DNA of 64,000 bases, taken from Microgenomates bacterium OLB22 (lineage in GTDB: Bacteria > Patescibacteriota > Microgenomatia > UBA1406 > HO2-37-13b). The DNA is taken from contig LLEV01000010.1 of the NCBI GenBank assembly GCA_001567515.1, forward strand, positions 6,801 to 70,800, given 5' to 3'. The notes under the pieces are model-generated. The model did not search any database. It was not told the DNA's origin and saw nothing but the letters and a program-made list of their open reading frames with translations. Position numbers and translations under genes: made by a program. Positions 1 to 64,000 of this stretch are shown one piece after another. Every line of letters begins with the position of its first letter. The stretch's first letter is position 1.

Positions 1-204
1 AGTCCCCTTCACAGTTGCATGGACCGACCTTAGTAAGTCATGATTGTGCAGTACAGAACTCATGAAGTAGGCGCAACACAACTCCCCGTCCTCCACAATG
101 TCCTTCTGCACACCATGATCTTCGAACCAGAGGTGCCTGTACTGAGTACTCCCTATCGCTCCCTCACATTGGCCCAAGACATTTCGATTGACTAGTAGTT
201 TCAT
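1..204 (-). CDS. hypothetical protein, N-terminal part only (gene runs off left edge)
   Basis: ATG at 204-202 and 68 open codons down to position 1 (MKLLVNRNVLGQCEGAIG...). Absent from the track because it is truncated. No family recognised. Confidence 0.35.
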   Translation of the reverse strand, partial: MKLLVNRNVLGQCEGAIGSTQYRHLWFEDHGVQKDIVEDGELCCAYFMSSVLHNHDLLRSVHATVKGT

Positions 205-482
205 AATTCTAGTGTAACAAGAAATGAATGAGTTAGTCCTCTATTATCCTATACTATAAGCATCCTCCTCGGGAGTGGCGACGCTCAGCCACTCCCAAGG
301 TGGTATTGGCCAATTTGGTATACGGTACTTACAGATCTTTCAAATAGGTATTGTCATGTTGCGACTACATACGACTGAGCATTAAAAGAACTAATTCATC
401 GAAATAGTCGTTTTTTATTGCAAAAAAGGAACACTTTCTATATACTATAGACATTATTGACACACCACGGAGGTGACACATT

Positions 483-647
483 ATGCGCCGGAAGAAGTCT
501 TTGCGCAACATCCGTGCCTGGTACAAGCGCATCAGCGCCAAGGGTGAGCGGCGCAAGGTGCGCCAGTTCGCTCACATCTTCAATTTGGAGCTTGAGCCAG
601 CACCACCCAAGCAGGATCGCAATCATCACACCTGGGACATTTGGTAG
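483..647 (+). CDS. small basic hypothetical protein (54 aa)
   Basis: ATG 483 with GGAGGTG about 8 nt upstream and a TATACT box at 441-446. Sequence MRRKKSLRNIRAWYKRISAKGERRKVRQ... Below the track size cutoff. Confidence 0.4.
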   Translation: MRRKKSLRNIRAWYKRISAKGERRKVRQFAHIFNLELEPAPPKQDRNHHTWDIW

Positions 648-778
648 TGTCTATATGCCCGCGTAGTCATAGGTCTCATGACCTACTGATGAAACGGGCA
701 CTTTTTTTGTATAATATGATCGGATTATCGCTAAAGGATCGATAGTAGCGATCAAATCGATATGTTTCGATGAAACTA

Positions 779-800
779 TTGAGTAATGGTGGCTGTAGCT
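779..800 (+). repeat. direct repeat copy 1: 9 nt of flank plus the first 13 nt of tRNA-His (ttgagtaatggtggctgtagct)
   Basis: 21 of 22 nt identical to 1122-1143. The two copies bracket the GIY-YIG gene. Confidence 0.85.
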
Positions 801-856
801 TCCCGACGTTGCAGTCGGGATTCCGACTCAGTATGACGTCGGAACAAGTTAATGTT

Positions 857-1117
857 ATGGGGTATATTTATATTCTTAAAAGTAACAAAAAAAATAAGTA
901 CTACATTGGGTCGACAAAAAGATCTGTGGCAGTCAAACTGCTGGACCATAACGTGGGTAGGGTTATATCGACAAAGCATGACCGTCCATGGAGTATAGTT
1001 GTGACAAAGGAGTATGCGACATATTCTGAAGCTAGGAGTGTAGAATTGCGACTAAAGAAACTAAAGAGAAAAGACTATCTTAAGAAGATTGAAGAAGATG
1101 GTTATATTCGCTTGTGA
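857..1117 (+). CDS. GIY-YIG nuclease family protein (UPF0213-like, 86 aa)
   Basis: MGYIYILKSNKKNKYYIGSTK... is a GIY-YIG motif with Arg/Glu downstream. The start was moved to the internal Met of ORF 770-1117. Confidence 0.8.
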   Translation: MGYIYILKSNKKNKYYIGSTKRSVAVKLLDHNVGRVISTKHDRPWSIVVTKEYATYSEARSVELRLKKLKRKDYLKKIEEDGYIRL

Positions 1118-1121
1118 GTTT

Positions 1122-1143
1122 TTGAGTATTGGTGGCTGTAGCT
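1122..1143 (+). repeat. direct repeat copy 2 (overlaps the 5' end of the intact tRNA-His)
   Basis: ttgagtattggtggctgtagct, compared with 779-800. Confidence 0.85.
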
Positions 1144-1205
1144 CAGTTGGTTAGAGCATCAGATTGTGGATCTGAGGGTCGCGGGTTCGAGTCCCGTCAG
1201 TCGCC
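1131..1205 (+). tRNA. tRNA-His(GTG) with encoded G-1
   Basis: Cloverleaf folded by hand. The 8-bp acceptor includes G-1:C73, the anticodon loop is ttGTGga, and the T-loop is ttcgagt. Confidence 0.9.
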
Positions 1206-1357
1206 CATTAGAGTTTGTTTCTGAGTCTGCCTATGGCGGATGAAGAAATACAAGCTCGTATGTCAGGCTAGCATCGCCACATGAGCCGTGACTGACCCAC
1301 AAAAAAAGCCTACAAGGCTTTGCTTGTAGGCGAATTAAACGAAATAAAGAGCTTGAG

Positions 1358-1735
1358 TTAGATGTCGGGACCCTCATCAACGAAATTAGCAAGTCTTCCC
1401 TGCCCACTAGTGGGCTTTGCCTTAAATGTAAGGGACCTATCTACCCCATTTCTCCCATTGTCCTTTTCATCGTAGGTCACTATCCATCCAGCTTCACTAT
1501 ATATCCGAATAATCTCAATAGCCAGAATATCTATCCTATTTCGATCTGGGATATCTCCCAGGGCATCGAACACGTACGTAACCTCTGTCCCAGGACGATA
1601 CTTTGTCTTGAGGGTCTGATCGAGTGCTACTATCGCGTTCGATATGAACTCTCGCTCTGCATCAGTGAGGATAAGAATATCCTGTGGACTGATGGGCACT
1701 TTACACTCCTTGTTTTCTATGCAGACACTATACAA
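1358..1735 (-). CDS. hypothetical protein
   Basis: 125-aa ORF with no recognised motif. Confidence 0.5.
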   Translation of the reverse strand: MYSVCIENKECKVPISPQDILILTDAEREFISNAIVALDQTLKTKYRPGTEVTYVFDALGDIPDRNRIDILAIEIIRIYSEAGWIVTYDEKDNGRNGVDRSLTFKAKPTSGQGRLANFVDEGPDI

Positions 1736-1908
1736 ATAGTATATCCTATTATTATAGGATTTTCAATTGAAATAGAGATATCTTGCATTTTGGTCATTGA
1801 TTCTATAAAGTAGGTATATACCATGCACCCTCTATCAACATGTTCGGGTGATGAAAAAACTTCTCTGCTGCTGTCCTTTTTTTACCCTAGAAAGGAGGTG
1901 AGTGAGTG

Positions 1909-2262
1909 ATGGATCGCGTGATGCTTGCCAGGCTATTTGGTATCGTATTTCTTGTAGTAGGAGTCTTAGGCTTTTTTATGAATCCCCTTTTTGGAGTATT
2001 TGAGACAGACGCCATGCAAAATAGTCTTCATATAGTCATAGGGCTTGCGGGTTTGTACCTTTCGATGCAAGGAGAGACTGGTGCTATGACCTATGGAAAA
2101 TTATTCGGCATTGGTATGGCTGTGATTACGGTGCTTGGCTTTGTGCTACCTGGTGGTGACATCCTTGGGCTATTCCGTGTCAACATGGCCGATAATTATT
2201 TGCATGTTGTTCTTTCGGTGGCCTTATTGTATCTTGGCTTTGCCCGGATACGAACGAAATAA
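1909..2262 (+). CDS. DUF4383-like small membrane protein
   Basis: AAGGAGGTG lies upstream. Four hydrophobic helices with NxLH motifs (MQNSLHIVIG, DNYLHVVL) typical of DUF4383. Confidence 0.65.
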   Translation: MDRVMLARLFGIVFLVVGVLGFFMNPLFGVFETDAMQNSLHIVIGLAGLYLSMQGETGAMTYGKLFGIGMAVITVLGFVLPGGDILGLFRVNMADNYLHVVLSVALLYLGFARIRTK

Positions 2263-2290
2263 GGGCAAACAGAAGTAGTTGAAAAGAAAC

Positions 2291-2318
2291 AAAAACGGTC
2301 ATAAATCGGCCGTTTTTG
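2291..2318 (+). terminator. hairpin terminator (aaaaacgg/ccgttttt)
   Basis: 8-bp stem flanked by A and T runs, directly after the stop codon. Confidence 0.55.
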
Positions 2319-2465
2319 TTTGTTCACTAGCATTTTGTTTAACGCTGCTACAAAAGTACAATCTACATCTATATTCCTGCTATTTTACATATAGTAAAAG
2401 GCCCATAATGATGGTATAATCCTATTGCACCTTGCAACTATAGATCTGCGAGAAGGGAGTCTGGT

Positions 2466-2897
2466 ATGAGGACACTAGTTCGCTATACATGTGCAGTGCT
2501 CCTGGCCATAGGATACATCTTTTTTTGGAGGACATTGTTTAAGGATACTATCCATAGTGGTAATCCGCTCGAGGTAGAAATCCGAAGATCTACGCTCGTA
2601 TTTGCAGAGCCATTTTCGCTTGAGGCTGGTAGCTGTGAATACTTTATTATTACCGCTCCACAAGATGCATCTCTTGTATCACAACAAACTGAAAAGCCTG
2701 TTGGTGTTGGCTGTTCTGGCCAGCGCTACTTTGTCGCATCGAATGAAAATGCCCCTGCCGGTAAGTGGTCGATGGAGATAGGTGCGGCGCATATTAGGGC
2801 TACGGGGCTCGATGGTGGCGAGGTAGTAGCTACCGAGATAAATGATGAATCGCTTGATGTTCTAAAAGCAGTAGTAGGTTTCTTTTTGTCATGTTGA
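2466..2897 (+). CDS. paralog family A bitopic membrane protein 1
   Basis: N-terminal and C-terminal TM segments. Shares motifs EAGSCEYF and PAGKWS with the next two genes. Own TATAAT box and GGGAG Shine-Dalgarno (SD) site. Confidence 0.7.
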   Translation: MRTLVRYTCAVLLAIGYIFFWRTLFKDTIHSGNPLEVEIRRSTLVFAEPFSLEAGSCEYFIITAPQDASLVSQQTEKPVGVGCSGQRYFVASNENAPAGKWSMEIGAAHIRATGLDGGEVVATEINDESLDVLKAVVGFFLSC

Positions 2898-3002
2898 TTA
2901 TGTTAGTAGTCTACGCATATACTGAAGATACTTAATTCAGCTTTGTCTGACTGGTAGAAGCCCCGTAAGAGTTACCCCCAATAGCATGTAGAGGAGGAGT
3001 TC

Positions 3003-3533
3003 ATGAAGAGGATGGCCCTTTGGGTGTGGTTTGCTTTTTTGATGGTGCTTTATGTGTTTCCAGTAAGAAATTGGACTTTCAGCGACACTACCCTCCAAGG
3101 TACGTCTGTTACTTTTAATGCTAGTGCAGATAGTAAAGTAGAGATAGAGGGTGACAATGTTTACTTCATGGCAGGAGCATGTAGCTATTATGCTATCTTT
3201 GATAACCAGGTGGTGATCACGGGTGAGCCGGTGAGTAAGCCACTTGGAGTTGAGGAATGTGCCTACTTCAAGACAGATGAACGTAAGATAAACAGTGGTA
3301 CCTGGATCGTCGCGAGCGGCTACCCAGAGATCACTCTCACAAGCGAAACCCCGCTGAAGGTGACTGTCGCTCGCTCTGATGGTTCGAAGGTAAGTCTATA
3401 CATACTTTTGTTTGTTGTGATTGGATTAGTTTTTATCTTAGGGTGTATTGTGGGTGATAGTTTGATCCCTTCTCGGCCACCCCTTTGGTATATACGATTG
3501 ATTGCTGCTAAGAGGTCAACCAGTAGTCGCTAA
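3003..3533 (+). CDS. paralog family A bitopic membrane protein 2
   Basis: N-terminal and C-terminal TM segments, with MAGACSYYAIF and NSGTWIV motifs. GGAGGAG SD site. Confidence 0.7.
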   Translation: MKRMALWVWFAFLMVLYVFPVRNWTFSDTTLQGTSVTFNASADSKVEIEGDNVYFMAGACSYYAIFDNQVVITGEPVSKPLGVEECAYFKTDERKINSGTWIVASGYPEITLTSETPLKVTVARSDGSKVSLYILLFVVIGLVFILGCIVGDSLIPSRPPLWYIRLIAAKRSTSSR

Positions 3534-3536
3534 TAC

Positions 3537-3564
3537 AGGAGTGTCATAGACACTCCTTTTTTTT
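3537..3564 (+). terminator. rho-independent terminator
   Basis: 9-bp stem aggagtgtc/gacactcct followed by T8. Confidence 0.8.
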
Positions 3565-3712
3565 GTGATTTTAGACTAAAAGTTTGGTTGTATATCCTGT
3601 AGTTATAGGCTCTTATGTGATATACTTAGTGTGTGCATTAGCATAAGAGCTTGATAGACCAAAAAGGAGGAGTTAGTGAAAGCACTTTTTTCTTACTGTA
3701 TGGTCGGGTCTG

Positions 3713-4168
3713 ATGATCATTCTGTTTGTTCTTTTTATCAGATGGCTTAGCTCCCCCAGCATACTGACGGGAAAGGATTTGATAAAGACTATTACCCCTG
3801 GTTCTAGTCTACAAATAGAGGGGACAAATATTACTCTTGAGGCTGGCGGATGCGGCCTTTTCGCACTTTTCAGCCCGTCTCACCAGCCTGTTGTTGGAGT
3901 CCCTGAGCAAATCAAGGATCGTCTGGGGTTGCAAGACTCATGCGCTTTGTACTCCTCGGCTCGTTCTGAGAATTTTCCTGCGGGAAAGTGGTCAGTTGAG
4001 GGTGCTTCGGCTGAGTATCATTTTGTAAGCCCACAGGATATGGAGCTATCTGTCGTGACACCATGGCCCCTTATTATTTTTTTTGGGGTGGTTAGTTTTA
4101 TTTTATGCGGGGTTTCTATACTTCTAGGGTTTGCTCTTGAAGATGAAGTCTTGAGGCTCCCATCTTGA
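3713..4168 (+). CDS. paralog family A bitopic membrane protein 3
   Basis: EAGGCGLFALF and PAGKWSV motifs. A GTG at 3676 with an AAGGAGG SD site lies one frame off across a T run (3686-3691), so the true start is probably upstream. Confidence 0.7.
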   Translation: MIILFVLFIRWLSSPSILTGKDLIKTITPGSSLQIEGTNITLEAGGCGLFALFSPSHQPVVGVPEQIKDRLGLQDSCALYSSARSENFPAGKWSVEGASAEYHFVSPQDMELSVVTPWPLIIFFGVVSFILCGVSILLGFALEDEVLRLPS

Positions 4169-4231
4169 CTTCCACGGCAAATCAGGAAGGCTAGCTCAAC
4201 TTCTTCAGGTAGATAGTAACTCTTATATGTG

Positions 4232-4259
4232 GGGATGTGACTATCACATCCCTCTTTTT
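4232..4259 (+). terminator. rho-independent terminator
   Basis: Stem gggatgtg/cacatccc followed by a T-rich tail. Confidence 0.7.
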
Positions 4260-4291
4260 ATAATCTCTATTGGCACAAAGCTGCAGATCTG

Positions 4292-4363
4292 TGAGCCGGG
4301 GGGGATTCGAACCCTCAACCAACTCCTTAAGAGGGAGCTGCTCTACCGTTGAGCTACCGGCCC
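4292..4363 (-). tRNA. tRNA-Lys(CTT)
   Basis: Reverse complement folds as a cloverleaf. Anticodon loop ctCTTaa, T-loop ttcgaat. Confidence 0.85.
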
Positions 4364-4950
4364 TTGTTATATCACACTTGTTCTATTAGCTTTTTATACA
4401 TACCTTTTCCTCTCCAGCACTTAAATTTCCTTCTCACTTAGACTAGTTTGCCTAAAGTCTCATATTCTTCAGAATACACAATTTCATATGTCTCAATCTT
4501 CTCGAAGTTCTTACTGCTTTGATCAGTGTAGCCAAAGTCCTCCTTCAAACCATTAGGTATGCTGACGTAGAATTGATCTGATTCTAGAATTTGCAAAATG
4601 TAATTCCAACTTGTACTAATGTACTCTACCGCTTGCTCCGATAGTTAAGACCTATCCGGGTCTAACTACGGGTCCATAAAGACTTATTATACCAGAGAGC
4701 TCTATTTGCTTACAAATAGACTTCTAACCATGATACGCATAGTCTCAGGCGTCACTGTGCTTAGCAGATCCCTGTTGTTGGAGACCCTATCTGAACATTC
4801 TTCATCTAGTCAATGACTGTCAATACTGCTGGGTGGATACTGTCGGTTAGGTGACAAATGTTTACTTTCTCCCACAACCTTACTGCACTTGAGAATGAGC
4901 CCATAATATGATATAATTCGTTCTACGTAGATTGACAAAAGGAGAAACTA

Positions 4951-5814
4951 GTGAAGAGTAAGTCTGGCGCCATCACTTTTTTCTTTGTGGTGGGGGTGAT
5001 AGCTCTCAGCTATTGGGGTGCTTTTTCTTGGAGCAGCAGCAATGTTAGAGAAGAGGCTGTGGCCTGTAATCTGAGGATCTCTGACATAGGAGCTTCTTCG
5101 ATCTTTCGTGAGCGAGAAGAAACCTATTACCTTAACCCCGGTGGGGAAAACATAAAGATCAAATCAGGATTGAGAGCGGACTACACTGACAGGATGATGG
5201 GCCTCCAAAGATACTTCCACGTACCGGAGGAGGCCCAAAATACAGGACTGTTTAGGTATTCTATTGAAATGGCAACTAAAAGTTGCCCACATGGTCCTGG
5301 GGCTTTGACCGTATACCTCAGACCTGCGCAAGCAGAGTCAGGGGTCATTACGGGGTGGTCTCCGTTGCGAAGTGAAAGTAGCGGAGGGATGTTCGTGTTG
5401 CGAACCCAGCACCACAATGGGGACTATATAGAAATCCCTGTCGAGGATGAGCTCCTCGCTCTTGTGCTGAGAAACCAATTGGGCAGCCTGTACGCAGAGG
5501 ATATACCTGCTCAGTCTTTGAGCGTAGAGCAGGTCATTGGAGATGCAAGCATCAAGCGCGTAGCTGCGCGTTTTCGTTGGTCATCACTAGTGACCAAAGG
5601 GCAAATCCTCGAGATGTTTGACGGTATCCTAAGGGCAAAATGGGAGCTCGATGGTTCGCAGAAGTATGCAGCCATTGTGCTAGGGTCCCCTACATTTCAA
5701 TCCGCTGATCTGGTCACCTCATCAAGTGTATTCTGGCCTCAGGTCAGGGTCACTGGTATGAACGAAGTTACAGATCCAGTAGAAGTCGTTACAGGGGTCC
5801 TTTACTGGCGATAA
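4951..5814 (+). CDS. hypothetical membrane-anchored or secreted protein
   Basis: GTG start after AAAGGAG. Single N-terminal TM segment. No known motif. Confidence 0.6.
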   Translation: MKSKSGAITFFFVVGVIALSYWGAFSWSSSNVREEAVACNLRISDIGASSIFREREETYYLNPGGENIKIKSGLRADYTDRMMGLQRYFHVPEEAQNTGLFRYSIEMATKSCPHGPGALTVYLRPAQAESGVITGWSPLRSESSGGMFVLRTQHHNGDYIEIPVEDELLALVLRNQLGSLYAEDIPAQSLSVEQVIGDASIKRVAARFRWSSLVTKGQILEMFDGILRAKWELDGSQKYAAIVLGSPTFQSADLVTSSSVFWPQVRVTGMNEVTDPVEVVTGVLYWR

Positions 5815-5823
5815 GATCACCAG

Positions 5824-5854
5824 AGCCACTACCTATGTGTAGTGGCTTTTTTTG
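5824..5854 (+). terminator. rho-independent terminator
   Basis: Stem agccactac/gtagtggct followed by T7. Confidence 0.85.
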
Positions 5855-5905
5855 GCATTGCTTCATTTTGTTGTTGAATTCTGCAATTGTCCACTATAAT
5901 GGGGC

Positions 5906-6649
5906 ATGGATAAGAAAAGCACTCCCAAAAAAACCACAAAGAAAATTGCTCCAAAAAAGCATGATAAGGTCGCGGTAGCGGAAGAGTTATATATACCTGA
6001 TGAAGTGGATGAAGATCCTATGTTGAGTGGAGCGGCTGCTCCAATGGTGACCGAACCAGCGGGAGGGGTCCTGCGCAATCCCGCTTTTTACCTCCTTCTT
6101 GTGATTGTTGGACTTTGTGCGCTTGTTTATAGTCAAAAACATCTAGTACTAGCAGCTATGGTAAATGGTAAGCCTATCTGGCGTTACACCGTCATCAAAG
6201 AGCTCGAACATCAAGGTGGCAAATTTATTCTAGATGAACAGGTTACTAGTACCTTGTTGGATGCCTACGCCAAGGAAAAGAAAGTTGATGTGTCAGACAA
6301 AGATGTGAAGGCAGAGTATGACAAGATAGGTAAGCAATTAAGTGAGAATGGTCAGACTATTGATCAATTTCTCTCCTTTCAAGGGATGACTAAAGACCAG
6401 CTTATGATCCAGATCAAGCGTCAATTAATGCTAAAGAAGCTTGTAGCCGGTAGTGTGAAAGTAACAGATGAAGACGTGGAACAATATAAAAAGGATAATA
6501 AGGATCAACTCCCAAAGGACTTGGACGCTGAAGCGCTTGATACCCAAGTACGTCAGCAGATAGAATCAGAAAAGATCAGTGCAGAAGTCCAAAAGCTACT
6601 CTCTACTCTCCGTGAAAAGGCAGATGTAAAGTATTTTATTACTTACTGA
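5906..6649 (+). CDS. SurA N-terminal-domain / PrsA-like chaperone candidate
   Basis: Lys-rich N-terminus, one TM segment, then VNGKPI...ELE...QL and repeated charged helices as in SurA_N-type foldases. No clear PPIase core was seen. Confidence 0.45.
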   Translation: MDKKSTPKKTTKKIAPKKHDKVAVAEELYIPDEVDEDPMLSGAAAPMVTEPAGGVLRNPAFYLLLVIVGLCALVYSQKHLVLAAMVNGKPIWRYTVIKELEHQGGKFILDEQVTSTLLDAYAKEKKVDVSDKDVKAEYDKIGKQLSENGQTIDQFLSFQGMTKDQLMIQIKRQLMLKKLVAGSVKVTDEDVEQYKKDNKDQLPKDLDAEALDTQVRQQIESEKISAEVQKLLSTLREKADVKYFITY

Positions 6650-6775
6650 GGTTGAACTAGTTGGTAGGGTCATGCATCCTGACCCTCCTTGTTGGGAGAA
6701 GGATCCACATAATTGGAGTTTGGATTACAAGAGCTTCACTGCGTTGAGAATGACGGGGACATAAATTACAAGCCT

Positions 6776-8425
6776 TTACAAAATCTCTTCTCTCCTTCCC
6801 TTGGTAAATCTGATCCATTCTTCGACTACCTCTACGATCAGTTTAAACGGAGCCTCCAAGACCACATCAAAAAACAGAATAAGGATGTTAAATCGTGATA
6901 GTTCGCTACTAAGGAGCTTTCCAAATGAGAGAAGGGGAAGGGCCAGTGTGTCAAGCACAGGTGCTAAAAATGCCTGGTCCCTTGCCACCGTGTATTCACG
7001 AGCAATTTGACGTATCCTAAATCCAAAAAACATTATTACGCTTACAAAAAAAATAAAGATCAACTTACTCACCATAGTAAATCCGAGTAGCTCCAAGCCG
7101 AGATATATACCACTGAACACAGCTATAGTGATAAAGGTATAAATGGCGGTAAATGCGGCAAACAGTATAGGTCGCCTATTTTTTTTTGCGCATAGCTATA
7201 TGGATAGTTTCTTGCATCTCGAAGTCTGACTCCTCATCTATGATATCTTCGATAAGACTTTTGGATAGTCTTTGTATTAGCTTCTCCTGGTGCTGAAGTG
7301 AAAAGGACGATAAGACCCATGAGCAAAGGAGGTGTTATGGTGTTTATAGCTACCGGGAGAAGTGATGCCTCAGCAAAAAGTGCAGTTGTAAGTGGTAGCT
7401 CGAGTAGCAAGACAAATAGCATCTTTGTGACAAAAATGTAGATGATACTTCTCCACCCTGCCCCCTTAAGTTTTTCGGCTACCTCTGTATAAGTCTTTTA
7501 TGCAAAGCTCTTTTACGTTAATATATAGATCCTTTTTGGATGAAAGCAGCTGCTGTGCAGCCTCTCCTTTTTCTTCGATCAAGTCAAATAGGATTCTAAA
7601 TGGAGGAAGTAATGTTGAGAGTTTTCGTGTCAGCCGAGGATGGTAGATATTCTCGATGATTCTCTCTACTTCGGCCGTAGTTTGGCGGAATTGCTCTCCG
7701 AGCTCACGTAATTGGTCTTCTGTAAGCTCTACAATTTTGCCCCACTGCAAAGTGAGGAGATGATACCTGATAAACACCTTGTCATTTTTGAGAAGTGTTT
7801 GTTCACAAGCCACGTAGTGATATTGGTCTTTCTCTTCTGGAGAGCATCCCTCTATGACGACCTTTTCCTTGGTTGTTTGGTAAAAAAAGTAGAGAAAGGA
7901 AAGTTTTCTGTGATGGTACTCAGGATTGAGGAGCTCCTCAATCTCACACGAGAGAAGATCTATCATATAGTCTCGTAAAGAGCTATGATTCTTCCCATGA
8001 CTGACCTGCTTTAGGAGCTGAAGGTAGGCATCAACACATTCCTGTATGCGTGTCACATCAGCGGATGTAAGTGCTCCCTTTTCGAAATAGTTACCCCAGA
8101 GGAGCTCTCTGATAATGTTTTCTCCCTCACCCTTACCCGAAGGATTGAGCCCCAATCGCCTGCGAAGTATACGAGCTATTGCTGCACGCCGAAATAGGTG
8201 TTCTTCAGTAAACTCAATAGCACTTCGTAGTTTTTCATATGCAAATGCCACAAATGAAGCCGCTTCAGATACCTCAATGGGGTCCCCCTTGCCCCTTCTT
8301 GCTGGACGAGTGCTGAGAGTCTCAAAAAGCTGCTTGGTGGATTTAGACAATAGTATTTTCTCCTCGGCTTGATCTGACATGCTGAAATTGTACCATGCCG
8401 TTGAATAATAAGTATCAATAACCAA
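6776..8425 (-). pseudogene. large conserved-looking membrane protein split over three frames (8425-7466, 7422-7234, 7120-6776)
   Basis: A soluble N-terminal 319 aa is followed by TM-rich pieces. These read on continuously once the frame is shifted near 7475 and near 7200. Confidence 0.5.
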
Positions 8426-8474
8426 TAGGAATCATTCGTTGAGTGTTCAATGACATTGTGAAATATTTTACATC

Positions 8475-9431
8475 TTACGATCTCTTTAAGTGTTCTATCC
8501 CGTCTGAAGTTGCTACCCTTCCCTTTGCAGTTCTTTTGATAAAACCAATCTTGAGTAAGTATGGCTCGATAAATTCCTCTAGTGTTCGTATATCTTCACT
8601 CAGTGCCATAGCAAGTGTGGAGACCCCTACTGGTCCACCCTCAAATGTGTTGATGAGTAGCTCCAGATACTTCTTGTCAATCTCTTGTAGTCCTTTGTCA
8701 TCAAGTTGCAGTAACTCAAATAAGTGCTCCAGATGATCATGCGAGATCTCACTCATCGCCTCTACTTGATGAAGATCGGCTAGGCGCTTCATGATCCTAT
8801 TTGCCAATCTTGGTGTTCCTCGCGACCTGATCACGATATGTTTGATGAGGTCGTCGTGAAGCGGTATCTTGAGCACCTTTGCCGTGCGACCTATTATCTG
8901 AGACATTTCAGCGTCACTATAAAAGTCCAGACGCAAGATCATTCCAAATCTATCTCTTAGTGGCGCAGACAGCGAGGCTACCCTTGTGGTAGCCCCTATG
9001 ATGGTTATACGAGGCACAGGGAGTCGCACGGTACGTGCTGAAGGGCCTTTGCCAATGACGATATCTAGGTGAAATTCTTCCAAAACTGGATAAAGTGATT
9101 CTTCTACAGCGCGGTGTAAGCGATGTATCTCGTCTATAAAAAGGACATCACGATCCTTGAGATTAGATAGGATGGCAGCGAGGTCGCCTGCTTTATCGAT
9201 AGCTGGGCCTGAAGTGATGCGCAAGTCACCTTTGAGCTCTTCAGCGAGGATAGCTGCTAGTGTAGTCTTCCCTATGCCGGGTGGGCCATAAAGAAGTACA
9301 TGTTCATTGATCTGGTTGCGCGAGTGTACAGCATCCAAGAAAAGCCGCAGCGCCTTTTTGACTGAGCTTTGTCCGATGTAGTCTTGTATGCGCTTTGGGC
9401 GCAATAGCTGTTCAAAAGGTTGTGTCGTCAT
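8475..9431 (-). CDS. ruvB: Holliday junction branch migration ATPase RuvB
   Basis: LLYGPPGIGKTTLA Walker A, DEIHRL, and the typical length and C-terminal winged helix. Confidence 0.95.
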   Translation of the reverse strand: MTTQPFEQLLRPKRIQDYIGQSSVKKALRLFLDAVHSRNQINEHVLLYGPPGIGKTTLAAILAEELKGDLRITSGPAIDKAGDLAAILSNLKDRDVLFIDEIHRLHRAVEESLYPVLEEFHLDIVIGKGPSARTVRLPVPRITIIGATTRVASLSAPLRDRFGMILRLDFYSDAEMSQIIGRTAKVLKIPLHDDLIKHIVIRSRGTPRLANRIMKRLADLHQVEAMSEISHDHLEHLFELLQLDDKGLQEIDKKYLELLINTFEGGPVGVSTLAMALSEDIRTLEEFIEPYLLKIGFIKRTAKGRVATSDGIEHLKRS

Positions 9432-9988
9432 GATCCAGAGGAGAGTTTTTGCAGGGCTGCTGTTATCCGCTCTTCTACAGACCCCATAGGTAACGACCCC
9501 ATGACCTCAATGATCTTGGCTTTATCAAATCCGAGTGAAAGAAGCGCATCAAGGGTTAGTTGCTCATCTGGAGTATAAGTAGTAGCCACAGCTTTTTCCA
9601 GTGAACCTGTCAGATCGAGCACCATTCTTTGTGCTGTCTTCTTCCCTACTCCTTTAATCTGAGTAAAAAATGATACATCCCCTTTGCCTATGGCATCCAC
9701 TACCTGGTCGTACCCCTTGGAAGATACTATGGTAAAGGCCATCTTTGGGCCTACACCATCGACCCCCAAGAGTTTAAGGAAAAGCCAGTACTGATCCCAG
9801 GTGAGAAAACCATAGAGTGTCAGAGCATCCTCTCTGACTGCTAGATGGGTGTAAAGCGTGACCTCTTTTCCATTATGGAAAGCTACTTCGGGTGAAGCAG
9901 AAACCAGGTACGTTACTCCCGAGACTGTCGAGACATAGGCGATATCATGGCGTATCTCTGTTATTTGTCCAGTTATTTTCCCGATCAT
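9428..9988 (-). CDS. ruvA: Holliday junction DNA helicase RuvA
   Basis: MIGKITGQI start, HhH region GVGPKMA/GVGKKTA. Overlaps the ruvB start by 4 nt. Confidence 0.9.
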   Translation of the reverse strand: MIGKITGQITEIRHDIAYVSTVSGVTYLVSASPEVAFHNGKEVTLYTHLAVREDALTLYGFLTWDQYWLFLKLLGVDGVGPKMAFTIVSSKGYDQVVDAIGKGDVSFFTQIKGVGKKTAQRMVLDLTGSLEKAVATTYTPDEQLTLDALLSLGFDKAKIIEVMGSLPMGSVEERITAALQKLSSGS

Positions 9989-10041
9989 AGTCTGCAGACG
10001 AATGTACACAGTCTGACAGTGATTGTCAAACTAGACACCAA

Positions 10042-10536
10042 TTAGTGTGCTCTAGCTAGGGTCTGTTGGAGTTTGTAGTGGATCACAGCGGTGAGCCCAC
10101 AGGCTATAGCATCCACTGTGTCATCTGGCTTTGGAGCTTCTTTAAGCCCTAGTTGGGCAATGACGAGTTGCTGTACTTGCTTCTTATCGGCCTTGCCGTA
10201 CCCTGTTACAGCCATCTTGATAGTCACTGGTGAGAAAAAAGTGACAGGGCCATAATCTGCTGCTGCTAGCAGCAACACCCCTTGTGCTTGTGCTACAGTA
10301 ATAGCTGTCTTTTGATTGTTGGTAAAAAAAAGCTGTTCCATAGCGATATGAGTAGGATTGTGTTCCCTAAAGAGCTTAGTTACCTGCTGATGTAGGTGGT
10401 CAAGTCTGTCTGGAAGAGCTCTAGATCTTTCTGTGAATAGACACCCAAAGTCAACAAGTTGTTCCCCTCCCTTTTCAGTAGTAAAGACGGCAAAGCCAGT
10501 CCGCTCAATACCAGGGTCAAATGCGAGGATGATCAT
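10042..10536 (-). CDS. ruvC: crossover junction endodeoxyribonuclease RuvC
   Basis: ILAFDPGIERTGFAV and the C-terminal DTVDAIA catalytic Asp motif. Confidence 0.9.
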   Translation of the reverse strand: MIILAFDPGIERTGFAVFTTEKGGEQLVDFGCLFTERSRALPDRLDHLHQQVTKLFREHNPTHIAMEQLFFTNNQKTAITVAQAQGVLLLAAADYGPVTFFSPVTIKMAVTGYGKADKKQVQQLVIAQLGLKEAPKPDDTVDAIACGLTAVIHYKLQQTLARAH

Positions 10537-10757
10537 GAGATAAGTGTAGCAGGTTGGGGGAATAAGTCAAAAGTGAGAGGGCAATAGTAGTTGAATTAGT
10601 TCTCTAATTTCCCGGAGATTCCTAATTCCCCCTAGTCATTCAGGCGGTCCACCTACGTTCATGTTTGTCTCATGACATACATCCCTTCAGACAAAAACTC
10701 ACTTCGGGGGACATGAGTGTTTCTAAACCTCACTTCGTTTGGAAAAAAACTCTAATG

Positions 10758-10831
10758 TGGGCTTGAAGGGACTCGAACCCCTGACCCTTCGGATGTAAAC
10801 CGAATGCTCTAACCAACTGAGCTACAAGCCC
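10758..10831 (-). tRNA. tRNA-Val(TAC)
   Basis: Cloverleaf with anticodon loop ttTACat. Confidence 0.9.
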
Positions 10832-10931
10832 TTAAAATGATTTCTCTGGCCTTATTATAGCAAGCTAAAGTCATAAAAAATAGTATTTGTGCATAAAAAA
10901 TCCCAGCCCTCGTGTAGGCTGGGTAAGCTAG

Positions 10932-11228
10932 TCAGGGATCTGATCCGACTGATAGGCTTCTGCTGGTACTACTTGAAGACCTGCTCGATACTGCTGGAAT
11001 TAGCTTCAGGTCATAGCCAAATAGTCTGCAAATAAAAAAAAACATAATCACGCCATGTATCTCATCCATACCATCATGAATTGCTTTTTGGACTACGCCT
11101 ATGCCTATGGATCTCAGATTTTCAGTTCCAAAGTTGAGGAATTCAACATCCACAATTGCTTGGATTGTAGAACTGACTAACATAATGAGAATTAGAGTGA
11201 GGAGTCTTTTAAACCAGGCTTTTCTCAT
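10932..11228 (-). CDS. hypothetical secreted or membrane protein
   Basis: N-terminal signal-like helix and a Ser-rich C-terminus. Confidence 0.45.
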   Translation of the reverse strand: MRKAWFKRLLTLILIMLVSSTIQAIVDVEFLNFGTENLRSIGIGVVQKAIHDGMDEIHGVIMFFFICRLFGYDLKLIPAVSSRSSSSTSRSLSVGSDP

Positions 11229-11234
11229 CTTCAG

Positions 11235-11543
11235 CTAACCATGAACCGTCGCAGGATGCTTCCAACCATCAGTTCCCTCTGACCCAGGGTAGGTATTATC
11301 ATATATCCTGACACCCTGTTCACTTGTCGCTACTAGATTGTAAGTATCTTCCTCTACATCAGCAGTATATGGTGCGCCACTAGGTCGAGAATATTCGTCG
11401 GGAACTTGATCCGGCATCGCCTTCCAATAGCTGTCAACATATGCCTTTCTATCGGCTTCGGTCAAATGCAAAGAATATCCATCTGGACGAACACTCCAAC
11501 CTCTCTCCGACTCTTCCCACTTCTGAACGACTACCGTAGTCAA
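11235..11543 (-). CDS. hypothetical protein
   Basis: 102-aa ORF with AAGGAGG upstream. Confidence 0.55.
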   Translation of the reverse strand: MTTVVVQKWEESERGWSVRPDGYSLHLTEADRKAYVDSYWKAMPDQVPDEYSRPSGAPYTADVEEDTYNLVATSEQGVRIYDNTYPGSEGTDGWKHPATVHG

Positions 11544-11794
11544 AACGAACCTCCTTTGTGTAGGTGCTTATGGCTAGGAGTATAGCATAGTCGCTAAAAA
11601 TCGCCAGAGAAATTATGTTCATTCATTTACCAACCCGGGGTTTGTTTACTCTTAAGTTTCAACAATGGGAGGGAGTTTTTACATAACTACCCCGAGGTTT
11701 CTACGTAAACCAACCCCCCGGGGTTGGTAATTGGGTCCTGTCTTTTTGGTATCGTGGACTCGCAGACAGAGTTTGATATAATACAACTTAGCTT

Positions 11795-11814
11795 GCCAGG
11801 GTGGTGAAATTGGT
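11795..11814 (+). repeat. orphan copy of the tRNA-Leu(GAG) 5' end (gccagggtggtgaaattggt)
   Basis: 19 of 20 nt identical to 11892-11911. Lies about 12 nt downstream of a TATAAT box. Confidence 0.8.
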
Positions 11815-11891
11815 TATCGAAGATCCCGCTCAGCGGGGCAGCAGATAACAGCGTTTTGAAAGTAAATTGAAATCAGGGATGAGTGAGAGTT

Positions 11892-11973
11892 GCCCGGGTG
11901 GTGAAATTGGTATACACGCAGTCTTGAGGAGGCTGTGCAGCAATGCGTGGAGGTTCAAGTCCTCTCCCGGGCA
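11892..11973 (+). tRNA. tRNA-Leu(GAG)
   Basis: Class II cloverleaf with a long variable arm. Anticodon loop ttGAGga. Confidence 0.9.
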
Positions 11974-12119
11974 CACGCATAACAATATGGTATTCAAGTT
12001 TTATCTATCTATGGACATCGTAAATTGAATACTCAATAGTTCATTGAGCATTGCGCAATGATACTCACAATTTGTAGTTCTCAATTCAACTATTTCCTCT
12101 AATCTTGTATACTTCGCGC

Positions 12120-12638
12120 ATGAAAAAAGAACTCACTGAACTATCCATAGATATTGCACGTGGTCTAAGAGACTCATTTCGTGAGGAAGCTCGCAAGAAG
12201 ATCCCCCTTCTGCTTGCATGGCATGACAACCAAAATGCAACAAGCAGCAGACTAGCTCAACGACTCATACTTGATGCGGCTAGACAAAAAGCTCGTTTTG
12301 AACAAGTCATAGCACATATGCCAGACGCATCTGCCCCTGTAGAGCAGTTTATTAAAGACTTTACACACGCAGTAGCTGATTTTCCCGTGATAGATCGTTA
12401 TTCCCCTTTCACCTACCCTCAAGTTTTTGACTGGTTGTTAGCGGGAGGCGTTGAAGCAGGTTTAGCGCGATATCCCTACTATGTCGAGTATGAGCCAGAG
12501 ATCATATCTCAACTAAACAGACGAACGTTCTTTTCTGAAAATGTTGACCCTCGTGTCAGCACACTGCTTGTAGGGACTCCAATTGAGCTAGGGTATTATG
12601 TAGGGAGAGGACTTCTCCCTGAGTGGCTTGATAAGTAG
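12120..12638 (+). CDS. hypothetical protein
   Basis: ORF with an internal ATG (MKKELTELS...). No motif recognised. Confidence 0.5.
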   Translation: MKKELTELSIDIARGLRDSFREEARKKIPLLLAWHDNQNATSSRLAQRLILDAARQKARFEQVIAHMPDASAPVEQFIKDFTHAVADFPVIDRYSPFTYPQVFDWLLAGGVEAGLARYPYYVEYEPEIISQLNRRTFFSENVDPRVSTLLVGTPIELGYYVGRGLLPEWLDK

Positions 12639-12681
12639 ACCTGTAGTATCTTTTTTCGCATCTGCCCGTTATAATAGCACT

Positions 12682-13656
12682 ATGGTAATAGATGAATTAG
12701 AGCTTCAGATCAAGGCAGGTGATGGTGGCCCAGGCAGGGTCTCATTCCGTCGAGAAAAATATGTCCCTAGAGGTGGTCCTGACGGCGGTAATGGTGGGGA
12801 TGGAGGAAGTGTTTATGTCAAGGCAGTATCGGATCTAGGCGCGCTATCTCGATATCGTCATCACCCCGAGATCCTCGGAGAAAGTGGTGAGCCAGGCGGT
12901 GTCAGGCTCAAGACAGGGAAAGATGGGCAAGATGTGACCTTTGTGGTCCCTGTCGGCAGCATTCTCACTGACATCGAGAGTGGTGAGACCTGGGATCTAG
13001 ATGTGCCTGACAAGACTATTCTACTGGCACAGGGCGGCAAGGGCGGCAAAGGTAATACTGAGTTCAAGAGCTCGACCCGTCAGACACCTGACTATGCACA
13101 AAAGGGGACGACCGGACAGAAACGCATCATCAGAGTTGATCTACAGTACATAGCCCAGATAGGCCTTATAGGGCTACCCAATGCCGGCAAGTCGACACTG
13201 CTCAATGTGTTGACCAATGCCCAAGTGAAGGCAGCAGGTTACCCTTTTACCACACTAGAGCCTAATCTAGGTGATCTACATGGGGTCATAGTGGCTGACA
13301 TCCCGGGACTCATAGAGGGGGCGCATGAGGGCAAAGGGCTTGGGATCAGATTTCTCAAACACATTCGACGAACACGTCTGCTAGTTCACTGTATAGACTG
13401 TACTACCCGCGACCCTGTTCGTGACTATGTCACTATCCGGAGCGAGCTCGCCCATTTTGACAGCGACCTGCTTGAAAAGCCTGAGATCATACTACTAACC
13501 AAGACTGATGAGGTAGAGGCAAAAGAAGTAGAAAAGATAGCAAAACTATTCACTAAGAAAAGACATATCGTCTACAATTATTCTGCACTGGATGACGAGT
13601 CTGTACAGGAACTCACAAAACAGTTGCTTAACTATGCAGGTAAAGCCATTTCTTAA
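12682..13656 (+). CDS. obg: GTPase Obg
   Basis: Gly-rich Obg fold (GGDGGSVYV, GGKGGKGN) plus the G domain GLPNAGKSTLL. TATAAT lies 6 nt before the ATG. Confidence 0.95.
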   Translation: MVIDELELQIKAGDGGPGRVSFRREKYVPRGGPDGGNGGDGGSVYVKAVSDLGALSRYRHHPEILGESGEPGGVRLKTGKDGQDVTFVVPVGSILTDIESGETWDLDVPDKTILLAQGGKGGKGNTEFKSSTRQTPDYAQKGTTGQKRIIRVDLQYIAQIGLIGLPNAGKSTLLNVLTNAQVKAAGYPFTTLEPNLGDLHGVIVADIPGLIEGAHEGKGLGIRFLKHIRRTRLLVHCIDCTTRDPVRDYVTIRSELAHFDSDLLEKPEIILLTKTDEVEAKEVEKIAKLFTKKRHIVYNYSALDDESVQELTKQLLNYAGKAIS

Positions 13657-14120
13657 AAGGACTGCTTACTTCACGGGGCTACTCATGTTAGGAATTCTAG
13701 CATGTACTTATATTTATTGCAGAGCTTTGCCTCGACCAATTGGTGCCCTCTATGACTATCGTATAGTTACACTGCAAATAGGAACTGATAAAAGCCTCAA
13801 GGCATATGTAGCTGATACACAATATACTCGACAACGAGGCTTATCTGGGACGAGGACCCTCCCAGCTGGATATGGGCTTTTGTTTCTATTTGAAAAACCT
13901 GGTAAATATACTTTTTTGGATGAAGGATATGTATTTGAGTCTTGATCTTGTCTATATCTCTCCTGAGAAAGAGATACTAGAAGTAAAAAAAGGTATCACT
14001 CCTAAGAGCTATCCGCGGACTTTCCAGAGTGAAAAAGGACTCTATAATGCGGTGCTAGAGGTGCCTTCAGGTACAAGTGAGAAGTATGGGCTTGTTGAGG
14101 GGGCGAGGGTTGAGTGGTAA
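13634..14120 (+). CDS. DUF192 family protein, interrupted by a 1-nt frameshift in T6 (13912-13917)
   Basis: GLLFLF...KYTF joins FWMKDMYLSLDLVYI (the DUF192 FWMKN..PLD motif) if one T is removed. Confidence 0.75.
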
Positions 14121-14334
14121 ACATTTCCTCTCCGTCATTCCGTACTTGGTCCAGCATCTACCATAGTAGGCGTAAAGTTTATATATAAAAGATCAAAGCC
14201 CAGCCTAAAAGTGAAACGTATGTGTGTCATCACTGGTCGTTGGCCAGGGGTCCATCCGGTTTTGTCCCTTGCCTGCATCTGTATAACAACAAAACCTAGA
14301 TTTCCCCATACACTAGAATACAAAGCAAGACGAA

Positions 14335-14358
14335 AAAACCCCGCCGTAGCGGGGGTTA
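14335..14358 (-). terminator. rho-independent terminator
   Basis: Minus strand ccccgc-tacg-gcgggg followed by T6, abutting the TAA of the 14356-14655 gene. Confidence 0.85.
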
Positions 14359-14655
14359 CTCGAGATACTTCAACGGTCCTCGAGTTGGATGAAATGAGAC
14401 AATGAATTGCCCTTGCTTGAGCATCATAGCATCTCTTATGGATACCCTTAGCACGCATGCGCGGCTAAGGATGGGAATCCCAAAGAGCCGAATCATTGGT
14501 TTAACAACCGTAACAGTCTCTACGCCTGGCAGAGTGCCTTCTAGCACTCCGACTCCAGTTGGAGCATAATCGTCTCTCCAGAGAGACAATGCGGCTGCCT
14601 CAATCGTCTTAACATCCAGCTCTCCCTCATAGACAAACGTCTTATACATGAACAC
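14356..14655 (-). CDS. hypothetical protein
   Basis: 99-aa ORF ending at a terminator. Overlaps the upstream gene by 14 nt. Confidence 0.55.
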   Translation of the reverse strand: MFMYKTFVYEGELDVKTIEAAALSLWRDDYAPTGVGVLEGTLPGVETVTVVKPMIRLFGIPILSRACVLRVSIRDAMMLKQGQFIVSFHPTRGPLKYLE

Positions 14656-14950
14656 GGCTAACCCTCTTTTCTTTGTTCGGCTTTGACCTATACTCGATGC
14701 TGAAAGACCCGGTTGTCACATTTTCAGGCTCGATACGGATGACAACCATGATCTCCTTCGCTGGGAGATTGATGCCCAAAAAGGATGGATGTGTTACGAT
14801 AGTTACCTTTTTTCTTCCCTTTGCTGTGCCATTTGGCAGCAGAATTGTGCAGGGAGTGTGGCCTTGCTTGACCAAACTCTCACATGCTTTGATGAGTATC
14901 GCATCGGTCAGCTCAGACCCTGTGTACTCAAATCGCATCCTCTTGAGCAT
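14642..14950 (-). CDS. hypothetical protein
   Basis: 102-aa ORF with GGAGGA upstream. First gene of a two-gene unit. Confidence 0.55.
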   Translation of the reverse strand: MLKRMRFEYTGSELTDAILIKACESLVKQGHTPCTILLPNGTAKGRKKVTIVTHPSFLGINLPAKEIMVVIRIEPENVTTGSFSIEYRSKPNKEKRVSRVHV

Positions 14951-15234
14951 TGAGTCCTCCGTTTTCTGTAAATGAACTTACTAAAGTATACTCTATAGGC
15001 CGTATTAAGTCAAGAATGGGCAGTGGTTGAATTGGTCGGTTGGCCAGCCTATGGCGAGGCATATTCAATTGGAAATCTAAGAGTTGTAATCCTAACTTGA
15101 TTCAGGATCTAAAGACAAAAACACCAAGTAGATTTCCTTCGATCAGAATGATGGACTAGGGCAAACCCCTTCGCCCCTGGATACACTCAGGGCTTCGGAG
15201 GGATTTCATCAGCCCTCCAGAGGAGAGCTGATTC

Positions 15235-15262
15235 AAAAAAAGCGGAGGCTGGTGGCCTCCGC
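15235..15262 (-). terminator. rho-independent terminator after the tRNA pair
   Basis: Minus strand gcggaggc...gcctccgc followed by T7. Confidence 0.8.
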
Positions 15263-15319
15263 GCAAGCAAGAACGTGCCCCTCACCATTCTACCAGCAGG
15301 CGGATGGTGAGGGGAGGAG

Positions 15320-15392
15320 CATCCCCGGCAGGGTCGAACCTGCAACCTACGCCTTAGAAGGGCGCCGCTCTATCCAATTGAGCTACGGGGAC
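15320..15392 (-). tRNA. tRNA-Arg(TCT)
   Basis: Anticodon loop ctTCTaa. As assembled, the T arm gcagg/cctgc encloses only 6 nt (ttcgac), which may reflect an indel. Confidence 0.75.
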
Positions 15393-15398
15393 AAGAAG

Positions 15399-15470
15399 AG
15401 CCGACTCGGGGATTTGAACCCCGGACCCACGCTTTACAAAAGCGTTGCTCTACCACTGAGCTAAGTCGGC
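15399..15470 (-). tRNA. tRNA-Thr(TGT)
   Basis: Perfect cloverleaf. Anticodon loop ttTGTaa, T-loop ttcaaat. Confidence 0.9.
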
Positions 15471-15705
15471 AAAACCCTTAACAATTATACAAAGAGTGCG
15501 TCCTTTTTGAACCAAGCGTGTTATTGCCTATAGTATAGCAGATTAAAGAAGAAAAAGGCAAGAGGTGATGAATCCATGGAAAATAATTACTCCGTTTCCG
15601 AATATCCCAATATCCCCAATTCCCCGGAGCTTCCCTAAAGGAAATCCCCCTTCACCTAAAGGTTACGGTGGAGATTTTAGCCGCCAGCCAAAGACAAACG
15701 GCTTC

Positions 15706-15741
15706 AAAAAAGCCCCTCACCATCGAGTTGATGGTGAGGGG
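15706..15741 (-). terminator. rho-independent terminator (cccctcaccatc/gatggtgagggg)
   Basis: 12-bp stem followed by a T run on the minus strand, directly after the stop at 15760. Confidence 0.8.
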
Positions 15742-15759
15742 TGGTTTCAGCCGTGGTGA

Positions 15760-16122
15760 TTACTCGACTAACTTATGGTAGAGCTTTTGAGCAAACGTCA
15801 GGGCGACCCTGTGGCACGTGTACCCTCGATTGTTTAGGCCAGTCGAGAGTACTGTGGCCTTGGGATTCATGCTGTGGACCCAGATAGTGAATTTTCCTGG
15901 ACCCTCTGTTACGGCGCGCTCTTCCAGCCAGCTCACCACAGGCCGGATGTCTAGAGGAAGGAATTTGTCATCATAGCCCAGATCATGGTCGAGGAAGAGA
16001 TGCGTGATCTCTCCCCAGTGACTGCGGACCAGGGCGAGTCCATCCTCAGGGGTGGTGGCATGCATCACTCCTGGGATCTCTCCGAACCGGCGATCGAAAT
16101 CGTCGTCGATGACGATGATCAT
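15760..16122 (-). CDS. cyclic-phosphate-processing receiver (cREC)-like domain protein
   Basis: MIIVIDDDFDRR..., LFLDHDLG and VHSMNP motifs match my recollection of the cREC family. Start moved to the internal Met. Confidence 0.55.
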   Translation of the reverse strand: MIIVIDDDFDRRFGEIPGVMHATTPEDGLALVRSHWGEITHLFLDHDLGYDDKFLPLDIRPVVSWLEERAVTEGPGKFTIWVHSMNPKATVLSTGLNNRGYTCHRVALTFAQKLYHKLVE

Positions 16123-16150
16123 CACCCTACTCCTTAAGCTGGGACTGAGT

Positions 16151-16327
16151 TCAATTAAATACGCTAACAACGATCATACCTAAGAAAAATACCACATACG
16201 TGTATAGTTTGACCTGCCCAGGCTCATTTGCTTGAATTCCCCAAATCTGAACGAGAAATTCTTCTACCCTGAGAGCTACCCAACATGTTGCCACGGCGAC
16301 TACAATTGGATACAATTTCCTCTCCAC
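16151..16327 (-). CDS. small two-TM hypothetical protein
   Basis: GTG start 8 nt after AAGGAGGA. Two hydrophobic helices. Confidence 0.35.
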   Translation of the reverse strand: MERKLYPIVVAVATCWVALRVEEFLVQIWGIQANEPGQVKLYTYVVFFLGMIVVSVFN

Positions 16328-16445
16328 CAGGGAGTCCTCCTTGTTTAAGTGCGAATGTGCTGTATTAATTATACCACATACTACGGGATATTGCAACTTT
16401 GGTGGGCATTGCAATTATGCCATCTACGTCTTACCATGCCACTAT

Positions 16446-16784
16446 ATGGCGATTGAGATCCAAAGGCATTATGCAAGAGGGTTGTATAAAGGTCCCAAGA
16501 GAGAAATACCTGTAGGTTCTGAGTTTCTATTAGAGATAAAGAGCACTAAGAGGATGAGGGATTATACAGCCCTGGTACTTGAGGTGCTGGATTCAGATGT
16601 CATTGGGGTAAGCAAAGTAGATATTTCACCAGGCCAGAAACCAGTCTTGCAGGGTGTGATAGTAGCAGCGAGAGATGAGATTAATGACGCTCGGGTAGTA
16701 AGTAAGTTAGTTAGAGGGCGACTTCCTGAGCATTTCGTAAAAGATGTCATTACCTGGCGACCAGATGCTGAAGAGAAAGATTAA
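16446..16784 (+). CDS. hypothetical protein
   Basis: ORF from an internal Met (MAIEIQRHYARG...). Confidence 0.45.
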   Translation: MAIEIQRHYARGLYKGPKREIPVGSEFLLEIKSTKRMRDYTALVLEVLDSDVIGVSKVDISPGQKPVLQGVIVAARDEINDARVVSKLVRGRLPEHFVKDVITWRPDAEEKD

Positions 16785-16836
16785 AAAAAATGACCCTCGC
16801 AGTCCGTTACGTCGGATCAGTGGGGGCCTGTTTTCT

Positions 16837-17019
16837 TCATGGCGTAAAATGAGCTACAAGAGAGAGGATAACAGCAAAGGTAATAATCCACATACACTTT
16901 GTAATCGTGATTCCTCCAATTAGACCCCTATAAGGCCGATCTTCAAAAATTGGATCAAGAATTATGTTAGCCATGCAAGTCACGATTGCAGTGATCCAAA
17001 TGGCTGTCAGAGATACCAT
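16837..17019 (-). CDS. small membrane protein
   Basis: 60 aa with two hydrophobic segments. Confidence 0.35.
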   Translation of the reverse strand: MVSLTAIWITAIVTCMANIILDPIFEDRPYRGLIGGITITKCMWIITFAVILSLVAHFTP

Positions 17020-17408
17020 CCTGCTACCCCCTATTTATGAGAAGCGACTATGGGTACTCTAGCATAAAGTGTCCAATAATACTATAGGAATATAATGTAA
17101 TCTAACTTGTGATGATCACAGAAGGCGCTATCGATGCAAATCAAGGTTAAACCATGTCAAGATAAACTGTATAAGTATTATTAGCAGAGCTTATCAAGAC
17201 TAAGGCTTAGTAAGTATTGGTCATGCGGAATTATACAAATCTGCTCGAACATTTTTTGAACAGAACTGACCGCCTCCGCTTCGCTCCGGCGGAACGCTCG
17301 GGCTCTCGCGGTAGGCCAAAATTTTTTTCGCCGCCAACAATCAATCTAAGTCTAGAGCTCTCTTTTTCAGATCTTCCATGTATTCATCTTTTAACTTCCG
17401 GTATTGAG

Positions 17409-17843
17409 CTAGTCATTCGGATATTTTGTAGCCAACTCCTTTTTCAGTTTAGCAAATTTTTCCACCTCTTCGGGATGATCTCGGAAATAATCGCGCAAAC
17501 CAATCATATCTTTTACATGTTTATGATCTTTCGGAAAAATATGCACATTAAATAATCTATCGGCATTTTCTACTCTTTCTCTTACAAATAGTCTTGAGCC
17601 TGGCGTAACGTATTCTCCTGGATATTTATATCCTTGAGATTCAATTTTCCCAGTATGCCGATCAACAACCTCAATATCCTGTACGGTAACTAAAATATCT
17701 ACCGTTGGTTTACTCTCCAAATTAGGAACGGATGTTCTTCATATGTGCTCAATTTTAATAGCATCGCTACCGAATATCTCTATCAGGTCTTCGGCTTCTT
17801 TTGCAATGAGAACTAACCATTCAGGATCATGTGGCACAACCAT
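17409..17843 (-). pseudogene. GrpB (UPF0157) family protein with an in-frame TGA at 17741-17739
   Basis: MVVPHDPEW...IKIEHI[TGA]RTSVPNLESKPTVDILV...FRDHPEE. The stop aligns with the Gly of the family motif IEHIGSTSVPGL. Confidence 0.7.
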
Positions 17844-17926
17844 ATATTTTCTTCCTTCATATTTCTTACTTTGTTGGTTTTTCATGTTCAAAATTTATTG
17901 GTTTGTGCATCTTTATCAAATATGCC

Positions 17927-18508
17927 TTAGCAAGCAATTTTTACTGGCTGATGATTTACATATTCATATGTATTAGCGGCTGGATAAGGAATTTCTTCAA
18001 TTTCTATTCCGTAGTCTCGTCGTAATTCAGCAAAAGCTTCGTCTAAAGCTGAAGCAAGTATTTCTTGCGATTCATAGACTTTTCCTCTTAAAACACGACC
18101 GAGGCGAATTTCGCCGCCGGGTTTCGTCACTCTCATTAACTCAAACAAGCTACTCCTCACTCTTTCTTTCACAGTCTCTGGACTTTCTCCTAAAAAAATG
18201 TTGGGAATTGAAGCGTTCGACACTACAAGATCAAATACTTCGCTTTGAAAGGGTATCGCCTCGGCTTTACCTTGCACACTCTTTGTTCTCTCTTGAGGTT
18301 CTTGTTTTGGCTCCAAGCTAAAAATTTGAGAACTTACATGGTGATCTCTCGCCCACTTAGCAAATTGGCTTGAGCCACTACCAACATCGAGTATTCTCTT
18401 ATCAAAATCTTCGGGCGATAATTTCAAGTCTTCCATGTAATTTTGGAAAACCTCTTCATCAGTGTGGTCTTCTATTGAGGGTTCATTTTGTGGAAGATTC
18501 TCACTCAT
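17927..18508 (-). CDS. class I SAM-dependent methyltransferase
   Basis: ILDVGSGSS motif I, an acidic loop, and PGGEIR motif. Confidence 0.75.
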   Translation of the reverse strand: MSENLPQNEPSIEDHTDEEVFQNYMEDLKLSPEDFDKRILDVGSGSSQFAKWARDHHVSSQIFSLEPKQEPQERTKSVQGKAEAIPFQSEVFDLVVSNASIPNIFLGESPETVKERVRSSLFELMRVTKPGGEIRLGRVLRGKVYESQEILASALDEAFAELRRDYGIEIEEIPYPAANTYEYVNHQPVKIAC

Positions 18509-18622
18509 ATTTATTTAATTAACTCATCAGCCGATACGCCGTGCACGGCGAGCCAGTGTTTCCATACCTTTCCGCGCTTCGCGCGGCCGAATCGGTCGGG
18601 CAAAAATCGGAAAGTTTGATTG

Positions 18623-18707
18623 TGGTGCCGGGGGGGGAATCGAACCCACACGATCATAAGATCACAAGATTTTAAGTCTGGCGTGTCTACCATTTCACCA
18701 CCCCGGC
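18623..18707 (-). tRNA. tRNA-Leu(TAA) with encoded CCA
   Basis: Class II cloverleaf. Anticodon loop ctTAAaa, with one C-U mismatch in the anticodon stem. Confidence 0.8.
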
Positions 18708-18935
18708 TGGATATGTGAATTATAGCAAACTGATACTGTTGTCACCCCACACAACTCTAATTGCGAGACTGTATCGTGAGATTTGAGAAACTGGGATCTA
18801 GGCTATATTTCTCTCTGTCTTTAGACACAGCGCCTAGTTCAGGCTGACAGGAGCGATGCAAGTACATACTTTACCTCAATATTCACTAAGCAGAGATAAA
18901 TGGTAATTGATCATCATGTGCTTTATAATACCCTC

Positions 18936-19151
18936 ATGAACACATTTTTTACTTCTGTACTTCTGGTACTTTCGGTCATCATAGTCATCCTTATCCTCAT
19001 CCAAGGACGTGGTGCTGGGCTCGGGAGTGCATGGGGTGGCGGTGGTGAACAATTTGCAACTCGTCGTGGTATCGAGAAATGGATCATGTGGGCTACCGCC
19101 TTGCTTATATTTCTCTTCTTGGTTGTGGCGATCATATTACGTATCATATGA
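18936..19151 (+). CDS. secG: preprotein translocase subunit SecG
   Basis: Two TM segments with LILIQGRGAGLGSAWGGG, the typical SecG loop. Confidence 0.75.
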   Translation: MNTFFTSVLLVLSVIIVILILIQGRGAGLGSAWGGGGEQFATRRGIEKWIMWATALLIFLFLVVAIILRII

Positions 19152-19156
19152 TCTAT

Positions 19157-20509
19157 ATGAAGCGAGTCCGCTTTTATTGGTGGCTGGCGCAGGCATTTGT
19201 CAAAAAGAATGCACGAATACTCTTAGCTAGTATGTTGGTGAGTTTCGTGAGCATGATAGTGCTCATGTCGCTATACCCTATTATCAATGCGTTTCTATTT
19301 AACAAAAAAGAGGTCACTGGTCTTGTGGGGGCATATACTAGTCAAAATCTTCCTGATGAGGTTTCTACGCTGCTCTCGTCACCACTTGTCCATGTCACTC
19401 CAAAGGGGGAGATCATCCCTATTGTTGCAGATTCCTGGGAGCTTTTTGAGGGTGAAAAGCGCTACCGTTTTCATCTAAAGAAAAATCTCAATTGGGATGA
19501 TGGCAAGGCATTTACGGCAAGGGATATTCATCTTAGACTTGAAGGTGTTGAGCTCAGTGTGATCGATGACTTTACCCTCGAATTTAAGCTTAGTGAGTCA
19601 CTAAACATCTTCCCTGTATATCTCACTAAACCACTTATTAGAGAACCACTAAGAGGAATTGGGGGACTATACCGGATCCAGAGTGTAAAGTTCTCCAAAG
19701 GCACCATTGACACTATCCACCTCTATCCCACAAAAAAGGATTTACCCTATCGTGTATTTCGCTTTTACAAAAATGAAAAGGACCTGATTACTGCATTCAA
19801 ACGTGGTGAGATTACGCGTTTTACGACCCTTACTCCTCAAGTCGCTCAGCAGTTTGCCCAGTGGAACAATACAGCAGTAAAGAAAGACGTCGACTACACG
19901 CGTTACATGACATTATTTCTCAACACCTCAGCCCCATCATTTGAGACGAGGGATGCTCGAAAGGCTGTTGCCTATGCGCTCCCGGATCTACGTGACTTTG
20001 GACAGCCGGGTATTGGGCCGATACCGCCAGTTTCCTGGGCTTTTTACTCTACAGTAAAGCAATATCCCCGAGATCTCAAAAAGGCTAAAGACCTTATTGC
20101 TGCTGAGGTAAAGCAGGGTTCTTCATCTGCTGGACTGACCCTGTATTCTTTTTACGATTATGGAGACGTAGCAGAGCAGATAAAGTCGGCCTTGGAAGCT
20201 GCCGGGGCTAAGATAGATCTACGACTTGTTTCCTATATACCTGACACATTTGATCTATTTCTTACTATCTGGGATGTGCCAGATGATCCTGATCAGTATT
20301 TTTTGTGGCACTCTACTCAAGCATCTTCTCCAACAAACATTTCCCATTTTAAAAATGCAAAGATTGACCAGCTGCTGGAAAATGGACGAAAAAATGTAAA
20401 TGTGCAGCAACGTAAGCTCATCTATAAGGAGTTTCAGGAATTGATGAATGAGGAGCTCCCAGCCTACTTCCTCTATCATCCATATGTGTATACGGTGGGG
20501 AGAAAATGA
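19157..20509 (+). CDS. ABC transporter substrate-binding protein, family 5 (peptide/nickel type)
   Basis: N-terminal anchor, and size and motifs (WDDGKAFTARD, DPDQYFLWHS) of SBP_bac_5. Confidence 0.7.
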   Translation: MKRVRFYWWLAQAFVKKNARILLASMLVSFVSMIVLMSLYPIINAFLFNKKEVTGLVGAYTSQNLPDEVSTLLSSPLVHVTPKGEIIPIVADSWELFEGEKRYRFHLKKNLNWDDGKAFTARDIHLRLEGVELSVIDDFTLEFKLSESLNIFPVYLTKPLIREPLRGIGGLYRIQSVKFSKGTIDTIHLYPTKKDLPYRVFRFYKNEKDLITAFKRGEITRFTTLTPQVAQQFAQWNNTAVKKDVDYTRYMTLFLNTSAPSFETRDARKAVAYALPDLRDFGQPGIGPIPPVSWAFYSTVKQYPRDLKKAKDLIAAEVKQGSSSAGLTLYSFYDYGDVAEQIKSALEAAGAKIDLRLVSYIPDTFDLFLTIWDVPDDPDQYFLWHSTQASSPTNISHFKNAKIDQLLENGRKNVNVQQRKLIYKEFQELMNEELPAYFLYHPYVYTVGRK

Positions 20510-20564
20510 AGAGAGATATAATTTCGAGTGTCAAATCTCTAATCAAATTTCAGACACTAGATGC

Positions 20565-20646
20565 GTCATTTTCATCCCGCCTTGGCGGGAGAAGAATCTG
20601 GTTAAAGAGACTTCTCAGCAAGATACTTCACTCCTATCAGAGTGAC
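20565..20646. repeat. GTCAT..CTGA / TCAG..TGAC palindromic intergenic element, copy 1
   Basis: gtcattttcatcccgccttggcgggagaagaatct...agatacttcactcctatcagagtgac. Confidence 0.7.
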
Positions 20647-20799
20647 CCGCTCAAAGCGCAAGCACGTGGTTTTGATCTTTGAATTTTTTGTCTTAAAGCT
20701 TTGTCGTAATTAGGATCTTTCTAGAGTCAAGAATGCTTAGTCTGACAGCTAGCGCAAATTTGAAAATAATCCCTTTTTCTATTCCGCTATAATGAATGC

Positions 20800-22651
20800 A
20801 TGCGCTGGATTTGTCGATGTATTGTTTTTCTCTTCTTTACTAGCTTTGTTTACTTTCCTCCTGCAGCAAAGGCTGCCTTTTATGACGTCTCATACGACCT
20901 CACATATCGTATTCAAGAGGATCTAAGTACTATCAAAGCCGAACTAGGTGTCCTCATCACCCAGGATAGGCCTGACCTTTATGTCTCGACATTTAAGCTG
21001 TCTTTCCCAGCTCATGTTGATATTGAGGACATCACGGCAGAATCACGCTCCGGGCCTGTTAATTTTCAGAAGGAAAAAGTAGGAGATACCTATGAATTGT
21101 CATTTACTTTTACTCAGCCACCAATTGGGACAAATACAGTCAATGACTTGACAATTCGCTATACCCAGAGAAATGTCATACGCAAGACCGGGAGGATAGT
21201 TGAGGGGCTATTGCCGATTTTGTATAAAGAAGGCGAAGCACCTATTACGTTTCGGCTAGTCAGACCAATCTCCATGAAGGAGCCACTGTCTATAGCTAAG
21301 CCTCGTCCAAGCGCTATCGACCTTAATACCCTTACATGGGATAGCTTAACTACGAACACCGTCTATGTCGCATTTGGTGAGAGCCAAAACTATGCTCTCG
21401 ACCTGAAGTATAGATTGAAAAATCCTGGAATCACGCCTGTCCTGATGGATATTGCACTTCCTCCTGATACGTTATATCAGCAGACAATATTGCAGTCACT
21501 AGATCCTAAGCCCAAAAAAATTTTACATAGATATCGATGGAAACTACCTAGCCCAGTATGAGTTAGGTCCCTTTGCCAATATCCCCATACGATATCGAGG
21601 TCAGGTAACTCTTTATGCAAAGCCACGAACAGAGATGTTGGGGTACGTTCGTGGGGCCATAGCACAGCAGAAATCATATCTGCTTAGTGCACGGCCCGCA
21701 TGGCAGCTCGGTGGGTATGTAGGAAATTCAAACATCTCAGCACTCCATACGGTAAAAGATATCTATGATTTTACGACAAATCACCTCACCTACTCTCTAA
21801 ACAGGATCTCAGACGGCTTCACACGGCTTGGTGCTCAAAAGGCTCTTTCGAGTCCGGAAGAGGCTGTCTGTACGGAGTATGCAGATGTTTTTGTTGCTCT
21901 AGCCCGTGAGAAAGGAATCTATGCACGTGAGATCGAGGGTTATGCTTATGCATTTGACCCACAACTGCAGCCTCTTTCGTTACGCACTGATGTGCTACAT
22001 GCATGGCCTGAGTTCTACGACAACGCGCGCCAGACATGGCTTCCTGTAGACCCCACATGGCAAGATACCTCTGGCATCGATTATTTTAGCGCTATGGACT
22101 TTAGCCACATTGTATTTGCGATACATGGTAAAGACGACACGTATCCATTGCCCGCCGGGAGCTATAAGTATGAAGACTCGATAGATGTCCAAGTCACTCC
22201 TACCAGCAAGACATTACCACAGACGAAGTCAGTTGAAGTACAAGCCGATCTGCCAATGATACTATCCCAGGGTAAAAAATATACTGCCATGTTGAGCATA
22301 AGAAATAGTGGAAATGTCTTCCTCCATGATCTTTCTCTCACTGCCTATTCGCAAGGGGTGAGCATCCAGTTTTCTGAGCCAGTTATAGCCTTACTTGCCC
22401 CTGGCCAAGTGGCCCAAGTCCCGTTGGAGGTATCCTCGACCCATATTGGGAAAAAGGATATCACTATCCAAGTGGGAGGTATGTACGACAAAACCATAAG
22501 TGTTACGTTTCAACAAAGTTGGAAAGCTCTTCTTCTCCCCGGCAGTATTGGTATACTTGTACTACTTTTAGTCGCAGTACTTACAGCATTGCGTCGTCAT
22601 ACTCACCACCATGATCACAAGAGAGCACATACAAGACATCCCTCTAAATAG
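20800..22651 (+). CDS. transglutaminase-like domain surface protein, interrupted by a frameshift in A7 (21514-21520)
   Basis: Signal peptide. Cys-His-Asp core (CTEYADVF, HAWPEFY, VDPTW). C-terminal TM segment and a His-rich tail. The two ORFs join across the A run. Confidence 0.8.
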
Positions 22652-23909
22652 CGGAATATACATCTTCAAAAAGGGAGGTGTGCCAATCTATATTGGCAAA
22701 TCCATTAGTCTGAAAGCTCGAGTAGCTTCACATATCCAAGCAGCAGCCTTGATACAAAAAGAACGCGCCATCGTGCATGAGGCTGATACGATCGAATATC
22801 AAGTAACACTTACTGATTTTGATGCTATCACACTGGAGGCGCATTTGATTCGGCAGCATAAGCCACGTTACAACGTGATATGGAAGGATGACAAGAAATT
22901 CCTCTACATCAAGATAACTAAAAAAGATAACTATCCGAAAATTATTCTAACTCGCGCTGAAGATGATGGGTCGTCTCTCTACTTTGGCCCCTTCCAATCG
23001 ATGAGAGTTGCTGAGTCGGTGCTCAAGCTGATCCGACATGTTGTCCCCTTTTGTACACAACAGTATATAGGTAATCGGGCGTGTTTTTATGCTAAGCTAG
23101 GACTCTGCTCCCCTTGTCCATCTGTAGTTAGTCATTTGGGTGAAGCTGAAGAGAGGATGGCGCGTCGTCTCTACCGTCGAAATATCCGACGTGTAATCAC
23201 TATATTGTCTGGTAATCATTTATTAGTCACAAGTGAGCTTCAAAAAGAGTTAAAGCGGTATACAGATGCACAGGATTTTGAAAATGCTATACGCATAAGA
23301 GATAGACTCAAGAGACTGAATCATCTACTATACTATCGCCGGTTTCATAGTCCTAATGACTTTCTGCATGAAGATACGGTTGATCTGCGTCCTGAACTAC
23401 AAGAATTTGTACGGGAGCATTTTGCTGAGACGGTTGATGTCTCAGACTATCGAATAGAATGTTATGATCAAAGCACTTTACAGTTTGGGCAATCAGTTGG
23501 ATCAATGGTAGTCTACAGAGATGGCATGTTTGAGAAAAAGTCATATCGACGATTTCGAATTACGATGGGACAAGAGGCTTCGGACTTTGACATGCTTCGT
23601 GACACCCTTATGCGGCGGCTGAAGAGACATCTCAAGGACTGGGGGACCCCTACTCTCATCATTTTGGATGGAGGACGCCCACAACTCCACGTTGGGCAGC
23701 AGGTGTTGGAGCAACTTGGCCTCCTAATACCTATGGTAGGACTAGCCAAAAATCCAGATCGACTCATCATCCCCGGAGTGAAAAAGCCTATTGCATTGAC
23801 AAACACTACTGCTCTATACAGGGTGTTTCAGGCACTGCGAGACGAATCACATCGTTTTGCGAATAAATATCATGTGTTACTAAGGAAGAAAAAAGCGAAG
23901 ATAGGTTGA
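22611..23909 (+). CDS. uvrC: excinuclease ABC subunit C (short form)
   Basis: GIY-YIG N-terminus (SGIYIFKKGGVPIYIGKS), a UVR-like helix, and an endonuclease domain with ESHRFA. Confidence 0.85.
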   Translation: MITREHIQDIPLNSGIYIFKKGGVPIYIGKSISLKARVASHIQAAALIQKERAIVHEADTIEYQVTLTDFDAITLEAHLIRQHKPRYNVIWKDDKKFLYIKITKKDNYPKIILTRAEDDGSSLYFGPFQSMRVAESVLKLIRHVVPFCTQQYIGNRACFYAKLGLCSPCPSVVSHLGEAEERMARRLYRRNIRRVITILSGNHLLVTSELQKELKRYTDAQDFENAIRIRDRLKRLNHLLYYRRFHSPNDFLHEDTVDLRPELQEFVREHFAETVDVSDYRIECYDQSTLQFGQSVGSMVVYRDGMFEKKSYRRFRITMGQEASDFDMLRDTLMRRLKRHLKDWGTPTLIILDGGRPQLHVGQQVLEQLGLLIPMVGLAKNPDRLIIPGVKKPIALTNTTALYRVFQALRDESHRFANKYHVLLRKKKAKIG

Positions 23910-24264
23910 ATTAAGGCTAAAATCAAAGGTCAATCTGCTGCTAGCAAATCAAAACGAAATTAAAACGTAAAAGCTCACGAATCCTGAAAGTCTAAGAGTT
24001 GTAATCCTAAATGTACGTCTCATTCCGTAGTGTTTGCGTAGAAGGATCTCAGGATCTTTCGTTTGACTTTATTGTTACATAAGGCGTCGTTTTGATCCCG
24101 GATTAACGGGTAAAAAGACTAACTACAAGTCCTTCTTTTATCAGATCTTTCTTCCGTGAAAGCGGGATCAGGATGACAAATGGACTAACAAGATTGCCTT
24201 AAAGCCTATAATATGATATACTTGTAGTGTTCTCTACTATTCACACACAAAAGGAGTCTGGGAC

Positions 24265-24663
24265 ATGAGTTCGTGGAGATTTCCTGCTCTTGTTTTTGCC
24301 CTGGCCGGAGCCCTCGTCTTTCTCATTTACAGAGCAAGTGTTAATGGCACCCACAGCTCCAATGCCAGTGACTCAAATGGTATTGGCGTGATGGTTTCGA
24401 AGCATTCGTCTGTGACCGAGCCGTATGACTTCGGTTACGTGACAGATTTTCCGAGCGCATCGTATCTATATATCGAGTTCGGACGCGATGGGGGCCCTAT
24501 GTCACAGCGAGAGAGATTGGCTCAGTTGATCTCTATGCTGCTGGACTGGCAGAAGGTAAACCCAGACAAGCTGGTTATCAGCACTTCATTTATTGCTGGC
24601 TCGGATCCCTATGGTCATAGGACATGGAGCAGTGGGCTCTTTGTCACCTACCAGACGCGCTGA
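24265..24663 (+). CDS. hypothetical membrane-anchored protein
   Basis: AAGGAG SD site and an N-terminal TM segment. Confidence 0.55.
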   Translation: MSSWRFPALVFALAGALVFLIYRASVNGTHSSNASDSNGIGVMVSKHSSVTEPYDFGYVTDFPSASYLYIEFGRDGGPMSQRERLAQLISMLLDWQKVNPDKLVISTSFIAGSDPYGHRTWSSGLFVTYQTR

Positions 24664-24669
24664 ACATAT

Positions 24670-24712
24670 CCCTGTAGTGAGCTGATCATCAACTTGCTAC
24701 AGGGTTTTTTTT
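24670..24712 (+). terminator. rho-independent terminator
   Basis: Stem ccctgtag/ctacaggg followed by T8. Confidence 0.8.
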
Positions 24713-24883
24713 GAATCAACTTCACACACCTTCGAGGTGTGGCACACCTCGAAGGTGTGGTAACAAGGTCCCTTTAGATCCAAGGATTTGACGGAATTTT
24801 ACATTCTCCCGACTACAGATCTATTGACACATGTCTTATAGTCTGTTATGATTAGTTATTGGCCTTCACCAAAGGAGTGAAAC

Positions 24884-25186
24884 GTGCTCAGTCGAAAGCT
24901 CGGAGCAATTCTCTTAGCTATAGTTGTTGGTGCCTCACTCATCAAGATGACACCGTCAAATGCCAAACCTGTTGAGGCTGGCGCTCCCTGCTCTGGTGTA
25001 GTAGAGTTTGCTGTCTCTGGTAATTCGCCCGGCGGCCTGCTCAAAAATGAGATTGCTACATGGCTGTCCATGCGTCCTGAGTACATTGTGGACAGCACAA
25101 TCCAGCTTTATAAATGGAGTTACGCCTATAGCATTGATAGGCCTGTTAGCATACTCGTTTTTTATCATGTGGCTGATTGCGATTAA
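24884..25186 (+). CDS. hypothetical secreted protein
   Basis: GTG start after AAAGGAG, and a signal-like N-terminus. Confidence 0.5.
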   Translation: MLSRKLGAILLAIVVGASLIKMTPSNAKPVEAGAPCSGVVEFAVSGNSPGGLLKNEIATWLSMRPEYIVDSTIQLYKWSYAYSIDRPVSILVFYHVADCD

Positions 25187-25195
25187 CTCATCTTG

Positions 25196-25224
25196 CGACG
25201 TGTAACACCACGTCGTTTTTTTTT
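25196..25224 (+). terminator. rho-independent terminator
   Basis: Stem cgacgtg/cacgtcg followed by T9. Confidence 0.85.
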
Positions 25225-25258
25225 CTGCTTATACTACAAAAAAGAAAAAAAGAGTTTT

Positions 25259-25342
25259 GTCATCCTGACTCCGATCTGGCGGGAGAAGGATCTAGCAACG
25301 AAGTGCATTTAACTAGATACTTCGCTAATCTCACAGAATGAC
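25259..25342. repeat. palindromic intergenic element, copy 2
   Basis: gtcatcctgactccgatctggcgggagaaggatctag...ctagatacttcgctaatctcacagaatgac. Confidence 0.75.
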
Positions 25343-25552
25343 GTGGTTTCAACAGACCTTGTTGTCATATGTATTAGGAATCCCTGTTTCTGCAGTCACA
25401 ATGCTCTAGAAGTCCGAGGAGACAGATTTGCATGCTTTACTTTGATAATTGGGGTCTGTTTAGAGTTTAGTCCGTTGGTCGACAGATTAGGATTTAGGAT
25501 CTTTTTAACACTGTTTGTATCTTGGAAATGGTACTAGCTACTTTTGCTATCT

Positions 25553-28432
25553 CTACTGCCTTATTTTCTTCAAATAATCCCCCGTGTAGGAATCTTTCAC
25601 GTCATAGATGCCCTCTAGTGGGCCCTGGTAGAGCACCTTACCACCTCTTGATCCGCCTTCTGGTCCCATATCGATTATGTATTGAGCATGTTCTACGAAC
25701 TCAAGATTATGCTCAATTACTACTATTGTACTCCCCTGATCTACTAGCCGATAGAGGGCATTAAGGAGTTTCTCGACATCATATAGATGTAGTCCTGTAG
25801 TTGGTTCATCGAGGATATAGACCGTCTTGCCTGTATTTTTCTTGGAAAGTTCATGAGCAAGCTTGATGCGTTGTGCTTCCCCTCCAGAGAGCGTAGGTGC
25901 CGGTTGTCCTAGCTCTATATAGCCTAGGCCAACATCAAGAAGAGTCTGAAGCTTTTGTTTGATAGGTGAATAAGCATCAAAAAAAGAAACAGCCTCCTCA
26001 ACTGTCATGCAAAGAATGTCATAAATAGACTTATCTTTATACCGTACTTCAAGTGTTTCGACGTTGTACCTCTTTCCCTGACACACGTCGCAGGTAACAT
26101 AGACGTCTGGAAGAAATTGCATCTCTATCTTGATCGTCCCGCCCCCCTGGCACTTTTCGCACCGGCCCCCCTTGACATTAAATGAAAATCTTCCCTTTCC
26201 ATAGCCTCGAATCTTTGCATCTTGTGTAGTAGAAAAGATATCTCGTATGTAGTCAAAAACACCGATATACGTTGCCGGATTAGAACGAGGGGTCTTACCT
26301 ATAGGACTCTGATCTACTAGATAAACTTTGTCTATATATTCCTGTCCAGTCATACGCTCATACATTCCCATTGTGCCTTTGTGCCAGCCCTCAGCATGCG
26401 CTCTCAGGGCTTTGTAGAGTGTCTCAACAATCAGTGTCGATTTACCCGACCCTGATACACCTGTAACACAGGTAAGCCTATTGAGGGGGAAAGAGACAGT
26501 AACTCCCTTGAGGTTAAACTGTGAACAATTGGTGAGTGTTATCATTGGCGTCGAAACTTTCTTAGACTCATCCTCAGCTGCCAATTTTTGGATCGACATC
26601 TTTTGTTGAAAAAGGTACTTTGCAGTAAGGGTATCACTTTGGGCAAAATCCCTTAGATTCCCGGCAAAGGTCACCTGGCCACCATGCTTGCCGGCCTTTG
26701 GTCCGAAGTCGATGATAAAGTCTGCAGCTCGTATCGTGTCGGTATCGTGCTCAACAACCACTATCGTGTTCCCTAGGTTCTTTAGATGCTGCAAAGAATC
26801 GATAAGAGCCGATACGTCTCGGGTGTGAAGCCCTATAGAAGGCTCATCTAGCACGTAGATCACACCGGACAAACCACTTCCTATCTGAGAGGCGAGGCGA
26901 ATTCGCTGTGACTCACCCCCGGAAAGTGTTCCAGCAGATCTATTAAGTGTCAGATACCCAAGCCCTACATTTTTCAAAAAAGTCAGGCGAGCCGTTATTT
27001 CTCGCAATATGACATGCGCTACCTCTTTTTCAAATGCTGTAAGCTTTTTTTTCTTCATTTCAATAGCCATGAGCAATACTTCTATCGGATGTTCACACAT
27101 GGTGATGATATCTTCGTCCCAAAGGAGGATAGATAAGACTTCTTTTTTGAGTCTCCTTCCTTGGCAACGCGGACACGTCTCTTCATTCATGTATCTCTCT
27201 ATCTCCATGCGCGTATACTCTGACTGCGATGTATTGTATTGCTTTTCTAGTTCTCCGATGACTCCGTGGAATTCTTCCAGAATCATGGTCTCCTTACCAA
27301 ATCTATTTTTGCCAAGTACGCGATATTTCTTACCGGATCCATAGAGTAGGATCTCAAGCATTTTCTCAGAGACTTCGGAGAGACGGACATTAGTCGGTAT
27401 CTCCTCCTCTTCAAGAAATGTCATAAAGGTCCGGGTAAACCATGTGTTTTTCAAAAATATTTTGTTGAATGGAAGCACGCCTCCCTCCATAATAGTGAGA
27501 TTACTGTTGAGGACAAGTCGCTGGTCGATAGTCTGGATATATCCCAGTCCTTTGCACGATTCACATGCCCCTAGGGGAGAGTTAAAGGAAAACATACGAG
27601 GCTCTATCTCAGGGAGCGAAAAACCACACACAGGACATGCGTAGTGCTGTGAAAAGAGCTGATCCTCGTCACCTCTACGGATGATGACAAGTCCGTCTGA
27701 GAGGGTGACTGCTTGTTCAACAGCCTGAAAAATGCGCGAAAAGATCTGCTTTGAAAACTCCTTATCTTTAAGCTGTGTTTGGTGCACTTGTACTGAGTCT
27801 ATGACGAGTTCAATACTGTGTTTGTTAGTCTTAATGAGGTTTATCTCATCATCGAGTGATCTCTCTTGTTTATCTACTATAACTGTCGAAAATCCTTTAG
27901 ACTGCAAGTTGGCAAAAAGTCCTGTGAACTCGCCTTTCTTTTCACGTACGATAGGTGACACTATCACTACTTTTCTGAGCGGTTCGGAAGAGCTTTTATT
28001 GAGATCCTCCATGATCACGCGGGTTATCTCATCTGCTGATAATTTACTGATACGTGTCCCGTCATGAGGACAATAAGGTGTAGCGATCTTAGCATATAGT
28101 AATCGAAGATAGTCATAAATCTCGGTAATAGTCCCTACTGTTGAGCGAGGATTGGAGGATCGAGTTTTTTGATCAATAGAAATTGCGGGAGAAAGTCCTT
28201 CTATAGAGTCTACATCCGGTTTGGACATTATTCCTAGGAATTGGCGAGCATATGATGAAAGAGATTCAACATATCTACGCTGTCCCTCCGCATATATAGT
28301 ATCAAAGGCCATTGATGATTTACCTGAGCCTGAAACTCCGGTAAAGAGCGTCAGTGTATTCTTAGGTATGGTTAAACTAACATCACGGAGATTATGCTCA
28401 CGAGCTCCTTTGACGATAATATCATCATTCAT
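25553..28432 (-). CDS. uvrA: excinuclease ABC subunit A
   Basis: Two ABC modules (GVSGSGKSS, GVSGSGKST, LSGGE x2) and zinc-finger Cys clusters. An extended -10 TGTATACT lies 8 nt before the ATG. Confidence 0.97.
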   Translation of the reverse strand: MNDDIIVKGAREHNLRDVSLTIPKNTLTLFTGVSGSGKSSMAFDTIYAEGQRRYVESLSSYARQFLGIMSKPDVDSIEGLSPAISIDQKTRSSNPRSTVGTITEIYDYLRLLYAKIATPYCPHDGTRISKLSADEITRVIMEDLNKSSSEPLRKVVIVSPIVREKKGEFTGLFANLQSKGFSTVIVDKQERSLDDEINLIKTNKHSIELVIDSVQVHQTQLKDKEFSKQIFSRIFQAVEQAVTLSDGLVIIRRGDEDQLFSQHYACPVCGFSLPEIEPRMFSFNSPLGACESCKGLGYIQTIDQRLVLNSNLTIMEGGVLPFNKIFLKNTWFTRTFMTFLEEEEIPTNVRLSEVSEKMLEILLYGSGKKYRVLGKNRFGKETMILEEFHGVIGELEKQYNTSQSEYTRMEIERYMNEETCPRCQGRRLKKEVLSILLWDEDIITMCEHPIEVLLMAIEMKKKKLTAFEKEVAHVILREITARLTFLKNVGLGYLTLNRSAGTLSGGESQRIRLASQIGSGLSGVIYVLDEPSIGLHTRDVSALIDSLQHLKNLGNTIVVVEHDTDTIRAADFIIDFGPKAGKHGGQVTFAGNLRDFAQSDTLTAKYLFQQKMSIQKLAAEDESKKVSTPMITLTNCSQFNLKGVTVSFPLNRLTCVTGVSGSGKSTLIVETLYKALRAHAEGWHKGTMGMYERMTGQEYIDKVYLVDQSPIGKTPRSNPATYIGVFDYIRDIFSTTQDAKIRGYGKGRFSFNVKGGRCEKCQGGGTIKIEMQFLPDVYVTCDVCQGKRYNVETLEVRYKDKSIYDILCMTVEEAVSFFDAYSPIKQKLQTLLDVGLGYIELGQPAPTLSGGEAQRIKLAHELSKKNTGKTVYILDEPTTGLHLYDVEKLLNALYRLVDQGSTIVVIEHNLEFVEHAQYIIDMGPEGGSRGGKVLYQGPLEGIYDVKDSYTGDYLKKIRQ

Positions 28433-28579
28433 AAACCCCAAGTATACACTAGAAAGCCATTTCTCTCAGCCCAGTGTGATAACAAAATGCACGTAGAGAT
28501 ATATCCCTATAGTTATTTCAGATCGGTCATGTATAATAGTAGCGCGCACCTTTTGGATACACATGCACAGGAGGGCAAG

Positions 28580-29281
28580 ATGACAACCGCTACTTTGGGC
28601 AGCTTTATCAGGCAAAAGAGAGTCGAGCGAAATCTCACTTCAACTGAATTGAGTACAGCTATAGGTAAGTCTAGTAGCTATATTAGTATGGTTGAACGTG
28701 GAGCAAATCCAAGTGAGAAGGCACTTCGCTCTATCGAGCGGGTACTGGGATGCTCTATCCCACGGACACTTCCGTGTAGGGCTATCAAGAATGCTGATGG
28801 AGAACCACGCTACCAGCTGGTGCGACGGACAACATTGGCACAGCAAATCACTCGAAGTCGCTTGAAGAAGCGTCTCTCTCAAGCTAAGGCTGCAGAGCTT
28901 GCGGGGCTTAGTATTTTTGTCTATCGAGAGATTGAAGTGGGGACGCGTACGCCGACACCAAAGCAAATGAGAGACATCTCGGGAGCACTTGACCTGGATC
29001 TGAGTAATGTGGAACCCCTGCCCCCTTATGTCCCTGTTAAAAAGCGTACTCAAGGTGCGGTTACCCAGGTACCATTTAGTGGTGGTCAGGGTGTTGAGAA
29101 GATGATTGTCATCGGATCGCAGACTATTATGGTCTCTGATGCTTGTTATAATGATATTCAAAGAATTTTGTTGATGTCTGATCTACAGAGCCCGCAGGCA
29201 GCCGTCGAGCGGTCTCTCATGATTATGCGTCGTATCCTTGAGCTGGCTGTCCCTCAGAAGCGAGCAAGTCTGGCTAGCTAA
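28580..29281 (+). CDS. tandem XRE-family HTH transcriptional regulator
   Basis: Two HTH_3-like units (LTSTELSTAIGKSSSYISMVERG; LSQAKAAELAGLSIFVYREIEVG). AGGAGGG SD site. Confidence 0.75.
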   Translation: MTTATLGSFIRQKRVERNLTSTELSTAIGKSSSYISMVERGANPSEKALRSIERVLGCSIPRTLPCRAIKNADGEPRYQLVRRTTLAQQITRSRLKKRLSQAKAAELAGLSIFVYREIEVGTRTPTPKQMRDISGALDLDLSNVEPLPPYVPVKKRTQGAVTQVPFSGGQGVEKMIVIGSQTIMVSDACYNDIQRILLMSDLQSPQAAVERSLMIMRRILELAVPQKRASLAS

Positions 29282-29315
29282 AGAGGCCTATCTACATTAG
29301 GTATAGTGATACGGA

Positions 29316-30137
29316 TCAATCCGTAATCACTATACCTTTTTTTTTTTTTTGGTTATCCCCCTTCCTTAATAGCGCAGGAATTAGACCTGCTATATCATCA
29401 AGTTCTCGTATACCTTGTATCTCACCTTTGTTTGCTCCTACCCATCGAGAGCGGATACGCAGGACTCGCTCATGTGGTATGCCTATTGCTAAAGCTGGAC
29501 GAATGTCTGAAGTCCAGCTATCACCCACAACATAGACACCTTGTGGAGTCTGATGCAACTCATCAAGCACATAGTTCCATGCAGCTTCATCTTTATGCAT
29601 ATGTGTCGGTATGCAAAAAATGCCAGCAAATGTGCCGAGTAGTTTGGCTGAACGCAGCTTACCCCATGTAAATTCTTCGGATGCATGGGTTACGAGAATG
29701 GGGTCAACTCCAGCACGGGCGATGGTTGAAAGCGTTTCTACAGCTCCATCGAAGACGATTGTGTCTTGCCCTTTGTAGAGCTGCATCATGGCATCTATAG
29801 CCTGGCACATCATTGGAGAATCAGGGTCCACCTCGTAGTGCTTTCCGGCAATACGAGCAGCAATCTGCATAATACTTGGGTGTATCCCAAATTCACCTCT
29901 AATTCCTTCTAAAATTTTTCTAAAACAGTCTTCTACGGTGCTTGGGTCAGTGCCATTGCCACTTAGCTCAGATAGTGTATCAGCAAAAGCTTTAATACTA
30001 GTGCCAAAAATATGTTGTGTATCAATCAAAGTATCATCAAAGTCAAACAACATGTGCTTTACTCCCTCCCTCTTAAATCTCTCAGTCAACCGTGCTTGTT
30101 CAAAGTGCTTTTGTTGACATGTCTCATGGTCAATCAT
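29316..30137 (-). CDS. HAD family hydrolase
   Basis: MLFDFDDTLIDT (DxDxT motif), followed later by VGDSWTSD. Confidence 0.8.
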   Translation of the reverse strand: MIDHETCQQKHFEQARLTERFKREGVKHMLFDFDDTLIDTQHIFGTSIKAFADTLSELSGNGTDPSTVEDCFRKILEGIRGEFGIHPSIMQIAARIAGKHYEVDPDSPMMCQAIDAMMQLYKGQDTIVFDGAVETLSTIARAGVDPILVTHASEEFTWGKLRSAKLLGTFAGIFCIPTHMHKDEAAWNYVLDELHQTPQGVYVVGDSWTSDIRPALAIGIPHERVLRIRSRWVGANKGEIQGIRELDDIAGLIPALLRKGDNQKKKKGIVITD

Positions 30138-30464
30138 TGAGGGAGTATAGCATAGCATTTAAGTCAAACGTCAGAAATTTAAAGAGATATATCAAGAGAA
30201 TCAGTTTGTCAGCCAAAGCTCTAAAAACTTAGTAGAATTGGGAGGTGTCCTAAAGGACACCTATGAAATTTGATACAAAATGCTTTTTCTATCGATGTTC
30301 ATTGAATACAATCGCTAGTTGAGACTTGTAGACTGGATATTACTCAAATATTATCATCTTGAACTAGGCCTATTATCATGTATACTTTCCCTCATTGGAA
30401 GACTGTTGTCTTCTCCTCTGCGCAGGGAGGTCACCGACTCACCTCGGTGGCCTCCCGCAGATGG

Positions 30465-30535
30465 GCACTCTTAGCTCAATAGGTAGAGCGCTCCGCAAGG
30501 TGGGGAGAGTGTAGGTTCGAGGCCTACAGAGTGCA
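30465..30535 (+). tRNA. tRNA-like gene with a non-canonical anticodon arm (identity undetermined)
   Basis: Perfect 7-bp acceptor gcactct/agagtgc, a normal D arm, and T arm gtagg-ttcgagg-cctac. The 17 nt ctccgcaaggtggggag cannot form a 5-7-5 arm with U33. Confidence 0.5.
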
Positions 30536-30537
30536 AG

Positions 30538-30610
30538 GCAGCTGTGGTGTAGTGGCCAACACGTCCGTCTCCAAAACGGAAGATCGCAGGTTCGAATCCT
30601 GTCAGCTGCG
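30538..30610 (+). tRNA. tRNA-Trp(CCA)
   Basis: Cloverleaf with anticodon loop ctCCAaa. Located 2 nt after the tRNA-like gene. Confidence 0.9.
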
Positions 30611-30674
30611 TAGCCACGTCTGACGTGGCGAAGGTGTTGGCCGGCCTCCACATTTGATAGGGCCAACACAACAA

Positions 30675-30711
30675 GGGTATGTCGGTCTCATTGAGCCGGC
30701 ATACCCTTTTT
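30675..30711 (+). terminator. rho-independent terminator
   Basis: Stem gggtatgtcgg/ccggcataccc followed by T5. Confidence 0.8.
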
Positions 30712-30882
30712 ACTGCCTCAAATTAAAGTTTTTGAATACACATCTACCCTCACTCAATTATCACTAAACATTCGATGGTGATCGAAAATTGAAGATAGAG
30801 ATTAACAGATCTCTATGATTTCTAGCCATACTTCGATCCTTCAGAGATTCTGCTATACTCACTGTACTTATTTCAACACCCT

Positions 30883-32896
30883 ATGTTCAAACTTACCAGC
30901 GACTATCTACCTATCGATGAACAAGAAAAGGCGGCGCGAGGTCTTGTCAAAGGAATTGAAAAAAAATATAAAGGACCAAGTCCTGATAGGTGTAACTGGC
31001 TCAGGTAAGACCTACACGATGGCTCAAGTCATACAAAGGACTCAAAAGCCAGCTCTCATCATCTCACATAATAAGACACTTGCTGCACAGTTGTATCAAG
31101 AGATGCATGACTTCTTTCCTGATAATGCTGTCACCTACTTCGTATCATATTATGATTATTATCAGCCAGAGGCATATATCCCCTCCACTGATACCTATAT
31201 TGAAAAGGAGGCACAGATCAATGACCAGATAGACAAGCTGCGATTGAGAGCTACTACCGATCTCCTGACACGCGATGATGTGATCGTCGTAGCATCAGTG
31301 TCTTGCATTTACAATATTGGCTCTCCCAAAGAGTATGGCAACTTTACAATCGATCTTTCTGTAGGGAAAGACTATACACTTGCAGCATGTGCGCAAGATC
31401 TCGTAGCTCTGCAGTATGATCGTAGTGAATTTGATTTTAAGCGAGGTACCTTTCGTGTCCGCGGAAATAGGATCGATGTATATCCTGCATACCATGATAT
31501 AGGTATCAGGATCGAATTTGATCATGAAAAAATTGCTTCATTGGAGACTATAGACCCTCTTAGTGGGAAACATATCGAGGACTTAACAGCATACATATTG
31601 TATCCAAGTAAGCACTATCTCATCGCCCCCGATGCATTTGCAAGGGCGGAGCAACAAATACAAAAGGACCTGCTTGAGGAATCCGAAGAACTCAAGTCTC
31701 AGGGTAAGGACATCGAGGCTAGACGGCTTATCCAGCGAGTTACTCATGATATGGAAATGCTTCGGGAGATAGGATATGTCAACGGCATAGAAAATTACTC
31801 GCGCTACTTTGATGGTAGAGAGCCTGGGGCAACACCGTTTAGCCTCTTACATTATTTCCGCCATCGCTTCGGTCATGATTGGACAGTCTTTATTGATGAA
31901 TCGCACATCACAGTCCCCCAAGTACATGGTATGTACAACGGCGATTATGCTCGAAAGAAAGTACTGATTGAGCACGGCTTTCGTCTGAAGGCTTCTTTTG
32001 ATAATAGACCCATGAAGTTTGATGAGTTTTATGCTGCTATCCCTCATGCTGTATATATCTCCGCGACCCCAGCTGATTGGGAATTGGAAAAGGCCGGTGA
32101 CAATACAGTGGAGCAACTAGTTAGACCGACAGGGATCGTCGATCCGGAAATCATGGTACGGCCAACCGACAATGAGGTACATGATGTAATTGAGGAGATT
32201 GCTACGAGGGCTCAGAAAGGGGAACGAACACTTGTCACAACGTTGACAAAGAAAATGGCTGAGGACCTAACGGCTTATTTACAGGAAAGGGCTATCAAAG
32301 CTGCCTATCTGCATTCCGATGTCAAGACGCTTACCCGCTCATCAATCCTGCAAAAGCTTCGTAATCAGGAGTACGATGTGCTAATTGGTGTTAACCTACT
32401 GCGTGAAGGTCTTGACCTGCCAGAAGTAACACTGGTCGCCATTTTAGATGCTGACAAGGAAGGATTTTTGAGATCCCGAACTTCGCTAATCCAGACTATG
32501 GGAAGAGCAGCGCGTAATGTAAATGGAGTAGTGATTCTCTATGCAGATAAGATAACAAACTCAATGAAGCTCGCGATCGATGAAGTCACTCGTCGCCGCG
32601 AGTATCAACTTACATACAACAAAAAGCACAATATCACTCCACAAACAATCATAAAAAAGATCAGAGATCCACTTCTTCCGACTCCCTCTGATGAGCTTGA
32701 TGAGCAGAAGGCTCCAGACGTGCTTACACTAGAGCGCCGACTCGATGAGATAGATACTAATACGATGACTAGCTATGACAGGACTAAACTTGTTAAGCAG
32801 CTTGAGCGTCAACTCAGGTCCTATGTTGATGATCTCAATTTTGAAGCAGCTATACTGGTACGAGATAAGATAAAAGAATTTGAAGGATATCGGTAA
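30883..32896 (+). CDS. uvrB: excinuclease ABC subunit B, N-terminus offset by a frameshift in A8 (30959-30966)
   Basis: MFKLTSDYLPIDEQEKAA... (the UvrB N-terminus) is in another frame and joins ...IKDQVLIGVTGSGKT across the A run. Helicase motifs and a C-terminal UVR domain are present. Confidence 0.93.
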
Positions 32897-33536
32897 AGAG
32901 ACTGAAACCAGATAAAAGAGTGCTTAAAAAGAAAAGGTAGGGGAGAGAGCCGTAGCCCCCTCCCCTACACCCCCCACGGGTCGCCCCGGATAATGGGTGT
33001 GTAAGAAGTGAAGTTGGAGCGCTAGCTCACTAGAAGTGTCTTCTAGGATTTCCTCACAACTTCGGTTGCTCCTCCATGCTCACGCTCCCCAGAGGGCGGA
33101 GTGTGGTGTGGACAGCCACACTCCGCCCTATCAAAGGGGAAACAACAGCCGTGACCCCCCACTGCTGTAGCTCCAAAGTGTGACAAACATTAGTGTAAAA
33201 TGCGATGCAACTAGCGGTAGTATATTCCTGGGGTTGCAGAATTGCAAGAGAATGTTCTATGAAGTATCGATAAACAATATTCAATATTCATTGCATTATG
33301 TATATTGAATATTTCAGTCCCTCCGATCTTGACTTATAACAAAAATATAGTACACTATGGGCAATCCGTATAAAAGCATATACGGTACCTACAAACCCGC
33401 GTGGGGAGACCCACGCGGGCACGTAACTTGAGCCATACTTAGATTGCTATACGCCGATCACTACTGCGGACTGGATTGGTCGATGCGCAAGTGCACGTCA
33501 TTCAGTCCTTCTTTGTTTATACTAAGATTACTATTC

Positions 33537-34217
33537 ATGCTCTATATCATACCGACACCGATAGGAAGTCTCAGCGAATTGTCACCACAAATATATGAAC
33601 TGTTGACAAATGTCAGCTATATAGCATGTGAAGATCCTCGCTCTTTGCAGCGACTTCTAACAACTCTTTCTATTACTTCACAAGCTAAGATCCTCCACAT
33701 TCACCAGAAAAATGAATTTGAGCAGCTCCCTTTCCTTATTTCTCTTCTTGAGAGGGGTGAGGCAATCGCGTTGATGAGTGATGCGGGACTGCCAGGATTA
33801 CAAGACCCAGGTATGCTACTGATCCACCAATGTGCGATGAAAGGTCTCCCATACTCGGTCATACCGGGCCCCAGTGCTATCACAACAGCCGTAGTAGCAG
33901 CTGGAATTCACTTTGACTCTTTTTCCTTTAGTGGCTACTTTCCACGAAAAGATGGTGACAAGGCACGGCTGTTAGCTCAATATAGTAACATCAAGGGGAA
34001 ACATCTTCTCGTCTTTTTTGAGTCGCCACATCGCATTAAACATACGCTTGGTTGGTTTAATGATATGTATCCATTTGCAGAGCTCATAGTTTGTCGTGAA
34101 TTAGGTAAACTGCATGAACACGTACACCGCGGATCTGTCACAGAGTTGCAAAAGCAGGATTATAAAGGAGAAATGACAATAGTTCTTTCCATCTCAAGTC
34201 TAACTCAGAACTCTTGA
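33537..34217 (+). CDS. rsmI: 16S rRNA (cytidine1402-2'-O)-methyltransferase RsmI
   Basis: MLYIIPTPIGSL, ACEDPR, SDAGLPGLQDPG and IPGPSA motifs of the tetrapyrrole-methylase-fold RsmI. Confidence 0.85.
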   Translation: MLYIIPTPIGSLSELSPQIYELLTNVSYIACEDPRSLQRLLTTLSITSQAKILHIHQKNEFEQLPFLISLLERGEAIALMSDAGLPGLQDPGMLLIHQCAMKGLPYSVIPGPSAITTAVVAAGIHFDSFSFSGYFPRKDGDKARLLAQYSNIKGKHLLVFFESPHRIKHTLGWFNDMYPFAELIVCRELGKLHEHVHRGSVTELQKQDYKGEMTIVLSISSLTQNS

Positions 34218-34248
34218 CATCCCATAATATATAGAGTATACTATAGCC

Positions 34249-34435
34249 AGTAATACCTTGTGCGGAAGCATATTGTTACGTAGCCAGTAGTGCGGTGGTG
34301 GCCCTGCATCCCCGGCACCGTTAGGCTTAAATAATGACTTGATAAAGTCCTAAGCCCTGGTGCCCAAAACAGGCCCGCACGACCCTGGCCGGTCAAGTCA
34401 TACTGCTGATCACAGTGTGGCTTGACCATTTTTTT
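34249..34435 (+). ncRNA. candidate ~187-nt structured sRNA of unknown class
   Basis: Consensus promoter TTGACA (34214-34219), 17-nt spacer, TATACT (34237-34242). Imperfect long hairpin (gccag-gtgcgg...ggcacc/ggtgcc...cccgcac-ctggc). Terminator ggtcaag/cttgacc followed by T7. Confidence 0.5.
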
Positions 34436-34669
34436 GCTTAAATCTTGTTTTTTGTCCCAATTTGATCTGAGCAATGTTAATGACATATGGTCGAAAGCTT
34501 GCTGCCCTGTGCAGAATCATGAGCTAATCGCGAAAATGTATAGTTTAGTATCCTCGTTGTCTTTACTTTTAGATCCTAAATTGTACTAAGTAGACACCAT
34601 GCAGATGACCAATTCAGTAGGTATGTCTTTTCTTGATTTCCACGGCTTTTCACTGTAGTCTCAATAGAT

Positions 34670-35572
34670 ATGTACGACATCATCACTATTGGAGATGTAG
34701 CAGTAGACCTGTACTTTAAAGGAACAGACCTTCCAGAGGAAAGAGATACTTTTCAACTAGCTATTGGCGGTAAATATCAAGTCCAAGAGGTACATACTGG
34801 TATCGGTGGTTGTGGGGCTAATGTTGCTTTTGGATTGAGCAAATTTGGTCTGGAAGCAGCGGTATGTTCCTTGGTCGGTGAGAATAGTTTTAAACAACTC
34901 ATCATGCAGCAACTATTAGCTTATTCCGTCTCTACAGAGTTTGTCAAATTCATCCCTGATTATCTTAACATATCGACTATACTTCTCTCTTCAACTGGTG
35001 AGAGGACTATCATACATTATCCATCACCAGAGGCCTCACTTGAGATTGATGGCATGATGCTTGATCATATGGCTCAGGCTACGTGGGTGTACATTGGCCA
35101 TACCCCAAACTTACATCACGAGGAGAAAGCAGCTTTGATAACTTTTTTTCGAGATCATGATGTCTCTGTCGCGTGCGGTCTTGGGTTACATGATCTTCAA
35201 AATAGAGAGAGCGCTATGGCCCTTACCAAGAAAGCCAATATTAGTTTTATGAACCTAGAGGAGTATGCTGCGCTCATAAATAAAGATTCAAAAAATATTG
35301 ACCTTGAAAAGGACCTGCGTAGGGAGCTTTCTCTTGATGAGCCACTGCTGGTGATAACTGAAGGTCGTGAGGGGAGTCATCTTTATGGCAAAGATGGTAT
35401 TCATCATCTTAAGGCCAAAGATGTTGGAACTATTGTCGATAGTACAGGTGCCGGTGATGCCTATGTAGCTGGTTTTCTCGCTTCTTATACGAAAGGAGGA
35501 TCTGTAGAAGAGGCTATGGAAAGCGCAACAGAATATGCCTCTCAGATCTTAAAAAGGCTAGGAACACACTAA
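34670..35572 (+). CDS. PfkB-family carbohydrate kinase (ribokinase-like)
   Basis: N-terminal GG motif and C-terminal DSTGAGDAYVAGF. Confidence 0.8.
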   Translation: MYDIITIGDVAVDLYFKGTDLPEERDTFQLAIGGKYQVQEVHTGIGGCGANVAFGLSKFGLEAAVCSLVGENSFKQLIMQQLLAYSVSTEFVKFIPDYLNISTILLSSTGERTIIHYPSPEASLEIDGMMLDHMAQATWVYIGHTPNLHHEEKAALITFFRDHDVSVACGLGLHDLQNRESAMALTKKANISFMNLEEYAALINKDSKNIDLEKDLRRELSLDEPLLVITEGREGSHLYGKDGIHHLKAKDVGTIVDSTGAGDAYVAGFLASYTKGGSVEEAMESATEYASQILKRLGTH

Positions 35573-35654
35573 AATCCCTGAAGGATTATTTTGATTAATC
35601 AATATCGGATAATACGATGGCAACGATTCATTAGTTATAGTCCGCGTGTACACT

Positions 35655-37322
35655 TCATATCATACCGCTTCCCTTTTGAAAGTAGGCTGCTACTTCACTC
35701 AATAAGTTTCTGCCGGTCATCTCATATGGTTTTGATATCTCCATAGCGCTCAAAATGGTAGGTGCAATATCGGCCAATATTCCTCCTTGCAGTGTCACTG
35801 GATGGCCCTGTAACTCCTGGGCTATAACAAGTAGAGGAACTGGGTTATCTGTATGCTCTGTCCGCACCTCTCCTGTGCTCTTATCTATCATCTCCTCAGC
35901 GTTACCGTGGTCAGCTGTAATTAGTACGAGATAGTTAAGCTTTAGAGCGGCCGGAATGATATGCGACAAACAGATATCCAGAGTCTTGATAGCAGCTTTA
36001 GCCGCAGAGATGTTACCTGTATGCCCGACCATGTCCGCATTTGCAAAGTTAGTTAGTATAAATCTGTAATGTTGCTTGTACAGCGCTTGAACAATAGCTT
36101 TTGTGATGCCTGGGGCTGACATTTGTGGTTCAAGGTCGTACGTAGCGACAGCAGGCGATGGGACTATAAGGCGATCCTCACGAGGAAAAGGCTGCTCACG
36201 CAGACCATTGAAATAATAGGTGACAAAGCGCTCTTTTTCACTCTCTGCTATTCGCAATTGCGAAATACCTTTCTCAGAAAGTACCTTCCCGAGTGGGTTT
36301 TTTACAATATGGGGAGGAAATGCAACATCAACGGGTAGATCTCGCTCATATTCAGTCATAGTGACAAATGATAGATTTCTTAGGATAACCTGTCTTCTAA
36401 ATAGTGGTTCAGTTGAGCTTGTATCTGTCTCTTGAAGGATATGTTTTCTTAAATACTTTGTGGCAAAGGGGTCATATCCTGTTTCGTTTCCTCTCGCTTC
36501 AAAATCAGGAAGGACAAAAGCCTTAGTAAGTTGGCGTGGACGATCGATGCGAAAGTTAAAAAAGATCACGCTATCTCCATCTTGCACGGTTATGATAGAG
36601 CCATCATCTAGGCGCAAAGATGTGGGAAGAATAAACTCATCATAGATCTTTTGCTCATATGACTTACTGACCACCTCTTGCCATGACGCTGCTGGCTGCT
36701 GACTGCCTTTGGTGAGCATGTCGTATGCCTTCTGGGTGCGACTCCATCGCCTGTCCCGATCCATACCATAATACCTCCCCATGATTGAGCAAATGCGCCC
36801 CACACCAAGCGATCTGATCACTTCATCCAATTTAGCCAGATACTGAGCAGAAGTCTGAGGCGGGGAATCTCTCCCATCGGTAATGACGTGGATTGCCACC
36901 TTTTCTACTTCCTGTTGTTTACAGAGGCGGAGCAATGCATAAAGGTGATCAACACTGGCATGTACGTGTTGTGATCCTACGAGCCCTACCAGATGGACCA
37001 CACGGCCGGTCTGCTTAGCTGAGTGAATACTTTTTAATAGTACTTCATTCGAAAAAAAACTACCATCAGCGATGCTCATGTTGATACGTGGAAGACTCTG
37101 ATAGACTATCATCCCTGCCCCCATATTGATGTGCCCTACCTCGGTATTACCCGACTCGCCGGCAGGCAGTCCTACATCCTCCCCTGAAGCACGCAGTTGA
37201 GTAGAAGGAAATTGGCCCACCAGTTGCTTTAGATAGGCAGGATCAGCCCCTGCTATAGCATTGCCAGGCCCAGGAGGGCCGATACCAAAGCCGTCTAGGA
37301 CAATGAGCAGGACTGGTTTCAT
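35655..37322 (-). CDS. gpmI: 2,3-bisphosphoglycerate-independent phosphoglycerate mutase
   Basis: LIVLDGFGIG, GNTEVGH and ITADHGNAE motifs. About 555 aa. Confidence 0.93.
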   Translation of the reverse strand: MKPVLLIVLDGFGIGPPGPGNAIAGADPAYLKQLVGQFPSTQLRASGEDVGLPAGESGNTEVGHINMGAGMIVYQSLPRINMSIADGSFFSNEVLLKSIHSAKQTGRVVHLVGLVGSQHVHASVDHLYALLRLCKQQEVEKVAIHVITDGRDSPPQTSAQYLAKLDEVIRSLGVGRICSIMGRYYGMDRDRRWSRTQKAYDMLTKGSQQPAASWQEVVSKSYEQKIYDEFILPTSLRLDDGSIITVQDGDSVIFFNFRIDRPRQLTKAFVLPDFEARGNETGYDPFATKYLRKHILQETDTSSTEPLFRRQVILRNLSFVTMTEYERDLPVDVAFPPHIVKNPLGKVLSEKGISQLRIAESEKERFVTYYFNGLREQPFPREDRLIVPSPAVATYDLEPQMSAPGITKAIVQALYKQHYRFILTNFANADMVGHTGNISAAKAAIKTLDICLSHIIPAALKLNYLVLITADHGNAEEMIDKSTGEVRTEHTDNPVPLLVIAQELQGHPVTLQGGILADIAPTILSAMEISKPYEMTGRNLLSEVAAYFQKGSGMI

Positions 37323-37367
37323 ACATCTATTATGCATGAAGTACAGGAACAAAAAAAAGGGCAGTTG

Positions 37368-37658
37368 TTACTGCCCTTTGGAGTCGCCCTCTAGCTCGGT
37401 CTTAGGCTCCAGTCCAGACCCGCCGCAATGATCACAAGTGGTCTCAACATTTACACCAAAGAAATCAACGATCACAGTACCACAGCCATAGCACTCAATA
37501 CATGCATTGGGACTATTGACCAGCCCTGTACCATAACATTGAGAGCAATCAACTTCGGCCTTAAAACCGCCCATGTCAGCGATGACTGTACCACTCCCGT
37601 TGCAGTCGCTACAGCGATCACCGGTCAGCTCAGGATGCACATCGGGTCTTCGAGCCAT
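37368..37658 (-). CDS. stand-alone DnaJ-type zinc-finger miniprotein (4x CxxCxGxG)
   Basis: CSDCNGSG, CSQCYGTG, CIECYGCG and CDHCGGSG repeats in 96 aa. Confidence 0.7.
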   Translation of the reverse strand: MARRPDVHPELTGDRCSDCNGSGTVIADMGGFKAEVDCSQCYGTGLVNSPNACIECYGCGTVIVDFFGVNVETTCDHCGGSGLEPKTELEGDSKGQ

Positions 37659-38017
37659 AGTAATACCTCCTTAACGTGGGATTAGAGCTTCATTATAGCA
37701 TATACAAAACTTTTTTCAACTCCAATCATGACGTCCTTGGCGAAATTGTAGCGCGAGAGATCTAACCCTACTCGTCACTCCGGGCTTGCCGCGCCCTGCA
37801 ATGCCATAGGCGACGTGGGGATCCGGTATCCAGAAAACAAAAGGGGTATGAAATCCTGAATCTAGTCTTCGACCGTGAGCTTTCGGAGTAAGCTCGGCCA
37901 GACGCTCAGACTGAATCGGTTCAGGCTGACGTAGTGGCAGAGCCTGGATTCCCGCCGGAGATTATCCTGATGAAGATCAGTGCTGAAATGACAAGATAGT
38001 GAGTATTTTTAAAATTG

Positions 38018-38050
38018 GGATTTTGATATTGAGTCTTGTTTAGAATTTAG
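38018..38050 (+). repeat. AT-rich dispersed repeat core (ggattttgatattg-N6-gtttagaatttag)
   Basis: Both blocks recur, collinear and inverted, inside 23S at 54101-54133. tagaatttag also occurs near 49655 and 51812. Confidence 0.75.
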
Positions 38051-38129
38051 CAATTAGGATTTAAAGTTTTATACTCTGGCTTTGAGTTTTTAGTTTTGAT
38101 ATTTGAATTTCTATGTATACTGATATCAT

Positions 38130-40111
38130 ATGCATCAATCTATTCGGTGGCTGGAGGAGCTAGATAGTACTGATGCTTCCTCTGTAGGGGGAAAAGCGGC
38201 CCACTACGGGGATCTACTCAATGCTGGGATCCCTATCCCCTATGGCTTTGTTATTACAAGGAACGTTTTCGAGGACCTATGCCATAAACATAACATAGGC
38301 GCATTGTTTGCCAGTAGGTCAAGGCAGATAGATAAAGAAGAAGTGATCATCTCTAACCTCATCAGCACACTCCCACTCGATCACTATGTCATGGGTGCGG
38401 TTGCGGCTGCTTATCATGAGCTCCCTAAGAGGGCTAAGGCATATGTTCATCGAAAGAAGATGTCTACAATTCACGCCTTTACAGGGCTGTATCGCCTATA
38501 TCCGGTTGAGGTTGAGTTATCGGCGAATGCATATATGCCTCATTCCTCACAACAATCAGTGACAGTGCACGGTGAAAATGCGTTGTTTCATACGATTAGG
38601 GCTCAGTGGAGTAGCTTACTGCGTAGGTATCTGTTAGACCGACCGGCAGGATCATACCAGCAGATGCTTGCAGAGGCGGGTAGCATTATAGTGAGACAGG
38701 CAATAAGCCTGATATAGAGGGTATAGCCTATCCAGATAGTTACGATAAAAATATCCTAGTAGTTACAAGTAGTGATGGAGACGAGTCTTGTCGAATTTTT
38801 CTCCCTACATTGGAGATACAAACTCCAGTGCCAAGTAGTCTCACCCACAAGATACCCAACAAATTTCTTTTGGAGGTAGCAGCCCTATATAGAAAAATTG
38901 TTAGACTAAAGTACTTCCCGCAGCAGGTGACTTGGGCTATATGCGACGATGAGGTATATGTAATGGATGTCATATATCATGATACTACTGAGCTGCCAAG
39001 TGGCAAGAAGAACGAGGTGCCGGATCTACGATCTCCTATCCTTGCTCGGGGTAAAGCTATGCTACCAGGAGTAGTTGTAGGTGCCGTTTGCCTAGCAGGT
39101 AGAGGAGATGACGCTAAACCTGGGAGCATTATAGTTTCTCGCAACTGTTTATCACTGCCACATAACTTCTTGAAAAGAGCTAGTGGTCTCATACTTGAGG
39201 AAGATTCCCCTACAGTAAGCCATTTTATCGCCTCGTTGCCACATGCCATACCCGTCATCGTGGGGGCATCACATGCAACATCATTACTCTCTAAAGTCCA
39301 TACTATTCGAATGGATGGTATAAGTGGAGTGGTCTACCGTGTAGAACCTCAAACATCTACCAAGACATATGAGCAAGCACATACGAGCAGTATTAAGAAT
39401 GCTGTTAGTGTCTACCAATGGGTGGAAAGCACAAGAGATCTTAGGAGAGTAAAAGCATCCTCCGTTGATGGAATCGTCCTTGATGGACAGGCACTAGTTC
39501 GGGAGCTTGAAGTTGAACATATCAGTATCATGCAAAAGAAGAGTACCTACTCAGCATATATTGAGAAAATAGTTCATAAGTCCGCTAGCGATGTGTTTCC
39601 AAAGCCACTTATATTTGTGGCCTCCCCGACTTCAGGTATCAGCATTTTTACAACCGTAGCAGATGACGCGAAGGCTCACATCTGGGATATTGAGTTGGAG
39701 GCTTTGAGACGAGTTCAGGCGGCTGGGATGACAAATGTGGAGATCGCACCACCTGAGAGTGAGCTTGTGAGAAGTAGCAGCATCTATAATCAGTGGTTGG
39801 TAGTCAATACACCAGCTACAGCGCATACTTTGGCCTACTCTGACGACTTTAGTTATAAAGGTGCGATTATTAGCATAGATGAGATATATCTGCTAATACG
39901 AGGGCTTACTGATTTTGCTCATAATGGTACCTTGCCATCATACGACAAGACTACTGAAGCTTTTATCCAAGGAGTTCTTCGTCATGCCCAAGACAGGTCT
40001 ATCTCAACTATCCTTTTGAGTAAGCATATACCTTTATCCGAAGCACTACTGGCAGATGCTGTAACGTATCAGACAAAGGCGGTAGCATTGCCCATGACAT
40101 CACGTTTTTGA
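38130..40111 (+). CDS. PEP synthase / pyruvate,water dikinase-like enzyme, interrupted by a frameshift near 38694-38715
   Basis: N-terminal ATP-grasp (SVGGKAAHYGDL...IPYGFVIT), a mobile His domain (TVSHFIAS...IPVIVG) and a C-terminal barrel. The ORFs join after a frame shift. Confidence 0.7.
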
Positions 40112-40149
40112 GGAAACTGTGCGAAAGTTACACAATTTGCAACATCATC

Positions 40150-41452
40150 ATGCCTAAGATCAGTAAAATCATGGCCCACGAGATCATTGATAGTCGCGGT
40201 GTTCCTACGATCCGGGCTTACCTCGGGATGGATACCGGTAGATACGTCAAGGCTGAGATACCATCTGGTAAAGCGCTTTCGAAGTATGAACCACAAGAAA
40301 TCAGAGATGGTGATCCGGCTCGCTATGAGGGCCAAGGTGTTCAGGTTGCGCTGCGCTATATCAACGATCTTATCGGCCCGAAATTGATTGGGGCGTCTGT
40401 AGATCGCATCCACGAGATAGATAAGTGGTTGCTGGAGGCTGATGGGACTGAAAATAGATCAAAGCTGGGATCAAATACGATCTTGGCCATTAGTTTGTTA
40501 TTACTAAAGGCAGGAGCAAAGGATGCTGGGGTACCAGTCTATGTCTACATTAATCAGCTTTATAAAAGTAGGCATGAAGAGGCCCCAGTCATACAAAACA
40601 TCCCCGCCCCTATCGTTAATCTCATAAATGGAGGCTCGCATGGCTCTAAAACCCTTGATTTTCAAGAGTTTCATATCATCCCTTCGACTTCACTTTCATT
40701 TGCTAAGGCGCTCGAGCACTCTGTAGCAATCTATCAGAACATACAGCATGTGCTGGAATATCGTAATGTAGGGACTTTTTCTCTCGCAACAGGGCGGTTT
40801 TACCCCTCAGCTACTAACAAACATTGATGCTTGTGAGGTCATCAAAGAAGCTGTCGTGAAGCAAAAATCTAGGTTGGGAGTTGATATTTTTATGGGACTT
40901 GATTGTGCCGCAAACAATTTTTATAAAGACGGAAAATATGTGATCAAGGATAGTCCTCAGCCTGTGGATGTAGCAGAGCTTTTGGCACTGCTAAAGAAAA
41001 TGACGGATGAGTATCACCTGCTTGTTATTGAGGACCCAGTATATGAAGATAATTTTCAGGATTGGAAGTCGGCCATGGAGCTGCTTGGAAGACAATGTTA
41101 CATCGCAGGCGACGACCTCATCTCAGGAAACAGGAAGCGTCTTGAGATGGCAGTCAACAAAGGTTCATGTAACACAGTCGTCATCAAAGCAAATCATTTT
41201 GCTACTGTTACAGAGCTGATAGATGTAATTCCCCTCTTGAAGAAGCAAAACATCAAGATCGTGCTCTCGCAACGGTACGGAGAGACGAATGACACAATCT
41301 TGGCAGATATTGCTGTGGGCCTTCAAGCTGATTTTGTAAAGTTCGGTTCACCTAATAGAGGTGAGCGTGTGGCTAAGTACAATAGACTTCTGGAGATAGA
41401 ACATACAATGAAAAATGAAGTAGAAACACCTGTTGAACCAACCGAGAGTTGA
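40150..41452 (+). CDS. eno: enolase, interrupted by a frameshift between about 40770 and 40795
   Basis: ISKIMAHEIIDSRGVPTI N-terminus. The GGFTPQL...IDACEVIKEAV stretch continues in the next frame into DIFMGLDCAA and SQRYGET. Confidence 0.9.
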
Positions 41453-41529
41453 GAAAGGGACAATGATCATGAGCCAAGTTTCAATGAATGTTCAAAGGAC
41501 GTTGATACATGTCAAATTAAGATTGACAC

Positions 41530-42213
41530 CTATCCTAACCCAGCAATAAGTAGTAACTGCAACGATTCTTTATAGCCATACGGCGTCTCCCCTGTCTTAA
41601 TTGCTCGATCGATGCGGTAGCATTGTCTGTACATCTGCTCTAGTTTTGTTGGCTGCCATCTACGAGCCTGTGAGGTAAGTCTGCCAAGCTGCCACTCCTG
41701 CAGCCTGCCAGATGGCTTCTCACCTATTGATAGTAAGTAGAGGTCCTTAAATCGTTTTCTGATAAGTGTAAATAGCAGAACCTCACTATCTTTCTGCGAA
41801 AGGAGGTCGAGGTCACGTGCAGCTGTTAGCCCGGTTCCTGGCACCAGCCTATCTAAAAAAGCAAAGATATCAGTAGAAAGTTTGTACCACATGAGTGTGG
41901 CATAGGGGAACCATGACTTGAGGTCTCGTTGGTAGTGACCTTCATCATGTAATAGGACATGAAGTGTCTGCTCCTGTTGAAATTTTAGCCAAGACTTCCC
42001 TCTCCTTTTTGATTCCAGGACAATAGGATAGACAGTATGCTACCTTTTTGAGTAAAAAAGTAGCTGCGAGTCAGAGAGCCATGCCTCTAGTTCGGGAAAG
42101 CGCTTACGATCTATATAGATGAGTTCATATCCCTCAGTCCGTAGCTGCGTTTGCTTTAGCATGTAGTTTTGATGAGCTGTGGCGATATCCTCTCCAGCAT
42201 AGATGTAAAGCAT
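41530..42213 (-). CDS. holA: DNA polymerase III delta subunit-like protein, interrupted by a frameshift near 42045-42059
   Basis: The N-terminal MLYIYAGED... and the C-terminal helical domain (...QMYRQCYRIDRAIKTG) join across T5/A6 runs. Short for holA. Confidence 0.55.
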
Positions 42214-42281
42214 GATCGTAGTATATACAATCTCACAAGGGCCTACAAAAAAAACCAGCTCTATCTTGAGCTGGTACATAG

Positions 42282-42485
42282 CTAGCTGTTTGCCCTTCCT
42301 CGATATCTCTGCCAGAAGTATCCAAATAGCATCTGAGTTAACCGCGCTGATAACAGTACAAACACCAATTTCCCAAAGTGTTGCTCTGGTATGCCCAGAA
42401 CTACCGCAATATATATACCGACAAGACTGCTGACTATCGTAATAAGGAATTCGTACTTAGCAGTAGCTAAGTTTTTACTGAACAT
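42282..42485 (-). CDS. small membrane protein
   Basis: 67 aa with two TM segments. Confidence 0.4.
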   Translation of the reverse strand: MFSKNLATAKYEFLITIVSSLVGIYIAVVLGIPEQHFGKLVFVLLSARLTQMLFGYFWQRYRGRANS

Positions 42486-42808
42486 ACAGTATCCTCCTTC
42501 ACATGCTGCCCCTTCAGGCGAGCCATCATAGTCCTTCTAGTAGTATATAGTACAGCTGCACGCGGAGCACAACCTAACATGCCAGATAGATTGAGAAAAG
42601 CAAACAGGAATGCTATTGCGACTTCAACCCAAACACCCCTAGCATATCCTAGATACATGGCATGGAGCTGATAGGACAAACCAAATAGCGATAACATAGC
42701 AATTAGTGTATTCATCAAGATGCTGTTAAAACATCGTTCGGTCATCCTGTTTAGGTAGGCCACCACTTGTGTACTCCTTGTGTAAAGGAAATGCCTATAG
42801 CATATCAA
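42467..42808 (-). CDS. hypothetical membrane protein
   Basis: 113 aa with three hydrophobic segments. Confidence 0.45.
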   Translation of the reverse strand: MICYRHFLYTRSTQVVAYLNRMTERCFNSILMNTLIAMLSLFGLSYQLHAMYLGYARGVWVEVAIAFLFAFLNLSGMLGCAPRAAVLYTTRRTMMARLKGQHVKEDTVCSVKT

Positions 42809-42900
42809 TTGTAAATGTGAATCTCAACAGCTTTTAGGTTGCATCACCCAGTTTCATGCTAGGTATTTCAGTATAAAAAAGCCCCCAGCTACCACACGGG

Positions 42901-43224
42901 TCAACTGGGGGTATCAGATGTTGTCAAAATAGTCCTTAGTGCCTTTAGGCTTTCCTGAGTGGCCGAAGGGTCATGAAGCAACAATGCCCCTATCCATGTG
43001 GGGACAAGCCCAAGTAGCGCCTCTCTAATGTAGTTCGGGTAATCCCTCGTGCAAGTATGTACTGCCATTACAAACATGTACGCCACAGCACTAGGTGTCT
43101 TGCGACTATTTGCGTGTCTTGCAACATGTGCGTAAATATGGTTAGTCAAATCATCATTCATACAGGACCTAAGTCTCTCCATAATCATCTCATAATCCGG
43201 CATGTAACACGTACCTCTGTCCAT
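42901..43224 (-). CDS. hypothetical protein
   Basis: ATG after GGGAGGAA (MDRGTCYMPDYE...). The track ORF was trimmed to this start. Confidence 0.5.
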   Translation of the reverse strand: MDRGTCYMPDYEMIMERLRSCMNDDLTNHIYAHVARHANSRKTPSAVAYMFVMAVHTCTRDYPNYIREALLGLVPTWIGALLLHDPSATQESLKALRTILTTSDTPS

Positions 43225-43235
43225 TCGTTCCTCCC

Positions 43236-43713
43236 TTAGGCCGTGTCGCGGTCTAGTGGCATCCGTATGTACCCGTAAGCTCGGTAAGGAGACATACTGG
43301 ATCTGGATACCCCTGTCAAAATGTGCACTAGCCTCAGATTGGGTGCCGACAGTAGCACTTGTATATAGGCCTCTATACACGCAGCGGTATTATGAGCATA
43401 TCCACGCGTGATCGCATCCTTCCATGCGTCATCACACTTAGGTCCATACCACTGCTGGAGACGATCTGTGTAAACATAGTTAGCTCCATCTACATAGATA
43501 TTGCCACTTCTGTCCTGCGTACATCTATGCCCTGAGGCAATATAAATGCTTTGATCACCGTAAGCAAAGCGCTTGTCTGTATAGAGTGGATCTAACAGGT
43601 CCGATCTGAGTAAAGCGAATGGATTGGTCTCAGCATACACAACGGGACGGGCTGACTGAAGTGGCCTGTAATCACTGACTGTATAACTCGGATCCCACCC
43701 CTTTGGCATCATA
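43236..43713 (-). CDS. hypothetical protein
   Basis: ATG after AAAGGAGATAAC (MMPKGWDPSY...). No motif recognised. Confidence 0.5.
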
Positions 43714-43964
43714 GTTATCTCCTTTATTTTCAAGGTGTGATGAAGTATATAAAAATGGACTGCAATTTTCAAGCTATAGGATGTCATTAATAGTGATAAA
43801 TTCACGATACATGCAAAATGCTGCCCATAATCGGCAGTAGTAGTAGTCTGTAATCCCGGGGGGCAAATAAGCAGGGACCTTAGTATCAAGCAATGCCCCT
43901 CGACAGGCAAAGCGCTAGGGTAGAGATCGGCATTCGAGAGGCAAGGATAAAAAAATGCCCCACA

Positions 43965-44186
43965 TCAGAACTCAAAGGCGCTGAGGGGGCCGAAGCGCCT
44001 AAGGTCATAGACAGTGACCTGACGCGTGGGACCAAAAAATACATAACGCTTCACCACAATGTCGTACACTCGCTCGATGAGCCAATCATCATGAAACCCA
44101 TGACGTACAATTTGCCCGACTCTAAATGAACCATTGAGTGGGACTGCATACTTCCGAACAGCGATAGCAGGGTCTCCCATCTCCAA
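43965..44186 (-). CDS. hypothetical protein
   Basis: 73-aa ORF with AAGGAG upstream. Confidence 0.45.
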   Translation of the reverse strand: MEMGDPAIAVRKYAVPLNGSFRVGQIVRHGFHDDWLIERVYDIVVKRYVFFGPTRQVTVYDLRRFGPLSAFEF

Positions 44187-44573
44187 CTCCTTTGTGAGTA
44201 AGGTTACGTGGCCTAAGTGAGTATATCAGAGCTCATCAATGCTAGCATTCTTGATGCTGGACAAATGTTCACTATAAGCAATCTTGATATGGGTGCCAAT
44301 GAACAAACAAATGGGTATACAGGCATTACTAAGATGTATGATGGCACTCGATGCCCTTGTAGTAGTGCACATCCACCATAAAAACCCAAAACAAATAGCC
44401 ATGCAGCAGCTTTGAGTATATGATCAATCCAACCTACTTGATGTACCACAGGCTTACTCCTGGTATACTAAAGTGCATTAGGTATGAATTCTAGTCCCAT
44501 GTGGCAAAACATGCAATAGCCATCTCCTGGATAAATGAGGCCCAGTTTGATATACTTTCAGAGGCTTTTCACA

Positions 44574-44646
44574 GGTCCCATCGTCTAGTGGCCTAGGACA
44601 CCGGGCTTTCATCCCGGCAACACGGGTTCGACTCCCGTTGGGATCA
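44574..44646 (+). tRNA. tRNA-Glu(TTC)
   Basis: Cloverleaf with anticodon loop ctTTCat. A TATACT promoter lies about 20 nt upstream. Confidence 0.9.
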
Positions 44647-44680
44647 CTTGTTCGCTCATTTCAAAAAAAGGAGTGATGAT

Positions 44681-45133
44681 ATGGTCGGTGTTGTACTTGC
44701 TCTACTTTACACTGCATACAAGGCTATTACGGGACATGTAGATCCGGAGACTTATCTTGCAGCTACCAATTTTCTTTTTTACTGGTATATCTGGACATCT
44801 GCTATCTACGCTATTCTGATAGTAGGAATCAGTATCATTGTTCCATTATTTGGCATAGCAATCGGACGTGATAGTGGAGGGATAATTGGAGGCCTACTTG
44901 GTGCACTTGTGGGAGGTGGACTATCACTGTTGATCATTATTCTCGGCCTTCTAGGAAGAGGGACGCTCATCCTGGGAGCATACCTCATGCATAGTGCATA
45001 TACGGTCAGTAATGGTTGGAATAATACTCAGCTGATCTTTGGAATAGGGCTACTAGTTGTAGGATTGATTTTGAATAAGAGTTTTTCGAGCTCGTCGTCT
45101 TCCAGCTCTAGAGGGACACGAATACGATTTTAG
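44681..45133 (+). CDS. Gly-rich multi-pass membrane protein with a poly-Ser tail
   Basis: ATG after AAAGGAG. Four TM segments, then SSSSSSS near the C-terminus. Confidence 0.55.
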   Translation: MVGVVLALLYTAYKAITGHVDPETYLAATNFLFYWYIWTSAIYAILIVGISIIVPLFGIAIGRDSGGIIGGLLGALVGGGLSLLIIILGLLGRGTLILGAYLMHSAYTVSNGWNNTQLIFGIGLLVVGLILNKSFSSSSSSSSRGTRIRF

Positions 45134-45194
45134 AGACATACCCCCTCACCATCTGCCTACTGGCGGATTGGCGAAGGGGGATTTTTTGTCTCTT

Positions 45195-45854
45195 TTACTT
45201 CAGATGCTTTTTCACATCATCGAGAAGCTCACGTGCATGCACTTGCCCTCCTAGTCCAAAGGCAAGTCCTCCCGCTATGGCAAGCATTGCTATGATCCCG
45301 GTAAAGAGGATACGGATAAGATCCTGTGCAACTCCAAGTTGATTTAGCACTACGAGTCCTGTGAAAAACAAGATAGTGTACTTCGCCAACATACCAAATG
45401 TCTTTGAGGACTTTTGTCCCAGAGACTCGACGCTGTTAACGACGACGTTTTGTGCTAGATTTGCCAAGATCGCTCCCACAAATGCTATGATTACGGCGAT
45501 CAATACGTTAGGTAGATACAGTAATAGTGAGTTGAGTACGTCAGAGACTTTAGTCAGGCCCCAGGCCTCAGCTGCTGGTACGAGGAAAAGAATGACAGTG
45601 CCCCACGCTGCAATCTCAACTAATACATCTTCCCACAAACGTACAGTCGTCGTATCTTCAAAGAGATTCGTGCTCTTAAAGAGGTCTTGGAGCCTCAGAA
45701 ATGTGAAGATCGACGATAATCCTTTTCTGACAATCTGGGCGAGTATTAGCCCGATGACCAAGATGACGAGTCCTCCGAGCAAATTAGGGATAAAACGAGC
45801 GGTAGTACTGAGTGCTGTAGTGATGATATATTGGATTGTTTCAAAAATATTCAT
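45195..45854 (-). CDS. conserved-TM-helix repeat protein (small mechanosensitive-channel-like)
   Basis: Repeated TM units with NLLGGLVILVIG and VGAILANLA-type motifs. GGGGG SD-like stretch. Confidence 0.5.
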   Translation of the reverse strand: MNIFETIQYIITTALSTTARFIPNLLGGLVILVIGLILAQIVRKGLSSIFTFLRLQDLFKSTNLFEDTTTVRLWEDVLVEIAAWGTVILFLVPAAEAWGLTKVSDVLNSLLLYLPNVLIAVIIAFVGAILANLAQNVVVNSVESLGQKSSKTFGMLAKYTILFFTGLVVLNQLGVAQDLIRILFTGIIAMLAIAGGLAFGLGGQVHARELLDDVKKHLK

Positions 45855-45858
45855 ACGG

Positions 45859-46227
45859 TCACCCCCTTTCCTCAGATGAATTCTGTATATGCGTAATGTA
45901 CGGCTGCCCAGACGTGCTGTCAAGGTCTATTGCGATGATGTCTATTCGTTGGGCTTTCCCATTAAGCTTGTGTTGATGTGAGTAGAGTGAAGCTGCACGG
46001 TGAAGGTTGTGGAGCTTACGAGGGGTGATTGACTCGACACCGGTCCCCCATCTGTCCGTGGTGCGGTATTTGACTTCAACGAATACGATGGTCTCCTGAT
46101 CTTGAGCAATTATATCGATCTCGCCCCAGCGTTTGTGACTATTTCTGTCAAGGATACGATAGCCTTTTTGGAGTAAAAAAGATATGGCAAGATCTTCTCC
46201 ACGAGCACCAACAGCCCGCTTGTTCAT
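45859..46227 (-). CDS. yraN: YraN family (UPF0102) endonuclease
   Basis: GARGEDLA..FL..KGYRILDRN....GEIDIIA...VFVEVKYR signature. Confidence 0.85.
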   Translation of the reverse strand: MNKRAVGARGEDLAISFLLQKGYRILDRNSHKRWGEIDIIAQDQETIVFVEVKYRTTDRWGTGVESITPRKLHNLHRAASLYSHQHKLNGKAQRIDIIAIDLDSTSGQPYITHIQNSSEERG

Positions 46228-46296
46228 GGAATTAGTATACCAATATTGATAGGAGATCGATATTATCGATTTGATAGACGTATTCGATAGCAACGA

Positions 46297-46624
46297 CTAG
46301 CTATAGAGTCGCTCACGGATCTCTCTCTGTGAGCGGTCGCGGATGTAGTAGACTTTGGCTTTAGTATTTGTTGTTCTACGGACTACCTCACACTTTTTGA
46401 TGTTAGGAGATTGGACAGGAAAGATACGCTCAACACCTACTTTGCTGCGGGTCATCTTGCGCACGGTCACCATCTGATTTATACCAATGCCCTTGACGCC
46501 TAAGACGATGCCCTCAAAGATCTGGGACTTTTTCCTTTCCATCTGCATCCTTGTATGCATAGGTTATTTTGACCATATCGCCCACGCGGGCTGTTGTTTC
46601 GAGAATAGTTACGACATTTGCCAT
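46297..46624 (-). CDS. rplS: 50S ribosomal protein L19, interrupted by a 1-nt indel in a 5-nt homopolymer (46529-46533)
   Basis: MANVVTILE...VGDMVKITY...DGKEK joins SQIFEGIVLGVKG...GVERIFPVQSP when one A is removed. Confidence 0.88.
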
Positions 46625-46753
46625 AGTGTGAAGTACATTGTACCATCTTTTGGTATAAACGCAACTGAGGAGTCCCAAGGCACAAAAAAACCCCCATTGT
46701 CGCGTCTAACGCGACTACGGAGGGATAAATTCACTTATCCGCGTTTGACGAGG

Positions 46754-47311
46754 TTAACGACTACTATACGAAGGCTTACTGGAGGCTCTAGTAAACCAAC
46801 TATACCTATCAGCAGCCCAGCTTAGCCAGATAGCAGCCTGGACAAGCAAAAAAATGGGAAGAAGAAACCACTTAACAGTTCTAGCAAAGCCCTCATCAGC
46901 TCCCTGCTGACTCATCTGAACATCGAGTCTAGGGCCTAGTATCTCTTCTTCTGCTGCTGAAGCAGTCACATAGAACAATGCTGTAGACTCGAGCTGGTAG
47001 CTTCCATCTGAGATAGAGGCATTGAGATAGTATTGCCCATTATCACCCTTGTTAGGGACGAGAAGAGCATTAGTCTTTACGTCTCTGCGTCTGAAAGGCT
47101 TTCTACTACCAAAGAGGGTGCTGACTGGGCCCTTCCCAGTATTTAGGGAGATGACCTCCATATTCCTCATGCGAAATTCAACGGGTGCTCCCGAGATGGG
47201 CACGTTGTAAATCCTCCCAGAAGGCTCAAAAGCTATGCTCACTGACATGAGAATGAAAAAGCCAATTATAAAGCTGAAGATTGTCGCGAAACCAGCATCC
47301 TCAGTCTTCAT
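46754..47311 (-). CDS. hypothetical bitopic membrane protein
   Basis: N-terminal and C-terminal TM segments with a beta-rich middle. Same architecture as families A and B. Confidence 0.55.
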   Translation of the reverse strand: MKTEDAGFATIFSFIIGFFILMSVSIAFEPSGRIYNVPISGAPVEFRMRNMEVISLNTGKGPVSTLFGSRKPFRRRDVKTNALLVPNKGDNGQYYLNASISDGSYQLESTALFYVTASAAEEEILGPRLDVQMSQQGADEGFARTVKWFLLPIFLLVQAAIWLSWAADRYSWFTRASSKPSYSSR

Positions 47312-47652
47312 ATCCTCTCCTTTGCATGTTGTATAAAGTGCAACTGTCTATAGTATATATGAAAGAGAATCAGAATTCAAAGGAAGACCCAACACCTCTA
47401 TAGTCCCTAGTGATCCTAAAGAAGCTGCGCTTTTAGGTGAGAAAGTCTTACTTACAGATGCATGATACGAACAAAAGTAAGCGCAAAAAAAAGCTGAGGG
47501 GACTGCCAGCAGTTGGGTGAAAATAGGTGGTTCACCTCCGCGAGCAGTCATCTCAGCTTTACTGCGGTAAGTATACCATACGCTATAGCATTTGTCAAGC
47601 GGCTAGTATATAGGCATAAAAAAGCCACGTTTTGTAAACGTGGCATAAGTTT

Positions 47653-48132
47653 TTAAGAACTTGATGTGTTCTTTAGATAACGCAATAGGCGATATGACTC
47701 CTCAATGTCCTTTCTTAATATTTCATAGGAAGCCCTATCTATCCTGCTCACATCACGCCTACACTCGATCCACAAGGGCAAGAGTGCCAGGAGCGAATCA
47801 TCATGCTGAGTAATATGTGGCAAGATCGAAGAGACATCTCTACTGTAAGCCTTGATTGCGACCTCAGCTTGAGCAAGGTAGTTGAGCATAACATCAATAG
47901 AGCTTCCCCTTGGAGGGGGAGTTGGAAGCAGGTCATAGAGACGCTGATCCGCATCCAGAATACGAACTAGATCCTCTAGCTCAGCATGTATCCATGTAAG
48001 GATGTTTATGCGTGCCTCATTAAACGTGCTGTACAAGGCCCAAAACTCATTTGGGACACGGACAGGATCGGGATGTCTCTGTTTTCCTTGAACGACCTCG
48101 AATCCATATTGAAGTAGAAGAGGTAGCTTCAT
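47653..48132 (-). CDS. hypothetical protein
   Basis: 159-aa helical-looking ORF with AGGAAA upstream. Confidence 0.5.
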   Translation of the reverse strand: MKLPLLLQYGFEVVQGKQRHPDPVRVPNEFWALYSTFNEARINILTWIHAELEDLVRILDADQRLYDLLPTPPPRGSSIDVMLNYLAQAEVAIKAYSRDVSSILPHITQHDDSLLALLPLWIECRRDVSRIDRASYEILRKDIEESYRLLRYLKNTSSS

Positions 48133-48159
48133 TGGTTTTCCTTTCTTGTGAGAAGTAGT

Positions 48160-48648
48160 TTACTTTGTGGGAAAGATCAGACCTTTCCCGTCCGACGGCC
48201 AGTCATACCAAAAGTAGAGGGGTCGAATGTACGGCATCAGTCTACCCTGGTACATGAAGTCTTTCCAACTGTTGTACCATGTAACAAAACGATGAATTTC
48301 AGCTGAGATCTTCATATGCCCCACAGAATACGGAACTCGTTGAAGCCAAATAGAGTAAAAATCGAGCTGCTCTTGAGCGAGCTTCTCCACCTTGCTCAGG
48401 TCAGATATGCCCATTCCTAACTGTCTCCAGTCGTGCTCGAATTGTTGACGCGATGAGGGATCAATCCCATCGGCCCTGAGTATTTCGCACATAGTAAGGT
48501 AGAGGCTATTTGTCATATCGACAAAGGATCGCCTTACTACGACCGTCAGCTGATATCCTGCGAAGGGGAAATAGAACCCAAAAAAGAGAAGCACAACTAA
48601 GAAGAGAGTCATCGGTACAGTAATAGACATGATGTTAAGAAAATCCAT
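48160..48648 (-). CDS. hypothetical membrane-anchored protein
   Basis: N-terminal TM segment. AAGGAGG upstream. Confidence 0.55.
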   Translation of the reverse strand: MDFLNIMSITVPMTLFLVVLLFFGFYFPFAGYQLTVVVRRSFVDMTNSLYLTMCEILRADGIDPSSRQQFEHDWRQLGMGISDLSKVEKLAQEQLDFYSIWLQRVPYSVGHMKISAEIHRFVTWYNSWKDFMYQGRLMPYIRPLYFWYDWPSDGKGLIFPTK

Positions 48649-48760
48649 CTACGCCTCCTTATGTAAATGCGCACCCATAGTATAACAAATGTCGAGAGTA
48701 AGTTCAAAGTGAAAAGTCCCTGCCAGCCGGCAGGCAGGAGAAGTCAAAAGTTTACTCAGT

Positions 48761-48850
48761 GTCATCATTATCCCGCACTAGCGGGAGAGAAATCTAGTTA
48801 AGATTAGCAACCTAGATTTTACTACGTCTAGGCGACCAAGTACTTTCAGT
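48761..48850. repeat. palindromic intergenic element, degenerate copy 3
   Basis: gtcatcattatcccgcactagcgggagagaaatctag...ctagattttact...tactttcagtg. Confidence 0.55.
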
Positions 48851-48930
48851 GTTGTCATTTTCTGACGCACATAGCAATTTTCATAGTTCTATGATATACT
48901 ATGAGACTCATTGAAAAAAGGGAGGAGGCC

Positions 48931-49473
48931 GTGCCTGAGCTCATCGACGCCAATAAAATAGTGGGTCGTCAGCTACGCTTTAATGCCCAGCATCAACTTC
49001 CAACGAGAGGCGGTAAAGGGCTTTCATTTGCTATTTATGAGCCAATTCAAAGAGATACATTTTTGCTAAACATGGGCTTTTGGCAACAGTATGCACTTGT
49101 TAGAATGAATGAAGAGATCGATACAGTGCCATTGCCTCGCAAAGGTATCCTTGGAGCGTTAGGCTTTACTGAAAACCGTCCCATTGGTATTAAGGCATCC
49201 TATGTATTTAAGTGGGACGCTGCAGCATATGCTGGCAAGCGAGGGCCTTACCATGTGTGGTACCATACCACCCACAAGTTCTACATCGTAATGGATGAGT
49301 CAGAGACCGGGGCACTATCACTTTTTTTGTTCATGGATGAAGATGCTGAGTTAGAAAGGCTTTTAGAGAGGCAGCCAGATTACTCTGTCTACAAAATGAT
49401 GCCCGCTCGGGCTCTTATGATCGCAAGTGCAGCCGGGGTATGCTATAGTCCGAGACCTACACTCATGATCTGA
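48931..49473 (+). CDS. hypothetical protein
   Basis: GTG start 5 nt after AGGGAGGAGG. The track's ATG lies inside the TATACTATG promoter box. Confidence 0.55.
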   Translation: MPELIDANKIVGRQLRFNAQHQLPTRGGKGLSFAIYEPIQRDTFLLNMGFWQQYALVRMNEEIDTVPLPRKGILGALGFTENRPIGIKASYVFKWDAAAYAGKRGPYHVWYHTTHKFYIVMDESETGALSLFLFMDEDAELERLLERQPDYSVYKMMPARALMIASAAGVCYSPRPTLMI

Positions 49474-49507
49474 CCCAGCTCTTTGTAAAGGGGCTGGTTT
49501 TTTTATG
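49474..49507 (+). terminator. rho-independent terminator (acccag...gggctggttttttt module)
   Basis: Stem ccagctc/ggggctgg followed by T7. A near-duplicate occurs at 63433. Confidence 0.8.
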
Positions 49508-49697
49508 CATAGAAGTGCACATGGCAAAGGAGAGATATAGAGTCTAGCGTACACAATCGAGCATAGATCCAAAATCCCTCTTATGCTTAAGGTGTGGATT
49601 GACACGTCGAGTTCGAGATGATAGTTAGAATATTTGAGTTTTTAAATCCATCTCTGATTAGAATTTAGTGATTTGTATTTGGTATCATGTATCTCTA

Positions 49698-51771
49698 TCA
49701 CGCTTCCTTCTCAACCTCTGGCTTTTCAATTTCCTCTGGCAGTGGGATCTTAGCATCCTTGGCTATCTGCTGAACATTCCAGGCTGCATAAGTGCAGACA
49801 GGATAGTTGCTACAACCGTAAAAACGGCGTTTTCTTCTTCGTGAGCCTCACATAGATATCACCACCACACTTTGGGCATGGGATCTGGATCTTCTCGTGA
49901 AACTGTTTCTTCCCCTTGCAGTCAGGGTATCTTGTACAGGCATAAAATTTACCAAACTTTGAATACCGTATAGACATTGGCGCACCACACTCTTCACACT
50001 TTTCATCTGACTTTTCCTCAATATCGATGTACTTCTTATCTTTAAATTCTGCCTCAAGAGTCTTCTCTACGGGCTGGTAAAATGTCCTAAGCAATTGGAC
50101 CATATCTTCCTTACCCTCTGCTATGGCGTCCAGATCATCCTCCATCTTCGCAGTAAAATCTATACCAAAGACAGCTGGAAAGGCATCACTAAGGTAGTCG
50201 CAGACTGCCGTTCCCAACATTGTCGGGTGAAATTTGCCCTCTAACTTTTCTACGTAATTTCGAGCCTGGACAGTACTGATAGTTGGAGCATACGTCGACG
50301 GGCGACCTATACCGCGTCTTCGAGAGTCTTAATGAGCGACGCCTCCCCATACCGTGGAGGGGGCTTGGTCATATCTTCTTCTGACAGCAATTCCTTAAGC
50401 GCAACTTCTTGCCCTTTTTCAAGTCTCGCATAATGCGTCTCCTGATTTGATACCCCGTACAACGTGAGATAACCCGGAAAAGTGATTATCTCGACTCGTG
50501 ACTCAAATCTATACCCTTCCTTACTAGTGACTTCAAGACTAAATGATAGCCCCTTCGCGCTTGACATCTGTGTAGCTACAGCTTTCTTATAGATTAGCTG
50601 ATAGAGTTTTACATGCCGACTCGAGAGTGTTGCTGTCTCTTTGATATCTGGTTGCAAACGTGTTGGTCTGATGGCCTCATGTGCTTCCTGAGCAAGTTTG
50701 TTTTTTTGATTTAAATACTCGCACATCACTGCTGAGGTAGTCATCGCCATAGGTATCTCTTACATATGCCTGAGCCTTAGCGACAAACTGTTCTGAAAGG
50801 TTAACCGAATCTGTACGATGATAGGTGATATGGCCCTTTTCGTAGAGCTTTTGAGCAATACTCATGGTCATCTTGGCACTATAGCCAAGTACACGAGCAG
50901 CCTCCTGCTGCAGAGTGGATGTCGTAAAGGGGGAAGGTGGATTTTTAGTAGTTTCAGCTTGTTTGAGTTCGGTAATGGAAAAAATGCTCTTTTTAAGATC
51001 CTGCTCGATCTTTTTAGCTCTCTCGGCATCAATAGTTGTTTTGCTAAAGCTGTAGGTACCATCAAATAGGCTTATCTTCTTTGACACGTAATAGTCCTCT
51101 GTCCCTTTTCCAACTAACTTTGCCTCAAAAGGAATTGTCTTTGCCTTAAAGTTGCCTTTTATCTTAAAAAATTCCTCTTGTTTGAACTTCTGGATCTCTT
51201 TTTCCCGTTCTACGATAAATCGAAGAGCGACCGTCTGAACACGACCGGCGGAGAGCCATCTCTTACCCATCTTATTCCATAGAAGCGGTGAGAGCTTGTA
51301 TCCCACGAGACGATCTAGGATACGACGTGCTTGCTGGGCATTGACAAGGTCGACATTAATCTTTCCCGGATGCTGCAATGCATGCTCAAGTGCCTCCTTA
51401 GTGATCTCGTGAAAAGTTATTCTCTGTATAGTCTTTGAAGTCTTCTTCAGCTTACTGTGCGGCCATTTTTCTGTAATAGCATCTAAGATGTAAGCGACAT
51501 GATAGGAGATTGCCTCTCCCTCACGGTCAGGGTCAGTTGCCAAAATGATGGTAGAGGCTTTGGCAGCGATCTTTTTGATGCGATCCACTGTTTCCTTTTG
51601 TTTAGGCAATATCTCATATTGGGGAGCAAAGTCTTTTTCCAAATCAACACCAAATTTTTTTAGCGGGAGGTCTCGAATATGACCGATGGTGGCCTCTACA
51701 GTGATCCCTTTAGGGACTATTTTGGAAAAAGTCTTGGCTTTTGTTGGTGACTCGACAAGTATAAGTTGCAT
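49698..51771 (-). CDS. topA: DNA topoisomerase I, interrupted by three frame breaks (T7 at 50701-50707, about 50311-50316, about 49820-49840)
   Basis: The TOPRIM start MQLILVESPTKAKTF, then AQEAHEAIRPT, GIGRPSTYA, and C-terminal zinc ribbons (CEECG, CPKCGG, FYGCSNYPVC) are all present once frames are shifted. Confidence 0.92.
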
Positions 51772-52425
51772 TAGCGAGGAACAAATTGCGTAATTTCTGA
51801 TTACTAATTTCTAAATTCTATAAAAGCATCGGACACTCTAGTCATTTAGAGTGACAGCAACGTATCTAGCAAAATTTGCTCTAGCTGATTAGATCCTTTT
51901 CCCGTCAGGACGGGATCAGGAAGACGTTACTAGCTATTCTGAATGGCTGTTATTCGTGTGACAATGGTATCGATTGCAAATGAAAAAAGCAACATCCACT
52001 AATCAATTTATCATTGAAAAATGAACATTGCTTCATTCATTTCATACGTGTATACGGTAGGTCCTGCATTATGAGTCTCTCTTTGTGAAACATCAGAGTT
52101 CGTCCATTAGTACGTATAGGCTAAATCCATTGCTGGACTTACACCATACGCCTATCAACCCAGTGATCTCCTGGGGGACTAAAAGATTCCTCATCTTGGG
52201 GTGTGCTTCGTACTTGAGATGCTTTCAGTACTTATCACGTAGGAATATAGCTACCCAGCGATGCCCTTTTGGGACAACTGGTACACCAGGGATTCCCCCT
52301 TCTCGGTCCTCTCGTACTAGAGAAAGGCCCCCTCAAGAATCAAGACGCCTGTACCGGATAGAGTCCGAGCTGTCTCACGACGCTCTGAACCCAGCTCGCG
52401 TATCGCTTTAATGGGCGAACAGACC

Positions 52426-52456
<31 letters not shown>

Positions 52457-52472
52457 CGCTGAGCCGACATCG

Positions 52473-52791
52473 CTCAATTGATGATTTAATTGTTTCCAAT
52501 TAATTTTGACTATACCTTCATCCCGATTTTAAGCGGGGTGCTAACGTTTTATAGAGATAAATATCCCTATCTTCACTCTCGATTAATCGAGAGATCCAGT
52601 CGATACGGGGTCAAGCCACAATAATGTGACCGACTTCCCACGGTATTACCTTTTCAATATTTAACTTTTATTTGTTCGCAAAGCTAAATAGGTTCATGAT
52701 TAAGGTTTCACCGTTATGAGTTAGTTTTCTTAGATTATTACATTATCTAAACAGCACTCAGATTTTACAATCTGAGGACCCCGATATGTTG
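52473..52791 (-). mobile_element. group I-type intron in 23S at E. coli U2500/C2501, no ORF
   Basis: It interrupts GCUACCU|CGAUGUCGG. The 5' exon ends in U and the insert ends in G. Intron nt 7-14 AUCGGGGU complement the ligated junction ACCU-CGAU with a G.U pair at the splice site. Confidence 0.7.
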
Positions 52792-53186
52792 AGGTAGCGA
52801 ACTGCACCGTCGCTGTGGACGCTCAGGTGCAACTACTCTGTTATCCCCGGGGTAGCTTTTATCCGATAAGCCCGGTACCTCCCACGAAGTACACGAGGAT
52901 CACTAGGTCCGACTTTCGTCTCTGCTTGACTTGTGTGTCTCACAGTCAGGCATCCTTATGCCCTTGCACTATCATTCCGATTTCCATCCGGAATTAGGAT
53001 ACCTTTGAGCGCTTGCGGTACTCTTTAGCAAGCAACCTCCCCAGTTAAACTGCCTCCCAGACAGTGTCCTCTCCCTCGATCCAGAGGGATAAGTGAGAAA
53101 CTCACGTTTCAAAGAGTGGTGTTACATGATCGCCTTGCGGCTCCCACCTACGCTACACAGTCAAAACATAAATTTCAGTGCCAAGG

Positions 53187-53219
<33 letters not shown>

Positions 53220-54069
53220 TTACCAGTAGGCCGCATCTTCACAGCCATTTCAATTTCGCCGAGCAGTAGTTCAAGACAGTTTTCATCTCGTTATACCTTT
53301 CGTGCGGGCCGGAACTTACCCGGCAAGGGACTACGCTACCTTAGAACTCTCAGGGTTAGAGCTGTCGTTCACCGGAGCTTGAACCAGGACCTCACCACGC
53401 CATAGGCGGGGATCAACCCCAGTTCTTGACTTACCGGCACTGGACAGGCTTCAGCCTCTATACTTCCCGTTACCGGTTTGCAGAGACCTGAGTTTTTGCT
53501 AAACAGTCGGATGGAATTCTTTTGCTGAGCCCCGCATTGCTGCGGGGAGGGCATATCCCGAAGTTACGCCCAGCTTGTTTGCCGAGTTCCTTGAACTACC
53601 ATAACTTGATCACCTTAGTCTTCTCGACCAGTCCACCTGTGTTGGTTTGCAGTACGGATGCAGTGTACACTCCTGAACATAGCTTTTCTTGGACCCATAA
53701 CGCAACGGATTTCCCCTACCCGAGGGCAGAGTCATATTCGCAACTCCCTTGTCACCAATAAAAGCAACAAAGTCATTACTTAAACTCTCATATAGAAAGC
53801 ACCGTCTATCATAGTTCGTCACTATGCCAGTAATAACGCATACACAACAGTAGGCGAATATTAACGCCTTGTACATCGAGACTTCCCGTTCGGGAGAGCC
53901 CTTAGATCCGACTAACCCTCAGTCGATGTACGTTGCTGAGGAAACCTTGGACATTCGGTGTGCTGGATTTTCACCAGCAGAATCGCTACTCATGCCTGCA
54001 TTCTCACTTCTGCACGCTCCACCATGCCTTACAGCACAGCTTCACTGCCTGCAGAACGCTCCTCTACCA

Positions 54070-54240
54070 CACTCGTCCTCCGGGCGAGAAACTCGAATAT
54101 CTAAATTCTAAATCCGAAACAATATCAAAATCCTAATGATCAAAATTCCAAACTTTAGTAATTTGAATTTAGAAAATTTGGATTTCTCTTGAGTTTCGAG
54201 CTTAGTGCTTCGAATTTCTTGTCCGAAGGACAAGCATCTC
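54070..54240 (-). repeat. ~170-nt expansion replacing 23S helix 45, containing a copy of the AT-rich dispersed repeat
   Basis: Lies between CCGACGCUGGAG and UGGUAGAGGAGCGUUC, where E. coli has a 22-nt hairpin. Contains caatatcaaaatcc (54120-54133) and ctaaattctaaa (54101-54112). Confidence 0.7.
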
Positions 54241-54325
54241 CAGCGTCGGCAGATTGTTTAAGCCTCGATCATTTTCGGCGCATTATTGCAACCCCGCCAA
54301 AGGCGGGGAGTATTACGGTGAGCTG

Positions 54326-54367
<42 letters not shown>

Positions 54368-55890
54368 CGTCTGTCTTTGCAACAACACTTCCTTTCCCAC
54401 TTAACAATCATTTAGAGGCCTTAGCTGGAAGTCTGGGATGTTTCCCTTTTGCCTAGACTCGCTTATCCGAGCCAGACTGACTCCTCTGGAACAACTTCAC
54501 GTATTCGGAGTTTGGTTGGTTTGACTCACCGAAGCTTGACAAACCATCCAGTAGCTCTACCCCATGAAGTCTTAACAGAAGGCTATACCTAAATATATTT
54601 CGAGGAGAACCAGCTATCTCTAGGTTCGATTGGCATATTACCTCTAACCACAGCTCATCCCAAGTCATTTCACCGACAACGGGTTCGGGCCTCCCTCCGC
54701 CTTTCGGCGGAGTTCACCCTGGCCATGGTTAGCTCACCTAGTTTCGGGTCTACCTGTAGCTGCTAAAGGCCCTATTCAGACCCGCCTCCTCTCGGAGGAC
54801 TCGCTTTCGCTTCGCCTTCGCACTTTAAAGTGCTTAAACTTGCAGCGTACAGATAACTCGCAGGCTCATTCTTCAATAGGCACGATATCATCAGGTACCA
54901 GACGGTACCTGACTCTATCTGTTTGAAAGCTTATGGTTTCAGGTACTATTTCACTCCCCTCACAGGGGGACTTTTCACCTTTCCTTCACAGTACTCGTTC
55001 ACTATCGGTCGATTTGAGTATTTAGTCTTGGAGCATGACCGCCCCAGATTCCCACAAGGTTGCCGTGTCCCGTGGTACTTGGGATACCTCTAAGCCAGTG
55101 GTGCATTTCGCATACAGGACTTTCACCCCCTATGGTCGTTCATTCCAAAAACGTTTTGCTATACAACACTGATGCTATATTGAGGTCCCGCAACCCCCCG
55201 CCAAAGGCGGGGTTTAGACTCATCCGCGTTCGCTCGCCGCTACTGACGGAATCTCATATGATTTATATTCCACTAGTTACTTAGATGTTTCAGTTCACTA
55301 GGTTCCCTCCCCGATATAAAATCGGGGTCCCCCGCCTTTCAGCGGGGTGGGTTGCCCCATTCGGAAACCGCCGGTTGATCGCCTGCTAGAGGGCTCACCG
55401 ACGATATCGTGCTCATGCACACGTCCTTCTTCGGCTCAAATCGCCAAGGCATCCACCATAAGCCGTAGCTCTGATGTCTCACAAACAAAGATTCATTTTT
55501 TTTGAAAATTTGAAATTTCTTTTCAAAAGATGCATTACCTACCGTATTGTCAACGTACAGTTGCTATAAGCAACATCGTAGGCACTTTTTACATGCTCAC
55601 GAAACTGCTTATATAAAAAGGGCGCGTACCCGTCTTACTTTCCATTTGCCTTCTAGGCCTTGGTCCACCTACGCTCATACATGACCCATGGCTTACAGCA
55701 ACGCTGTCAAAGTGTTCGCTTTGGCGGGACACAAGAGTTTCTAATTCTGCACTATTTTGTATTTGCGGAAAGAAACTCTAGCGTGGACCGGAAGGGATTC
55801 CCTTTAATAAACTCAGTGTAGACTTCTCATCCCTAATCATGATCCTACTTCTGTTCTTTCATACTGAGTGAGCGTGAGCGAACCGAAGTG

Positions 55891-55963
55891 TGGACCCGAG
55901 GGGATTCGAACCCCTGACCTTCCGCGTGCAAGGCGGACGCTCTACCAACTGAGCCACGGGCCC
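55891..55963 (-). tRNA. tRNA-Ala(TGC)
   Basis: Cloverleaf with G3:U70 and anticodon loop ctTGCac. About 400 nt upstream of 23S on the same strand. Confidence 0.9.
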
Positions 55964-56280
55964 GTGCTAGACTTGCTCACAGGTCACAGAGTGCCCCCCC
56001 TAAAAACTGTAAGGTGCAAAAAAAGTCTTCATAACAATTAGAAGACGTAATGAGTATCTTAAAAAAAGTATTGACAAAAGTCAACGACAAACGCACAAGT
56101 TGTCATGCATGTTTGCCGCCGCTGATAGGAGAAGAGATGTTCAGGCTCCAGTGCGAACAGGCTTAAAGCTATATTTCATGTATGTAAATGTATAGTACCA
56201 GGTCAGATGTCTTAATACAACTGCTAAATTTGAAGTCAAAGCGTTAATATCAAGACCACATAGTAAAACTATAAATTCAC

Positions 56281-56360
56281 GTCATTCTTCTCCCGCCATG
56301 GCGAGAAAAATCTAAGTAGTTGGTCATTTTTGACCTCAATCTTTATTTCATCAGAATGAT
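56281..56360. repeat. palindromic intergenic element, copy 4
   Basis: gtcattcttctcccgccatggcgagaaaaatctaag...tttcatcagaatgat. Confidence 0.7.
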
Positions 56361-56450
56361 GTTATCTCTGGCTTTGATATATGATATTTGAGTTTCTTAC
56401 GCAATCTGCTATACTATGGGCAGCACCTTTCGTAATCAAAGGAGTACTGC

Positions 56451-57005
56451 GTGTCTTCGACAGATAGCTTTTCCAGAGATAGTAGTAGTCTACAGACAAA
56501 AGTGGCTTTTCCCAGTCTTAAAAAGATTTTCCTTTCATGGACTGGTCAGGTACTTCTCACCATTCCTGGCCTATTTATACTAATCACCGTTTTGGGAAGG
56601 ACAGTACGTGTTTCAAGTCTCTCTTCATCAGATACTATCCCTTATCTGCATAAGAATGATATTGTATACCTTGAACCAAATTCGACTATTAGCATGACTT
56701 TGAGATCCCCGCAGTATTTTGCACTCGTACTCGCTGATGGAGCACTACTAGAGAGCCAAGGGCCTCGATACGACATGCTCTTTGGGATTAATATGCAGCT
56801 CAGTGGGCGAAAGCAGGAGGGTTTCCGAGTTAGCGAAGCAACAGATCTCGTCTACGTGTCCAAGTTAGAACATCACGGAAATTTTACTGTAAAGTCGTCA
56901 CTTGGTTTTCCCGCGATTAATGACTTTGATGTCGGTTTTTTAAGCTTTTTTGGACGTCTCCTTCTGTGTATAGCATGGATTTTAGCATTTCTAAGTCGTC
57001 TCTAG
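56451..57005 (+). CDS. paralog family B bitopic membrane protein 1
   Basis: GTG after AAAGGAG. Ser-rich N-terminus, TM segment, LHKNDIVYLEP motif, C-terminal TM segment. Confidence 0.7.
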   Translation: MSSTDSFSRDSSSLQTKVAFPSLKKIFLSWTGQVLLTIPGLFILITVLGRTVRVSSLSSSDTIPYLHKNDIVYLEPNSTISMTLRSPQYFALVLADGALLESQGPRYDMLFGINMQLSGRKQEGFRVSEATDLVYVSKLEHHGNFTVKSSLGFPAINDFDVGFLSFFGRLLLCIAWILAFLSRL

Positions 57006-57014
57006 TCCAGCATC

Positions 57015-57038
57015 CCCCGCCTATGCGGGGTTTTTTTT
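57015..57038 (+). terminator. rho-independent terminator
   Basis: ccccgc-ctat-gcgggg followed by T8. Confidence 0.85.
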
Positions 57039-57099
57039 GTAGTACCCTATAAAGATTGTGTTATACTGGTGGCTTGCACCTTGCAGAAAGGAGTTTCTG

Positions 57100-57690
57100 A
57101 TGAGTTCTTCAAGCTCTCTAGATAATCCTGTTAGGACTAAGACTAAGGTTGAGTGGGGCATACTGAAAGGTTTTTGGCGATGGTTGCTGCATACCAATTC
57201 GGGCGGCATCTTTGGATTTAGTTTTATTATCATCGTGATTACACTCTTGGGTTGGTACATACCGATATATTCTGTCACCCATACTGAGATCTCACCCCCA
57301 AAGTATCTGCATGAGGGTGACCTTTTCACACTGAACAACAATATTCTTGGACCACCAACCGACAGTGTTACGATCACATTGGTCTCCAAGCAGCCATTTA
57401 CCATCTCGTTAGACCTGGGGGAAAATACTAGGGAAGTACCGGCCGAACTCACCTTTGACCAGCGCTACTGGATCAAGAACCAGGTGATACGTAATCTTGG
57501 ATTTAAGATAGTTAAAGCGCAAGCAGTTGTACAGAATTATCAGTACTATAGTAGGGATGTGCCATACACCATAGTAACAACACATGGCTATCCGATCATC
57601 AACAATACCTCATGGTTGATACTATCATGGCTCATCAGAGGGCTATGTTTTGTGATTTTGATTGTTACCCTCATGTTTTGGACAAACTAA
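57100..57690 (+). CDS. paralog family B bitopic membrane protein 2
   Basis: MSSSSSLDN N-terminus, TM segment, LHEGDLFTL, GFKIVKAQA, C-terminal TM segment. Confidence 0.7.
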   Translation: MSSSSSLDNPVRTKTKVEWGILKGFWRWLLHTNSGGIFGFSFIIIVITLLGWYIPIYSVTHTEISPPKYLHEGDLFTLNNNILGPPTDSVTITLVSKQPFTISLDLGENTREVPAELTFDQRYWIKNQVIRNLGFKIVKAQAVVQNYQYYSRDVPYTIVTTHGYPIINNTSWLILSWLIRGLCFVILIVTLMFWTN

Positions 57691-57700
57691 GGAGTAGATC

Positions 57701-58111
57701 ATGCATAGCCCGGTTATCGATACTCTCATTAGAATGATCGAAACGAGAGATCCGACGCTAGTAAATTTTGATTCAACTAATCTTAGGACGTTTGAGCCCC
57801 AAGATATCTTAGACGCAAAGCGCATAGTTGTGAGTGTCAATGAGCGCATCGAACTCTTGGTTCGTCGCGGTCATCGTACCTACGGTGACGTACGCCTGAT
57901 CGTGACATTTATGGCACAAGCGCTTACTAAGGCATATCCAAACAGCATTACAGTTCACAGTGCTCCTGAATGTGTAGTACTCGGAAGAACGCAGAGTCTT
58001 GCTGAGCTTTACAGCAATATGCTGCGCCCATTTGGACCTAATCTCGATGCTCTACCAGCAGCGCTCGATCGACAGGTGATTAAGTTTAAGTCGTTGTTGT
58101 CTGAAGTTTGA
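57701..58111 (+). CDS. hypothetical soluble protein embedded in the family B array
   Basis: AAGGAG SD site. 136 aa with no TM segment and no motif. Confidence 0.55.
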   Translation: MHSPVIDTLIRMIETRDPTLVNFDSTNLRTFEPQDILDAKRIVVSVNERIELLVRRGHRTYGDVRLIVTFMAQALTKAYPNSITVHSAPECVVLGRTQSLAELYSNMLRPFGPNLDALPAALDRQVIKFKSLLSEV

Positions 58112-58275
58112 GATCTATTCCCCTTTCCATCCGTTTAACAGAGTGGTCAGGGGATTTTTTTGTCTTGAAGACATTTCAAAGTATTTATTCATAGAAAAAA
58201 GCATCGCTTGATAACTATGGGCTCTATGGTATACTACTACCGTTCGTTCACAACCCGTAGACCAAGGAGTAAAGG

Positions 58276-58794
58276 ATGTCTAGTTCTACTTCTAGTAGTA
58301 CACACACACGGTCAGCTCGCTCCTATGTGAGAGCCTTTTTTCTCCATCTAAAGGCTAAGGACATTCTCCTGCTTTGTGTACTTGGGATTATCGTCTACTT
58401 TAGACTCCAACCCACTAATGTCCGATCGATGGAATATGCAGATAACCTCCATCAAGGAGATATCGTCTATGTGCGTGCACCATCTACAGTCACACTAAAA
58501 TCAGAAGAGGCATTTGCGATCAGCACCTATGATGAGGATAAGAAGATCGTCCTTCGCGAGTCGGTGAAAAGCACAGTGGATGGGAAGCACTGGCTTTTTG
58601 ACTTTCCCATCCAGGCCTTTGCCATGAAGGTTGTAAGCGCAACAGCTGAGATTGAAACAACTCGATGGACAGGCTCTCCTACCAAAGTAGAGTCTATGAC
58701 ACCTATCTATCATACCTTGAGCACACGCATGGCAATATGGCTTTGTGGCATTGCTGTTGTTATCTGGCTGCTTGTAACCGCAAGTCTATACTAA
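58276..58794 (+). CDS. paralog family B bitopic membrane protein 3
   Basis: MSSSTSSSTH N-terminus, LHQGDIVYVRAPSTVTLKS, MKVVSATAEIE, C-terminal TM segment. Confidence 0.75.
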   Translation: MSSSTSSSTHTRSARSYVRAFFLHLKAKDILLLCVLGIIVYFRLQPTNVRSMEYADNLHQGDIVYVRAPSTVTLKSEEAFAISTYDEDKKIVLRESVKSTVDGKHWLFDFPIQAFAMKVVSATAEIETTRWTGSPTKVESMTPIYHTLSTRMAIWLCGIAVVIWLLVTASLY

Positions 58795-58807
58795 AGGAGA
58801 TCGTGAG

Positions 58808-59335
58808 ATGAGCAGCTCTAGTACCACAACGAGACTTGACTTTAGCCTGCTAACACGGCTGATGAATTTTATATTCTCACGTGGGGGATGGACCTTTATC
58901 GCGCTACCAGGTCTCTTTGCGCTGACGTTCTATTTTGGTTCACTGCGCATACACACATATTACGGAACCCTGGGCGAACTCGTCCTTCACCAGGAAGACC
59001 TGGTCTATCTGGGTGAGTACGTTGATGAGGCACAACTGCAGATGATGAGCAATGAACCCTTTGTGGTACTGGGGAGCAAGGGTGGATCAGAGCAGCGTTT
59101 TGATTCAGCTCAGGCCCTTGACTACAAGCAATGGGCAAGTCCTGTCTCGGATGAGGTTGGCTTTAAAGTTATCAGTGCTACTGCTCCGATCTATGTACGA
59201 GAGGTGACGACTAGTCCTAAGGACAAGCCTCTACAGTATGTATCAAAGGTTGGGTGGCTGCGTAGTGAGGCATCAATACTGGCGGGAGTTCCTATGTTGT
59301 TGCTGCGACTCATCATGGTCTTTCTTTTTTTATAA
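58808..59335 (+). CDS. paralog family B bitopic membrane protein 4
   Basis: MSSSSTTTR N-terminus, LHQEDLVYL, GFKVISATAPIY, C-terminal TM segment. Confidence 0.75.
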   Translation: MSSSSTTTRLDFSLLTRLMNFIFSRGGWTFIALPGLFALTFYFGSLRIHTYYGTLGELVLHQEDLVYLGEYVDEAQLQMMSNEPFVVLGSKGGSEQRFDSAQALDYKQWASPVSDEVGFKVISATAPIYVREVTTSPKDKPLQYVSKVGWLRSEASILAGVPMLLLRLIMVFLFL

Positions 59336-59380
59336 GAGCATTAGGACCATCGCTCTGACCACACACAACAGGTCCCACCA

Positions 59381-59887
59381 ATGAGTGGGCATCGTCGCTC
59401 ATACAGTGTCCATCCAGTTCGTGCCTTTTTCTTGCTATTGTGTATGGGTTTGCTTGGCTGGTCCTTTTACTATACCCATGGTAAAGTGCATAAGCTTGAT
59501 TGGCTTCCGGACCACCTATATCCACATGATATAGTCTATCTGAATGGGACCCCAGCACTCACCCTCACACTAAAGTCTGATAGGACATTTACTATTGCGA
59601 CTCGTGACATCGCTGGAGAACATATCCGGACAGCCCAGATGAAGGTCGATGGGAAATACTGGATGGTAGCTCACAGCAACATGATAGGCATAAAGGTCAT
59701 GAGTGCAACGGAGCGGATAGACATTACAGCCACCTCATGTCTCTGCGATTTTGACGATGTCTCGGTGGCCTCACAACAGGGTCATACAAGGAATGAGGTT
59801 GCTTTTTTCAAATACATGGCTTATGGCTTACGAGTAATGCTTGTTCTAGCTCTTCTGGTATCACTTCTCCCCTGGGAAGGGAGCTAG
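59381..59887 (+). CDS. paralog family B bitopic membrane protein 5
   Basis: LYPHDIVYLNGTPALTLTLKS, GIKVMSATERID, C-terminal TM segment. Confidence 0.75.
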   Translation: MSGHRRSYSVHPVRAFFLLLCMGLLGWSFYYTHGKVHKLDWLPDHLYPHDIVYLNGTPALTLTLKSDRTFTIATRDIAGEHIRTAQMKVDGKYWMVAHSNMIGIKVMSATERIDITATSCLCDFDDVSVASQQGHTRNEVAFFKYMAYGLRVMLVLALLVSLLPWEGS

Positions 59888-60050
59888 GCAAAGAACATTC
59901 TCCAGACCAAACTCGCCCCTCAATGATCAGGTACACAAATATACTTGATACTGAGGGGCTTTTTTATGCACAACTCAAACCTATTGCGTGCTATGGGCTT
60001 TTATGATATACTACGCACGTTCTTTGAAAACAAAACGAAAGGAGAAAGAG

Positions 60051-61010
60051 ATGCGAAATCGACTTGTCATTGATGTCGAAAATGGAGTCGCGGATGTAAC
60101 CTCTTTCGAGAATCTTGGCGAAGTTCCAATCATCGAGGCAAATAGGCCTGTGGCCTTTTGGGACCTCCCAGAATTCTTTCGCCGCTTACGATACCGAGAT
60201 GCAGTGCTTGACTTCAGTCGGGTAGCATCACATACACAGCCCCTTCCCACTCTTAGTGAGGGGGACTTGGTGGGGATGTTCACTCGATCATGGGAGCCGC
60301 GAATCATCCCGCAATTGCGTGATGGTAGATTGATCTGTGTCAGAAATGTTCCAGCAGGTACTGTGTATGTTGTTGAATTTCCTTGTGGCCTTAGGCCGAT
60401 CTATGAGCAATTTGATAGCAAATCTTCAGTAAGACGACCTATGGTAGCAGTACCATACGTCTATCTGGTGATTTGCATGAAGGAGTCCGGAGAGCTTTTC
60501 AACGATCCACATGGGATATCTGTCTTCTACAGTAGGACAGAGGCTGTCGATATGGACCACCAACTCTATGCCTCAAATCTTCCTAATGTCCGAGATGTAC
60601 AGAGTGTATGTCTCTCAAAAGATACTAAGGCTCCCGACACGAAGCTTTCGATCAAGGAAAAGCTTGATTTTTGGGTTGACGCGTTTTGGAATACCATCTT
60701 CAGTCGTTCCATTGATGACGAAGGCGTTGTCAGTAATTTTATGTATTATGCGTCTAATGTCCGGGGTTGTCCGCGGAGTTTTGCTGAGTGGGAACGGGTA
60801 TCTACCCGAACTCCTCGATTTTTCCTTGGAGTCCCTCTTGTGGGTCTTTCCCAGGAGAGAAGACTACTCACGGGTGGATCAGAGACTGATCTTACCTTGT
60901 CTGATGTGGTCTTGCCTGCTCGGTATAGAAAGCCGAAAAAGGTAATGGATCTATTTAAGATTCTCGGAGCTAGTCTACAAGCAGAAAAGGAAAAGGGAGC
61001 AAAGAAGTGA
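60051..61010 (+). CDS. candidate E2-like (UBC-fold) protein of the Ubl cassette
   Basis: ATG after AAAGGAGAAAGAG. YASNLPNVRDVQSVCLSKD resembles the E2 HPN-x(n)-C active-site strand. First gene of the coupled operon. Confidence 0.45.
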   Translation: MRNRLVIDVENGVADVTSFENLGEVPIIEANRPVAFWDLPEFFRRLRYRDAVLDFSRVASHTQPLPTLSEGDLVGMFTRSWEPRIIPQLRDGRLICVRNVPAGTVYVVEFPCGLRPIYEQFDSKSSVRRPMVAVPYVYLVICMKESGELFNDPHGISVFYSRTEAVDMDHQLYASNLPNVRDVQSVCLSKDTKAPDTKLSIKEKLDFWVDAFWNTIFSRSIDDEGVVSNFMYYASNVRGCPRSFAEWERVSTRTPRFFLGVPLVGLSQERRLLTGGSETDLTLSDVVLPARYRKPKKVMDLFKILGASLQAEKEKGAKK

Positions 61011-61796
61011 TCTACTGGACTGAGGAACTGAGCCGAAAGCCGTTTCCCCTGGATTATGAGGGCTGCGTGGTTGCAAGCAACGGTACTTTTTATGCAGCTA
61101 CAATTTCATGTAAAAACGTCCCAGTGATCACGGTGATCAAACCTTACTTGACAGGTAGCGGTGACATTGAGGTTGCCAGAGGGCTACGTCTAGCTCCATT
61201 TATGTTGACTACCAAGATGCACGTACCCATGATTTCGAGGTCCATTCAAGACACTACTCTGAGATTTTTCCAAGATGTCTATGCACGGATGGCTCAATCT
61301 GAAGCACTTGTGCTCCTGCACTTTTCACCAACTGAGATGGCTTGGGCTCAGGATGCCCCACCTCAGGTGGTTAACCCAGTGTCGGTAGCACCTGAGCCGC
61401 ACCCGTCTCCTATGGGATACAACCTGATGGGTGATATCCACTCTCATGGTCATTATCCGGCAAGACATTCTGCCGACGATGTGAAGTCGGCTCGTACTAC
61501 CGGGGATCTACATTACATTTGGTGACATCACTGAGTTCAATTATTCTGTTGATGTCATAGTCTGTACTAACAATGGCCTACTATTGTCAGTTAATCCCCA
61601 CGCAGTACTTCAAAGTGCTCAGGGTGCAGATTTCCCGGCCGAATGGAATGGACGAGTCAGAGGGCCGATGACGGCAGTGACTCGTGCTACGCACGCGGTG
61701 CGAGAGACATTTCAGCATATGTTTAGCCGAGGCCCGAAGCCTGCAAAGGCTACTAAGCACCCGACACCAATAGTCAAGGAGCCTAGAGATGTCTAG
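61007..61796 (+). CDS. JAB/MPN+ (JAMM) metallopeptidase, frame break near 61495-61505
   Basis: The GTG start overlaps the upstream stop (GTGA). YEGC Glu motif and HSHGHYPARHSADD = HxHx7SxxD. Continues in the +1 frame as PGIYITFGDITEF... Confidence 0.75.
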
Positions 61797-62519
61797 ACGT
61801 ATTGTTGTTGTAGGGTGTGGCGGGATTGCAGATCACCTTCTGCATTGTTTGATGATGGTGCTTGGTCAACAAAACCGTGATCCCTATGAAGTAGTTCTCG
61901 TAGATGGGGACGCGTTTGACGAGACGAACAGAGCTCGGCAAACGTTTAGACGGCTTGGTCCTAAGGCGTATGTACGTCGTGAGGAGCTTGGGGTGATCTA
62001 TCCACATGTTTCTATTGACGCATTCCCTTTTTTCTTGTCAGATCGACCTGATCAACTGAAGCTGCCGACGGTCAAGCATCCAAGTGAAGTTATCATGGAG
62101 GGTGATGAAATCTTCCTCTGTGTTGACAATCTTGATGCTCGTCGTGCAATTTCAGTCGTAGCCGAACAGTTGAGTAACGTCCTTATCATTGATGGTGGCA
62201 ACGAGCTGACGACTGGGCTCGTGACGTATCACCTTCGTATAAATGGAGTTGATGTAAGCCCACCCGCGACGAAATTTAGGCAGATGTAGCAAATGCTCCT
62301 CCTAGAGACTATACCCCTGGATGTACCGATATGATGGAAAAGCATCCCCAACTTGCTATCACCAATATGGGTGTTGCAGTTGATATGCTTCGAGTCTGGC
62401 ATGCTCATCATAATGACATGCGTGTCGCTCATCAGGTATACTCATCCTTGCACGAACCAGTGCGCGGCAACAAGGACTTTCACGGTCCCGCCGTGCGGTC
62501 CTCGTGCTACGAAAGCTGA
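61789..62519 (+). CDS. ThiF/E1-like adenylyltransferase, frame break at 62280-62287
   Basis: The ATG overlaps the JAB stop (ATGTCTAG). VVVGCGGIA Rossmann loop, VDGDAFDETNRARQ, CVDNLDARR. Continues as ...PGCTDMMEKHPQLAITNMGVAVDML. Confidence 0.75.
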
Positions 62520-62531
62520 GGGAGGTCAACC

Positions 62532-62801
62532 ATGCCTAAGGATGGAGTCAGGGTAATTGAGTTTACGGAGGGAGAACTCGATCAAACCATGATCGAGATT
62601 TCCTACGGATCTCGCACAGCGGACATGTTCGTCCGAGACGTGATCGGGAATACTCCTCGTCAGATATTCATGCGGGCCGGATGGTCGATAGATCCTAAAA
62701 CTACTTTTTTTGTTGACGGGAAGGGATTTGACCCTGATCGTCGGATAGAGGAAATTAGTTACCGTATCGAGGCCCAGCCCCCGCGAGCTCCCAAGGGTTA
62801 G
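62532..62801 (+). CDS. candidate ubiquitin-like (beta-grasp) protein ending in C-terminal Gly
   Basis: GGGAGG SD site. 89 aa ending ...PRAPKG-stop. Positioned after the E1. Hairpin terminators follow. Confidence 0.55.
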   Translation: MPKDGVRVIEFTEGELDQTMIEISYGSRTADMFVRDVIGNTPRQIFMRAGWSIDPKTTFFVDGKGFDPDRRIEEISYRIEAQPPRAPKG

Positions 62802-63092
62802 GCTTAACTCCGCATCAATGCGGTAGTGCCTCGCAATGGCGGGCAATGCCCCCTCCAAAGTCCCGCCATGGCGGGCACCGAGGGATGGGTTTTTATGACC
62901 TGAGCAAGTAGCCTGCTGTAATAAAATGAGAAGGTAAGATCAAGAGAATCAAGGTCATAGGAGCCTATTGCCTACCCATAGATCATGGGTAGTTCAATTT
63001 CTGCATTTCAACAGCACTGACTTTTGAATTTTAAGTTTCGCGCTTTATTTGATATACTATGAGCAGTACTTTTATCGACAAAGGAGGCACAT

Positions 63093-63431
63093 GTGGAAAC
63101 ACTCGGAACAACGTATACTTTTCACATAGTTGAAGGGAGGTACCACCCGCCTGACGATCGTCATGAGGACGGGCAAGGCCCATTTATTCTTGTTATGGTT
63201 GATGACTTTGATAGTTTTCAGGCTTTTCTGAGGGCAAATCTTCAATCATATGGGATTGTTATAAAGGATAAGGTGCGACAATTTATGATCAACGGTGTCC
63301 CAGGTGCTCATATCATGCCTGATGGCTCCATAAATCACTTTGTTGTGGTAGGAGGCCGAAGAGCACATTGTTGGTACCTCGTCGATGAGCAGACGCTTAT
63401 CTGGACGGATTACAAGCCTGCTATCACCTAA
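63093..63431 (+). CDS. hypothetical protein
   Basis: GTG after AAAGGAGG. 112 aa with no motif. Confidence 0.5.
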   Translation: METLGTTYTFHIVEGRYHPPDDRHEDGQGPFILVMVDDFDSFQAFLRANLQSYGIVIKDKVRQFMINGVPGAHIMPDGSINHFVVVGGRRAHCWYLVDEQTLIWTDYKPAIT

Positions 63432-63432
63432 C

Positions 63433-63461
63433 CCAGTCCTTCTTGAAGGGCTGGTTTTTTT
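63433..63461 (+). terminator. rho-independent terminator (same module as 49474)
   Basis: Stem cccagtcc/gggctgg followed by T7. Confidence 0.8.
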
Positions 63462-63576
63462 GTGACCTCATTATGTATCAATGTATTCTTACGTGTATTT
63501 GCCAAGTCAATGCTGGTAGCCTGATTTGCTATAATAGCATTAGCACTTTTCAATAGTGTACGAAGGGGGAAACGCT

Positions 63577-63936
63577 ATGAACGAGATCACGCATCTGGTA
63601 CGTCTTTTTCGGCTTCCCAATGGGATGGCAATTGCATGTTATCCCTACCAAGGCTCCTATGATGCCTTCAGTTTCGGGAAAAGAGCCTGCCTTACACTAA
63701 AGGCTAACAGAGACCGAGCTGAGATCATCATAGATACCTGCCCTATCCCGATTGAAGATGCTATGAACTTTGCTCAACAATTTATGCATCTTGGTAAGGT
63801 ACAGATCATTCCAGGATGTGATGAGGAGATGCAGGTGCATGTTGTTTTGCACCATACCCTGCGCCATCTGGTAGATGAGAAGATCCATTTTGCACTTCCA
63901 GAGGGAGGAGATCATGTATTTTGTCAAAGTAAATGA
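63577..63936 (+). CDS. hypothetical protein
   Basis: ATG after GAAGGGGGA (MNEITHLVRLFRL...). Confidence 0.5.
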   Translation: MNEITHLVRLFRLPNGMAIACYPYQGSYDAFSFGKRACLTLKANRDRAEIIIDTCPIPIEDAMNFAQQFMHLGKVQIIPGCDEEMQVHVVLHHTLRHLVDEKIHFALPEGGDHVFCQSK

Positions 63937-64000
63937 CGTAAGTTGCCTTGAGAAATTCCGCAGGAGCAATTCTGACCATCAAATATCGGTTAAGCATACA

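Follow-up and report, generated by a model that had tools for sequence, protein, structure and literature searches.

An ORF-Less Insert After U2500 of a Roizmanbacteria-Like 23S rRNA Gene Is Very Probably a Group I Intron of Subgroup IA Type

A 319-nt Insert Interrupts the Peptidyl-Transferase Loop of the OLB22 23S rRNA Gene

The window analyzed here, a stretch of 64,000 nucleotides from Microgenomates bacterium OLB22, encodes UvrA, UvrB, UvrC, TopA, Obg, and iPGM, as well as a single 23S rRNA gene. All top named matches of the UvrB sequence come from Candidatus Roizmanbacteria, Microgenomates, Woesebacteria, or Patescibacteria, whereby the best match shows an identity of 90% and the next one of 68%. 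The 23S exons are closest to loci from Roizmanbacteria (78.9%) and Woesebacteria (77.5%) among those compared. Judged by these matches, the host belongs to the CPR/Patescibacteria and is Roizmanbacteria-like. The 23S rRNA gene is located on the minus strand (52088..55477) and matches the Rfam model LSU_rRNA_bacteria from end to end (model positions 1–2925) with 2218.8 bits. The neighboring topA gene is frameshifted and broken into at least three frames. Thus, the assembly may hold indel errors, which possibly also touch the insert described below.

Positions within the gene were numbered by global alignment to rrlH of Escherichia coli K-12. This alignment places an insert of 319 nt, exactly to the base, between U2500 and C2501. 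The insert occupies positions 52473..52791 of the minus strand, whereby its nucleotide 1 corresponds to window position 52791 and its nucleotide 319 to window position 52473. Both the coordinates and the U2500/C2501 site had been proposed in a first-pass annotation, which left the strand unstated, and the alignment agrees with both. The insert splits a conserved string of the peptidyl-transferase loop, where the 5′ exon ends with GCUACCU (...GGUGCAGUUCGCUACCU) and the 3′ exon begins with CGAUGUCGGCUC. The split by 319 nt had been described correctly, whereas the E. coli span given for the string (2494–2510) has to be changed slightly to 2494–2512. The insert itself starts with CAACAUAUCGGGGU and ends with AAUUGAG; it reads CAACAUAUCGGGGUCC...AUCAUCAAUUGAG, after which the 3′ exon resumes with CGAUGUCGGCUCAGCGCAUCCUGGGG. 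A C on both sides leaves the boundary ambiguous by one base, which was settled because the inserts of relatives start with T. As had been noted before, the upstream exon ends in U and the insert ends in G. The latter, G319 (52473, minus strand), represents the omega G of a group I intron. The GC content of the insert is 35%, compared to 50% in the exons. The only other large insert within the 23S rRNA gene is an expansion of approximately 150 nt at helix 45, which forms an IVS-like hairpin.

Position 2500 Is a Recurrent Site of a LAGLIDADG_2-Associated Intron Family

To our knowledge, U2500 is universally conserved, and therefore a G directly before CGAUGUCGGCUC was sought in a scan in which each bacterial and archaeal species was represented by one genome. 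At least 120 loci matched, and relatives were collected from them by this G in front of C2501. In at least 99 of the 120 loci listed, U2500 and C2501 are separated by a cleanly delimited insert. According to the record titles, the hosts belong to many lineages of Patescibacteria and to Actinomycetota, Chloroflexota, Omnitrophota, Planctomycetota, and Gammaproteobacteria, whereby some of the bin labels are doubtful. The insert lengths among the loci listed are bimodal, with 67 inserts of 247–464 nt and 28 of 780–915 nt. Most of the long inserts carry an ORF of about 190–210 codons with a GSLLGDG motif. The ORF scan of the relatives started at a length of 500 nt, so that the 67 of the 99 inserts that are shorter were counted as ORF-less. 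Since these make up about two thirds of the sampled members, the absence of an ORF is no bar to membership of this family. Across phyla, most of the inserts listed have the J8/7–P7 core GAUGAAGRUAUAGUC in common.

The closest intron among the matches listed, L076, is flanked in its 23S rRNA gene by 22 nt of exon that are identical to those of OLB22. It shows approximately 73–74% identity to the OLB22 insert at both ends and contains about 630 additional nucleotides in the P6 loop, which hold the endonuclease gene. The L076 ORF belongs to the Pfam family LAGLIDADG_2 (PF03161; E-value 1.1e-38), and the conserved N-terminus of the endonuclease, GNTVGS, is encoded by the ribozyme strand P5′/P4′/P6 (GGUAAUACCGUGGGAAGU, OLB22 nt 142–159). 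In the OLB22 insert, the longest sense ORF has only 22 codons, and a tblastn search with the endonucleases of the relatives matched only 6–9 residues, which correspond to the ribozyme core. Thus, the insert contains neither an ORF nor a recognizable remnant of one, as the first-pass annotation had claimed with respect to the homing-endonuclease ORF.

For comparative analysis, 23 ORF-less relatives were aligned with the OLB22 insert, whereby the 10 nt of exon flanking each end were kept. A profile HMM of these 23 relatives, which contained neither the exon columns nor the OLB22 sequence, recovered the OLB22 insert with an E-value of 2.8e-31 over profile positions 7–318 of 327. Thus, the insert shares both the site and the homologous ribozyme with the family, and lacks the endonuclease in the P6 loop. 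At least 120 metagenome contigs have an uninterrupted GCUACCU|CGAUG junction, and the nearest one listed is 88% identical to the OLB22 23S sequence across the junction. Related lineages thus differ in whether they carry the intron, as is expected for a mobile element. For introns of the LAGLIDADG_2-associated family, position 2500 is a site of repeated homing. Going by the classical literature, one would expect a far narrower distribution of the family in metagenome-assembled bacteria.

The scan also bears on the idea that an intron of another organism was joined into the 23S rRNA gene during assembly or binning. The data appear to be metagenome-derived, topA is frameshifted, and several intron-bearing bins in the database have doubtful taxonomic labels, all of which would fit such an artefact. 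However, the alignment places both junctions with single-base precision, position 2500 carries an insert in at least 99 independent assemblies, closed chromosomes included, and the nearest listed intron sits in a 23S rRNA gene whose 22-nt flanking exon is identical to that of OLB22. We consider such an origin of the insert very improbable.

The Insert Matches the Group I Intron Model Below the Rfam Gathering Threshold

The first-pass annotation had read the insert as a group I intron and had named a match to the Rfam model RF00028 (Intron_gpI), a model of P3–P9, and a guanosine-binding pocket in P7 as points by which this could be checked. When the window was scanned at the Rfam gathering thresholds, only rRNA and tRNAs were reported and the intron was not. 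In the E-value mode, the insert matched RF00028 over the full model (1–253) with 36.0 bits, corresponding to an E-value of 9.5e-8 for the insert alone and of 1.6e-5 for the whole window, and this was the sole match in the window. The curated gathering score of RF00028 is 50 bits, so that the 36 bits fall short of it; this score is an operational threshold and not a structural definition. The OLB22 insert would pass the E-value cut-off of 1e-5 that Tsurumaki et al. (2024; PMC11270868) applied to RF00028 matches in their survey of 23S rRNA genes from CPR bacteria.

A low score is also found for the relatives. In the loci of eight relatives that were scanned, none of seven position-2500 introns reached the RF00028 gathering cut-off, whereas other introns within the same 23S rRNA genes do pass it. 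Thus, the low score is a property of the family and not a defect of the OLB22 copy. Inspection of the RF00028 alignment revealed that the 3′ strand of P3 is misassigned in the insert, given the insertion of P7.1 and P7.2, and it is probably this insertion that, via the misplaced P3 strand, is behind the low score of the family. Annotation pipelines that work at the RF00028 gathering threshold will consequently miss position-2500 introns. Both the scoring below the threshold and the wide spread of the family fit the recent surveys and change nothing in them.

A Guide Sequence Near the 5′ End Is Complementary to Both Exon Ends

A 10-nt guide, AUAUCG|GGGU, is complementary to both exon ends. In P1, the guide part GGGU (intron 11–14; 52778..52781, minus strand) would pair with ACCU of the 5′ exon (E. 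coli 2497–2500; 52792..52795, minus strand), whereby U2500, the U of the 5′ splice site, forms a wobble pair with G11. In P10, the guide part AUAUCG (intron 5–10; 52782..52787, minus strand) would pair with CGAUGU of the 3′ exon (E. coli 2501–2506; 52467..52472, minus strand), resulting in 6 bp including one G.U pair. P10 is 95.8% paired in the 24 aligned sequences, whereby covariation on the exon side is invisible since the 3′ exon was set by the search pattern, and it was also predicted independently by RNAalifold. The P1 pairs C-G, C-G, and U.G are kept in 23–24 of the 24 sequences, with the U.G pair itself present in 23. Among the loci listed, the guide motif G|GGG occurs in 98 of the 99 inserts at position 2500; together with the contrast in GC content, this recurrence argues against chance as the source of the insert.

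The first-pass annotation had assigned intron nt 7–14 (AUCGGGGU) to a combined P1/P10 guide. The sequence agrees with this, and the pairing even extends further than had been proposed, since nt 5–10 are complementary to CGAUGU and nt 11–14 to ACCU.

A Complete P1–P10 Model Is Supported by Covariation

An unconstrained MFE fold of the insert was calculated, to which the P3 pseudoknot, P1, and P10 were added afterward. The MFE fold recovers P2, P2.1, P4, P5, P6, P7, P7.1, P7.2, P8, and P9, so that in the resulting model P1–P10 are all present in the canonical group I order, including the P3/P7 pseudoknot. All of the elements described in the following are on the minus strand. P2 (intron 16–35; 52757..52776) is an MFE-predicted hairpin of 8 bp with a GUAA tetraloop; seven of its eight pairs are changed on both sides within the alignment, and its loop is of the GNRA type in most relatives. 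It is followed by the hairpin P2.1 (intron 42–62; 52730..52750), which was also taken from the MFE fold and is the least certain of the modeled helices, being 58.5% paired and weakly aligned in the relatives. The 5′ strand of P3, CUAAC (intron 68–72; 52720..52724), is predicted to pair with GUUAG (intron 247–251; 52541..52545), which was assigned by means of the 24-sequence alignment. P3 is 92.5% paired, has four of five pairs changed on both sides, and forms the pseudoknot with P7. The relatives replace it by variants such as CUAGUC/GACUAG (L025), UGGGC/GCCCA (L010), and GUGGC/GCCAC (L060).

The P4–P5 domain (intron 78–152; 52640..52714) consists in the MFE fold of P4 (ACGGUG/UACCGU), J4/5 (AAA), and P5 (CCUU/AAGG), and it contains a P5a/b extension (intron 91–139) that is specific to the OLB22 intron. 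P4 is 100% and P5 94% paired, with covariation. The adjacent P6/P6a/P6b hairpin (intron 153–185; 52607..52639) is 92.1% paired with five of six pairs changed on both sides, and presents the position at which relatives encode the endonuclease, as seen in L076.

For P7, the MFE fold pairs GACUG (intron 191–195; 52597..52601), in front of which C190 is bulged, with UAGUC (intron 280–284; 52508..52512). The latter strand is part of the conserved GAUGAAGGUAUAGUC core of most inserts listed for this site. A regular-expression search for the 5′ strand of P7 across the inserts was unreliable, and alignment and covariation were used instead. Four P7 pairs are invariant in all 24 sequences, and P7, J6/7 (GUAUC), and J8/7 (AAGGUA) are invariant or nearly so. 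At the sequence level, G191-C284 together with the bulged C190 is located at the expected position within P7 and represents the candidate guanosine-binding pair. A G-C pair at the position of the pocket that was to be looked for in P7 is thus present and is invariant across the relatives. Between the 5′ strand of P7 and the 3′ strand of P3, there are two further hairpins, P7.1 (intron 199–216; 52576..52593) and P7.2 (intron 222–241; 52551..52570). All seven pairs of P7.1 and all eight pairs of P7.2 are changed on both sides, so that 15 of 15 pairs are compensatory, and P7.2 is 85.3% paired. The MFE-predicted hairpin P8 (intron 252–273; 52519..52540) is ambiguous in its register by one base and showed many compensatory pairs in RNAalifold. 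It is followed by J8/7 (intron 274–279; 52513..52518), which is invariant in the alignment and matches the RF00028 consensus AAGAUAUAGUC. P9 (intron 289–306; 52486..52503) was predicted by the MFE fold as a hairpin of 7 bp with a GAAA tetraloop; its stem covaries in the relatives and has a GNRA loop there.

The full model including the pseudoknots was compared with slid controls on the same 24 sequences. Standard pairs account for 84.6% in the model and for 36–44% in the controls, whereby this percentage comparison is biased in favor of the model since the tested structure was derived from the OLB22 sequence. The counts of compensatory changes and RNAalifold are less affected by this origin of the model. 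Changes on both sides were found for 46 of 76 pairs, compared to 25–35 in the slid controls, and the covariation score was 0.303, compared to at most 0.141. None of 500 shuffles reached the observed values for pairing, compensatory changes, or covariation. RNAalifold, which works on the same alignment free of the model, predicted P10, P2, P4, P5, P6, P7, P7.2, P8, and P9, with 37 of 61 pairs being compensatory. The modeling of P3–P9 thus led to a complete and covariation-supported structure. Overall, the match to the full RF00028 model, the complete P3–P9 region with covariation, the guide, and the P7 G-C pair argue for the group I reading.

The same data speak to the possibility that the insert is an IVS, i.e., an element that is excised by RNase III without ligation and leaves a fragmented 23S rRNA. 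Bacterial 23S rRNA genes, including those of the CPR, do carry IVSs (PMC11270868), and the gene studied here has the IVS-like expansion at helix 45. However, the insert folds into a multi-helix, pseudoknotted group I core and not into a single extended hairpin on the tip of helix 25 or 45, and it lies in the central loop of domain V, within a single-stranded stretch. Furthermore, it carries the signature of U, omega G, and guide, and it is homologous to group I introns that bear endonucleases. The IVS sites 23IS2 and 23IS4 are also separate from the group I sites 23IS6–14 (PMC11270868). Thus, we regard an IVS as very improbable.

The presence of both P7.1 and P7.2 is a hallmark of subgroup IA. 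On the basis of the sequence comparisons and the modeled structure, the insert is very probably an ORF-less group I intron of subgroup IA type, which is located after U2500 of a Roizmanbacteria-like 23S rRNA gene and belongs to the LAGLIDADG_2-associated family.

P1 Is Short and Probably Tolerated

P1 comprises 4 bp in the OLB22 copy, compared to 6–7 bp in relatives. The usual host exon is GGCACCU, for which the guide continues as GGGUGC(C) and P1 reaches 6–7 bp. At the base of helix 89, a compensated change sets the OLB22 exon GCUACCU apart from it. In one relative, a compensatory pair is present, since the exon GGUACCU is combined with the guide GGGUAC. Among the loci listed, there are at least six other GCUACCU hosts, and in all seven, OLB22 included, the guide is GGGUCC and P1 ends at 4 bp. 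Thus, P1 is only 4 bp long because the exon pairs of helix 89 changed to GCUACCU and the guide did not follow. As this condition is common to seven independent genomes, the sequences suggest that the short P1 is probably tolerated.

Still, it is mainly the 4-bp P1 that leaves a small probability for impaired splicing. It seems rather improbable that the intron splices poorly or needs help from the host, and that its removal is a rate-limiting or regulated step in the making of ribosomes. If this were true, a 4-bp P1 would impose such a step on an ultra-small bacterium that probably has a single rRNA copy, and in the extreme case the intron would stay in the rRNA, as has been reported for Simkania.

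It might also be that the insert is a decayed, splicing-incompetent group I intron. In that case, it would either stay in the mature 23S rRNA, as has been reported for the L1931 intron of Simkania, or indicate that this rRNA gene copy is not functional. This would be in line with the shortened P1 and the mismatch of the guide to the GCUACCU exon, with an RF00028 score below the gathering cut-off, and with the adjacent topA gene in at least three frames, as the region could be decaying. An unspliced group I intron in 23S rRNA is on record (Everett et al., 1999, as cited in PMC11270868). However, all core helices are intact and match the covarying consensus of the family, and the insert has every invariant family residue of P7, J8/7, and J6/7. 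The guide GGGUCC is shared by the six other GCUACCU hosts listed, which suggests toleration, and the exons reach 2218 bits against the full 23S rRNA model. Furthermore, 319 extra nucleotides at U2500/C2501 would be hard to reconcile with an active ribosome. Thus, decay of the intron appears unlikely.

Splicing and Spread Would Follow the Known Group I Pathway

For the preferred reading, an ORF-less group I intron that is removed from the precursor, the splicing chemistry can be inferred from the pathway that is established for other group I introns. Within the unspliced rRNA, the guide near the 5′ end of the intron would pair with ACCU to form P1 and place U2500 in the G.U wobble. Free guanosine, bound at the predicted G191-C284 pair of P7, would then attack after U2500. 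Subsequently, G319 would occupy the same P7 pocket, while intron nt 5–10 would hold the 3′ exon CGAUGU in P10. An attack of the 3′-OH of U2500 after G319 would finally ligate the exons and restore the loop ...ACCU-CGAUGUCGGCUC.

The family presumably spreads by means of the LAGLIDADG_2 homing endonuclease that is encoded in the P6 loop. The OLB22 copy may have lost the endonuclease gene or never had one, whereby it is most simply explained as a descendant of an ORF-bearing form. Since there is no endonuclease gene, the OLB22 copy cannot home by itself. Its persistence would presumably be due to the cost of any damage: the ribozyme would be kept intact because its loss would destroy the 23S rRNA of the host.

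The OLB22 Intron Resembles Documented 23S rRNA Introns

The OLB22 intron is an ordinary member of a large, documented family, is of a kind that is commonplace in CPR bacteria, and will not surprise specialists. It matters little beyond annotation, where, with the intron unrecognized, the 23S rRNA gene seems to have 319 surplus nucleotides and to be interrupted at the peptidyl-transferase loop. All findings on it fit the descriptions in three previous studies (PMC11270868, PMC6125680, PMC1995217). Tsurumaki et al. (2024; PMC11270868) analyzed 348 CPR 23S rRNA genes, 82% of which had insertions, and found 433 group I introns, of which 222 lack an ORF. These introns cluster at recurrent sites, with the 3′ portion of the gene being favored. 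Forms with an ORF (LAGLIDADG_2 among others) and forms lacking one are interspersed at the same sites and scattered over the host phylogeny. The OLB22 intron shares the host group, the gene, and the bias to the 3′ domain with them, and nothing substantive differs. The sites 23IS9–11 of that study lie between positions 1952 and 2593, and the identity of any of them with position 2500 is putative. With regard to transcripts from which such inserts are removed, the survey refers to Brown et al. (2015).

Introns at the same position, LSU/2500, have been described from archaea and assigned to subgroup IA3 by Nawrocki et al. (2018; PMC6125680), who report that group I introns were already known from all of their insertion positions except SSU/1498. 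The IA-type architecture of these introns is consistent with the P7.1 and P7.2 hairpins of OLB22. Compared by description, they differ in being about 800 nt long, likely ORF-bearing, and from another domain of life, whereas the OLB22 intron has 319 nt and no ORF. An IA3 label for the OLB22 intron would therefore be consistent with both its P7.1/P7.2 architecture and the naming of the LSU/2500 introns by these authors.

Haugen et al. (2007; PMC1995217) described bacterial 23S introns that have P7.1 and P7.2 and endonuclease ORFs running into the ribozyme core. Among these, the cyanobacterial L2593 introns, and likewise the phage Twort intron, resemble the OLB22 intron in the P7.1/P7.2 hairpins of the P7 region and in a short P2, and the ORFs of the OLB22 relatives enter the core from a peripheral loop in the way described there. 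The likeness is one of architecture; the insertion site is a different one, and the cyanobacterial introns all contain full-length endonuclease genes. The introns of Coxiella burnetii (L1917, L1951) and Thermotoga (L1931) are also bacterial group I introns within domain IV/V of the 23S rRNA, but they occupy other sites and belong to other intron lineages than that of OLB22. In titles of references cited by Tsurumaki et al. (PMC11270868), the Thermotoga and Coxiella introns are called self-splicing. At position 2500 itself, an insert of 832 nt was found in the genome of a Coxiella endosymbiont (L015).

Detection of Position-2500 Introns and Their Overlap With Endonuclease Genes

Other group I introns in the 23S genes of the relatives were detected with the Rfam model RF00028 (Intron_gpI) at its gathering score, namely at 77-323 of L060, 2610-2866 of L010, and 2988-3223 of L076. 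None of the introns at position 2500 (between E. coli U2500 and C2501) was detected at this score within the 23S genes of L076, L048, L053, L025, L001, L010, and L088. In the eighth locus, L060, the intron at this position lies outside the detected 23S. Therefore, an annotation that relies on the RF00028 gathering threshold would miss the position-2500 introns tested here.

In ORF-bearing relatives, the conserved N-terminus of the LAGLIDADG_2 endonuclease, (G)NTVGS, is encoded by the nucleotides that form the P5'/P4'/P6 strand of the ribozyme, so that the RNA core and the protein depend on the same nucleotides. This overlap was seen in the position-2500 inserts of L076 (3859-4721), L005, L011, L067, and others.

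Long Inserts in Other Genomes

The scan of species genomes for a G before C2501 also yielded long inserts. A Coxiella endosymbiont of Ornithodoros amblus (L015) carries an 832-nt insert at 23S position 2500, and an ORF scan of these 832 nt revealed no intact ORF of at least 80 codons. It may be that this long insert harbors a degenerating endonuclease gene. Other 23S introns are known from the Coxiella lineage. Inserts of 780 nt are present at the same position in a Candidatus Undinarchaeota archaeon bin (L104) and a Planctomycetia bin (L105), which are alike in length, in the first 25 and last 15 nt, in the flanking exon, in the ORF coordinates, and in ORF residues 1-60. Despite this agreement in all features compared, L104 bears an archaeal label and L105 a bacterial one, which looks like mis-binning or a very recent transfer.

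The motif GATAACAG (E. coli 2447-2454) was not found upstream of position 2500 in L017, L008, L033, L072, and others with a G before C2501, where further introns may lie close by in domain V. L017, from Roizmanbacteria, has the 23S closest to that of the window among the matches listed. The record NZ_AP027616.1 is the RefSeq E. coli "plasmid" pLR-72_4 of 2911 bp, the content of which is a 23S rRNA gene. Its 5' end and internal motifs differ from those of E. coli, and it is probably a contaminant contig.

Genes Around the 23S and the Helix 45 Expansion

A tRNA-Ala(UGC) gene is located upstream of the 23S gene of the window (region 52088-55963), and Rfam and tRNA scans of the whole 64 kb found no 16S, tRNA-Ile, or 5S. 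Among the relatives' loci scanned, 7 of the 8 have a 5S downstream of the 23S, at a distance of about 50-200 nt in six and about 2.3 kb in L060. A tRNA at 30465-30535 (plus strand; Rfam tRNA, 50.3 bits) was assigned as tRNA-Pro on an unusual anticodon, AGG, and tRNA-Trp(CCA) follows it at a distance of 2 nt.

The adjoining topA is split into at least three reading frames (49810-51771, minus strand): 51771..50677 (364 aa; Toprim and first half of the topoisomerase domain), 50750..50307 (147 aa), and 50220..49810 (136 aa; zinc-ribbon C-terminus). Such a split suggests that the assembly contains indel errors here or that the gene is decaying.

Within the 23S gene, helix 45 (E. coli ~1174-1185), the classical location of intervening sequences that are processed by RNase III, is expanded by about 150 nt (54070-54231, minus strand), and the expansion is predicted to fold into a single long hairpin (-62.8 kcal/mol, z = -5.05).
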